From positions 108,107 to 172,106 of the forward strand of contig NW_005434638.1 in assembly GCF_000315625.1 (NCBI RefSeq): 64,000 nt of DNA, given 5' to 3'. Position numbers and translations under genes: made by a program. Positions 1-64,000 of this stretch are shown piece after piece. Each line of letters opens with the position of its first letter. Position 1 is the first letter of the stretch. This stretch comes from Guillardia theta CCMP2712. Its lineage: Eukaryota > Protista > Cryptophyta. Under the pieces are notes generated by a model that saw only the letters and a list, made by a program, of their open reading frames with translations, had not been told where the DNA came from and did not search any database.

Positions 1-1525
1 TCAAGCAGTTGGATGCTCCCACGACCAAGGATTACCTTCACATCCTCATGTTCCTGTACAATAAGATCGATCCCAAGTTTCAGCTGAGCCAGAACATTGC
101 GGAGGATGTTCCAGCCATGTTCAGACGTCTGCGATATCCTTTCAACGTGAGCAAGAGCCACCTTCAAGCTGTCGGCTCTCCGCATGCCTGGCCCTCGCTC
201 CTCGCCTCTCTCGTGTGGATCGTTGAGCTGCTCCAGTATGAGAAGCAAGTAGAAATCGCAATGATGGAGGACCCTGAATCCGAGAACCCTGACAAGATGT
301 TCTTCGACTACCTGGCAAAGGCCTATGACTCGTTCTTGCAAGGCAGCGACAACGATGAGTACATCGAGCAGGAGCTGGCACAGGCCTTCAACGCTAAGAA
401 TGAAGCAACACAGGAGGAAGTCGATCGTCTCAACACAGCAAACAGGAAAATGGAGGAGGAGATAGAAGAGCTCTCAGAGTCCAAGCTTGAGGAGCTTCAG
501 ACGAAGCGCTCCCTGCTCCAGAAGGATCTGGAGAAGTTCAAGCTGCTCATCACGAACCTCGAGAAGCATCTCGTGGATGTGGAGAAGAAGACTACAGAGA
601 TCAAAGAGGACGCAGCGGCCAAGGAAGCAGAGCTGAAGGCGACAGAGGCCGAGAAGGCGCACTTGCAGGAGGTTGTCGGACAACAGGAGACGAAAGCTAT
701 CGATGCCCAGAGGATCGCAGCGGAGAGAGGTCGATTGCAGGACGACCTCAGGAAGACGGCAGCGGAGAAGGAGAGTCTTCAGAACAACATCTACAACGCT
801 GAGATCTCCTTGGCTAACAAGCAGGCAGAGATCGAGAAACAGATCCAAGAGTACAACCGCATGGCGACTGAGATGAAGATTGTTCCGTCCACAGCAAAGC
901 ATGCCAACGGCATCTCCTTTGACATCCCGGTGGCGTCTAGAGGAAACGGCGTCGACCAGCTCATCGCGTTGGGAGGAAAGTCGAGCCTCAAGCAGGACCT
1001 CGTCAACCTGCGCGACTCCTTCCTGGAGAAGGCGCAGGAGGTTCATTCGCAGCGGATGGAGAGCGAGGAGAAGGTGCGGGACATGCAGATGCAGGTGGAG
1101 GAGAAGAAGGAGGAGATCGCGAACCTGGAGGAGGACTGCCGCACCAAGGAGCAGCTGCTGGTGAGGGACAAGGAGCTGCTCGAGATGGAGCTGAAGAACA
1201 CAGCGACTGAGGTCCAGGCTTTGGAGGAGATGGTTGCCAGCGGGATGAGCATGGGAAAAGCTCGGCTCGTCGCCGCTAAGAAGAAGGTGGAGGAGCTCCA
1301 GCGAGAGTTCAAGGAGGTCCAGAGCGGGTATCAGAGGAGACGAGCAGCTCGCAGCGACTCGCTCATGGCGCTGTGCTCGCTTGCCGCCCAGCACAAGCTG
1401 AACGTACAGGTTTACCCTGACCCTTCCCATCTTGCGTTTGCTGACGAGTGTTGTTACGGCAGGAGAGGCTTCAGGAGCTTGAGAGCAGGTGCCTGAGCCT
1501 GCAGAACCAGATCGCAACTTCATGA
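1..1525 (+). CDS. NDC80: Kinetochore protein Ndc80/HEC1 (5' truncated at window edge)
   Basis: CH-domain motifs 'LRYPFNVSKSHLQAVGSPHAWPSLLASLVWIVEL' and 'FFDYLAKAYDSFLQG' followed by a long coiled coil. A GT-AG intron at 1410-1462 leads to a last exon ending at TGA 1523-1525. Confidence 0.9.
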
Positions 1526-1622
1526 GAGAGGGGGGGCGAGTAACACTGTTGAGCATGACAACTCTAAGAATACTGTGGATTAATGAAATGACTAACTCGG
1601 CTCGATGGGGCCCATTGGGAGC

Positions 1623-3755
1623 TCAGAGAAGATTCAGGACGATGCCAATGCCGATAGTCAACCCGTCCTGCATGCCCGAGTTGAGAGGAGAAGGAGAAAG
1701 AGGGGAAAAGAACCTCTCGGAGGACGAAGCGTCCGAGTTGAGAGAAGTCCTTGTATGTCTCTGCGATGAGTCAGATGAGCAGGCAATGAACAATATTCAT
1801 GGTCACTCACCGACACAGATTTCTGAGGAGAACTCCAGCCTTAGGACGGCAGATTGACCCCGTCGAACAAACGGACGTTTGACCTCTCCGAGCTGAACGA
1901 TGAGGATGAGAAGCACGAGAGAAACGGAGAGACGGATAGATCACGAGGAGGGGAGGGGAGTGCGATAGAGGAAAGGGAGGAAAAGTAGAAGAGGGAGGGA
2001 CAGGGATGGGAGTGAGCTGGGGGGGGGGGGGGGGCAAGGGAGGAGCAGCTGGTGATTTTGACCTGCTTGTCTATGACTGAGATGACTGATTCCCAAGTGC
2101 AATCGGTGGCGATGGAGTGACAGTGGAACATGCAACTGAGCCAATGTCAGCACAGTGACGAGCTAGGGGAGCGCTCACGAGTATCCGGCAGCGATAATGC
2201 TCTTGCAGTCCAGGATGTTCACCTTGACCTCAATGCTGCGCATCGTCATCATCATCATCATCGGCCTCCTCCTCCACCACCACCACCACCACCACCACCA
2301 CCACCTCCTCCTCCTCCTCCTCCTCCTCCTGCCCCATCATCTCGTCTTCAACTCCTCTGCCTCCACTTCCTCCTCCACTTCCTCCTCCTCCTCGCCCTCC
2401 TCTCACCATCTGGTTGCCTTCGCCCTTCCAACACCTTTCGACGGGCTGAGAATACTTCCAGCAGGAACGTCTTCCGTGCAACCCTTCACCTGATTTCAAT
2501 GTCATTTCCCGCGACCCCTCTGCTCACAAGGAAGGACCTTTAGGCGAAGGATGTCGCCTGCCGACGACTCCTCCACACTCGTGCTCTCGAAGAAGATCTG
2601 AGTGATGGTGATCACCGAGTTGTCGGGGAGGAGGAGGAGCTCCTCTCCTGCTCTGATCACCCCGCACTCCAACTTCCCCAGCAGGTAGACGTCTGTCTCC
2701 CGATACGCGCAAGACACTTGGAAGCGGACGGGGAGCGAGGGCTGCGATTTGACGAGCTTGACCGTATCGAGGGCTTCGATGAGGGAGGGGCCATCGTACC
2801 AACTGCAGACGTCAGGGCCCATCCGAGACTTGAGGTTCACTCCGTGTAGGCCGTCCAGCGGGAGGAAGACGACCTCGCTCAAGCCATAGCCTATGGACTT
2901 GAAGAACGGCTGCAGCTTCCCTACGATGTCGTCGTACCGCTCCTTGCTCCACGAGCACTCGTCCATCTTGTTCACGGCCACGATCAGGTGCCGGACTCCC
3001 GTGCTCCTGATGAGGATCGCATGCTCCCGCGTCTGGCCCCCCTTCTCGAACCCTGCTTCGAACTCCCCCGTCCTTGCAGAGATGATCAGCACTGCTACCT
3101 CAGCTAGAGCCGCTCCTGCGATCATGCTCGGCACGTAGCCCCTGTGCCCTGGGGCATCTAGGAGTGTGTACTTCCTGTTTTCGCTCTCGAAGTAGGCCTG
3201 CCCGACCTCATGCGTCTTGCCCTTCTCCCGCTCCTCAGCAGTCAAGTCCATCGCCCATGCGAACTTCCAGGAGGCTCTTCCCATGGCCGTCGATTCTTTG
3301 GTGAACTTGTCCAGGGTTCTGTCGTCGAGCTGGCCGAAGGAGTAGAGCAGGTGACCGCTGATCGTGCTCTTGCCTGCATCAACATGCCCGACCATCACCA
3401 TGTTACAGTTCACCTTCTGGCTACTCTGATCGGATCCTCCTTTCAGGGTAAGGGTGTTCCCACCGGCCCTAGGTCGGACGAGGTGTCCGCGATCAGGTGC
3501 CATGAAAGCATGCCTCAAAGAAAGGAGGTGCTCATGGCTAGCGTGGTATACCGGAGACATGCACAACATGGAGAACACGATCCATGCTGTCGACGACAAA
3601 GACATAGCAACGATTGAAGCTGATTGTAGGGTTGACTTGCCTCTGATCCCTCTCTTCTTCTCTCTTGTCCTGTCCTGTCCTCCTCTCCTGTCCTCTCCTC
3701 TCCTCTCCTCTCCTTCGCCCCCCTACTATCACCACCCACGGATCGCCGTAGCCAT
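1623..3755 (-). CDS. eRF3: Translation release factor GTPase eRF3 (Sup35/GSPT-like) with an N-terminal signal + transit-like leader; multi-exon
   Basis: GHVDAGKST, DAPGH, 'ISARTGEFEAGFEKGGQTREHA' and NKMD motifs. Spliced downstream exons give domain II/III ('VNILDCKSIIAAGYSCMFHCH', 'ETYKDFSQLGRFVLREDGLTIGIGIV'), stop at 1623-1625. A short upstream exon (gccATG at 3755) splices in frame to ORF 2502-3605. Confidence 0.85.
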
Positions 3756-4268
3756 GGCCTGCAAGGCTCTGGCCTCCCGTGGAAGTTTTTCTTTTCCAAA
3801 CTTTCCAAGGCAAAAGTTTCCAAAGTTTTGATCCTGAAGTTGCATCTACCAAACTTTGAAAACTCTGCCCGACCCGCCGAGGCAGAGATACAAAAGGCAG
3901 TAAATAACAGATAGCAAATGTCAATTACAATAAAATGATGCCCTTAAAGAATGGGGATGAGAGGGGATGAGCCGCAGAAGCCGCAGAACCTTTCGAGGAA
4001 TGCAGGAGGCAGGCGGCGAACGAGATGGGGAGGAGGAGAGGCAGGAGGAGAGGAATGAGAAGTGCAGGGATGAAGATCAAGGAGCAGAAGCAGAAGCAGG
4101 ACTAGGAGCAGAAAGTGCAAGATGAGTCGCATGGGGAGCAGGGAGACGGAAAGATGAGAGGCGTGTGTGACAATAGAGGACAAACTTTGGAGGATGCGAT
4201 GCGGTGAGGAGGGAATGTTTTCAAGACTGCACCATCAGCTCTCCGTGAACTGAGACGGTTGTCAGGCT

Positions 4269-5002
4269 ATGACGAAGACTGTTCTTGTGTTTCTCTGCGA
4301 AGGATTCGAGGAGATCGAGACCGTCTCCCCCATCGACATCCTGCGCAGGGCAGGAGCTCAGGTGACTGTGGCGTCGTTGACGAAGGATCTGCATGTGAAG
4401 GGAAGAAGCAACATCATCATGTCCGCTGACGTGGACCTGGATGCCGTCAAGGATCAAGACTTCGACTGCGTCCTCTGCCCCGGAGGCCCGGGGACGAAGC
4501 ATCTCCGAGAGGACGCCCGTGTGATCAGCATTGTGCAGAGGTGAGGGGACTTGAGAGGGAGGAGGAGGAGTTCGTGAGGGAGGGAGGGGGGGGGGGAGGG
4601 GGATAGTGAGGAAGGAAGGAGGAGGTGAAGGAGGGTGAGAGAGTGAGGAAGGAAAGAAGAGGTGAAGGAAGGAGGAGGTGATGGAGAAGAGGAGGTACTG
4701 AGGAAAGACTGTGGGAGGATGATAATGGGTTCAGGCACCATCAGAAGTCTGTGAAGCTTGCGGCGATCTGTGCTGCTCCTACGGTGTTGCATCAGGCCGG
4801 GGTGCTGGGATCCAAGTACACAGCCCACTTCTCGGTGAAGGAGACCATCCCCGACATCATGGAGCAGGCGGTCGTTGTGGACGGCAACATAATCACGTCA
4901 CGTGGGGCAGGGACGGCGACGGAGTTCGGACTAGCGGTGGTCAGGGAGCTCATCTCCAAAGAGAAGTCAGACGAGGTTGCCAAGTCCATCTGCTACATGT
5001 GA
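4269..5002 (+). CDS. DJ-1/PfpI (ThiJ/YajL-like) family protein; 2 exons
   Basis: 'GFEEIETVSPIDILRRAG', 'FDCVLCPGG', 'AAICAAP' (nucleophile elbow Cys) and 'IITSRGAGTATEFGL'. Purine-rich intron ~4541-4734. Confidence 0.9.
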
Positions 5003-5055
5003 TGCTGCCCTGGAGGCAGGCAGGAGAGGAGGGAGGAGGTCGTTTATGTGGAGTG

Positions 5056-6938
5056 TCATCGGATGCGCATGCTGGTGTGTGAGGGAGGAGGGGGTCTTGT
5101 CTTGTGGTGGTCCACCGTCCTGGAGGTCAGCGCGTCCGATAAGCGCCATAGCACCCTCCCGACGGGTCGACCTCTGGCTTGCGCTACTTTCGTCCTGCAT
5201 GTTTGTGATCAGTAAAGATGAGGAAAGAGATGGAGAGGCAGGAAAACTTCTCTCTCACCACTCGATCCCCCACTTGAGGAGCGCAGCGACGAAGCCGTTG
5301 AGGGTGAAGTGTCCCAACCTCACTGATCCGGAGTACTTCCCGAGAGACAGGCAGTACATCCTGCAGTTAGGCATTTCAAAGAGATGCAACTCTGGAGTGA
5401 GAACGATTGGAAGGGATGGAGGTAGATGGGGGTAAAGGGTAGAATGCTGCTGCACCTGCTCTCAAGACTCGGGATGTAATGATGCATTCTCGATCCCGTA
5501 AGCGAAGATCTGATGTTGTTACAGACGAGCTTGGCCTGGATTTCTGCTGTGTGACCAAGCTTCTCATCCGGCAACCCGTCGATGCTGATCGCATCCCCGA
5601 CAGCAAAGATGTTGCTCTTATTGTATACCTTCACCATCCTCGTCAACAACCAGAGGCAGCACAGCAACGTCGACATACAAGAAGGTGGTCAGATACAAGG
5701 ATCGAGCCGTCGTCTTTCAGCGTGAACCGCATCTTTGAGTCCTTTAGGAAACCCGTCATGGGTCTGCCTCCAAGGCACCAGTACACCCGATCAGCCCTGA
5801 CCTGTGCAAAGAGCGTGAGGAGCAGAGATGGGGCGTCACTTCACTACAGTCTCTTCCCCGACGAGGAAGGTTCTAACTGCCCCGTCGCTGCCTTGCGGGA
5901 TGCAGCGGTGGCCGAGGAGGACTCGCACGTTGCGGCGGGTCAGCCACTCCAACATGTACCTCTTGGAGGAGGAGGAGGCGAAAGTCTCGCACAGACTCTG
6001 ATGTGCATCTACCAGGGTGACTGACTTGGAAGGAAACTTCTCTACTATCTCAGCCGCAAGTTCCACGCCCACCGGCCCCCCACCCACGACGAGGACACTG
6101 GAAGCCTTGGCCACCTCCTCTGCTCGGGCTCTCCATCCTTCCTCCCTCTGCTGCATCCCGAACTCCCTGGGATCCGGCTTGATGCCCTCACTGTAGTTAC
6201 TCCCGCAGGCGAGGATGAGGAAGTCGAACTTGACCCGCTGCGCTTCTCCGCTCCCGTGAGGAAGGAAATCCACCGAGCCATCGTGAACGTCGACGGCAGT
6301 CCCATGACAGAAGTTCACCCCCTGCAAGTACATCACTGACAGCATCATCCCTCCTCCTCCTTCCCCTTCACCTCGAGCAGGCTCAGCGGGAAGCAGAGGT
6401 CCTTGAACATGCTCGGCTTCACAAGGAGCTGAAGTACCCCAGGGGTGTACTCGAAGAAATCTCGTTGGTCGATGACGGTGACGTTGAAGTCATCCATCAA
6501 GTTCCTGGCGCATGACAACCCGCCGAACGATCCTCCGATGATACAGACACTCTTCCGTGCTCTCTTGCTCGTTCCCCACCGTGCACACAACCTCTTGACC
6601 CCTTGCATCATGTACAACAGCACATCCAACACTTCGAGCACAACTCGGGAGCACAAGCATGCGAGCTTGAAAGTTGTGATCCGAGCGATCATACAAACGT
6701 TCGCACATGCACGGAGGAGGATCCTTCCTATAGATGTCTCTGTTGACTTGCATGCTTGCCCCTGACCCGACGGGTTGCTCATTCGGTGGCCCAACGCGCC
6801 TTGACCATGTCGCCATCTCTTGTAGCACAAGGACAGGTCATTTTTCGGGTTGGAGTTGCAGTGATGACCGATGATTTGAAAAGAGTGCGACAGGCTGAGA
6901 GAAATGCAGACGACGATTAGTAACAACAGCTTCGACAT
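5056..6938 (-). CDS. FAD/NAD(P)H pyridine nucleotide-disulfide oxidoreductase, AIF-M2/FSP1-like, probably plastid-targeted; multi-exon
   Basis: 'VCIIGGSFGG' (FAD binding), 'VLVVGGGPVGVELAAEI' (NADH binding), 'NIFAVGD' and 'KLGHTAE'. N-terminus MSKLLLLIVVCISLSLSHS-F resembles a signal peptide followed by Phe at +1. Confidence 0.8.
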
Positions 6939-7129
6939 CCGTGAGATATGGCTGCGAGAAAGATTACGCTTCCTCTGCTGATTCTTGTAGGTAGTTGTCT
7001 ACTTGTCTGTCATAACTTTTCCTACATGTTTCGTGCCCTCATCTTCGCCTCGCCTTCTCCCTCCTCCAATCTTCTTCCCCGCGTTTCTCATCCTCGTTTC
7101 TGCATCTCTTGTGTGTCCTCCAAAATCTC

Positions 7130-7760
7130 ATCTTCCCGGCCCCTGTTCGGCGGATTCTCAGTACCGGACCGCGCCGCCCGGCCGGGCCGGGCCCGGAGCC
7201 CGGGCCAGGCTCACTCTAGGAAAGCCCCCTCTTCGCCTCACGTACTACATTGCCGTCCTGAAACACGTCAGTCGTCTTGGCCACCGTGGCACTGCCAGGC
7301 TGAACTTCCCGGAAGCCGTGACGACTCAGTCACTACTGAAGTTTACACCGTGGGAGAGTTTTTGTTAACCTGCGTCGCCCGGTCAGCCGCGGCGTCACGT
7401 GGGACCAAACTTTTTGAAAACTTCGCTGCCGGCACTGTCACAGTGACATGACTGTCACCGTGACGGGTGCGGTCGGGAGAGCGATCCGATGATCTGGCCC
7501 GGTGAACCGGCGGCCCCGGGCCGGGGCCCCGGCCCCCCAGTGATCATGACCGACGCCAGACCGCAGGCTGCCATCGTCGCCGCACTCAGTGCACGCGGGC
7601 GGCGGCGCCCGGCCAGTCGGAAGGCTCACCGTGCACTGAGCGACCGGACCGTCACAAGGCTGAGTCGCCCCGCCGGTCCGGGTCGGATCGCCCGGGGCCG
7701 GGCCGGGCCGCCCGGCAGCCGACTAGAGTCCGAGGCCCGGACTGGAGTGAGCCAGAAGTT
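7130..7760. promoter_or_regulatory. CCGG/CpG-dense GC-rich island between divergent genes
   Basis: About two dozen CCGG by manual count; no credible coding signal. Function is inferred only from position. Confidence 0.35.
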
Positions 7761-7929
7761 CCATGAGCGCACGTGCGGTCCCCAGGGAGTGAAGAGAAGA
7801 AGAGGAGAAGAGAAGGAGAAGAGAAGGAGAAGAGAGAGAGGAGAGAAGGAGGAGAGGAAGATACCACATAGAGCTGCAGTTGTGATTACGCTGAGCTGAT
7901 ATTCATCGATCGTCCCGCGAAGGGAAGTG

Positions 7930-8959
7930 ATGGCAGTCAAAGAGACGAAAGAAGTGAAAGAAACACAAGAAGATGCGAAGAAGACAAAGAAGAAGGTTTT
8001 GAAAAAGGGTAAAGAAGATGTGAAAGAAACACAAGAAGAAGCGAAGAAGACAAAGAACCAGAGTGCAAGCAATGGAAAAGAAAACGGCGGCGGCGAACCA
8101 AAACAGCAGAAGCGGAAGAAGGAGAATGACGAGGAGGGCAGATCTAAGAAGAAGCAGAAGGCGGATAATGGTGAGGAAGGGCAGGGAGAGAGCGACAAGC
8201 AGCAGGGCGGGAAACCGAAGAAGAGCATGAAGGACAAGCAGAAGCACAGCAAGGGAGGGAAGCCCACCGGCAAGGACGCTCATGTCGTCTGCTTGTGCTG
8301 CAGGAAGACAGGTCACACCCTTGCCAACTGCCCGTCGAACCCGAACAAGGCTAGCAGGAGGAAGAAGAAGCTCTGCTTCAATTGCGGCGAACCAGGTCAT
8401 AGCATCCACAACTGCCCCAAGGAGAAGGGGGAGAACGGGCTGAAGTTTGCCGTGTGCTTCATCTGTAAAGAGCAGGGGCACATCAGTGCGCAATGCCCGA
8501 AGAACGACCGAGGGATCTATCCCAAGGGAGGATGCTGCAAGGTAGAACCTGATTCCTCTCTGGACCTCCTTCTTGTCCCTGTCCTCGTCCTCGTCTTCTT
8601 CATGTCGATCTTGATCATCATTCATCTTCAACACAAGCAACATCCTCCTGTTCTCTCACTTGTGCTTCGTTCATGTCTTGCCCCGTATCATCTGCCGGCT
8701 CTGCCTCCATGTATCACAAGTGATGTTGGTGGTGTATCAGATCTGCGGGGACAAGAGACATCTCGCCAAGGACTGCCCTGAGAAAGGAACAGCCAAAGAC
8801 AAGAAGGCGAACAAGCAGCCCGACCAGCAAAGTGCCGACGACATCACAGGCAACGCTCAGTTTGAGCTGCCGCAGAAGCTCAAGGGGAGAGATCAAGGGG
8901 GGACAGAGGAGGCCGGGAAGAAGAAGGCGGCGAAGAATGCGAAGGTCGTCAAGTTCTAA
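7930..8959 (+). CDS. CCHC zinc-knuckle protein (ZCCHC9-like); 2 exons
   Basis: Four CX2CX4HX4C knuckles; the fourth is completed across intron 8542-8740 (GGCCK|ICGDKRHLAKDC). Lys-rich N-terminus; ends KVVKF. Confidence 0.8.
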
Positions 8960-9025
8960 CAGTTTTAACAATCTTACAGTTGAAGTAACACCTTGTATCA
9001 AACACACCCTTGCGCTCCTGCTCTG

Positions 9026-12000
9026 CTAGCTCTTGGATCTTTTTACCCGCCTCTCCTGGTCTTGTTGTACCTTGTTCTTCCTCTTCTTCTTGTCCGGTAC
9101 TTCCCCCTTGGTTGCATTCTTGTGCACAAAGATGTAGAACCTCTTGTTGTGCATCCCGTTGCTCCACAGCCTGTGGAGAAATCCCTTATCTCCCTCCTCC
9201 CTCCTCCCTCCTCCCTCCTCCCTCCTCCCTCCTCCCTCCTCCTCCCCCCCCCCCCCCCCACGTGCGCGCTCCACTTCAGCTTCAGCTTGCCCCCTTCCTC
9301 AACTCAAGCTCCCTCTTCCTCTTTCACCTGTCAAAGTAAGAGCCCGAGTTTGCAAAGTGCCCGCAGACTTCCCCTGTCGCTGAAATCAGACGAAGAGGAC
9401 AGGGAGGAGTAGGAGAGCAGAGGAACGGAGAGAGAAAAAAAGGCAGGTAGGCATGGAGAAGAAAGCTGTAAGGAGAGAGAGGAAGAGGAAGCGGGAGGGA
9501 GCGGGAGTCGAAGGGAAGGAAGGAAGGGTATGGATAGGGAAGGAGAAGAAGACAAGACGAGACGCTACCAGGCAGGCCGACGAACAACGGGAGGTCACGT
9601 ACAACTTGCGATCTCTTCCAATCCGCGGTCAGTTCGCGCCTGTCCACGAACAGCGGCTCATTCCCCTCCTCGTCCTTGAGGTCAGCGAGGGTTGCGAGGA
9701 CGGAGGCGATGTAGCGGCTGTTGTCGGAGAGGATTGTAAGGCTGCCCCCCGCCTCCAGCACGCGATGAGCTGAACGGAAGAAGTCCGCGGTGAGGAGATG
9801 AAGTGTCGACTCGCCGTCGCCGCCGCTCCAGAGGGGAGGCTCGGGGAAGTTGATCAGCACCTGCTCCAAGTGACTTGCCAGCTGGGGGGCAGGTGGAGGT
9901 AGACGACCTGAGAAAGGGACTCGGTGGGCACACGGCGGGAGAGGACAAGCTTCGCGTCCCCCGCCAGCACCGCGAGGTTGTTCAACTTGGACAGAGCCAT
10001 CTTGACAACCGTCTGCTGCCACGTCAGCATCATCACGTGCCGCCGCCGGGCCCGCAAACTTGACCTGCTGGGATCGATCGTGCCTGATCTCGAGGGAGAC
10101 CCAGTCGCTCGCTTGCTCTGTCTTGGCCTGCTGGACTTGTCAAGTTGACCTGGGGGCCGGGCAAGCTGGGCACCTGCTCGACAATCCACTCGCCGCTGCC
10201 GGAGCAGATCTCCATCCTGACAGGCCGGCGGGAGCTGAGGGAAGAGGTGAGTGAGTGCGGAAGGCTCGAGAGCTGCTGACCGATCGCCAGAGGCTCCACG
10301 GGAACTGTCGGAGGAGGAAAAGATCTTGAGGGGAGGAGGTGAGCGCTGGGGGAGGAGGGAGAAGGAAAGAGCTTACTCTCTCCCATGATAGGCGTGCGTC
10401 CTGATTGAAGTACCCTGAGACCGTCTCCTTTAAGCGCCTTCTGGCCTCCTCCTCCTCCTCCTCCTCCTCCTCTCTCGCCTCCTTTTTCTTTCCTCTCCCC
10501 TCCCTCCTCCTCAACAATTGTGAGAGCCCGCAGATGTCGTCCAAGTGCTGCACGAGCTTCGCCCCCATTTCATCTTCCTGCGACGTCAGAGGAGGCGAGC
10601 TGCACGCATGCCCTTCTCACCGCTTCTCATCCCCTCCTGCCCTCCGATCTCATGCATGAACAACGTCCTTGAGTAGCACTGGAGAAGAAACTTCGAGCAT
10701 TGCTCGGCAATGCCTCCTGCTCCTGCTGCTCCTGCTGCTCTTTCTCCAAGCTGATCAAGGTAATCCTCGACCTGGGAATATTTCATGTCTCGTTGCGACA
10801 CGGGAAGGAAAGAGGATCGGAACCGCAGTAGCCTCTCGCTCGAGCTCAGAGATGTGATGCTTGAGGAAGAGAGCTACTGACGCTCTCTTGGCCTTCGACC
10901 CTGCGCCCTCCTCCTCGTCCTCCTCGTCCTCGTCCTCCCTGTCCCTCACTTGCCCATCATCGTCTTCTGCATCATCGGCTTGCTCCTCACTCTGTTTATA
11001 TTGTATCACATGCTTCATCATGGAAGGATACTCAAACACCCACGTTCTTGGTTTTCACTCCAGCTCCAGCTCCAGCTCCAGCTCCAGCTCCAGCTCCAGC
11101 TCCAGCTCCAGCTCCTTTCTCTGCTCTCCTAGCAAGCACCCGATTTTTGACAAGCTTGAAGTCTTCTAGAGCTTTTCGAGACATCTTAACATCCCCCACA
11201 AGTGCTGCCATCTGCGCCAGCCCAACTTGTCCGGCTCCTGTTCCCAGATCCCTGCGCATCCATCAAATTCATCCCCTTGACTCTAGAAGACTATGCCGAT
11301 AGTCTCCTCCGCCGACCTCCCGGTGCCCAACTACCATCTTCTCCCCCTTTTCTGCCTCTCGTCGTCTCCGCATGCCCCTTCTTCTCCATCCACCTCAATG
11401 CTCCCTGCCCTTCCCTTCCCTTCCTCCTCCACTTGCTTATCCACCCCCCCCCACCCTCCACCGATCACGACCGTCAGTCCTCTCACCCGTGCTGCGCGAG
11501 GGTCTCTCGGGCTTCAGCGAGCATCAGTCCTTGGCTCATCAACCTCGTCACATAGTCGACCGTCGAGTCGTCTGCTCCAACGTCCCACTCCCCCCGCATC
11601 CGACCGAACACTGAGACTGCCTCCCTCACTGCCCCGGTCCGCACGCACCCCCTGTCGTCGGGCAGCGGCCAAGAGTCACACTCGACCCTCACATCCCTCC
11701 ACCTCTGACCTCAGGAACGTGTTGATCGTTCGGATGTTCGGCGAGATGCGGGAGCCTTCCTTTGACATGTCCTCCAGGACCTTGTTTGCCTCCCCCATCT
11801 CCCCCACCGTGCAGTATCCCTTCATGAGGGTGGTAAACGTCACGACCTGCACAAATTTCTCAGCAAGACGCGGAGAGGGCGAAAGGACAAGCTCCATCAC
11901 ATTTGGTCTGATCCCTTTCGACTTCATCTCCTCAAACATTCTCGCTGCTCCCGCTATCTGCACGGACACTGGTCATCCCCCGTCGACACCGGAGGCAACC

Positions 12001-12657
12001 TACATCCCCGTTCCGGACGTACGCATTAATGATGCTAGTGTAGGAATAGTCTGTCGGTTTGAGGCCTTCGTCTTGAATCGTTTGAAAGAATCTGAGTGCT
12101 TTGCTGAGCTGCTTGCGCTGGCCATGCAGCGAAATCTTCTTGTTCAGAAATTGTAGCCTCTTCTTCTCTTCTTTCTTGTTCGCTCGCTGTGATTTTTCTG
12201 GCGGAACCCTGCTTGTTTTCTCCACATTTACAGATTTGGTAGGCTTCTTCTGCTTCTTCTCTTCACCTCCCTGCTTATCTTCCCCGCTGGGATCTTCCTT
12301 TTTCTGCTCCTGGAAAGACCTCAGGAGGTAGAAGCAGCTTCACTTTCAGATTAGAACATCAAGCATCGTAGTTCACACATTGCACGACATAGGTACAGAT
12401 GTCGAAGCTGCAGCATGCAAGCAAGACAACGAGATCATCGCAAACATCCACTTCCCTCCACACGCATTAGCACATTTCGCAGATTAGGGCTGTTGACTCC
12501 ACGGAACCTCTCATGATCTCACCCGAGCTTCTATCATGCTCATGATCTTGCCGATGGACTTGTACACTCTTGCTCTTGCTCTCTTCATGTCCTTGCCCCC
12601 CATCTCCTTCGCCTTCTCCTGTAGTTCCCGCAAGCGCTCTTGCAGCGAATCCTGCAT
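9026..12657 (-). CDS. PPR-repeat protein fused to a TrmB-like tRNA m7G methyltransferase domain (PPR-TGM type); multi-exon
   Basis: PPR motifs ('PTDYSYTSIINAYVRNGD', 'VVTFTTLMKGYCTVGEM', 'PNIRTINTFLR'). C-terminal SAM-MTase motifs 'MEICSGSGEWI', 'WVSLEIRHDR', 'INFPEP' and 'LTILSDN'. Exact start and exon boundaries approximate. Confidence 0.75.
11059..11113. repeat. (CCAGCT)n hexanucleotide microsatellite, probably intronic
   Basis: Direct tandem repeat inside a predicted intron of the PPR-TrmB gene. Confidence 0.8.
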
Positions 12658-13047
12658 CCCGACCCCCGATCCATCATCCCACCCCACCTCTCCCTGTTAC
12701 ACCACCCAACCAGCAAATTGATACTTTATTGCAGGACTACTTGGGGTTCATGGGTACTTTGATTGCCTACCCCTACCCACTCATGTTACGATCATACTCA
12801 TCCCCCTCATTCAAGTATGCCCTCATCCCCTCTACTCTCACATATCACCTTTACCCTCATCCCCTCCTTGCACTGGTGGCACGTGCGGTTTAGTAGAGGA
12901 GGCGTCGAGCAGCAAGGGGAACGTGGGGAAAGCAAAGCTAGGCAAGGAAGGGCTGCGACAAGAACAAGAGTTGAAGCAGGAGGAGGCAAGCGTACAAGTC
13001 TCCTTGCAGGAGCTCGATCATCTCCTTGCTCTCTGCACGCTCCGAAG

Positions 13048-14122
13048 ATGGTGAAGGAGAAACCATTCCCAACTCATGTCAGGGGTCACCCGGTGGTTCC
13101 TGAGAATGTCTTGCGCAAGAGGAAGACCTTGTCAGAGCTCAAGGAGAAACATGAAGAGCAGCTTGCTGCTCAACGAGCGAAGAGGACAACTGGTCCCACC
13201 GGTGTCATGTAAGAGAACAGCACCCTTATGTAACTGCCAACTGACATGGTGGGTAAGGTTCAAAAAAGCATCATATTTCATAAAAGAATATCGTCAGAAG
13301 CAGAAAAACATGCGGAGAATGAACAAACAGAAAAGAATAGAAGCCCCAGAAGGAGAAGACTCGAAGCTGGTGAGTTGCATGAGCTGTTTACCGCTGTCTT
13401 GCCATGGCTCACGTCCAAGTGGTAGCTACTCGTGATGAGGCACAAGGGCTCAAAGGGGTTGGACGATGAGACTAAGAAAATCTTGAACTTTCTTCACCTC
13501 CGAGAGGTAGAGCTCTCAGAGCCTCTCTCCTTCGCCTTCCGTCCTGACACGCTCGCCAGGTCAACTGCGCGAGTCTGATCCAGGCGAACTCCAAGAACCT
13601 CAAGATGATAAACCTCGTTGCTCCCTACATCAAGTACGGGGTGCCGACGTTGCAGACCCTGCGCGATCTCATCCAGAAGAGAGGATACACCAAGATCGAG
13701 GACAAGAAGATACCATTAACAGACAACCAGGTGCCCAACTCTTTGCCCGCTCCTTCCGCTCCCTCCTACCCGTTTACTGCCAGCGTGTTGATTTCTTTCC
13801 TCTTGACTTGGCCCTCAACGCTTGTGATGGCAAGAGACGTGATTTTTCTTGTGCTGCTGCCAGGTGATTGAGGACATGCTCGGAAACAAGGGGATCGTCT
13901 GTTTGGAGGATCTCATCAACGAGATCCACAACGTTGGGCCGAACTTCCTGGCTGCCGTCAAGATGCTGCAACCGTGAGAAAGATGGCGCGAGGAGGAAGG
14001 AGCGGGCGCTGACATGCATGGCGTGCAGGTTCAAGTTGAAGGCTCCTCGGACTGATGTGAAGACCAACTTCCGCGAGAGAAAGATGGAGGACATCAACGA
14101 CACCATCGCGAGGATGAACTGA
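13048..14122 (+). CDS. uL30/RPL7-family protein (RPL7 or the biogenesis paralogue RLP7/RPL7L1); multi-exon
   Basis: 'VVPENVLRKRK', 'FKKASYFIKEYR', 'LVAPYIKYGVPTLQTLRDLIQKRGY', 'IPLTDNQVIEDMLG...GIVCLEDLINEIHNVGPNF' and terminal 'INDTIARMN'. Confidence 0.85.
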
Positions 14123-14681
14123 GCTGGCAGTCCCCTGGACCGGCAGCTCAAGTTGTGCAGTGCTCTTGATCCTTGTAGAAGCTCGGCGTCGGCTGAGAGC
14201 TGTTATTTTATTTTCCATTCACCATTAAAGTCGATCGAGCACACTCCCATGCTCCTGCCCCGCTCGTTTGAATTCCTCGCTCCTGAATATTCTTTGCAAA
14301 GTTTCACTCAGCAAGGTTTCTCATCCCTACTCTAGCAATCTCACTTCTCTACCTCCTCCATCACACACCTTGTGATAGTTCTTGTTCCCTACCCCTGTCC
14401 CTTCCCCCTGTCCCCCTTCACCTCCCCGCCCCCTGCCTTGGCCTGCAAAAACCAAAAATCTTTTTTCTCGATACCTCCCACTCGACTTGCCCTCCCCGCC
14501 CCCCCCCTTCCCCTGATCAACCCCCCCCCGCCCTCCTCCCCCGGTAACGCCCATCTCGTCTCGTTCTCTCCCAACTCCCTGGTCCTCTCCTTCATCTCCA
14601 CAACTGCTTCTTGTCTTCCCCCCTGTCCTCTCATCTCCTCTCCTGCAGTTAGCTCCTGTCGGCCTCGAAGCCGCATTCACC

Positions 14682-15284
14682 ATGGGAAGAACTTCCGTAG
14701 CCTCCCTCAAGCAGCGCATGAACAAAGAGCAGTGCCCCGTCATCGTAACGTGGAATGTAGTGGAGTATCGGAAGGCAGCACAGAAGCACGTGGAGCAGAC
14801 AGACGTGGTGAGTGGACGGGAGCATGCGTTCAGCGTTATGTTGGGATGAGCTTGCCTGCAGGTGCTGGAAGTTGGATGCTGCGGCGGAACGACTACATCC
14901 ATCATAGGAAAGCAGTGCGACTTCACCATGGGCATCGACCAGACGCAGGCAGAGATCGACATCGCACGCAAGAGGTTCGGTCAGCCGGGACACGTGGAGT
15001 TCGAGGTTATGGATGCGTTCGACATGCCAGCAGTCCTTCGCATGCAGGAGAAGGTGGGGAGGAAGTTTAACAAAGTCTTCATAGACATCAACGGAAGCAG
15101 AGACATCGGCCCTGTCTGCGATTGTCTGGACAAGTACCAGAAAGTCCTGCGACCCGAGTTGATAGTTCTCAAGAGCATCAAGCTGAAGAACTTGTTGTAT
15201 CAGTGCGTACCATGGGATGAGGAGCATTCTGAACAGACAGAGGAGGCTGCAGAAGAAACGAAACCCAGCGAGGGGGCAGATTGA
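14682..15284 (+). CDS. Class I SAM-dependent methyltransferase-like protein; 2 exons
   Basis: ATG at 14682, intron ~14808-14861, then motif I 'VLEVGCCGG', 'MGID' and 'FEVMDAFD'. Confidence 0.7.
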
Positions 15285-17098
15285 CTTGATGCAAGACAGA
15301 GCAGCTTGACGGCAGGAGCTCATGGCAAGAGATGAAACGTCGGATTGTTGTTTGAGACCGATCCGACACGTGTACCAAAGGCGTCCCTTTCCACTTTGGC
15401 TTCTTCTTACATTGGTCTTGTGGGTCATGGACTAGTAGGGTGAGCGAGTAACGGAGGCAACTCGATTATGATGTCGATGCCGGGGAGATGTGCTTCGAGT
15501 CAAAAGACTTCTTGCAGTTCTCTCCAGGAAGCTCCGAAAGAGGTCAACAGCCCTCTTTTGCAAGGTTGTGACTTGTGTGTTGCAATGTGAAATATCGAAC
15601 AGTAGAAGCATGATTCTGATGCTTTAATCCATTGTAAAAACAGTTCGCAAAACACTCGAGATAGATTCCGCTACCTCTCGATCACTGATCGAGAACTCAA
15701 CCACACTTGGTCCGCTAATACTCGTTGTGATTGCATCTTGTACAAACAACCATTTCTAATGTCCTCTCCATATTTCATCTGACCCTCGGCGTCTCCGCAA
15801 AAACTTTGGAAAAGTTCCTCTGTTCTCAGGACAGATATATGAAGCTTAATATCGCTGGACAGATCTAGGTACTATTGCATGTGGGACTGTAAGGCCAGAT
15901 TTTTTTCCTATCTCAGCACCTACATTTAGATGAGTTTACTTGACTTGTTGGACTATGGCATGATCCTTACTGCATTGCCTCTCGAAGTCACCGAACACGT
16001 TGTGAAACTCTCAAACGAAATTTTACGAAACTGCTTTAAAGGACCTCTCTCGGACTTGAAGCAATTGCTATAGGGAACACGAAGAATTCCTGGACCTCTG
16101 GTCCTGACTATCCTTAAAATACTGCATAAAATACTCTACTAGCAGAGGCTTTCCGATTCTATGGATTCACTTGCCGAGACTAAATCCCTGGTATCCTCTA
16201 CCTGTGTTTTAATACCTTTCCATCCCTCACAGTCATTCATTTCGTTAAATCACTTCCATCAGGATGCCACCCGTCTTGTCTCTGGTCGCTCTCGGCCATT
16301 CCTAACGTAGTCGCATTCGCCTGTCTATCACGCTGACCATCACGCGGCGCAGCGGCTCTAGGCGACACCCTTGCATTGTGAATACCCCGAGGCGGGCTCC
16401 GCAATTGCTCGTATGGGGCTCCGCATGGGTCCCGGGTCTTAGGAGATGGCCAGAGGGGGAGCTCGGGGTAGGGTGGTATTATAAATCAGTTATAAATTAC
16501 TTGAGGGTGGGGTGATATCCTTTCTTCGGAGGGGTACTAATAGGATTTTAGGGGGTCCTCGCCCTTGTTGCACTGGGGTAGGGGGTGAGTGAAGTGTGCA
16601 AGCGTGCAGGGAATGGTCGCAATTGCAGGTAGGGGTGGGCTAAAATAGTAGGGTAGTCCATGGAAAATGAGGAGGTAGGGGTACATGAGTTTGGGAAATA
16701 TCGTAGGGGTAGGGGCAAGAAGAGGGGGCGAAGACACAAGGTGAAGGGATAACAGTTAAGATGGTTAATTTCTTAATTGAGATACTAGGTAAAAAGACGA
16801 TAGCTTCCTACCTCTCATTGAAAACACACCTCAACGACATCTACTGGTAACCCTACGGCCAAAGAGTACCAGGCAGCACCCACTCACTACCCTGACCCTG
16901 TCTATCTACAACAATAGATGATGATACCCCTCATTTTCCCCATTTCTCACTATCATGAAGTCTTGATTCTTCTACCCCCACCCCCTATGCAAATACCCCC
17001 ACCCACTGTTGGCTATCTTCACACCCCACCCTCCAATCTTCACCAATCTCTCTTTAGCCTCACCCCTGCACCCCCTGCTCACGGCCTCCTCGTTCGGC

Positions 17099-17770
17099 AT
17101 GCGCTCCCTCCCCGTTCTGTTTCTCGCGGTCACCGCGGCCTCCGCCTTCGTCCCCCCCCTCAAGAACCCCTTCCCCGCCCTCTTCGGCATCTCTCCTTGC
17201 AACCTCCCATGCATCGCTTCGTCTAGACCGGTATTCCACTCTTGCACGGCCTATCGTGCTTATGCTTGATTTCGCACGTGTACTGCTCGCCAGGATAATT
17301 TGTTCCTGAGGCTATGTTTGTGTGATGTTGTGAATGCTTGCTTGTCTTGCATGCTCTTAGTAAACTTGCTTTGCTTGATTGCTGACTTCCAAGCCTTGTA
17401 GGTTGCTCGCTTTGCAGGATTGTCGATGCAAGAATTGGATCCCAACAAGTGCTTCGTGAGCGGACTTCCCTGGGCATTGACGTCGGAGGATCTTCGTGAC
17501 GTACGATATTTCTTGTTTGCTTATCCTTCAGCTAATTTGTCCTTTCAGCTCTTCGCCGAGTTCGGGGCCATCCAGGATGCGAATGTTGTTTATGATCGCG
17601 AGACTGGACGCAGCAGGGGATTTGGCTTTGTGACCTTCGCTGAATCAGCTGACTGCGAAGCCGCCATCACCGCCATGGATAAGGCTAACATTGGAGGAAG
17701 AACTGTCTTGGTCAAGCAAGCCAACGTGCGCGAAGCTCGTCCCGACAGGAACAGGATGCGATCAGATTAA
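17099..17770 (+). CDS. Single-RRM RNA-binding protein with plastid-type bipartite leader; multi-exon
   Basis: Leader MRSLPVLFLAVTAASA-FVPP (ASAF motif). RNP2 'CFVSGL' and RNP1 'RGFGFVTF'. Confidence 0.8.
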
Positions 17771-17944
17771 GTCGTTGGTGTGTCTCGTATAGTTTTCCTT
17801 TGTCGAGAGTTTGAGTTGCATGTAGCATAGTGTTTTGCATTTTTTCAATGTTGAATTGCTCGTTTCATGATGGCAAACTCAGCCAGATTTAAAGCATTCC
17901 CAAGTTGTGTGAGAAGTAAACTTGCTCTTTGAGTAACTCCTCTC

Positions 17945-20853
17945 TTACTTCCAGATCCAACAGTCTGTTAACTTCACTTCGCACAAACAGAACTTTCCGA
18001 TCGCCAATGCTGGAATAAGACGATCATTCTTTGGACAATTCAGCTGTAGAATCAATTAGACGAAGATTTGAGAGAACGAGCACAAGGCAGATGTAGAGGG
18101 AAAGGGAGGGGTGACATGAGAGAAGAAAGCAAGAGAAAGCGAAGAAGAGGAGGGAAGGAGGGAGGGAGGGGGGAGAGGAGCTGGAGGAGGATGAGGTTAC
18201 CTTCTGTACAAGTCGATCATGTATTGTGAACATCAATCTCCCATTCACTCTGTCATACCACACCTTGTTCGGGCTGGTTAGCTTCAAACTTTGTTTTCCC
18301 TCGCAATCAACACCTGAACTCGCACGCCAAGTTCCACCCTCAGTGAATTTCTGCTCAAGTCCAGCATCCAGCTGACTTGTATACCCGCAGTGACTGAGCC
18401 TCTTGTCCCTTGCTGCTCCTCCACCGCTGCTTCCTCCTCCACTTCGTCGCTGCGCGTCACCGCGTCTCCTGCGCTCGCTCCATAGCTACTCATCCACTCC
18501 TGTACTTGACCTGCTTGTACGGCTCCCACGTGCACCTGAAGGTTGTCCTCGACCTGCAGCAGGTGAAACTCCCAGCCGTACGCGCTGATACCATCGATGT
18601 GGACGCTGGAGATGTAGACGAAATCTTCACTGGCGCTGAAGGTGAAGGACTCCGTGTAGTGTCTCTTGCACACCATGGCCCCTACCTCCTTGATGTACAG
18701 CTCTGTGCTCGTTCTCTCCTGGGAGAAGCATATGGGGGGGCCGAACAAGACCCGGAAGGAGCTCTCCAGCTGGACCATCAGGGGCTTCTGCACGTAGAAG
18801 GACTCGTACGCTGCTATCCCGATCTCGCAGTCCGCCGTCCCTGTCCCTAGCCGCTCGATGAAGAGACTCCGAAGCTCCTTGCAAGAGAGTTTGAAAGTCT
18901 CATCGAGGTATACCCCTCCCCTGCCCCTCTTGAGGTTGGCTACGAGGCGTTGTTGGAAGATTGACCCCGAGTTGGTTATCCAGTGGTTCCTTCCCCTCGT
19001 TATGCTCGTGACCAATGTGACCTCGGGAGCTACCGACAGTGAATCTTCATGATACTCCTGCTTGCAAGCGGAAGAGGAGAGAAACACCCTATCCTGCCCT
19101 GCCGTGTGCTCCGGACTGCTCAGGTTGAGCATGATGATCTTGGGTCTGTCCGGTATCGCCCGACAGAGCAGCTCTATTATCTCCTTGATGTACACAAACT
19201 GCTGGAAATCTTCGACAACGGAGCGACGAGGGTCGGGCGAGCACCAGAAGCCTCCGGGAGACCCGAGGGACTGAACGTAGAGGAGGAAGCAGTCCGAGTC
19301 GTCGAGGTTGCCGTCGGGTCGCAGCGCCGTCGAGAGCTCCTGCAGCAGCGACATGCTGCTTGCTCGAGTCAAGTTTGACTTGAGGTCAACCTTGGGGAAG
19401 CCGAGCTGGGGAAGGGATCTGACGAGGACGTCGCAGTCAGCCCGAGCATTCTTGGCGTTGTCCGGGTTGGAAGCCTGGATGACTTGTTCGTAGAGGAGGA
19501 GGAGCGCAAACCCGTTGGTCACTCTCCTGCATGCTCTCTCCTGCCGCTGCTCCTTCTGCTCCAGCAGCTCACTGGCGCTGGTCAGATCCTCGTCCCTCGT
19601 GTGAGTGACTCTGATCTCGGCGAGGCTGGGCCAAGGGGAGGAGCCTGTCCTGTCATCGTGCAGGCGCTGCAGAAGATCCTCTACAGGATCTTTGTCGGGG
19701 AGAGGGTATTGAGTTCCATCGTCTGTTTCCGACATCATCTCCTCAAGAGCATCTGCCGTCGTCATAAAACCATCGCCAATGCTCCTGGAAGTGTTCCTTC
19801 CTGTAGTGAGAAGTTCTCCGTTCCTTCCTGTAGTGAGAAGTTCTCGTGCGTCCACCTCAGACATACCCGACGGCGGCTGCTCGGGAGGTACGGCATGTGC
19901 GACTGCGCTGTCGTGTCGTTGGCCTTCACTCGCCGTCTGCTGCTCGGCGTGCTCCTCTCTTCTCATTCTCTTCTCCAGCATGTCTTGTATCAGCTCGTCC
20001 AGCTGGCTGATCTGCTACGTGATCCTCGTCACGGACTGACATGACAAAAGTCTTCAGAACCTGAGCCGGTGAAAATTTGTCATCGTCCGAAAGGTCATCA
20101 ACCAACCAACTGAAGCGAGCATGTCACAACAGGAAGCTCAACAGTCAGCGGGAAGTAACGTTCTCAGCTCTTACATGTCATGCTGGTGTGAGGGTGTGTC
20201 GGTGAGGGTCTTAGATGCCCCTCCTCTACTTCATTGTCATTGTAAGATCCTCGAACAATCGCTTCTGCCTCACATTCCCAGCTGCTCGATGTTAAGGCCT
20301 GCTTCCATGGCAGCCAGCAGCCCCTGAGGGAACAGTCAACAACGACCGCAGCTGCATGCTCGGGACCTCCGTCTCCTCGGTGACGTCGGAGGACACGCTT
20401 CGTAGGGTTTGCTGCAGTAGGGTGAGAACAGGGAGGGGAGGGGAGAGAGGGGAGTGGGGAGGACCATGGCGTCTTGTTCGTGCTTGAAACCAAGAGACTC
20501 TGCAGACTCCCAGAGGTGTTGTGCAAGAGAATAATGTCCGTTGAGAAAGAGCTTGTCAAAGATGTTCTTTCCCTCCTTGTCCTGCCTCAACCATCATCAA
20601 GGAAACCAAACAAGTGCAAGTACAAGCCAGCAGTGATCACCTTGCTGTTGACATCAGCTCCGTGGTTGAGGAGTGCGAGCACAACTTCCTTGTTTCCTCG
20701 CATGGCGGCGATGAGCAGCAAGGAGTTTCCGTCGTCATCTTTGCTCTCAAGGTCCGCCTTGGCGCTGAGGAGCAGGTCGAAAACGTCGCACCTCCTCTCC
20801 ATGACAGCGAGAGCAAGCAGAGAGTTCACACCGCTCTGATCCTTGGAGGACAT
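17945..20853 (-). CDS. Ankyrin-repeat + degenerate caspase-like (peptidase C14 fold) + SPRY-like protein; multi-exon
   Basis: Ankyrin repeats at 20587-20853 ('DDDGNSLLLIAAMRGNKEVVLALLNHGADVN'). The large exon has caspase-like segments 'DDSDCFLLYVQSLG', 'RPKIIMLNLS' and 'GSIFQQRLVANL'. Linkage of the exons is inferred from splice sites. Confidence 0.55.
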
Positions 20854-20936
20854 GCTGATCCTTCTCCTTCCTTCACTTGCTCCTCCCCTCCACCTTACCT
20901 GCTCCTCCTCCTCTCTCCCTTGTTTCCTCTACTTCC

Positions 20937-20968
<32 letters not shown>

Positions 20969-21316
20969 CTCCTCTTCCCCTTACAATCCCCCCCGCCCCC
21001 CACCTTCGCCTCCTTCCCTTGCTGTTGCAATGCTCCGCCTCCCGCAAACCTGGTAGGAACGGACGGGGATGGGAAATACCCTGGACGACCAGCAGGACTA
21101 GCAAGAATGGAGGGCAGGGGGGGAGAGGGAGCGGGGGGGGGGGGGGGGGGCAGAGGGAAATTGGGAGATCAGAAAGGAGGAAGAGGAAGGGAAGAGGAGG
21201 AAGAGGAAGTGAGGGAGGAGGGCAGAGTTGAAGATGAGCAAGAGCCTGACGTCGATGGTGTGGACAAGAAAGGGAACAAAGAGACCCCTGTGTTCATTAA
21301 AGCTGTAAAGTTTCAT

Positions 21317-23020
21317 TCATTGCTTCTCTACCATCATGTGCTTTGATATTATCTCGCCATACGGGCCATAAGTCGCCTCCTGCTCCTTCTCCCCCCCCTC
21401 CCCCTGCCGTCACAAGCATGAGGAGGAAGCAGCACAAACCAACGCAGAACCTCTTGCGGTCGATGCAGAGACTTGGAGAGTTTGGAGATGATATTGTTGA
21501 ACTTGATGACCTTCTGCTTCCTATCTTAGACCCCTCCCTCTCCCCCTCCCCCTCCCCCTCCCTCTCCCCCTCCCTCTCCCCCTCCTCCTCCCCGTCCTTC
21601 TCCTCTTGCTCTCCCACTTGCTGAATCTCCTCTTCGTCTTGCCCCTCCTGCTTCTGCCAATCTTGCTGCTCCTGCTCCTGCTCCTGGCCCTCCCCCTGCT
21701 CCCTCCTGCCCCTTCCCATGTAGCTACTCTGCCGTGCCTCAACCCTCTTGCTCTCCCTCCCTCTGCTCCGCACTGCCATTGCTCACCTGCCATGCTGGGC
21801 TGTGGATGGGAAAACGAGAGACCTTGGGCCCCACGAAATGATCGTACACGTTGGTGGCGAGGATGATCCGCCGCCTGTAGGAGAGAGGTGATTTAGGAGG
21901 GAGCATACATTGAAGGGCAAGAGGAAGGAGGCGGATAGCCAGAGAAGGAAGAGCACGAGGAGGAGGAGGTGGTGGTGGTGGTGGCAGAGGAGGAGGACGA
22001 GGAGCACTATCAGAATGAAGGGAGGAGGAGGAGAGGAGGAGGATGAGGATGACGATGAGGATAAGGAGGATGAGGATGACGATGACGATGACGATGAGGG
22101 GCAGCAGCAGCAGGAGAAGCAGGAGGACAGACTTGCTCGGCGGTTGGATTTTCTTCACCCTTGAGCTGACATTTGCCATTCACTTTGGATCCGGGTCAAT
22201 GGAGTTGTACCTGCAGTGGGGAAGAGACCCGTCGATGATGATGCTCCTGTTGAACTTGTACTCCACCCTCTGCCAGTTCTTCGCCTCCTCTTCCTCCGTG
22301 TACTCATCCTCTACTGCGTTCGCTCCTCCCACATGTGCCCCCTGCAGCACTCATGACAAGACAAGCTCAACCTTCTCTCCATCCTTCCCCCCCTGCCCCC
22401 CGACTTCCTGCACCTTCCCCTCTCCCTGTTGACCCCCATCCTCTCATTCCCGCCCTCTCTCCCTTCCCTCCCTCCCTTCCCTCCCCCTCCTCACCTTGTA
22501 TCCGGTCCGCACATAGTGCGACAGTCCATCTCGGTTCGCCAGGAACTCTCCTCCCTAGAGCACTTGTTATCCCCCCGCAGGAACATGGTGCTTCCCCACC
22601 TCACAGTCTGCGCGCCCCAGGTGAATGGTCGCTGAATACATGGGGAAAAAGATGACGTTGTGCTGTCAAGAGTCGTGAGAGGCGATGGCCTCCTCCCGTC
22701 TCGTCGCCCTCCTTCTCCTTCTGCTCCTGCTCGTTTTGCTTCTTCTCCTCCTTCTCCTTCTCCTTCTCCTTCTCCTTCTCCTGCTCTTCATGCTCACCTG
22801 ATAGCGTTGAAACTCCGCGAAGTCGATATGGTAGTCACACCTGCCAGCAAGTCACCGGTGACTTTTCGCGCCATTTCAGCCTTGCCGGTTTCCTTCCCCT
22901 CCTGTCAGGCACCAGACCTGGACACAAGATGAGAATTTCAGGCAATGAGAAGAATGAGTAGTGTAAGGAAAGGAAAAGGGAAGAGGAGGGAAAGTGAGGG
23001 GGTTTGAAGGGGCAAGGAAC

Positions 23021-23057
<37 letters not shown>

Positions 23058-23833
23058 GGCAGGAGCAGGAGCAGGGGCAGGAGCAGGAGCAGGAGCAGGG
23101 GCAGGAGCAGGAGCAGGAGCATCAGCAGGAGCAGAAGGACCTCGAATCCATGAACTTTGTTGAGCATAAGCTCACTCCATGCGCTATCATTATCCCCCAA
23201 CGATTCTGCCTGCTGCTCGAGTCACCCTACCTTCTTGTGCTGTCATGTCACATGTACAGCAGTGAAGAGATGAGGAGCGCGGTGAGCTACGCTCTCAAAC
23301 CACAGATGCTTCACGCAGGCGGCAGCCAACCTCAACTCTTGCGTCGCCTCCTGCATGAGCGACATGAGCCGGCGACGGCGAGCCGGGAGCAGACCTGGCA
23401 GTGCAGGATGTCGCTAGTGTGCAGGTAGAGACCCCAAGGCTTCCCCTCCTTCTCTTCCATGGCGAACTTGTAGACCTAAGGAGCTCATCACCTTCACTGA
23501 TACTCGCCCGCCATCCCTCGCACTTGGTCTGCAAGCTCCTCTGGAACTACATCCTCCAACACCGTGACGGAGTTCCTGCAAGGGATCGGCGGCAGAGCAG
23601 CTAGAGGGAGCCAGTGAGGAGGAGGAGCATCGAAAGCAAGCTTGCAAGACGACCGATGGAAGGGGACTCGTATCTCGCAGAGGGCGGCCAGGCGTCGTTG
23701 ACGGGGATACATTCGTAGCCTGCAATGGAGGTCAGAGGTTGCCCCCTGTTTCGGCGGGATCACCAGCAGGTGCTCGTTGGAAGACGTCGAAGTCTTCGTC
23801 GCTGTCCGACGAGTCGGTCGCAGCTGCCTGCAT
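21317..23833 (-). CDS. 2OG-Fe(II) oxygenase-like protein; many short exons, start uncertain (may extend to ~23993)
   Basis: Hand-spliced product contains 'YHIDFAE' (HxD), 'YSATIHLG...GGEF', 'VEYKFNRSIIIDGSLPH' (distal His) and 'RRIILATNV'. Confidence 0.65.
23021..23135. repeat. (CAGGAG)n-type microsatellite, intronic
   Basis: Direct tandem repeat within a predicted intron of the oxygenase gene. Confidence 0.8.
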
Positions 23834-24400
23834 GCAGAGACTGGAAGAGACGCAGAGTCACACTCCGCTAGCCTTTGGCTGCTCCACGATGAGAATACCA
23901 CAAATTTCCCCTCCCTTCCTCCTCTCCTCCCTGTCCTCCTACTCTTCTCCTTCTGGCTTCTCGTCCTAGCTCCTCATCTGTCTCCTCCTTCATGCTCAGT
24001 CCTCCTGCTCTCCCGCCACTGGCCTCCGACCTCTCCCCGCCTCCCTTCTGGTTGGCCTTTTCATGCCATGATTGTTGGGGAGCTTAACAGTACCCCAGGT
24101 TGAAGCATCTATAGGACCGGTACTGAAAGCCCGACAATTTAAGAGTGACGTCAAGTGTAATGCTGGATGAGGGGGAGGAGGAGGAGGAGGAGGAGGAGGA
24201 GGAGGAGCCGGAGCATGGCGAGAGAGCAGATAGATAAGTCGATGAGGGAGCAGGAGGAAGTCAACGCAAGGAGCGTCTAGACACATCAGACGGTTGAATG
24301 GAAACCTGATGAGGGGAGGAGAGGTTTGAAAACACTCGGAGCATTGTTTTTACTCATTCTCTCTGACTCCATTGCTATCAGACCTTCTCCTTCTTCACCG

Positions 24401-25452
24401 ATGAAGCTCTTGTTCACAGCCTCCATCTTCTTCATCCTGTTGGCCTGCTGCCGTCCAGTCTCAAGTCTCGATCTTCCTGACGCATGGAAGAAAGTCCTCG
24501 ACCAAAGCTCTGGTAAGCACTACTACTGGAACACGTTGAGCGGAGAGACCCAATGGGAGAGGCCATGGAGCATGAAAGAAGAAGAGTTGGATGACCTCGA
24601 CGACATGGTCACCGGCGCAGGGATCGAAGAGTAAGGGGAGAGCCTGTGGGGGGTCATTGCTCCTTACCTGGCGTTACAGGATCGACCACCAGGTGCTACA
24701 GCCGACCACTGAGACGTCCGACGATCTCTTCGATTACAGTGAGGGAGTCTCCGAGCAGCTGAAAGAGGACGCCAAGAAGGCGAGGGAGGCAAGCATGAAG
24801 AAGCAGGGATCCGACGGACAACGCAAGCCTTCAGCGGACAAGGTCAAGGAGGAAAAAGAGGTTTTTTCATTGGAATATCATATCGGGTGTTCTGACGGCC
24901 CACTAGGAGACAGGCGTTCTTTCTGAGAGCTTCTTCCGTAAGGCAGACGCGGACGGGAACGGAGGATTGGATGAGAAGGAGTTTGCCAAGGCCCTGAAGC
25001 AGCTGAACTTCTCCCTGGACGGCAACGAGGAGCAGCAGGAGCTGAAGGAATTCTTCGAAGCCAAGGGCAAGCACGGAAAGGCTCTGCTGGGATGGCAGGA
25101 ATGGAAGGTTCTCATTGAAGATCTGATGGCTTCCGACCACGACGACAAGGGTCACTTGGCCCAGCAGCACGGGAAGGAGCATCGAGGGGAAGAGGGCAGT
25201 CCGCAAATCGGAGAGTACGACAAGGAGGTCTTCAACTCCTTCGACTTGGATGGCTCAGGAGAGCTCGACCGCCACGAGCTCCTCGTCCTTCTGCGGAACC
25301 GAGATGCTCCTGAAGTAGCGGAAGGGTCTTACAACGCAATGATGGAGGAGCTGGACAAGGATGGCAACGGGGCCCTGTCCTTGCACGAATGGTATCGCGA
25401 TGTTTCGCCGGGAGACTTCGTGGATCTCTTGAGAGGGCAACGCAAAGCTTGA
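24401..25452 (+). CDS. Signal peptide + WW domain + EF-hand protein; 3 exons
   Basis: Hydrophobic leader MKLLFTASIFFILLACCRPVSS. WW domain 'LPDAW...HYYWNTLSGETQWERP'. EF loops DADGNGGLDEKE, DLDGSGELDRHE and DKDGNGALSLHE. Confidence 0.75.
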
Positions 25453-25547
25453 TCGATTAAATTGTAGCTTGATTTCTTTTCTTAAATGGATGTACAGCTT
25501 TCCCCAACGAACCAGTAATCATATGAACACCGACGTGAAGACGTATG

Positions 25548-27123
25548 TTACAAATCCCTTTCGGTCTTGATCTCTTCGAATTTCGAATTCTCCTTCATAC
25601 GGATCCGGTCTGCAATCTTCACGAAATGTTGTAGACGATTCTGCACTGCCATTGCAAGAAGTTGGAGCTTCTTCTGCCCAGCTTCTGTTTCCTTCATTCG
25701 AGAAATTGTTTCTTCCTGCATCGAGCCGTCACTAGAGTGCAAAAACGTGTAAGTACTACATACCCTGTGATAGTCTGAAATAAAATCTCTCTGCAATTCA
25801 TCAGCACTTCGGTTATCTCCCATTTCACTAGCAAAAGGCCGGCAGCTCTCCGGGGTCGTCATCCTGACCTGTTCGAACTCTTCCTTGGATACCTAAATAA
25901 TGACGTCAGAATACTGGAAATAGAGAGGATATGGAAATCAGCGACAGGAATCGTTCATGTTCTCATGTACACACACACACACACACACACACTTCTTTAC
26001 TCCTCTCTATTGATCTCACCGGTCGAATGTAATGTTTCGAGCAGACCAGCGTTCCATTTCCGTCGAAAACTTTTTCCGATGCGAAACAATAGAACCCACA
26101 TCCAAAGAAACTCGAGCCCCATGAATCCCGACATCTGTAAAATTTGCAGACCTTCAGCTGGTCATCGTTCAATATCTCTTCAATCATGTAACAAATCCAA
26201 TCCAACTCCGTCATGAAGATTGGAACATTTTTTGACGTCAATCGTGTTATGAACTCCTCCTTATGAATTCCACAGATTGTAGATATCAGGTCTGAAACAT
26301 ATAATTCTTGACGGACAGGCATCATGTTTTCGATCATATCCCATTTCATCCTCATAAATCCTGTATCCTGACTACGTTCCCAAATTTCATTTTCCATCAT
26401 TTCAAACACACCAGTATCCTTTTGATCCCCCATCAACAAATTACAGTCATGCGAAAAGCGCTTTTGCATTGTATGATTCTGAATGACCTTGAATGTACTG
26501 AGTGCACTGCTGACCACATTCTGGATCGAAGGCGGAAGCACATAAGCTAAATTCAAGATTTGATCCTGACTGTACTCCGAGAACCTTGCCATCAAAGGAT
26601 AAGCCCAATGTTGTGTGTCATACGTCTGAAAATATGTAATATCGTCTGCCAAACCCACTCTATTCACGTTGTAGCTCAAAGGTCGTTCAACTGCTACAAC
26701 ATCATGCTCTTGTTTTACATCTGAAACCTCCACTTTAACAAGAGCAAGATCACTTGACGAGTTCCAATCACAACAAGAGTCTCCTCTGCCATTCTTTATA
26801 CACCGTGAGCATGGTCTGCTCAGATCACACCGAGCTTTGGCTCGTTTGCAAGCCTCGCATGCTCTGGGCACTTGAGCTCGCGGCTCGTGCGTTTCACCTG
26901 TCCAATCAACGCAAGTGCTTTCTTGGCCCTTTGCAATACAACGAGTACATGGTCTCGTATCTCCACACTTCATCTTCAGTTTCCTGCATGCTACGCATGC
27001 TCTGCTGACTGGCAACTGAGCAAGGCGCCTCGTCTTCACTACTTTCTTCTCCTTACCATCTGCATCCATTGTCGCAAAGAGAGGGAGAGATGCAGGCTGC
27101 CCGAGAACAGCCGTGCTCATCAT
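25548..27123 (-). CDS. Transcription factor with two tandem Zn(II)2Cys6 (GAL4-type) clusters; 2 exons
   Basis: 'ACVACRKLKMKCGDTRPCTRC...C' and 'ACEACKRAKARCDLSRPCSRC...C'. Intron 25893-26019 contains a (CA)n tract and joins ORF 25963-27123 to ORF 25548-25862 in frame. Confidence 0.8.
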
Positions 27124-28935
27124 GTCACTCGCTTGCCCTTCACCTCAAATGAACAATGATCCTCCAAGAAAGTCGCTGCTTAAACCAGGCCGCAACCAAG
27201 TTGCATAGAGAGATCTAGCAATCATGAACAGTCAGTACACATGTTTACAACATATGCATATAATAATAGATCAATCGGACACATGTCCTAAACACTTGAA
27301 GATTGCCCTGTATGTAAAATATGCATGGATTTTCTGTGATACACAATAAAAAGAGTAGACATTCCACGGACTGCATAAAGGAGCAATATCTACTGCTACC
27401 ACACGGCATTTTCACTTGCAAATCATCCCCACTTCCTAAATTTCTGTGCTTGAATCAATTTTTCTCAGCCTCTTCTCTTTGGTTAAAACATTTTCCTGGG
27501 CATCCTTCTGTTCAGTATTGTGCTCCTCCCCTGCGTCACGATATCTCGTTCTATCCTCTTCACCGCGCCATGTGCGCTAATATCCAAACTGTATCAAAAA
27601 CCACCCCTACCCCCTCCGACATTCCTCTCACCCCTGTTGCCCTTTTCGAAGACTGTTACTACCCCCCTCTGTTGGCTTGATCCTCGTCACGAAAATATCC
27701 CTGTATCCACCTATTCACCCTTTGTTGTACTACCCTACCCCCTTTTGAATTGAAAAATCTCGATGGGACCAAGAACCTACAAGATGTACCTATCAAGTAT
27801 GCTCCCACCACCCGCTGCTTCCTTACTTTACAACCCACCCACCCACTGTAAATATGTTTGTTCCCTGGTCCCCTCACCCCTGACCCCGTAGAGATCATGC
27901 GTCACCCTACCCCTGGTGTCCCTACCCGACCCCTACCATCCCACTATTCGGCCTCACCCCATAAAATTGGAGTTACCACACACCTCTTTAAAAAAACCAT
28001 TTTATATGATAGTAATCCGCCTCAGGGATGGGCGCATCCAATTGTAAGGGTTAGTTACAATTTCAAATATTGGCAGCAACTTCTTGTACATATTTGAATA
28101 TTTTCTGTACATTCTGCAAAACCACCCCCGACCCGGTTGAGAATGGATAAAGCCCTTTCAAGAGTACCCCACCCCTTTGTACCCACTCTGCTGGAAATTA
28201 TGAGGCCGTGATGAAATATAAAATATGATTTTTATAATTGTGAGCCCAAAGAGACAAACTGATTTTCATCCTCTGATTTCAAAACAAATCTCCAGATTTT
28301 CGTGTGCTCAACGAAATTTTCAAATTTGTCTGCATCCACCGATCATCTTCTGAAAGGCCCTGACAGCACCACCCCCCTTTCAAGTCCCTTCCGACTAGAA
28401 TAACTGTCTTATTTACTTGACCACTTTACTACCATCGGTGTAGATCACCCCATCATAACCTACTTATCACCCCTACTTCTAAATCCCTACTACCCCTCGT
28501 GCTTTTGTCTGACCCCAGTCCAACGGCTTTACTACATCAATGACTCTTTTTAGTTTTTATAATGTCAATGAGCGGTACAAATACAATTTTTAGGCTTGAT
28601 CTTTCGTGCGAAGGGTTGTTTAAAAGGTATTTTTCACTCAGTCGCTGACTGATCACGTTACCAGATGACTTGATTCCCGAGAGTGACCTGACCAGTGACA
28701 GGCAGAAATGAGCAAAAAAAATGCACCGGGCCCGTGTGGTGGCCCGGCAGTCGCCGGGCCAATGACCCTCCGGTCGAACGAATTCCGCCGGCTTTCCGGG
28801 CCTCCGCCTGCGCCCGGGGCACTGAACTCCCGCACACCACATTCGTACTAGTAGTTTTTTCTGCCTTTACCAAAAAGTAACTCAAACAACCTAGGCGGGC
28901 TGGATTTCATCCTGACAAGCCGCAATGCCAGATAA

Positions 28936-31900
28936 TGGAGCGACCAAAACATGGCAAGAGACCATGTGAGACGGCGACCATGAGCTGATATGCTTGTTCA
29001 TGATAACTTTGTCCTGTATCATGTCGCTACCTGCTCTTGTGGTAAGAGCCTAACCTGCCCTGCGCACCGCGCAGGGTGTGGATTCATGCCACCCTGGTCG
29101 ACATGGGCCACAGGCATTACCCGGATCGTCTTTCCGTCAACATAGTGAGGACAAGCTTACATGACGCGAGGTGCTGGGTTGCTCCTCTTCCACGTCTTTC
29201 TGTCATTGGTCAGCCATGCTCTGACAGCGTCTGTTGGGTATGGAAAGCAGAGCCCCATCGTCGATACCCCGAGCATGTCAAAGTTGCCTTCCAATCGCAA
29301 CAAGAGATTTTACGACGAGCTTGGAAAGAAGATTGCGAATCTAGATGAGCATGATTTTGACAGATTTGTTCTCGGGGCATTCGACATCCTGAACCGACCA
29401 TGCAAGATTGCCTTCTCGGACCTTGTCGAAAGCGTCCGGCTGATCCCTGCGGATCCCTGGCAGTTGCTCGGGGGCCCGTGGATGGTGAGAGACTCAGCTG
29501 TCTGCGAGTGGTTCTGGTCGAATCCCGCATGGGAACCGATGACGCAGGCGGGACCAGAATGCGAGAGGCTGCTGGTGCCACAGCAGATCCATTCCTTCCA
29601 TCGGGCGGTAAAGCAATGTCCAGCAGGGGGGGTGGTTCAAGTCAGCGAGGGCTTGTACAGGTGAGCACGTAAGAGTCGCATGCCGCATGCTGACTGTGCT
29701 GCCCCTCAGGTGGGATGGGTCCATAAAGATTCGATCAGGATTGAAGCTCGAGAGCTTGGATGGCGGCGTGCACGTTGTTGGGCAAGAGAGTCCAGTGCTG
29801 ATGGGACAGTGGCAGTTTGCTCAGGGTTCAGCAGGAAGTTTGAGGAGTGTCGGACTTGCAGGTGAGAAGGGCTCTTTGAATGAGGAGGAGATGCGGTTGT
29901 TGCGTCCTGATTGGACTCTTTGAAGCGAATCTCTCCCACGAGTCTGAGAGCTTGCTGGACATCCGCGCTGGGCCATGGAGGTTCCAGTGGTGCGAATGCC
30001 GAAGTGTAAGAGAGGTCGTGCTGTGATCATGGCAAGCTTGACTGGGACGTGTCGTCCAGGTGAAGGGGGAAGTGGTGAACGTTTGCTGTTTCGGAGAGGC
30101 GGACTTCAAGGAATGCACCTTGGCAGGGATGGGAGCTGAAGAGAATCTGCGCGCGTCAATGGGTACTCGTTCCTCCTCGTACCTGGTGGAGGAGCTGAAG
30201 GATGGTGCGACACAGGTGCGTTCGTGACGGACTGGGGGAATGTGAGGTTTGAACTGTGCTCCTTCTCCTCTTTCGGGCTGTTGGACATCGGCCTAGGAGA
30301 CGAAAACAACAATGCTGAGAAAACGCCCAAGTCTGAACAATCCACAGAGGAGAAGGATAAAGATGAGGAGGACGACGAGGACGAGGAAGAGGACGAGAGC
30401 GAGGACGAAGAAGAAAGTCTTGGGGATGCCGAAGAGGAGAATTTACAGTCAAACGATGATCAAAGGATTGGTGCCACCGATCGGTTGAAACTTGGTTTCG
30501 GCCTCTTCATTGATGGTGACGGCCATGTGCATTGTGTAAATAGTGAGTTTCTCCTCCTCAACCTTCCCTCCTCCTCCTCCTCCTCCTCCTCATCATCATC
30601 ATCATCATCATCATCATCAACATCAACATCATCATCATCATCATCATCCCCATTTACACGATCGCCCGACCTTTCCCAATCTTCCTGCCCCAGTTCTGTT
30701 CTCAAAACTCTATCTTGTCTCTCGAATCCTTGCCTGTCCTCTCTGCTCTTCTCCTGCTGTTCACCTCTCGTCCCCAGGCTCTTTCTCGGACTGTCACGTC
30801 GGCATCGTCCTGATGGCAAACAGCTCGGCTGTTATTGCTCAGTCGACATTCCTCAAGGTATTCTCGATCGACTCACGCGTCCGCTACGATGGTGATAGTT
30901 GCCAAAGGATGTCTCATTCGGAGCCTTCTATGCTGATGAACATTCGAACTCCACCCTCTGCATCATGAACTGCAGGTCTGATGTCCCTAGTTTGGGCTCC
31001 TATTCCCTCCTCCTTCCGTCTTCTCCTACTTCTCCCTGATCCTCCCTTCTTTCCCCTTTCCTCCCGCCCTTCCGCCCTCCTTATTGATTCGTTATCATAT
31101 CAGGGGGTATGGACAGACATGGGCCGGGCCTGAAAGACCGAAACATCTGAACGATTACTTGTTCGAAGGATTCAAGATTGTCGTTTCTCCTTTCGTCCCT
31201 GCCAATGACGAAGAGAGGATGGAGTACTACAGGATGGAGCAGGTGAGGGAGGAGGAGAGCAAAGAGATGAACTTACCCACAACTGGTAGGAAGTTGAGAG
31301 GAGCAAGGGAAAGGTTGTATGAATGATGCTGAGGTTCCAACTGAGTGAAACTTGTTCTGATCTAGTTTCGAAACACCTTCGATAGGGACAAGCTCGTGCA
31401 AGCCGATCCTTCTCTCTTCCCCTGCTCAGAGTAACCGAATGTTTCCTTCCCTCCCCTTGCTTTCTTCCTTTGCATCTCCTCTCCCTGCCTCGCTGTCCTC
31501 CTCCCCCGGTCGATCTTACTCCTCCACTTGCACTTGTAGTACCTTCCTCTGTCGCCCTGTTCTCGCCCTCTCTCCCGATTGAAGTAACAAGGAGTTGAGC
31601 AGCGAACATAAGTACGTGTATGACGTGAGAGAAGCTGCTCCTATCAACACAGAGCTTTACCCAATTAGCAAGGATGGCCTTCTAGCCCTTCCGCAGCGCT
31701 TCTATGTGAGTACCGAGGGCAAGGACAAGCAAGGCGTAAAGGGCGGGAGGGATATGCTGATTTTTACTTTCTACAGTTTCTCTCCAAGAAGCCGATCGCA
31801 CTGACAGATGACCCTCGGAAGTTTCGCCATCCTAATCCGGACGAGTTTTGTTACAACTGTGATGTCGGTGTGCGGTACGTGCGATCGGCTGATGGAGGGT

Positions 31901-32973
31901 TGAAGGCGGAAGGAAAGATCACCTGATGATGTGGTGCCCTGAAGGCCAGGTGATCCTTCCATCTCCTCGTTCCTTCCTACCCTCTTCTCCTGTATGCATA
32001 TGTTCATGGTGTTATCAGCGCCCCATCGAGCACAGAGCTGTTCCCGTCGTCGACCCTTGGTTCCTATTCCTCCTCCTCCCTTTTTCACTTGTGAGGCTTT
32101 TCTGCACAAGCTTGGCGGAAGCCTGTGGGATCACAGCGGAGTTGCGGAAGCGACAGAAACAGCGTGCATGGAGGAGGTGAGAGGACGGAGCATTGCGTGG
32201 CTCCTGCCTGGATATGCTGCTGACAACGCGGCAGGCGAAAGTACATGGCGAATGGGAGGCAGGTGGAACGACTTGTCAAGGACGTGAGCCTTGTAGAGAT
32301 GAGCCGAAGTGGAAGAAATCACTCCTTTGCGTCTTCAGATTCACTTGCATCCTGAGATTGTCAAGCTCAACGGGTTTGACGACCAGAGAGCGACACCTTA
32401 CAAGCTCACTGCCTGCACTCAGCAACATCAGCCAGGACGGCAGGCTGCCCAAGGTTCGGGAGAACAAACTCAACGGCAACATCGAATGGTGACAAGACGC
32501 CGCATCTGGTCTCTTGACTCGTCTAATCAGGTACAACACAACCTCCAAGAAGTGGAAAAGCCTCCAGGTGCCCTGGCTGGGTCTCCCCGTTCAGACCGGA
32601 CTCGTTCTAGAGAACGGTCGGTCGAGATCGTCCGCGGGAGTTAGAGGCTCTGAATCCACACCTTACCTTGCAGGTCATGAATATCTGTCCAAGGCAGATA
32701 TCGTCCACCTCAACTTGCTGAGACGCAAGGACGGACTCAAGGTGCACATGGGGAGCTGAAACTTGACCATGGCCTTACTTGTTTCGTCGGCAGGCATTGA
32801 CCGACGAAGAGTGGCAGACGGAGTATCCTCGTCTACGAGAGATCTACAAGGAGCATTCAGACTCAGAGGATGATTTCCGCTTGCTCTTCCCCAAAGAATT
32901 CTTCAACAAGTCCTCGTGGGACCAACTTCCCGTGTTCTACGACCAGGTCATCAACGGCCGCTTCGGAGCATGA
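28936..32973 (+). CDS. Hypothetical multi-exon protein with a probable right-handed beta-helix (pectin-lyase-like) region and a Cys/His knuckle-like motif
   Basis: Chain of short GT-AG-bounded exons: 'LLVPQQIHSFHRAVKQCPAGGVVQVSEGLYRWDG', 'LMGQWQF', 'LLDIRAGPWRFQWCECRS' and later 'CYNCD...HLMMWCP'. Could be two genes. Confidence 0.45.
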
Positions 32974-33171
32974 AAGCGGGGGAGAGCATGCAGTGCAGTA
33001 AACTCCCTGTGCTGCTATCGCCTGTCATTTCCTCCCTGCTCCGCCCTACACCATTTGTGCGAAAATCCAGTCCACCCCCACCCCCTCATCTTCGTTACAT
33101 GACCCCACACATTCCTGCAAACCCCCCTTTATGTGTCGTAAGGAAAAGGGCGCAAGTTCGGATCCCTTGAC

Positions 33172-34971
<1,800 letters not shown>

Positions 34972-36626
34972 GCCTCCGGACTCAAGCTGAGCACTAGCTA
35001 GAGTCAGTGAACATCGAGTTCATCGGATCATAAACCCCGCATCATAAACTGGTGATCCGATGAACTGAAAGTTCACCAGTTCATGGGATCATAAACGCTG
35101 CCGCTCACAGGCTGACCACTGAAAGCCTAGCCGGGTACCCGCCGGGCCGCTATCATGGCATGAGACGATTGAAGGCCGAGAAGGTTGAAGTAGTAGTCAC
35201 TAGCGGCGGTCGCGGGCCCGGCCCGGCCGGGCCGGGCCGGGCCGGGCCTCACTGGACCCCTGAACTCCCAATCAGCTCAAGCGTCAAGTCTCGAAGTAGT
35301 AGACGAACCGCGTTGACCCACGTAGTCCGTTTTTTCTTTGTCGCGTTGACCCTTTCACAGCCCACATCAGGAGCACCCTACCCCCACAATTGTGACTCCC
35401 AATGCCAGGATTGTACCCGTACTTCTAAACTACCTCACCCACCCCCACCTGTTAGCCTCACATTGCAAATTTTGAACCCGTTCCGTGGGGCCCTGCACTA
35501 TTGAGGTGGTGGTCTTAAATTGAGATTCTTCACCTAAGATTTGAGTTAATCTTGAACGATTTTGGGATCAAAAGTCAATTTATGGTAACTCACCCATAAA
35601 ATTAAAAGCTTCACCTGTCAATTCTTGGTTCCCAATTTAGAACGTTCGTGCCTTCTTCTTCAATTTAAGATCAAACACCCACCCCTCTTTTTACATGTCT
35701 TTTCACCCTTCAAAGGACCGTACTATATACACATCCCCCACCCTATCGTTACACTGCAACTTCACCCTACCCCTCATTGATCCACATCTCACGGCCCTAC
35801 ATTTGTTCACCCCTGCCTGATGCCCTACCGTACCCCCTTTATTTCCCACCCTCGTGGTACTTTTTTGCCTCAACCCCCCTCCCACCCGTACCTCCACCAC
35901 CCCCTACCCCAGGCCATGCCTGTTAACACTGCCTAGCCTCCAAATCTTGCACAACGCATACCCCTACCCTACTTTGCTCTATGTTACCACCCTCTCGTTA
36001 CAGGCTGCTGTCTGCTTCAATATCTTTTGCTAGCTACCTTCTTTATACCACCCCTCCTTTTTAGACGAAATCACCCTTGTTTCCTTTCGTTACCATACTG
36101 ATCACCCCCACCCCCACCACCCGCTCAGGTATCCACCTACCCCATTCCCAATCCTCGCCCCGTCGTCCTACCGGTAGCCATGGTGCTCGCCTCGGCGCGC
36201 CCCGCCAGGTTCATACGATGGCCTCCAGTGTTGAGTGCGCAGGACTTGATGCGCTGTCTGCTTGAAGACTTGTTCGTCCTCCCTGCTACTCGATCCTTCC
36301 TGGCCTCCTATCTGCCTTTTGTTCACGATTGATTATTGCGATACAGCCAATTTCTATCTATGATGTGTAATGATCATGGTAGAGGTTTCTGTGTATTCTT
36401 CAAACACTGTCTTTGCACCATGAGAAGCTGTGAAACAGGAGCTCTGGAGAATTTTTATTTCTGTTTGCTATCCAGTTGTCGTTGCAAATATTGCTTCATG
36501 GCCGAGATCTGGTGTTGTATCTCGCGCTGTTCGTGAACCTAGATTCCTTGTTGCATGCATGCGAGTCATCACCAGGCAAGCGGATAGAGTTCAAAGCTGA
36601 CTTTTATTTTCAGGTCTCCTCCACAA

Positions 36627-38113
36627 ATGGATGATAATCTGTCTGACGATCAGTTTGCTGGAGGAATAGACTTGGGTAACGGTATGTCATTTGTCCCCTA
36701 TCCCTGATCTGAGCTCAATCAACAGATGCATGTCTTTCTGAGGATAACGACGATCAATACAACAACGCAAAAATTTTTGTGGGTGGACTGAATCCTAGTA
36801 CAACCGATGAACAACTTTACTCATACTTCAGTCGATTCGGTTGAATTTGCTCCACATGTAACTTGAAAGTTCTCACTTCATTTTTTCTTTTAGGTGAAGT
36901 TGTATCCAGCAAAGTCATGTTTAGTCGTGATACAGGAAACTCGCGCAGGTTATTCTACGATTGTTACCTTGATTGATGTACGCTGATGCTCTGGAGTAGA
37001 TTCGGGTTTGCTGTATTCCAAAGCCCATACGTAGCACAAAAAGTGTGTGAAATGCAGACTCATGAACTTTGCGGGTAGCTCTGAGACAACGATTGGTTTT
37101 GATCTCACAGAAACCCCAGGTATAAAGTTGAAACACGCCTTGCTGTGCCAAGCAATCGGATGAAGAAGGCTACAACTTCTTCTGAGACTTGTAGGGAGTC
37201 TTCCAGGCTAGCAAGACAAGTGTTTGTCGGAGGCCTCCCAACAGATGTTACACCCCCCATATTTCGCGAGTGGGCAGAGCAAACCTTTCCTGGGAGGGTT
37301 GTCAATGCTGTTCTCGTAGTCGACAGATTGACTCACACGAAATCACGTGGCTTTGGATTTGTTACCTTTGATGCTCGTGACATGGTTGAAAGCGCAGCTT
37401 CAGTCAGGATGCTTCCTTTTGCTGACAGATTCGTGGAGGTGAAGAAGGCTGAAAATATGGCGCTCAAACAAAAAGGTTCAACCAAGTTTGATTTGCCCAA
37501 ATCTCCAGTTGTTCGAATCTCACCGAGTGGAAATCGTATTGAAACACCAAACGGTCGCCCCAAAACCCTGGGAGCGATCCAGAACTCAGATGGACAGGAG
37601 GTCGACTCAAAGTTGAATTCAATGTTCCAAGAGATGGGTCTCGGAGATCCTCAATTAAAGTCCAAATGGACAAAACCTGCAACCAAACCAGGAAAGAAGG
37701 AACAGACTTTGAGCGGAATGATGGAAAGCCAGTCTCCTGTTCCTCTTCCACAAGACAATGTAATGGAACAGACTATGGAACCCAAGATTCCGATGGATCA
37801 GCAATCGACTAAGCCAAACCCCATCGGATCTTGGAACATGAATCAAAGGAGTCCCTTGCAGCACCTCAGCAACGACAACCAGCTTCATTTATCCCCGACT
37901 GCGACTGGGCAGCCCAACGTTTCGAACCTATGGTCGATGCAACCGACTCACCACCACCATCAGCTGGCGTCGGATAACGACCTCATCTTCGATGTCGTCA
38001 AGATGGCTCTGCAAGGGAGCGAAGAAGACAGCTCGCTTGCCAGCACATGGAGCTCTTCGTCACAAGGAAACATCTGGGGCGCATTTGATCAAACAGTACT
38101 GCACGGCATTTAA
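36627..38113 (+). CDS. Two-RRM RNA-binding protein (Musashi/hnRNP A-D-like); multi-exon
   Basis: RRM1 'KIFVGGL...YFSRFGEV...FGFAVF' and RRM2 'QVFVGGL...RGFGFVTF...VEVKKA'. Low-complexity C-terminus. Confidence 0.85.
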
Positions 38114-38171
38114 TTGGTTTTTTGAAGATGGAGCCCAGACCCTTTCACTAGCCAAGCTCTTTTCAATTCTT

Positions 38172-41100
38172 TCAACCATCAGTAATAGTTGAGTAACGTG
38201 AGAAGCTTACACGGAAATCGGATTTTAACAACTTATTAGCGTTAATCAGTAAACCAGTCCTGAATTTTTCATGATCTAGGAATTTCTCGCACACCTCGGA
38301 CATTTCCCACTTGAGTTCAATCTTTCTCGCCTCTTGAAAATCTTGCATTCTGAGCACTTCGCCATCATCCATCTAGAAGTTTCAAAACCTCGATTGCCGT
38401 CATGATACGCTTGGTTGTCGCCGTCTGCTTCAGATCGACTATTGGAAGCATTGACGGCAGGACTGAAAGCAATTTCAAACTCTGAGGGTCACGACTGACA
38501 ACACACTTACCCTGATCGCCTTGTGGACGAGTTGACGAAGGTTGTGACGTCACACCAAAAGAGGAAGAAAGTCTCTCTCGTCCTGAGGCAACACATCACT
38601 CGCTGCCTGCCAGCCTCTTGGTCTCCGACCTCGACTCTCGATTTTGCTTGCAGATTTCTGCTAAACGTTTCAACCTGCTGTGAAGGTGAACAAGAGGTCT
38701 GAATGGCATGGTGTCTGACAAGACCATTCGTTCTTGGACGAGTCTTTGTGCTTCAACGACTTGATGGGTTTTGAGCTGTCAACCTTCTCATTAATCCGCA
38801 CGACCATGATACTTACTCACCCTTGCCCAGCAGAGCCCCTCCTGTCGTCTGCTTCGACTCGAGACTCCTCAAACTCTAGCAGACCCAACGCCGAAGAAAT
38901 CGAGCTGGAGTCGTGCTCGATCGTGCGTGATGTATCTAGACAGCAAGTCAAAGTCGAACATCGCCCAAGTTGCAAGGAGCACCGCTATCCACCAGGTCAT
39001 GCGAACTGACAAAGTCATCGATCTGGAAGTGATTGAAGTCTCCTAGCATCTCACAGTCGGATATGGTGGGATGAATCTGTCGGAGGTAGGAGGACGGATG
39101 CCGCGCCTGCCGTGCAATGTTTACTGAAGTTCGTCGTGAACGCATGCTCGACCTGGGAGATTAATGACTCGGCTAACGCCAGCGCCTTGTCGTTGGCGTT
39201 GTAGTTCTGAATCATCCAAGTGCTGCGTCCAGGTAAGAAAGGGGGGGTATCGGGGAGCAAGCTTGCTCACGGGCGTATCAGCAGCCTGACGTTGATGCAG
39301 TCGCTGATGTACACAGATGCGATGTCGAACCTATCCTGAGGCTCGTTCAAGACCTGCGCAATGGTGTGCAGGACTTCCAGCTTCCATCCATTCAGCAGGT
39401 CGTTATCCAGCACGAACGGGACGATGTCTTCTGCGAACGTGACGTTGACAGCCACAGGTGTGTCCTTAGGAGAAGATGGTCGAGCCCCTGGATGAGTTCA
39501 GTCAGCCATCAAGTCTTGCCATGGATGGAGACCGCAACCTGATTGCTGATGGGATGTGCTGTTGTGTGCAGCCAAGTTGATGAGAACTTGAGTTGGCTCG
39601 CCGGTCTCGCCCATGATTGATTCATTCTTCTCGTTTCTCACCTCGAATGCCTTCCAGGCCGGATATTGATGGCCCAGGAGCATGATGGATCGTTCTTTCA
39701 CGTTTTCGTTACTTTCACGAATCACAGATTGATTGAAGGTGTGCTGTTGAGATGAAAGCAGACCCTGTTTCACTTGAATACTTTCGTAAACAGCAGCTTT
39801 GTCTATTTGCACCTGACGACTCGTTACTTCTGCACTTCCCATCACCGCAGAGCTTTTACCTTCCCTATCTCGTAGTGGACATTGTTCTGTGGCTTACAGA
39901 CAATCGTTGCCACCAAACAGTCTGAATTGTTCTTGAGCAAGAAGCGAAAAGTTTCATTGAACAGGATTTCTTCTCGGTAGATCCTGGACTTGGTATACTT
40001 CCGATCATCTCCGCATTCAACTTGCACGTAAATCTTTGACCCAAAAGGGACCAAGGGAATGTTCTTGCAAGCGATGACACTCATATCGAAGACCACATCG
40101 TGGGTCCCATCCTGATGCTGCATCAGTCCAGAGCTCGGAGAGGAGGGGTCGTCTGGAGCAATTATCTCTTCTGCCCTCCCATTTTTGGCACGGGATGGTA
40201 CCTAGAAACACAAAGGTTTCAATCGTTATGAGCAAACTTTCACTACTATTGAGATCGCAAGCACCGGGTCGAACTGCACGGACACGTCGAGATACGAGCT
40301 CAACTTCTCCTTTGACTTGAGTTCCATCCTTGATAGAGGCATCAGTCTTGAGCCTTACAGATGCACACCAGCACTCACCCGTTGAGGCCCAAGAGCTTCA
40401 GCCCGATGGTCTGATCTTGCTGCGAGAGGTTCCCTAGGGGAGGGTCAACGAGGTCCCGAGCAGGAGCTTTCTCACCGTTCTTTGACAGGTAGAGCTCCAC
40501 GTCACTGACGTCGATAGCAGCTTCTCCTAGTATCAAGATGTTGCCATTGGAGTTGGATTGGATGACCTTCACTCAAGTCACTTCCTCACTCGAAACCCCA
40601 CCTGCTACCTGTATCAATATTCTTTCGCTCGAGTTCACATCTTTGATGAATGATTCATTCCACACGGTTCTGTCACGTGTTGATTGTTGTTTCTTAGTCT
40701 CAAAAGCGCATTCGTTTCCGATGTGTACCCGACAATGGAGAAGTGTATCTCTGGACATCAACATCGGTTGATTGCAGCATTGGATAACATTAATCTTTAG
40801 ATTTTTTCGCGTGTTGGTTTGGATTTCTTCCCGCTTTTTGTTCCCTTTCGATTTCCCCAGCGGCATAAATTCTTGAATTCCGAACAACAACTTTGCCGCG
40901 TTGAACAGCTTGAAAGCGATTTTGATGCATGGGCTACATTGGCTTGGTTCTGACAGCTGATCTTGACTTTTGCTTCTCTCAGACAGCTTGAAAGTCATAA
41001 AGATTTCATCTTGCACGACATCAGCACCATCATTAACTAGAATCGAGTACAAAATGTCGGCCATGGAAATTCGAACGCTCCCGATCGCACGCAACTCCTT

Positions 41101-43095
41101 TGCTGTCTCGATGAGAAAGATTCGAAACTCTTGATACACATCTGCTTCCAAGATGTATTCTCTTGAAGACGACGAGGCATATGCCTCGTCTAGGGTCTTG
41201 TGGATTGTTTTCTTCCCCGCATTCAACACAAGAATCGGCACCGACTGGTCTGAGAAGTGGTCCCAATCGCAGATCTTGATCTTGATAGCGATGGAATACT
41301 TGCATACACGAGACAAAATCTCTCGGAATTCACACTTCAAGGCGTTTTCAGTTGTTCGGTCGCTCGAGTATTCAAGCAGGAAGTGGATTGTAGGCTCCTC
41401 CGTCCTGGAGGCATCCTTGTCCTTTGCAAACCCGAAGTCCAACATATACTGTACTTGTTCTAACCCACTGTTGCATTCTCCGACATATTCAAGTAAATCT
41501 TCGCTCTTGATTTCGGTACTTCCTTGACCAGGAAATGAAATAATGATTCGACCAATTTGTTGCAAGTACCCAATAGAAATCTTCTTTTCAACCATCTTGC
41601 AGAATTCTGGTGAGATTTCATACTTTCCCTTGACCAATCCTGCACGATCATATACTTTGATTTGGACCAAAGAATGCTCATTCCATATGTAACTTGGAAT
41701 GTTAGTTATGGTGGTTATCTATGTTGCAATTATCAGTTCACATCGAGAATAAGACAAGAAAGATAACCGAGATATGTGTATTCAAAGCATATTCTTGATT
41801 GCTGTACACGTTAATCGTCGTCAAGATTCGACAGAAATTTTTCAAATAGAGCATTTCATACCTGTGATGGAAATTTGTTGACGAAACCATCTTGTTGTTC
41901 GTGATTCTATCGATTTGATCTGAAAGATCCTTCTCATTCTCTCATCGTTCAATGGAATTTTGTTGAAGTTCTACCTTTGGCTGTAGTGGAAGATTGAGGT
42001 CGTACATCACTCACATTCATAACTCTACAACATAATGTAACATGTGCTGTTTCGCCATATTTGTCTTCTAGTTTTTCGCCATTTCCCTTGGAGAGTGCAT
42101 ACCTGAGATTCGAATTGTCAGCTGATACCCCCGGTATGTAATCAGCGATACGTAAAGATTGAAAAGCGTTCACATGACATACCTTCTTGATCCTGCAAAC
42201 GAATCGCATATGCTTGCATTGGAATGCGCAAAGTGAAGTCCATTCACAACGGAATGGACATCCTGAAAGTCTTGAGCGATGGTAGAAACTGGGAGTCTTA
42301 ATGAACCTATTGCATCACATCAGTACAATAGGGCGAGAAGATGTAACGGATTGACCGATCATATCGTCCTTGTACGTCGAATTCCATTTCCACAGAATGA
42401 TTGAGATGCTGTCGTCTTCTTGCATGGTAAATTCAAAGCTTTCAAACCAGAGGGGACACCCAAGGAATTGTTCCCTTTCTGTATTGAAGTGATGATCTTG
42501 ACTATGCAGCGAGAAAAACCTGGACTTGATCGTCACTTTCGGGCTGAAAACGTTAAAACGTACAGTTCAGCAGGCTTGAGGTCTTCAGGGATTGGAATGT
42601 TACTTGCTGACAGGATCATAACCCTAAGAGACATGTATCTGTTGAATCGAGGACTATCTGTCGTCCTTCCTACAACCAATTCACTTCTCTGTTGTTGACT
42701 CCCCATGTTGTGTGCTGTTTCCTAGTGGGCAGACCAAATTCAGTGATTCCGCCACTAGAGCGCAATGCCAAGATTACCTGTACACTATTTGAAAGAGTTT
42801 CACCTGCCTTTCCTCCCCTCAGGATATGGCGCCATTGTTCTGCCACATCCATGGACTGGAAGAAGAAAGAGACATGTTCGAATCTAGCGGGATTTACCAG
42901 CACAAGCTTGTTCTTCTTGCTGTATCGTTCATCAATCATCCAAGAAGACAGTTCGAAGGATTCGGCATCTTCAACAGAGTATTCATTCTTGTTCAGCATG
43001 ACAATCTTGCCTGGCAGCATCTCGATGATCGAGTCCTTCTCTCCTCCCCCGCCTATCCCTCGCGCTGCCTTCACTTCCTCCCTCATCCGCGACAT
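38172..43095 (-). CDS. Large multi-C2-domain protein (possible N-terminal PH-like region); multi-exon, boundaries approximate
   Basis: C2-like motifs in successive exons: 'FESFEFTMQEDDSISIILWKWNSTYKDDMIG', 'VWNESFIKDV' and 'FNETFRFLL...EIGKV'. Confidence 0.55.
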
Positions 43096-43382
43096 CCCAT
43101 GACACTCCGATCAACCCCGATGGGTGGGGTAATTTTGGTGTTATACAGGGGGGTAGGGGTCATCAGGACCGACAGGACGCTTGGTCTGCTTCTTTTCATG
43201 GCAGGACGCGACACAACGGGGGGAGGAAGAGACGAGTAAGAGGCGATACTTCATCTGATGTATGCATAAGGTCATGCAGAGATGATGGCATGACTCGAAA
43301 GTTCTAGTCTAAGTGAGGATCTACTTCTCTACGAAACATCGACACGGTCCTGCTTGTTCGCCCAGATCTCGATTCTTACCCT

Positions 43383-44660
43383 TCAAAATGCCATCCACCT
43401 TGCGTTGCAACGTATTATCCTGTTTGAGTCATTCTGACTCCGTTCTAACAAACAAGATGCGAAAGGATTATCCATTGGCTGGATCCGCATGGCTGAGGGA
43501 AACCCTAGTCGCTGCAAGGTAGCCAAGTCTCTTTCTTGATCTTGTTCGTCAAAGGCTGTGCAAAGAAATGGCGCAGGACGTGAACTGCGATTTCTCAGCT
43601 CTAAAACGTTGTTTAGCGTCTGTTCCCATGGCTGAAAATCCGTCCCAATGCCAGGGTTGAGCATGACAAGCAAATCGGCCTGCCACATCGTCAAAATCCA
43701 ACTAATACCTGAAACAACATAAATTCACTTCGGAGCTTCGAAGTTTCTTGTTAGCAAGGAATTCGTCATATGAGCATTGGTGTAAGGATGCAGCGAGATT
43801 TGAGCAAAGCGTGATATTCTAGAAAACAAGCGAGTCACACTCGTGCTTGAAGTTTCAGCGCTTGTCACCGGATGAATAATCGCTCTGGCAGAAAGTTCTG
43901 GCCCAATCAAATGGAGCCGAATATTGCAATGCGGCAACAGCGCTCCAATTTCAATCCAATAGGTAAACAAGAGAGTTTCTTCCTTTGTAGCACAGCAAAG
44001 TCAACACAAGTCTCGTCATGTATTTGAATCAATGCAGGAAAACCTGGCTTGCAGCCCCAACGACATGGATCTGTGCGCCAATACATCATTCAAAGTAGAG
44101 TGAGATCAAGCAAAACATTACCTCCAAGCGTCGCTTCTCTACACTTTCATTCGCTTGTTCAATTTGAAGGACTTCCAGTCCTTTCAGAATAGTGAGCGGG
44201 CCGGTGTAAGCAGCAGTGAGCATGGTCATTAGCCTTTTGTTCTTGTAATCCAATTTTGGTTGCCTATCAAAGCCTCGATTTCCGAAGTAATGGCCCCACG
44301 ACCTTAAGACAGTTTCCCTTGATTTTCGAAAGACCTGTGAAGGCAATGCAAATTTAAGCCTGGCGTGATCGCCCTGTTCTTCCATCTCAACGAGTTGCAT
44401 TCTTTCATCGTGGCTGGTTGGCAGAGATAGGATGGAATTGATCATTGTCGAAACATCATTACTTTGTTGAGAGCTGGTGGAAAAAGGCAACCTACGTACT
44501 TGATGTCGCCAGATTCTCTGACAGCATTTGCGGATCCGAAAGCTCATTTTCCTCAGGTATCTCAAGATCTAATGTTGCACAGCGTTAGTCTTCGAGACCC
44601 TCCTGATTCCATGAAACAGCATCCAGCATGAAAGGGTCCCCCGCTCCTCCTCGCCATTCC
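43383..44660 (-). CDS. MSS51 C-terminal-like domain protein; multi-exon, start uncertain
   Basis: 'GPLTILKGL', 'IHVVGA', 'LHLIGPEL', 'DLLVMLNPGIG...WEQTL', 'FLCTAFD' and 'NPFAS'. Confidence 0.6.
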
Positions 44661-45693
44661 AACCCTCTTCTCAATGGCGCCACTGCTCCACTGGTGGACT
44701 GGATCCTGCCATGCAACTCCAACCAAACTTTGGAACTCATGACTGAAACAAGGTATTGTTTTACATCAAAGTTTGGGCGTCTAGAAGTTTGAAACCTCTT
44801 AAAAATCAAAAAAACAACTTTTATGTTCGTACACGGTAATAATACAGCGTTTTTAGATATTATTTTCAGTATGGAAGAAATATTTTCGGTAATCTTATCT
44901 GCTATAAATAATTTATTTTCTATTTTAAGTTTTGATACCATTTTTAACATCAGAGGACGGCCCTGCTGGTACACACCTCCCGAATCTCCAATCGAAGTAA
45001 GATCTTTTCGAATAATCCCTGGTACCTACCCCACCCCAACTTGCAAGATAAGGCCCATCGTAAAGATGGGGTGCATTTACTACAGGGGTGCTTCACAATA
45101 GGAAAAGGGGGGTACTGAGCGATATTCTGTATTTTGCGAGGTAGGGGTAGCCATCATGGGGGTATAACATGGGGTAGGGTCCACAATGAAGTCTCCATTC
45201 GAGGTCATAATGGGGGTAATAGACTGCTCTAGAGGGTAGGGGTCACCAAAGATACGGGTGGGGGTCATTCCTCAGTCATACTGGAAATCCGCCCCTCAAG
45301 TGATGATCCGGATCCTGAACGACTGATAACACCCTAGTTGTACTACCCCACCCCCTATTTTCCACACTTTATGCATATCTTGTGACCCGTCCATTGAGAT
45401 ACTTCACTACTGATCCACCCTACCCCTCAATCGACTTAGCACCCATCGAATACTCAAGCACCCCTTTTGTCTGAGTACCCATGACAATCGTACCCACCCC
45501 TCATCTCATCACAACCCACCAGGTATGCTGATCATCACAACTATGAAGTTTGTAACCACCCCTTCCCTAATTATTGTATTGTCGTCTACACGGTATTGAC
45601 CCCTACCACCTAAATGAGACAACCCCACCCTACGAATCCCCCCTCCCTCGGCCTCTTCTTTCGTCTTCCTCCTGCCGCTGCGTCCACTGCAAC

Positions 45694-46649
45694 ATGCACG
45701 CGTCATCGCGCATCATTCCCCTCGTCCTCCTGCCCCTCCTCCTCCCCTCCTCCCAGGCTTTCCTTCCTCTTACAACTCCAGTCACCTCATCTGTGTCTAG
45801 TCTTGCTGCTTCTAGATCGCTTCCCCTGAAGGCGCGAACTGCGAGCTCATGTAGAAGATCAGTTGTCGTTCCGGTGATGTCGTCAGCCGTCAAGATCCCC
45901 ATCACTATCAGCGGAAACAATGTGGAGGTACGAGTTCTTCCGACTATACATGATGTTCAGGATGTGTGACACTTATGTTTTCCTTAGCTCACCCCTGCAC
46001 TGAAACAGTACATTAACGAGAAGCTCACAAACACTCTATCGAAAGTTGGCAGACTTGTGACGCGATGTGATGCCCATCTCACGGTCGATAAGAACCCATC
46101 CGTTGAGAACAATGCCAACTTCGAGGTCGTTGTCTCGGTCAAGGGAACAGTCATGAGAGCGTCGAAGTCCACGCACGACATGTATGCGAGCATTGATGCT
46201 GTTGCGGACTCAGTGAAGAGGAAGCTGCGCAAGTACAAGGAGGTTGTTTGATTGGATCCCACATGTGTTTCGAAGTGAATTTCTATTTGCAGAGGATTAT
46301 TGATGCTCACCGCCAAGGCAAACCTGAGGCGATGGGATTCGACGAGGAGGAGATCCAGGTAAAGATGCGGCATGACCATTCAAGGAATGTAATTCTTGCT
46401 TTGTAGGGCTTCAAAGATTTCACTCAAGAAGTCGCCAAGATGGAAAACAGTCTCCCAGTGCCTCCTGCAGACATGTCCTTGATGAAGAAGAAGACTTTTC
46501 CCATGGAACCGATCTCCGTTGAAGATGCTGTCTTGTGCCTCGATTACATCGAGCATGATTTTTATGTCTTCAAGAACAAGGAGAATGGCAAGATTGCTGT
46601 TGTCTACAAGCGCAATCATGGTGGTGTCGGTCTAATTGAGCCACAATAA
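45694..46649 (+). CDS. PSRP1: Plastid ribosome hibernation factor PSRP1/HPF (S30EA / sigma54-modulation family); 4 exons
   Basis: Leader ...LLLPSSQA-FLP (signal + Phe), 'ITISGNNVELTPALKQYINEKL', 'DMYASIDAVADSVKRKLRKYKE' and the C-terminal domain 'KKTFPMEPISVEDAV...HDFYVFKN...VVYKRNHGGVGLIEP'. Confidence 0.92.
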
Positions 46650-46839
46650 TGTGAATAAAGCGCGTTTTCACTTCATCTTGCCGGTTGTTGTGTGATATAC
46701 CAATCGATCATCTCGCAACAATTTGTAGGTACAACAAGGATGTTGCTATCCAAGCACGTAAAAATGATCTTAACCGTCGCTCGAGAAAAAAACCCTGAAT
46801 GGCAGATTCATTAGACCTAACCCATCCTCACTTTGGTGC

Positions 46840-48403
46840 CTACCTGCGGCGTGATTGTTTGTTCGAATGGATAGGCGACGGTGAATTCGGCTGATATGTA
46901 CTTTCAGGAAAGTCAGGAAAGAAAGCACAAACCTTGTTCAGCGGTGATGTTACGCTTGCGTGAGGAGATGACAAAGAAGCGTTCCTGTCATAATATTTCT
47001 CCTTTGTCTGTTACGCAACATAAGAGACCAAAGACAAAGATCACTTCTCACCCATCCGTATTTACGTTTCAATTCTGCGCGACAAAATTCGTTGGTTGCA
47101 ACATTTGACAGTGCAGCTTCCGCTTGATATAGAACTGATTCTTTCCTGCAAAGTCTTTAAATATCAGCTTTCCAGCTAGCTAGCACAGTACCTGCACGAG
47201 CCGATGATTTGTATCAAAGCATTCACTCCACCACATCTGTACATCCTCAAACAGTTGGAATCTGACCTGTATTTGCACCTTTTTCAGTCACAACCCATTC
47301 GGTAAAATTGACAACTTATGAGCAATATTTCGAAGAAATCGAATTGCTTCCTCAATGGCCTTCATATTATTTTCCTACCAACCGGTCACAATTTCAAAAG
47401 CTCGAATTGTCCTGGAGTTACAGCTTTGTTACAAACAGCCACGGCTGCTTCAATGCCTCCATGCTGTGCAATTTCATCCTTCAAACCGATCCCGCATGAC
47501 ATGTGGGCTAGAGCAGAGCAAGCCTTCTCGATGACAGCGGGAGGATAATTGTCGTCGACATACTCGATGAGAATCCTTATACCTGTTAAAGTGTTCATTA
47601 GAACCCTCTAGCAGCATCCAAAGAAGTGATATCGTGCCTTCTGTTTGAACCAAGACTTGTCGAGCGATTGAATTCTTGATACAAAAATTTGATATTGACG
47701 CCAAGGCATGCTCAAGAGCAGCAAAAGCTTTGGTTTTTTGGAAAGATTTGATGATTTGAATCATAGCTTCGAGAGCACCGCAATCGAGTAAATCGTTCTT
47801 AAGCTCCTTGTCTCGCGAGAGAATCCGTATTCCTCCGGCAATATTGCGAGCCAAGTCCTGGGTTAGCCAAGATTTGTAGCACCAGGAGAAAAGCATGGCG
47901 TAAGCATCTTTGGAGACAGTCTCCTGAAAATTGGGCTTTACAGATAGTATATTCAATGCCATGTTCTCGTAGACGCGCAGCATACCAAACGATCTAAAAT
48001 CTCCACGACCCCCGAGTCCCATCAACTCTTCAAATTGACCATCCGTTGCAAGTCTTTCTCGAAGCCTCGCGTGGCATCTTGTCAGTTCGTCTTGTAAGTG
48101 GGCAATGCATTCCTTGTGCTGCCTTTCGCTATGTACAATCTTCTCTTGTAGTCTTTCAATCTCGATGTTCTTTTCCAACGTCCTCTTACTGAAGCCACTT
48201 TTCCTCAGAAAGACGCTCGTATCGCTCTCATATCCTTCATTGTTTGTACAACTCATTGAGTTGTAACTTGAAGATGAGAGTACTCTCAGGAAATTGTCTG
48301 TTTGCATTGATGAATCTTTGTACACTGGCATTGAAAATCGAGATACACAACAATCGCTTCTGCCAATTTCATCTATTGTACCCACGACTGCAAGATCATA
48401 CAT
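46840..48403 (-). CDS. Armadillo-repeat protein; multi-exon, may start further upstream (~48690)
   Basis: ARM-like units: 'CGALEAMIQII...EHALASISNF', 'EKACSALAHMS...HGGIEAAV' and 'CGGVNALIQII...AEAALSNVA'. Confidence 0.65.
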
Positions 48404-49824
48404 CTCTTCTTAGATGCATTCCCAATAATGCGCAACAAGAGTCTCCGTAGAACTGCAACAAGAAACACATAACATTAGAGGAGTGAAACAAATGTGTCCT
48501 TGTCAGCCAACATCCCTCTCAGACTCTCCTTCGATCACGCAATCTCTCGGTGCTTCCACTTTGAGAAATATGTCCCCTTTACCGACAGACAGGATCACAA
48601 GCAACCGAAAAGAAGACAAATGGTTTGAATCCCATCTACACTTGTATCGTGATTGGTCTTCCTTTCCTCATCTAGTTCTTGTTTTCCACCTCTCCCACGA
48701 ATGTTGCGTCATTAATTAATCTCAAAATTCGCCCCGTGTGCCCCGCGCTCACCTGGCTTGGGGCTCACGATGCTGAATTCCTGAGTTGCAGTCTAAATAT
48801 CACACCTCGTGTCAGCATTTCGCGTTCTCTGCATGCTCAAATCTCCGACCTCTCGCAGTCTCGTTCTTCACCCCTGCCTCCCCCGCTCTCCCTCTTTCTC
48901 TCCCCCACCATCCCCTCCTCATCAACTATTCCCCGCAATGCTCCAACAACCTCAACAAACTGTTTCCTTAACTACCGCCATCCGACCCCCTACCCCCCTC
49001 CCTTCCCTCCTTCACCCCTACTCCTACCGCACTTCCGGGGGTGCACCCCGGACCTCCTCCCCGCGGCTTTTGCGAGACCCCACCTCCCCCTCACCCGTTC
49101 TCCTTCCACCCAGTGCCACCCTGGACACCCACCCCTATCAACTACCTATGAATCGACCCATCTCAGTCAAAACACTCTCTTCGCGCCCCCCTACCCACCC
49201 TCTTGCCACTCGCTCTGGCATATCCGCAAATTCCGGCTCATGATCCGCGGGCTGGCTGAGTTTTACCTGCCACCGTGACGCCCGCGACCCGGTACGCGGC
49301 CCGATCGGACGACGATTTGGCCGGGCAACGAAACTTGCAGGACTTTACTCGGTTTGACACCGACGGTCACTGAGTCATCGAGCCGGGCTCGGCCGGGCGG
49401 CCCACTGGCCCGCCGTCTGCGTGCGTACCTGTCCCCGGACGCTGCCAGGCTTTTGTGAACTTCGGAACCGGAACTGCGTTCTTGACGGTCCGATCGGAAC
49501 TTAGGTGGGGGATGACTCAGAGGCGACCGTCGCTCCGCCTCAGGCAGGCACGCCGCGGCACGGTGATGAATTTCCGACTCGGATGATCGTTGTTCGAATT
49601 CCTGAAGCCCTGCCAAAGCTAGCTTTGCATCTCATTCATCAAAAGATATATCCTCTGAAAGTACCCCTATCAACCCCCACCGTTGTACGCCGAATCACCC
49701 CTTCCCAGAACCTAGTACGGGAGTATCTTTTCCAGTAGGGTACTACCCCCCCCTGTTCCCACACTGAGATACCTCGACGGTCCAAGTACTCCGGTCATCA
49801 TCACCGTCATTTCCACAGGACCCC

Positions 49825-52800
49825 CACGGGGGTGGAACTCCTCTTTTACCGGTATTAGGACGGGTACTTTTCCAATCCTTTTTACAGGGGTGGGGTAGTA
49901 GAATTTGTTGGGAATCGCAATGGCGATCCCGCGACAAACTGTTTCGAGGATGAATATCTCAAGAATGAAAATCTGTACAATGCAAAACAAACATTTTGTA
50001 TTTAGAGATACATACAAATTGTCATTCTCTATACTTGTTCGCTTTGTACACGTCTTAATTTTTGACATTTTGTCCTTTCTATCTCTTCTTCCGTAGACTT
50101 ACAACCAGACAAAGTTCGTAAACCCTGAAATCTAGGCATTTGTCCTGTGAATCCTCCTCGTGTATCCAAAGATTGAGTATGTATACGTTTCCGAGATCGA
50201 GGTTGGGACCTGCACTCATTCTCTTTGTCCCGTGTTCCTTCCTCTGCGTTGAAAAGCGTCTTCTCCCCGCGTGGTCTGCTAAGAATGATTCGCTTTTTTG
50301 AGTGGTCATACACAAAAGGCAGATTGGGATCGAATTTTTTTGAGAGCTCAGTGCATGCTTTGTTGAATTTCCTCAAGAAATCTTTCTTGTTCAAATGACC
50401 TATCAAAGACCAGAGGTTTTCAACGCTGTCTGTGCAGAGCGTCCGTGCATTGAAGTCATACTCCTTTTCACCCAACACACCTTTGTTGTTGCTCAAATAA
50501 CTCTGTATCTGTAGATGTGTGTCCATGGCTACAATCAGTCCTTCGAAGGTTACAGATGACAACCCCCTCATGTGCCTCTTGCCCACCCTCATCCAATCCA
50601 CATCTCTTAGAAGCCAGGTTCGAGCTCTAAGAATGAGATTTCTTCTTTCAGACTTGGTGAGGCCTCTCTCGTCGAAAGCTCTGTGAAGGCCGTTCATTGC
50701 TTCTGCCATTCTTGCTGTTTCAATGTGTCCCTCTGCATTCAGAAGCGATATGGCCTTGCTGCTGAACATTTTTAACATGATATCCACTGATTGAGGGTCC
50801 GTGCACCCATCGACTTCCAGCTGCGTTAGCCATGACGAATTCTTCTTGGAAATATCAGTGTACGCAGCATGCCATGTTTTAGCCTCTTGCTGTGCAGTCG
50901 GGTTTCTCCCCGAGCCAACCGTGTGCCTGACATTCTTCAGTAAATGATTGATACATGGCGCAAAGAAAAGTAGCTTCTTCGTGGTTGGAGAGATAACAGG
51001 GTTTGACAGGTACTCGTTGAATTGAAACCTAATCTTGTTTGGATCAAATTCTTCCAATCCATCTGTGATCAATCGTTCGAGCTCCCAAGGCGTGAATTTG
51101 GCTGTTTCATTCTCTGCAACCCCTTGTTGTATAATGCTATCATATCCATACCGTCGGCAGAAGATGTGGATTCTGCTGTACATCTCGTTCAAACAGGCCT
51201 TAGTTCTGGTGGCAGGAGAACACTGCAATTTCTTTTCTCTCTGGACCTGCCATATCAATTGGTTCCTCCTCAAACTCAAGACGAATTTCTCTATTTGGGC
51301 AAACTCTGCAGTGTTCATGTGCATTATTCCAGATCGAGTTCGAATTGTCACTTGGGACAAGTCAGGTCCATCATATTGGTTCATATTCAGCAAATTGCAT
51401 TCTCTCTCTACTTCCTGTGCAGTAATGGCTGGTTCAAAGTCGAATACGCATGAAATGTATGATGCGATCTCTGAGCATATCTGTGATATGCTCAGCTTCT
51501 GGGCCTCTTGTTTGATAGCCTTCACCTCCGTTATGAATGTGCTTGGATTGTTCACGTAGTAATTCCTGTATATGCAAGAAAACTCGCCGTCAAAAGACCA
51601 GACATTGAAAATAATTCCACGCTCGTGAGCCTCCTTTGTAACGGCTTCCAATATTCGAAGACCTTCAGAGGCACTTAAACTTTTGGTTGAAAAACCAATG
51701 TACATGGGGACAGGGGGTGTGCTCGCACATCCATCTTGTGCAACCACACTGATGGCATCTTCAGCCAGTTCAGCAACTGTATGCTTGTAAAATTTCTCAT
51801 TGTACTTGTACAACTCGTTTTGAAGTTCTGATTCGTTGACAGGCAGATCGCCATTCGCCATTCCCTCCAGTTTTCCTATCAATCGAGGAATTTCTACATC
51901 CATCTGTTCACAGCCTTCAATTACTGTCTTGAGGTAACGTTGATGTGGTGTGAACCTGACATCCTCTGGAGATTCGCCTCCGGTTCTATGCTTGGCAACA
52001 AATGCATTTCGAACCTTCTTGTATGCTTGCTCCATATCACTCTTCCTCTGATGCACACTCTGTTGATCGGATCTCAACATGCCAACCAGCTGTTCGCTGA
52101 TATAGTGTTCTGTCTTTCCTGTCAAACAAAACTTTTCCTTGCGATCTTCAAGCAGGTCAAGTCGCTGAGCCAAGTCAGGTTCATGACTTGTTATACCCCC
52201 CAGATCTGCTTCACATTCCTCAAACACAGAACAAAATCCTGCATTTATCATTGTTTTGTCGATCGCACAACAGTTCACTCCAGTCTGACAATGCTCAGGA
52301 TTCATTCGACGGAATTCATCCATCATAAATGTGCACACTCTGGACCTATCATTGCCATGCAGTTTCATGAGATGCCTATCTCGTTTCTGAAGAGTGGATG
52401 TGGATGGCAGAGGTAAGTTGTGTAACATCTGGTCCGCATCAAAAGTTCCAGTATTTTTGTTCCCCGGCCCTGTGAGCAAGCGATATAGACCTGAGGTGCC
52501 GACATTCCAAATTGATGCAGCGAAACTCATGACTTGCTCAGAGTATCGCATGCCTCTAGTGTCCTTTGTTCGAAAGCCTTGTCGTATCCAGTCGCTCACT
52601 ATGAATGGCATGATGGGGTGTTTGCTCTTCATGCCATCTCCTTCCTGACTGGCGAACATTACGACATCTGAAACTATGTCGGGAAGCTCAGCAGAACGGA
52701 GGTTATCCATCGCCCTTTCAACATGGCAGATGGTGAGAAAGCACTTGGCAGTAGGACTTTCGTCATTGGATTCTTCAAGAGACTCATGCTCTTCAAGAAT

Positions 52801-53796
52801 GCTTCGGATGAAATCACGTCTATCCTCCAATGGCATTGACTTGAAGTTCTCGCACATTGTATGTGCGAGGAGAGCGAATGCTGTTTTGATATTGCTGTTC
52901 TGGTCTTGGCCAATATGTTCAGGCCTTACATACCTGCATGTGGCATGTCAGTGCTCTGGTGCATTCCAGCTCGCTGGTTACCTTGAGTGATAATCGTGTA
53001 TTTGCTTTTGTAGCTCGTCAACAGTGTCATAGTGCGAAGTGGCCCAATGTCTGATTTTCTTACACAATGCCTTTTGCTTTTGCCGATGATTCTTTACTTG
53101 AATTCGAAGCTTTTGCGCGTCTATGTGCAGCTGGAATTGATCATGATGCATTTTGGCATCTGCTCCTTGTTGAAACGAGGTGAAGTAATGAAGGAAACAA
53201 TTTTTGAAGCCCTCTGCATTCTGTCCAAAGAGGTCACCTAGAAGCGTCAACTTTGCTCGCACATGAGAAGTGTTGATGGTGTGCTGGCTCAGCTTGAGAT
53301 AACTAGCCGCTACTTGTAGCAAGCTATCATCCGCGTCGCTTATCTTCAACGTTGCGTGCCCGATGTTTTGCAGAAAATGTAACAATTTCAGCACCAATGC
53401 GTCAGTGAACACTGCATAATCCTGTACAGTTTTCAAGTCGATGTCTTTGAAAGCCCGTCGACAACGTGAACAAGCTTTGATGCAGTGTTGAGGGATCGTC
53501 CGAATACTGTTCGTACTGTATCTCGTCTTACAAATAGGGCATTCCTCTCTGTCTGCTGTCGTCTTGCTCATGGCAAGGATGCAGTGCAGATTGCCCGCCA
53601 AAATTCGGATTTGAATTTCTCCCCATGGCGCGTCATAGATCTTGCATCGTTGCCTTATACCCCCTGCATGACCACCGCCCTCGATGTGCATCGCGGTCGA
53701 TGGGAGGGGTATTTAACTGAAAATTAGTACCAGGTATGGGCTAGAGGCAGTGGTTGGCCCGCGGATGAGATCGAATATAGTAGTTCCACCCCCGTG
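49825..53796 (-). mobile_element. Full-length P-superfamily-like DNA transposon (3,972 bp)
   Basis: Perfect 15-bp TIRs: CACGGGGGTGGAACT at 49825-49839 and AGTTCCACCCCCGTG at 53782-53796. Each is immediately flanked by CAGGACCCC (49816-49824 and 53797-53805). The element contains a transposase gene. Confidence 0.9.
50029..53571 (-). CDS. P-element-like DDE transposase; 2 exons (53571-52982 and 52933-50029), 1,164 aa (1,204 aa from the ATG at 53691)
   Basis: A 48-nt GT-AG intron (52981-52934, with CTGAC branch point) joins ORFs 52978-53691 and 50029-52857 in frame (...DYHSR|YVRPEH...AHTMCENF). P-type motifs: 'GMRYSEQVMSFA...LPLPSTSTLQK', 'IDKT' (D1), 'SFDG' (D2), 'CINHLLKNVR', 'DPQSVDIMLKMFS' and 'RTLCTDSVENLWSLI' (E). 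Confidence 0.85.
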
Positions 53797-54701
53797 CAGG
53801 ACCCCCGATAATACCTTGAAGGACTACCCTACCCCCCCTTTAGATGTGTACACGACTCATATCCAGATCAGCCGTTTCGACCACCGGCACGGTGGTTGAC
53901 ATAAGAATAACATGTCATACAGAGGGGTAGGGGTACTGCCGGAAACGATGTGCTCTCTACAAACTATGGGGGAGGATGGGTGCTGTCACCAGAGAGTTGA
54001 TGGGGTGGGGGTGGGGGCCAAAGGGGGTGAGGGTGGTCAATTCTTCTGGTGCGGGCCTACAGTATTGGGCGGTTTCACTTTTTACCTCCCCCTACCCTAC
54101 CCTACTGAAGTAGAACCTGACTTTACCCCACCCATGTTCTTTTAATGCTTTGATTGCACACCGCAGCTTGCCCAGGCTCCACCCCTCATTACAAGCTCTC
54201 TCGCCGTTGATTTACTATGAGAGCCTTTAAGTCGGGAGAGGGGAGGGAGGTCCTAAGTCTCATGGTTGCCTTCGCAAGGTTCAAGTACCCCTCCCTCAAT
54301 TAGGACCTATTGTTCTTCACCCACAGGGTGACCCACCCCACCTTCTCCACCGGCCCTAAAGGTTCACATTGAACGTTGCTTCATTCCCTGAACCTCACCT
54401 CCTATACCCTCCTCTTGCTCCTCCTTGCCATCGTCTACTGGGAACTGCTGCCCTGGAAACATCTCCCTCTCCCTATCTCATTCGTCTTGAAGACCTCTTG
54501 GCTCTCTCTTGCCGTTAGCTGCCTGTCCTCCATCGGAATCTCTGGAACCTGCAAATTTTGCTCACTGTCGTCTCCTGATAGGTGATCAGTCTTCTTGTCT
54601 ACATTTTGCCTGATATGTTCGTATAGCTGTGCAGGGTAATGTCCGATTCGAATCTCAGGAACTAAGAAAGCACTTTGATCTTTGAGAATCAAGACCTTGA
54701 G

Positions 54702-57651
54702 ATGAAGGGCGACATTCAGGTTGCGAACGACACTGTCATCAGTTCTTCAGCGGATACAAGTTTCAAGAGAAAAGAGAAGGTTGAAGGGGCATCGGAAACA
54801 CGAGACAACCAAATCGAAAGTTTGATTTCGGGAGCGCTAGATTCTAGTCATAATACAACAGCCATATCAGGTCAGGACACAATCATAAACACCAGCGAGG
54901 ACGTCGCAGAATCTGTCTCTGTGTTGCAAGGTCTGGGTGTGACCAAGCATGACTCAGACGGTAATTCGGAAACATCTTTCTTGACCAATGATTACTGGCA
55001 GTCGATGCAGACACCCTTGGCCTCTCATGCTGTCGGTGCGACTCTGGCACACGAGTTGTCGTTCGAAGGGAATGAAGCAGCTCTGCATCACATCATCAGC
55101 AACCATCCCTTCCTCATCGAGTCAAAGACCATCGACGGCGAAACTCCTGCACATCACGCAGCTGCAGGCGGTCAGTCTCGAGTCTTGTACCTTCTAGCCA
55201 ATCTGAGCAAAACAATCCTGCTCGAACCTGACTATGACGGTTGGACTCCGGCGCACATGGCGGCATTTTATGAGCAACCAGACACGATCTCAGTCTTGAA
55301 AATTCTTGCACCCGAGTCATTCCTGTTAAAGGACAAGAAGGGGAGATTGCCCGTCGATCTCACCAGCAACAAGCATTGTCTGAGTCTGATGAAGGATTCA
55401 ATCGTCGAAGCTGACAACTTGAAGATATCTGCTGCTGACCCCACCTCAACTACTGCTGAGGTCGACCCGGCTGTGGAGGAAGCCGCCTCTAAGGCCGTTG
55501 CTGAGGTCGCTCCTGCTACAGAGGAGGCTGCTACCGAGGCTGTTGAAACCACCGCTGCTACCGAGGCTGTTGAAGCCACCGCTGCTACCGAGGACCCCGG
55601 ACCTGAAGACGCCGCTTATAAGGCTGCTCAAGCTTCGGAGGAAGAGAGCCCAGCAGAAGAGGTCGCCGCATCTGTGGCTGTCGTCGAGGTCGCGCCTGCT
55701 GATCAGACCGCGCCTCCTGCTGTCGAGAAGGCCGCGCCTGCTGCTGCTGCCGTCGAAGAAATGGCCGCTCCTGCTGATTCTCCTGCGGAGGAGGAAGCCG
55801 TCCCTGCTCCTGCCGTCGAAAAGGCGGCCTCTGCTGCGGCGGCGGAGCAGGTGCATACTGCTCCTGCTTCCGAGGAGGCAGCTCCAGCTGCTGCTGCCGT
55901 CGAGGAAGTGGCCGACCCGGCCGCTGTCGAGAAGGCCGTCCCTCTACCTGCTGAGCAGGCCCCTGCTCCTGCTCTTGCAAGTGATGAGTCCCCTGCTGCT
56001 GCCGTCGAGGAGGCCGCTCTTGCTCCTGCTACTATCGAAGAGCAGTTGGCTCCTGTTACTGCAGAAGAAGCTTCTCCAGCCGCTGTTCAGGATGCTGCTC
56101 ATGGTGCTGCTGCTGTCGAGGAGGCTGCTCCTGCCTCTGCCGTCGGGGAGGCTGCTCCAGCCGCTCCTGCTCCTGTTGCTGTCGAGGAGGAGGCTTCCGC
56201 CTCCCCCGCCGCCGCCGCCATCGAGGAGGCAGCAGCAGCAGCTCCTTCCGTAGAGGAGGCTGCTCATGCTGCTGCTGTCGAGGAGGAGGCTACCCCTGCT
56301 CATGGTGCTATCGAGGATGCTCCTGCTGCTGCTGTTGTTGAGGAGGAGGCCACGCCTGTTGCTGCTGCTGTCGAGGAGGCTGCGCTTGCTCCTCCTGCTG
56401 CTATCCAAGAGGAGGCTGCCGCTGCAGCTACCGCTCCCGTCGAAGAGGCTCCTCCTGCCCCTGCAGCTATTCAAGAGGAAGCCGCGCTTGATGCTGCTCC
56501 TGCTGTAGAGGAGGCTGCTCCTGCTGCTGCCGCCGCCGCCGCCGCCGTCGACGAGCAGGCTGCTCCTGCTGCTGCCATCGAGGAGGCTCCTGTGGCTGCC
56601 TTCGGGGAGGCTGCGCCTGCTCCTGCTCCTGCTGCTGCCGCTGCCGTCGAGGAGGCTGCTCCTGCTGCTACTGCTGCGGAGGCTGCGCCTGCTGCTGCCG
56701 CTGCCGTCGAAGAGGCTGCGCCTGCTCCTGCTCCTGCTGCTGCTGCTGCTGCTGCTGCCGTCGAGGAGGCTTCGCCTGCGCCTGCTGCTGCCGTCGAGGA
56801 GGCTGCTCCTGCTGCTGCGCCTGCCGCTGCCGCTGCGGTTGAGGAGGCTGCTCCTGCTCCTGCTGCTGCTGCTGCTGCCGCCGTCGAGGAGGCTGCTCCT
56901 GCTCCTGCTCCTGCTGCTGCTGCCGCCGTCGAGGAGGCTGCTCCTGCTCCTGCTGCTGCCGTCGAAGAGGCTGCGCCTGCTCCTGCTCCTGCTCCTGTCG
57001 CTGCCGTCGAGGAGGAGGCTGCTCCTGCGCCTGCCGCTGCCGCTGCCGTCGAGGCGGAGACTGCTCCAGCTCCTGCTGCCGCTGCCGTCGAAGAGGCTGC
57101 GCCTGCTGCTGCCGCTGCCGTCGAGGCGGAGGCTGCTCCTGCTTCTGCCGTTGCCGTCGAAGAGACTTCGCCTGCTCCTGCTGCTGCCGCTGCCGTCGAG
57201 GAGGCTGCTCCTGCTCCTGCCGTCGAGGCGGAGACTGCACCAGCTGCTCCTGCTTGTACCGTCGAAGAGGCTGCACCTGCGCCTGCTGCTGCCGTCGAGG
57301 AGGCTGCTCCTGCTCCTGCTCCTGCTGCTGCCGCCGCCGTCGAAGAGGCTGCTCCTGCGCCTGCCGCTGCCGTTGAGGAGACTTCGCCTGCTGCTGCTGC
57401 TGCTGCTGCTATCGAGGAGGCTGCTCCTGCTCCTGCTCCTGCCGTCGAGGCGGAGACTGCACCAGCTGCTCCTGTCGCTGCCGTCGTGGAGGCTGCGCCT
57501 GCTCCTGCTCCTGCTGCTGCCGCTGCCGTCGAAGAGGCTGCTCCTGCTCCTGCGCCTGCCGCCGCCGTCGAGGAGGCTGCTCCTGCTGCTGCTGCCGCCG
57601 TCGAGGAGACTGCTGCTGCTCCTGCTGCTGCTGCTGCTGCTGCTATCGAGG

Positions 57652-57682
<31 letters not shown>

Positions 57683-60600
57683 CGTCGAGGAGGCTCCTTC
57701 TGCTGCTGCTGCTGCCGTCGAGGAGGCTGCTCCTGCTCCTGCCGCTGCCGTTGAGGAGGCTGCTCCTGCGCCAGCCGCTGCCGTCGAGGAGGAGGCTGCT
57801 CCTGCGCCTGCTGCTGCCGTCGAGGCGGAGACTGCACCAGCTGCTCCTGTCGCTGCCGTCGAGGAGGCTGCTCCTGCTTCTGCTGCTGCCGTCGAGGAGG
57901 CTGCTCCTGCTCCTGCCGCTGCCGCTGCCGCTGCCGTCGAGGAGGCTGCTCCTGCGCCTGCCGCTGCCGCTGCCGCTGCCGTCGAGGAGGCTGCTCCTGC
58001 GCCTGCCGCTGCCATCGAGGAGGCTGCTCCTGCGCCTGCCGCTGTCGTCGAGGAGGCTGCGCCTGCTCCTGCTCCTGCCGCTGCTATCGAGGAGGCTGCT
58101 CCTGCGCCTGCCGCTACCGTTGAGGCGGAGACTGCTCCAGCTGCTCCTGCTTGTACCGTCGACACTGCTGCGGTTGAGGAGGCTGCTCCTGCTGCTGCCG
58201 CTGCCGTCGAGGCGGAGGCTGCTCCAGCTGCTCCTGCCTGTGCCGTCCAAGAGGCTGCTTCTTCGCCTGCTGCTGCCGTCGAGGAGGCTGCGCCTGCGAC
58301 AGCTGCTGCCGTCGAGGAGGCTGCTCCAGAGCCTGCCTCGGCCGTCCAGGAGGCTGCTCCAGAGCCTGCCGTTGCCGCTGCCGTCGACGACGAGGCTGCT
58401 GCTGCTGCTGCCGTCGAGGAGGCTCCTGTCGCTGCCGTCGTCGAGGAGGCTGCTGCTCCCGCTGCTATCGAGGAGGCTGCTCCTGCTGCTGCTCCTGCCG
58501 TCGAGGCGGAGGCTGCTCCAGCTGCTCCTGCCTGTGCCATCGAGGAGGCTGCGCCTACTCCTGCGCCTGCCGATGCCACTGCCGTCGAGGAGGCTGCTCC
58601 TGCTCCTGCCGCTGCTGTCGAGGAGGCTGCTCCTGCTCCTGCCGCTGCTGTCGAGGAGGCTGCTCCTGCTCCTGCCGCTGCTGTCGAGGAGGCTGCTCCA
58701 GCGCCTGCTGCTGCTGCCGCCGTCGTCGAGGAGGCTGCGCCTGCTGCTCCCGTCGAAGAGGCTCCTGTCGCTGCCGTCGAGGAGGCTCCTGCTGCTCCCG
58801 CTGCTATCGAGGAGGCTGCTCCAGCGCCTACCTGTGCCGTCGAGGAGGCTGCTCCTGCTGTTGCCGCTGCTGTCGAGGAGGCTGCTCCTGCTCCTGCCGC
58901 TGCCACTGCGGTTGAGGAGGCTGCTCCTGCTCCTGCCGCTGCTGCCGTCGAGGAGGCTTTGCCTGCTGCCGCTGCCACTGCGGTTGAGGAGGCTGCTTTA
59001 GCGCCTGCTACCGCTGCTGCGGTTGAGGAGGCTGCTTTAGCGCCTGCCGCTGCCGCCGCCGTCGAGGAGGCTGCTCCTGCTGTTGCCGCTGCCGTCGAAG
59101 AGGCTGCTCCTGCTGCCGTCGAGGCGGAGGCTGCTCCTGCTGCCGTCGAGGAGGCTGCTCCTGCTGCTGCCGCGGCCGTCGAGGAGGCTGCGCCTGCTCC
59201 TGCTCCTGCCGCTGCTGTCGAGGAGGCTGCTCCTGCGCCTGCTGCTGCCGCCGTCGTCGAGGAGGCTGCTCCTGCTGCTGCCGTCGAGGAGGCTGCTCCT
59301 GCTGCCGTCGAGGAGGCTCCTGCTGCTTCCGCTGCTATCGAGGAGGCTGCTCCAGCGCCTACCTGTGCCGTCGAGGAGGCTGCTCCTGCTCCTGCCGCTG
59401 CCACTGCGGTTGAGGAGGCTGCTCCTGCGTCTGCCGCTGCTGCCGTCGAGGAGGCTGTGCCTGTTGCCGCCGTCGTCGAGGAGGCTTTGCCTGCTGCCGC
59501 TGCTGCGGTTGAGGAGGCTGCTTTAGCGCCTGCTACCGCTGCTGCGGTTGAGGAGGCTGCTCCTGCTCCTGCCGCTGCCGCCGTCGAGGAGGCTGCTCCT
59601 GCTGTTGCCACTGCCGTCGAGGAGGCTGCTGCACCGCCTGCCGCTGCCACTACTGTCGAGGAGGCTGCTGCACCGCCTGCCGCCGCGGTTGAGGAGGCTA
59701 GTCCAGCGCCTGTTGCTGCCGTCGTCGAGGAGGCTGCTCCTGCTGCTGCCGCCGTCGTCGAGGAGGAGGCTGCTCCTGCTGTTGCCGCTGCCGTCGAAGA
59801 GGCTGCTCCTGCTGCCGTCGAGGCGGAGGCTGCTCCTGCTGCCGTCGAGGAGGCTGCTCCTGCTGCTGCCGCGGCCGTCGAGGAGGCTGCGCCTGCTCCT
59901 GCTCCTGCCGCTGCTGTCGAGGAGGCTGCTCCTGCGCCTGCTGCTGCCGCCGTCGTCGAAGAGGCTGCTCCTGCTGCCGTCGAGGAGGCTCCTGCTGCTC
60001 CCGCTGCTATCGAGGAGGCTGCTCCTGCTGTTGCCGCTGCTGTCGAGGAGGCTGCTCCTGCTCCTGCCGCTGCCACTGCGGTTGAGGAGGCTGCTCCTGC
60101 GTCTGCCGCTGCTGCCGTCGAGGAGGCTGTGCCTGTTGCCGCCGTCGTCGAGGAGGCTTTGCCTGCTGCCGCTGCCACTGCGGTTGAGGAGGCTGCTTTA
60201 GCGCCTGCTACCGCTGCTGCGGTTGAGGAGGCTGCTTTAGCGCCTGCCGCTGCCGCCGTCGAGGAGGCTGCTCCTGCTGTTGCCACTGCCGTCGAGGAGG
60301 CTGCTGCACCGCCTGCCGCCGCGGTTGAGGAGGCTAGTCCAGCGCCTGTTGCTGCCGTCGTCGAGGAGGCTGCTCCTGCTGTTGCCACTACTGTCGAGGA
60401 GGCTGCTCCTGCGCCTGCTGCTGCCGCCGTCGTCGAGGAGGAGGCTGCTCCTGCTGCCGTCAGGGAGGCTGCTCCAGCTCCTGCTCCTGCTGCCGTCAAG
60501 GAGGCTGCTCCTGCTGTTGCCACTGCCGTCGAGGAGGCTGAGCCTGCTCCTGCTGCTGCCGCTGCCGTCGAGGAGGCTGCGCCTGCTCCTGCGCCTGTTG

Positions 60601-62174
60601 CTGCCGCTGCCGTCGTCGAGGAGGCTGCTCCTGCTGCTCCCGCTGCTATCGAGGAGGCTGCTCCTGCACCTGCCGCTGCCGTCGAGGAGGCTGCTCCTGC
60701 TGCCGCTACCGTCGAAGAGGCTACCCCATCCGCTGCCATCGAGGAGGCTGCTCCTGTTACCGTTGTCAAGGCGGAGGCTACACCTGCTGCTGCCGTCGAG
60801 GAAGCCGCCGCCGCCGCTGTCGAGGTGGAGGCTGCTCCAGCTCCAGCGCCAGCTGTTGAGGCGGAGACTGCTCTAGCTCCTGCCAATGCCGTCGAGGAGG
60901 CTGCTCCTGCTGCTGCCGTGGAGGAGGCTGCACCTGCTGCTGCTATCGAGGAGGAGGCTCCTGCTCCTGCTGTCCAGGCGGAGGCTGCACCTGCTGCTGC
61001 CGTCGAGGCGGAGGCTCCTGCTGTCGAGCAGGTTTCCACATCCGCTGCTGCCATCCAAGAGGAGGCGGCGTCTTCTGCTGCTGTCGAGGAGGAGGCTACC
61101 CCTGCTGCTGTCGAGGAGGAGGCTACCCCTGCTGCTGCTGTCGAGGAGGCTACCACTGATGTTGCAGCAGATCTGTTGCTGCTGGAGGCAGGGACACAAA
61201 CGGAAGCGATTGACATGCAAGTAGCTCCCGAGGAGGCCGCCAAGGTCGCTCCCACTAGAGAAGAAATCGACACCTCTGACGCTGCCGTCGAGACTACCGC
61301 TGACACTCCTCCTGCTGCTGCTGCCGCCGCCGTCGAGGAGACCCCGCCTGCTACTGTTGCCGCTGTCGACGAGGCTGCTGCTCCTGCTGAGATGGCAGCG
61401 GCGGAGGAGGCTGCTCCTGCCGCCCCCGCCGTCGAGGAGGCCCCGCCTGCTTCTGCTGCCGTTGAGGAGGAGGCGGCCATTGATGAACCCGCTGTCGAGA
61501 GCCCTCAGTCGGTGGAGGAAGCGGTTCAAACTGATGAAACCGTGCTTGAAGCAGCAACACAAACCGGGTCCTGTGACGTCACAGATCCTTCCGAAGCCGT
61601 GCCCGCAGCTCCTGCTGCTGCTCCTGCCATCGAGGAGGAGGCCGCGCCTGCTGCTGCTCTTACTGCCGCTGTTCAGGAGGAGGAGTCTGCTGCTGCTGTT
61701 CAGGAGGAGGAGTCTGCTGTTACTGCTGCTATTGAAGAGGAAGAGGCCCCTGCGTCTACTGCCGAGGAGGAGGCCGCGTCTGATGCTGCTGCTGCTGCCG
61801 TGGAGGAAGCCACGCCTGCTGCTGCCGCCGCCGCCGCCGTTCAGGAGGCTGCGCCTGCCCCCCCCGCCGCCGCTGCTAATGCCGTCGAGGAAGCCGCGCC
61901 GGCTGCTGCGGTAGTGGAAGAAGAGGCCCCGCTTGCTGCTGCTATTCAGGCACAAGTCCCTGCTGCCGCTGTCGAGGAGGAGGCCGCGCCTGCTGCTCCT
62001 GCTAACGTCGATGAAAATGCCATTTCTGCCCCTCTGGAGGAAGAGGCTGCTGCTGCTGCTGCTGCGGCGGCGGCGGCGGCGGCGGCGGTGGAGAAGGAGG
62101 CCGCACCTACTTCTGCTCCTGCTGCCGTCGAGGAGGCCGCGCCGGCTGCTGCTGCTGTCAGGGAGGAAGAAGCG

Positions 62175-62206
<32 letters not shown>

Positions 62207-62849
62207 CGTTGAAGAAGCCGCGCCGGCTGCTGATGTTGATGAGGAGGCCGCGCCTGCTGCTCCTGCTGCCGTCGATGAAGATGCCATTTCTGCCCCTCTG
62301 GAGGAAGTGGCGGCGGCGGCGGCGGCGGCGGAGGAGGAGGAGGCCGCACCTACTTCTGCTGCTGCAGCGGAGAGGGAGGATGCTGCGCCTGCTACGTCAG
62401 AAGAAGAAAAGACGGAAGGAGGGTTGTTGAGTCAGCAGGTCGTCTCGGGGGAGGCTGAGGCTGGGGTTGAGTCCGTCCTGCGCTCGCTGCTTGTGTCGCT
62501 GCGGTCAGCTCTTGAAGTCTCTTCGCTGCGAGAGGCCGTCGAGTCCCACATGGCAGAAGTTTACAAAGTCTTTCCCAGAGGCGACTCGCAGACGCTTCAG
62601 AGTCAGCTGGATGAGGTTTCTCAGCTCAAGTTCGAGCTCAGGCTATGCTTCTTTCTCTGCTGCCTCGGAATTCTCTTCTCAAACCTCATCAGCTTCCGGC
62701 ATGACTTTGCTCAGATCGCGTGGAGATTTGCAGTCACCTGGTTCCAGATGTTGTTTGCACTTTGGGCCTTCGCCATGCTGCATCGAAGTGTGTTCTCACG
62801 ATATGGGCGGAGAAGTCCGACCAAGAAGAAGGACGAGAAGAGACAATAG
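54702..62849 (+). CDS. Giant (~2,700 aa) ankyrin-repeat protein with an Ala/Pro/Glu tandem-repeat stalk and C-terminal hydrophobic (TM) segments
   Basis: Single uninterrupted ORF. Ankyrin motifs 'DGETPAHHAAAGG', 'DGWTPAHMAA' and 'KKGRLPVDL'. Over 2,000 aa of VEEAAP(AP)nA(n) repeats; two hydrophobic helices near the C-terminus. Confidence 0.75.
55440..62400 (+). repeat. Coding minisatellite (GTCGAGGAGGCTGCTCCTGCT...) with higher-order duplications
   Basis: Degenerate tandem units; near-identical long blocks begin at ~59065 and ~59765. Confidence 0.9.
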
Positions 62850-63132
62850 ACAAGTTCAAGTTCATGGATCAGGTTTAATGATTAGTCGTTGAGGTTGTAA
62901 TAAAAGAATATTCCGTCATGTGACATGTTTGCTGTAGCTCGTGTCGTCTCTTCATAAGAATCCTCCCCAAAAACGACAAGAAGGGACTACAAAGCAGACG
63001 GCGGACCGCAACAACCCCAGCAGCAAGCCACGCCTGCTGCTGCTGGTGTTCAGGAGGAAGCCACACCTGCTGTTGCCGCCGCCGCCGCTGTTCAGGAGGC
63101 TGCTCCTGCTGCTGCCGCCGCTGCTGCTGCTG

Positions 63133-63917
63133 GCAATCCTGGATCCCATAGGTGGATTTGTAGCTCCCGTAGATGGAGGGCTTGCAGCTCAAGGTGTCTA
63201 TCCCACTGAAATAGGTCTTCCCGTAAGGTCCATAAGAGTTCAGAGGGCAGAAATGGCACTCACTCCCGTCCAGTAGGTTTGTCCTCAACATCATTCCCTC
63301 AAAATCATACTTGGGCCTGCAGACACACTGGGTTGCATCCTGCAGGAGCTGGGTCCAGGCATTTGGCAGGCAAAGGAAGCAGGGCCCATCCCCAGGGAGC
63401 TGCTTGAAGAACCTTTCCCCACACTTTGGTCTCACAGGTCTTCTGTGTCACTCCAGCGACAACCTGCGTCATTCTCCACTCACAGCCGGGGCTGCAGACA
63501 CAGCTGTCAGAGCTTGTGCTGGCCTTGTTCCTTGTGGTAGTGTTCCCATAGCACCTGATACACTCGCTGGCCCCATAGGTAGACTTCCAGTAGCCATGGG
63601 AACAGGGTTTGCACTCACCATTGACCAGACCATAACCCGGCAGGCAGTCGCAGTCACTCAGGTTAGTCCCTTTGTCGAGCAGTATCGTGCTCCCATCAGG
63701 GTGAGCAGGCCTCTGAGCCGTAGGGAGGCTTGTAGGTTCCTAGGCCACAGGCAGTGCAGGGGAGATCGCCAATCTCGGCCTTGTTGGAATGAACGTCGCA
63801 CAGATCACAGGGCCCGCCCAAAGCGCCGTCGTATCCAAGCTCACACGTAAAAGGATAGCTGAACACCCTGCAAAAGTAGGTATGATAAAAAGATTGCCCT
63901 GGCAAGTTCATCCTCAA
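63133..63917 (-). pseudogene. Frameshifted fragment of a Cys-rich (ephrin-receptor-like/GCC2-GCC3) repeat protein
   Basis: CxxCxxGxYK/CxCxPGY repeats continue across three reading frames, with shifts near ~63697 and ~63430 and no intron signals. The fragment ends abruptly at 63133 against an Ala/Pro/Glu repeat copy. Confidence 0.6.
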
Positions 63918-64000
63918 TATGCCCTTATCGGTAAGTATAGCATTTCCAAGACTCTCAAAAGTCTGTGAGAATTTGCTATAATAAGAACTAACGAAGCCTT

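What the first reader, a model, noticed from the sequence alone, without database searches (positions are those of the whole stretch)
49816..53805. Intact, probably recently active P-like DNA transposon in an algal nuclear genome
Seen in sequence: perfect 15-bp TIRs (CACGGGGGTGGAACT at 49825 and its complement ending 53796, with a weaker imperfect extension inward). An identical flanking direct repeat CAGGACCCC abuts both ends. The two-exon transposase ORF has no stops or frameshifts once the 48-nt intron is removed. Established knowledge: the ends fit the CANRG pattern of P-superfamily TIRs. The protein carries the P-type HTH region (RYS...LPxxSTL), D..D..E triad, (C/D)xxH-LLKNxR motif and the D/KxxVxxxxxxFS segment of the GTP-binding insertion. 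Inference: the undecayed TSD, TIRs and ORF suggest a recent insertion by an autonomous element. Its features deviate from canonical P elements enough that it may be an undescribed lineage. The ORF track shows it only as two unrelated hypothetical ORFs.
Basis: partly seen in the sequence, partly recalled or inferred. Interest (0 to 1): 0.9.

Follow-up and report, generated by a model that had tools for sequence, protein, structure and literature searches.

The report
Young P-like DNA transposon in Guillardia
This is an intact, multi-copy and probably still mobile cut-and-paste DNA transposon in the nuclear genome of the cryptophyte alga Guillardia theta; its enzyme has the fold of the fruit-fly P element transposase but belongs to a very divergent branch that standard family models do not recognise.

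Summary
Window 49825-53796 is a 3,972-bp element with perfect 15-bp terminal inverted repeats (TIRs) and a 9-bp target-site duplication (TSD). The Guillardia theta assembly holds four full-length copies. Three are 100% identical and the fourth differs at 6 bases. Each copy sits in a different 9-bp duplication. There are also internally deleted derivatives, and diverged subfamilies that share the ends.

The minus strand encodes a 1,204-aa two-exon transposase. The 48-nt intron is supported by GT..AG introns of 53 and 56 nt at the same position in diverged subfamilies. No read or contig showed it spliced out.

It differs from canonical P elements in four ways:
- a 9-bp rather than 8-bp TSD;
- 15-bp rather than 31-bp TIRs;
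- a CxxC-x19-CxxC zinc finger in place of THAP;
- two large insertions in the catalytic core.

Verdict: a real, recently active autonomous transposon, and a divergent variant of the P kind. Mobility and GTP use are untested. The scan holds a first-reader note (s1-431639) that looks like a sister copy elsewhere in this genome.

The parts
49816..49824 (.). Left copy of the 9-bp target-site duplication, CAGGACCCC
   Evidence: It is identical to 53797-53805. The flanks are single-copy in the genome.
49825..49839 (+). Left terminal inverted repeat, CACGGGGGTGGAACT (perfect 15 bp, with an imperfect extension to about 49847)
   Evidence: The same terminus is found in all four full-length copies and, with 0-1 mismatch, in diverged subfamilies.
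49840..50028 (-). Left subterminal region, the 3' untranslated part of the transposase gene
   Evidence: It lies between the stop codon at 50029-50031 and the TIR. This is the highest raw RNA read depth on the element in run X21, 4-12x at 49747-50040.
50029..52933 (-). Transposase exon 2 (spliced residues 237-1204). Contains the putative HTH, the split RNase H-like catalytic core, an all-helical insertion domain equivalent to the P element GTP-binding domain, and a disordered basic C-terminal tail.
52934..52981 (-). 48-nt intron (GT..AG on the minus strand), with an in-frame TAA at its 5' end
   Evidence: GT..AG introns of 53 and 56 nt sit at the homologous position in subfamilies 45-54% identical in protein, and each restores the frame. 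It was not seen spliced: contigs of X1, X3 and X7 cross it intact.
52982..53691 (-). Transposase exon 1: CxxC-x19-CxxC zinc finger, a helical domain and a long helix. The real start codon is probably the ATG at 53571 (MSKTT...).
53692..53781 (-). Right subterminal region (promoter and 5' leader of the transposase gene, inferred)
   Evidence: By position only: it lies between the first ATG and the right TIR.
53782..53796 (-). Right terminal inverted repeat, AGTTCCACCCCCGTG on the plus strand
53797..53805 (.). Right copy of the 9-bp target-site duplication, CAGGACCCC

Best explanation
Window 49825-53796 is an autonomous cut-and-paste DNA transposon of Guillardia theta. It belongs to a very divergent branch of the P element (P/THAP9) transposase lineage.

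The single two-exon gene on the minus strand encodes a 1,204-aa transposase. In order, it has:
- an N-terminal C4 zinc finger, a helical domain and a long helix (inferred to be the DNA-binding and dimerisation parts);
- a putative helix-turn-helix;
- an RNase H-like catalytic core.

The proposed catalytic residues are D462, D685 and E1075 in spliced numbering (D225, D448 and E838 in exon-2 numbering). The core is interrupted three times. A helical insertion of about 165 aa lies between strands 1 and 2. A mixed segment of about 200 aa lies between strands 4 and 5. An all-helical insertion domain of about 170 aa lies between strand 5 (followed by CxxH) and the helix carrying E. This last position is where the P element transposase carries its GTP-binding domain.

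Inferred mechanism: the enzyme binds the 15-bp inverted ends and nearby sites, pairs them, excises the element and joins its 3' ends to target DNA at positions staggered by 9 bp. Repair of the stagger then gives the 9-bp duplication. Faulty gap repair after excision yields the internally deleted, non-autonomous copies.

Shown here: the anatomy, the copy structure, the TSDs and the fold. Inferred: catalysis, dimerisation, any nucleotide cofactor and present-day mobility.
For: Copies and ends:
- There are four full-length copies of 3,972 bp on contigs C36, C42, C24 and C80. Three are identical and one differs at 6 nt.
- Their 9-bp TSDs differ: CAGGACCCC, CAGCACGAT, GCCCAGCTC and CAGCAGACC.
- Elements of diverged subfamilies (L028, L048, L052) share the ends and have perfect 9-bp TSDs. 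A deleted copy, L008, has 8 of 9 bases matching.
- Internally deleted derivatives keep both ends, for example C69, C5, C27 and C64.

Gene structure:
- The spliced frame is open for 1,204 codons.
- The intron position is conserved in two further subfamilies, with different lengths.

Fold and family:
- 6pe2/6p5a are also the top Foldseek hits.
- In the ESM Atlas, every listed nearest cluster that carries a Pfam family is P/THAP9, both by shape and by language-model features. A few unnamed clusters are also listed. No MULE, hAT or Kolobok family is listed.
- A profile search of 1.84 billion proteins found 138 relatives. Of 39 scanned, 5 match Pfam TNP-like_RNaseH_N and none matches another transposase family.
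- D448, H663 and E838 are invariant or nearly so in 61 aligned relatives.

Expression: RNA reads and contigs cover the element at low depth.
Against: - No direct sequence match to P families: Pfam gives 0 hits for the 942-aa ORF at E<=1. phmmer and two profiles against PDB sequences do not find the P transposase. PF21787 and PF12017 find nothing meaningful in the whole genome.
- The first catalytic D rests on the model and on the offset of the structural alignment only. That strand is covered by just 4 Guillardia sequences. A different conserved Asp, D400 (25 of 30), lies nearby.
- The HTH region is modelled at pLDDT under 50.
- The intron was not seen spliced.
- No empty site, excision footprint or strain polymorphism was available, so present-day activity is inferred.
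[quoted passage not shown] The fold comparison therefore cannot exclude them directly.
Confidence: 0.85

Rival explanations
1. It is a Mutator-like (MuDR/MULE) element. That superfamily typically makes 9-11-bp target duplications and also carries the C/DxxH motif.
For: The TSD is 9 bp in 8 of 9 elements examined, one of them with 8 of 9 bases matching. [quoted passage not shown] No MuDR transposase chain appears among the listed fold matches, so the fold search could not score this family.
Confidence: 0.04
2. It represents a separate, undescribed superfamily that shares only the ancient hAT/P/MuDR/Kolobok-type core with P. It should not be filed under P.
For: No sequence method links the Guillardia protein directly to P. 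It has a different TSD length, a different N-terminal DNA-binding domain, two extra core insertions and only 14% identity in the structural alignment. Its nearest relatives are unnamed metagenome proteins and YqaJ-nuclease fusions.
Against: The structural match to P is more than twice as strong as to any other solved transposase and covers the P-specific insertion domain. Intermediate relatives reach the curated Pfam cut-off for TNP-like_RNaseH_N, for example P0020 at 25.8 bits against 24.6. Motifs around the P GTP-binding positions are recognisable. Superfamily limits are partly a matter of convention.
Confidence: 0.1
3. The copies are intact but no longer mobile. Their identity would reflect recent segmental duplication, gene conversion or assembly artefact rather than transposition.
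For: No excision, empty site or polymorphism was observed. RNA depth is low, and the sense intron was not seen spliced.
Against: Each copy ends exactly at the TIRs, has unrelated flanks and has its own 9-bp TSD. The window's flanks are single-copy. Duplication or conversion would not create new TSDs. Deletion derivatives that keep both ends are the usual by-product of cut-and-paste activity.
Confidence: 0.1

Closest known systems
Drosophila melanogaster P element and its transposase (PDB 6P5A/6PE2); the animal THAP9 genes
   Different: The TSD is 9 bp rather than 8 bp, and the TIRs are 15 bp rather than 31 bp (PMC7776569). The zinc finger is CxxC-x19-CxxC instead of the C2CH THAP domain, which that review says is restricted to animals. 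A helical insertion of about 165 aa lies between strands 1 and 2, and a segment of about 200 aa lies between strands 4 and 5. The protein has 1,204 aa against 751. There is one intron against three. No Pfam P model matches. The motif after strand 5 is CxxH here and DxxH in most relatives.
Unnamed clade of YqaJ-nuclease-transposase fusion proteins (e.g. P0020, Batillaria attramentaria KAK7507914.1) and marine-metagenome relatives (P0012, P0016-P0018)
   Same: These are the closest relatives outside Guillardia by profile search, at E 1e-27 to 1e-10 over the region from strand 5 to the catalytic E. They share D/CxxH..N.R, DxQS...A...FS, D..G.....R and E(N/T)FF motifs. Some match Pfam TNP-like_RNaseH_N.
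   Different: 17 of 39 carry an N-terminal YqaJ-like nuclease domain and others carry helix-hairpin-helix motifs. The Guillardia protein lacks both. Identity to the Guillardia protein is only 17-32%. Their ends and TSDs are unknown: one metagenome scaffold has 20-nt inverted repeats beginning CACCG but no TSD.
hAT (Hermes) and Transib/RAG1 transposases
   Same: RNase H-like DDE core with an insertion domain between strand 5 and the last helix. hAT also has the C/DxxH motif and an 8-bp TSD.

Membership tests
P superfamily (P element / THAP9-type transposons) | Transposase fold: RNase H-like core split by the P-type helical insertion (GTP-binding) domain | tested here: met
P superfamily (P element / THAP9-type transposons) | Significant sequence match to the Pfam P models (PF21787 RNaseH_N, PF21788 GBD, PF21789 RNaseH_C, PF12017 HTH) | tested here: not met
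   The protein gives 0 Pfam hits at E<=1. PF21787 has no match in the whole genome, and PF12017 has only a 17.6-bit noise hit elsewhere. The link is indirect only: 5 of 39 distant relatives match PF21787, one above the cut-off.
P superfamily (P element / THAP9-type transposons) | DDE catalytic triad with a (C/D)xxH motif after the second D | tested here: inconclusive
   D448 (26/26), C/D660, H663 (57/57) and E838 (50/54) are conserved. The first D (D225) is assigned from the model's strand 220-228 and the alignment offset to D230 only. No residue-level superposition was available.
P superfamily (P element / THAP9-type transposons) | 8-bp (7-8 bp) target-site duplication | tested here: not met
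   The TSD is 9 bp in 8 of 9 elements, one of them with 8 of 9 bases matching. One deleted copy (L005) has 8 bp. The 8-bp figure for P is from PMC7776569.
P superfamily (P element / THAP9-type transposons) | N-terminal THAP (C2CH) DNA-binding domain | tested here: not met
   Exon 1 has an invariant CxxC-x19-CxxC. There is no THAP hit in Pfam, and the fold search found no THAP match. THAP is reported as restricted to animals (PMC7776569), so its absence may be usual for non-animal P-like elements.
P superfamily (P element / THAP9-type transposons) | GTP as cofactor; conserved GTP-contact residues (K385, K400, V401, S409, F443, D444, N447, D528 in Drosophila) | not testable with these tools
   No residue-level alignment to 6P5A could be obtained. 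By spacing alone, V716, S724, F753, D754 and D835 would match V401, S409, F443, D444 and D528, with S715 and G757 at the places of K400 and N447. This is an inference, not a test.
P superfamily (P element / THAP9-type transposons) | Termini of the CANRG type | tested here: met
Both ends read CACGG.
MuDR / Mutator-like elements | MULE transposase domain (PF10551/PF00872), often with a SWIM zinc finger | tested here: not met
   There are no such hits in the protein or in 39 relatives, and none among the listed Atlas neighbours.
MuDR / Mutator-like elements | 9-11-bp target-site duplication | tested here: met
   The TSD is 9 bp. The range for MuDR is from general knowledge.
Autonomous class II (cut-and-paste) transposon | TIRs, TSD, several copies at unrelated sites, and an intact transposase gene | tested here: met

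The most novel reading that the evidence does not exclude
The Guillardia elements, their marine-metagenome relatives and the YqaJ-nuclease fusion proteins of animals would form a previously undescribed, deep sister lineage of the P superfamily. Its marks would be a 9-bp stagger, a non-THAP zinc finger and an insertion between the first two strands of the catalytic core. Part of the P-type nucleotide-binding pocket would be retained, so that use of a nucleotide cofactor predates the animal P/THAP9 branch. The identical copies would be a naturally active element usable as a genetic tool in cryptophytes.
Probability: 0.3. Interest if true: 0.65.

Novelty: new variant of a known kind. Interest (0 to 1): 0.5.

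Why it matters
[quoted passage not shown] A very divergent and apparently live relative in a cryptophyte gives a far outgroup for asking which P features are ancient and which are animal-specific. The features in question are the insertion domain, the nucleotide pocket, the 8-bp stagger and THAP. Three identical copies of an intact 4-kb element with short, defined ends are also a practical starting point for insertional mutagenesis or transgenesis in Guillardia theta, a model for secondary endosymbiosis. For annotation, the case shows that current family models miss this lineage: its genes are annotated as 'hypothetical protein' fragments.

Tried and rejected
- Sequence searches for a direct P link: Pfam on both ORFs gave nothing relevant. 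phmmer and two profiles (A6, A3) against PDB sequences did not find the P transposase. This blocked any residue-level mapping of the GTP-contact residues.
- Word-index homologue search: found only Guillardia proteins.
- First large MAFFT alignment of fragments (A4): it misplaced the N-terminal pieces and was discarded. A5 and A6 were built from collinear stretches instead.
- Empty-site test by paralogy: both flanks are single-copy, so no paralogous empty site exists.
- RNA support for the 48-nt intron: contigs of three runs cross it unspliced. They may come from antisense RNA, so this neither confirms nor refutes the intron.
- Ends of a metagenomic relative (L054): inverted repeats were found but no TSD.
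- Literature: no paper in the held library describes P-like elements of Guillardia. Yuan & Wessler 2011 is not held. Repbase and Dfam could not be consulted.
- Domesticated single-copy gene: rejected on copy number, TIRs and TSDs.
Full report
**Source and observation**

Named hits identify the window as Guillardia theta CCMP2712, contig C36 of an 87-Mb assembly.
- CACGGGGGTGGAACT lies at 49825-49839, and its reverse complement at 53782-53796.
- CAGGACCCC abuts both ends, at 49816-49824 and 53797-53805.
- On the minus strand, a 237-aa ORF (53691..52978) and a 942-aa ORF (52857..50029) are separated by a stretch with GT at 52981-52980 and AG at 52935-52934.
- Removing these 48 nt gives one frame of 1,204 codons with a single, terminal stop.

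**It is a mobile element, not a gene**

A DNA search of the whole assembly found the complete 3,972-bp element on four contigs: C36, C42, C24 and C80.
- Three copies are identical at every base. The fourth differs at 6 positions.
- Each copy ends exactly at the inverted repeats and lies between its own 9-bp direct repeat: CAGGACCCC, CAGCACGAT, GCCCAGCTC and CAGCAGACC.
- The window's flanks are single-copy, so segmental duplication is excluded.
- Copies with internal deletions keep both ends, for example C69 (2,555 bp) and C5 (2,643 bp). This is the usual by-product of cut-and-paste transposition.
- Subfamilies whose proteins are only 45-54% identical share the terminal 15-mer with 0-1 mismatch and also have 9-bp duplications (L028, L048, L052).
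- One deleted copy (L005) has an 8-bp repeat.
- The terminal 15-mer with up to 1 mismatch occurs 51 times in the genome, against 8 for the reversed control.

**Gene structure**

Exon 1 and exon 2 are both conserved in the diverged subfamilies.
- In two of them a GT..AG intron of 53 or 56 nt sits at the homologous codon, after IHDY.., and restores the frame. Neither length is a multiple of three. This comparative support for the 48-nt intron is good.
- Direct RNA support is lacking. Contigs of three runs cross the intron intact.
- The same contigs in two runs skip 46 nt at 52496-52541, with GT..AG read on the plus strand. That joined form is absent from the assembly and from all held copies. 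These runs therefore hold RNA, and at least part of it appears to be a spliced antisense transcript. An antisense transcript would not remove the sense intron.
- Raw RNA reads cover the element thinly, most densely at its left end, the 3' end of the gene.
- The start codon is more likely the ATG at 53571 (MSKTT...), where protein-level conservation with the other subfamilies begins.

**What the protein is**

Sequence methods alone fail.
- Pfam gives no hit.
- The PDB sequence searches give no hit.
- Pfam P models find nothing in the whole genome.
- The word-index search finds only Guillardia 'hypothetical proteins'.

A profile of the Guillardia subfamilies run exhaustively against 1.84 billion representatives found 138 relatives, 25 of them at E<=1e-10.
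- They match two blocks: the strand 2 to strand 4 part of the core, and the region from strand 5 to the catalytic Glu.
- Of 39 scanned, 17 carry a YqaJ-like nuclease domain and 5 match Pfam TNP-like_RNaseH_N, the P-type core. None matches another transposase family.
- The closest relatives come from marine and other metagenomes. One YqaJ fusion is from the snail Batillaria attramentaria.

An AlphaFold model built on a 61-sequence alignment is confident (pLDDT 70-98) over residues about 255-870 of exon 2.
- Foldseek ranks the Drosophila P element transposase first, at E 1.4e-3.
- The nearest ESM Atlas clusters that carry a Pfam family are all P/THAP9 families, both by shape and by language-model features.

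The P placement therefore rests on fold plus transitive homology, not on direct sequence similarity.

**Anatomy of the core (exon-2 numbering; add 237 for spliced numbering)**

| Element | Residues | Sequence or note |
|---|---|---|
| Strand 1 | 220-228 | NCCAIDKTM, with D225 |
| Helical insertion | about 229-391 | |
| Strand 2 | 392-400 | |
| Strand 3 | 408-415 | |
| Helix | 421-437 | |
| Strand 4 | 444-447 | followed by D448 (WSFDGEF) |
| Mixed segment | about 453-650 | |
| Strand 5 | 654-659 | followed by C660-x-x-H663 (CINHLLKNVRH) |
| All-helical domain | about 661-830 | |
| Helix with catalytic Glu | contains E838 | DSVENLW |

- D448 is invariant (26/26), H663 is invariant (57/57), position 660 is D or C, and E838 is kept in 50 of 54 sequences.
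- D225 is assigned from the model and from the offset of the structural alignment to P residue D230. Only the Guillardia sequences cover it, so it is the weakest of the three.
- The all-helical domain lies where the P transposase has its GTP-binding domain, between strand 5 and the last helix (PMC7776569).
- By spacing, V716, S724, F753, D754 and D835 fall where P has V401, S409, F443, D444 and D528. S715 and G757 fall at the places of K400 and N447. I could not compute a residue-level alignment, so this is an inference. GTP use is untested.

**N-terminus**

- Exon 1 has an invariant CxxC-x19-CxxC. This is not the C2CH THAP pattern, and the review states that THAP domains are restricted to animals (PMC7776569).
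- A low-confidence model (pLDDT 64) shows four short strands, a helical domain and a 40-residue helix.

**Comparison with known kinds**

- It works like a P element, and its enzyme has the P fold.
- It fails three textbook P features: the 8-bp TSD, the THAP domain and a Pfam match. It also has two core insertions that the Drosophila enzyme lacks.
- MuDR is the only serious rival on TSD length, but nothing else supports it.
- Whether the clade is filed inside P or beside it is partly a matter of convention.
- P-superfamily elements outside animals are already reported, for example in Allomyces and Pucciniales (PMC5751038). I could not consult Repbase or Dfam, which may already hold Guillardia entries.
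- I therefore rate it a new variant of a known kind, of moderate interest.

**Related scan notes**

The scan holds two first-reader notes on this same stretch (s1-434912 and s1-434993) and one that looks like a sister copy elsewhere in the genome (s1-431639). They agree with this reading but are not independent evidence.

**Constraints**

Noticed in passing
window 52496-52541: Contigs of two runs (X1, X3) skip these 46 nt, with GT..AG read on the plus strand, which is antisense to the transposase. The joined form is absent from the genome assembly and from 18 held copies. This suggests a spliced antisense transcript across the transposase gene, possibly regulatory.
   Followed up: partly
window 54675-62849 (+): A 2,724-aa open frame made of Ala/Pro/Glu-rich repeats (EEAAPAAAAAV-like). 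GC is about 0.70 with a strongly negative AT skew. It begins about 870 bp beyond the element's right end.
   Followed up: no
L054:445-464 and 5706-5725: A marine-metagenome scaffold encodes the relative P0016, with a 560-aa ORF just upstream. It carries 20-nt inverted repeats (95% complementary) beginning CACCG and 5.3 kb apart, but the 9 bases flanking them do not match.
   Followed up: partly
proteins P0020, P0034, P0035 and 14 others of alignment A3: Distant relatives of the transposase are fused to an N-terminal YqaJ-like nuclease domain, for example a 1,583-aa protein of the snail Batillaria attramentaria. Others carry helix-hairpin-helix motifs. In the papers I searched, YqaJ is mentioned with the PHIS/ISL2EU group, not with P-like elements.
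   Followed up: partly
G000:C11:1091652-1092075: Two copies of the terminal 15-mer lie in inverted orientation 424 bp apart. This is a candidate miniature (MITE-like) derivative.
   Followed up: no
runs X12, X13 (organism C): Runs labelled with another organism hold 25% and 17% of the element's sampled 31-mers. This could mean a related element in another species, or a mixed culture.
   Followed up: no
window 49825 (loose ends in runs X1, X3, X7): Contigs run from the left TIR into a flank (…CTCAAGTCTCGGTG) that matches none of the held copies. This indicates a further copy, or a read-through transcript at a locus that was not fetched.
   Followed up: partly
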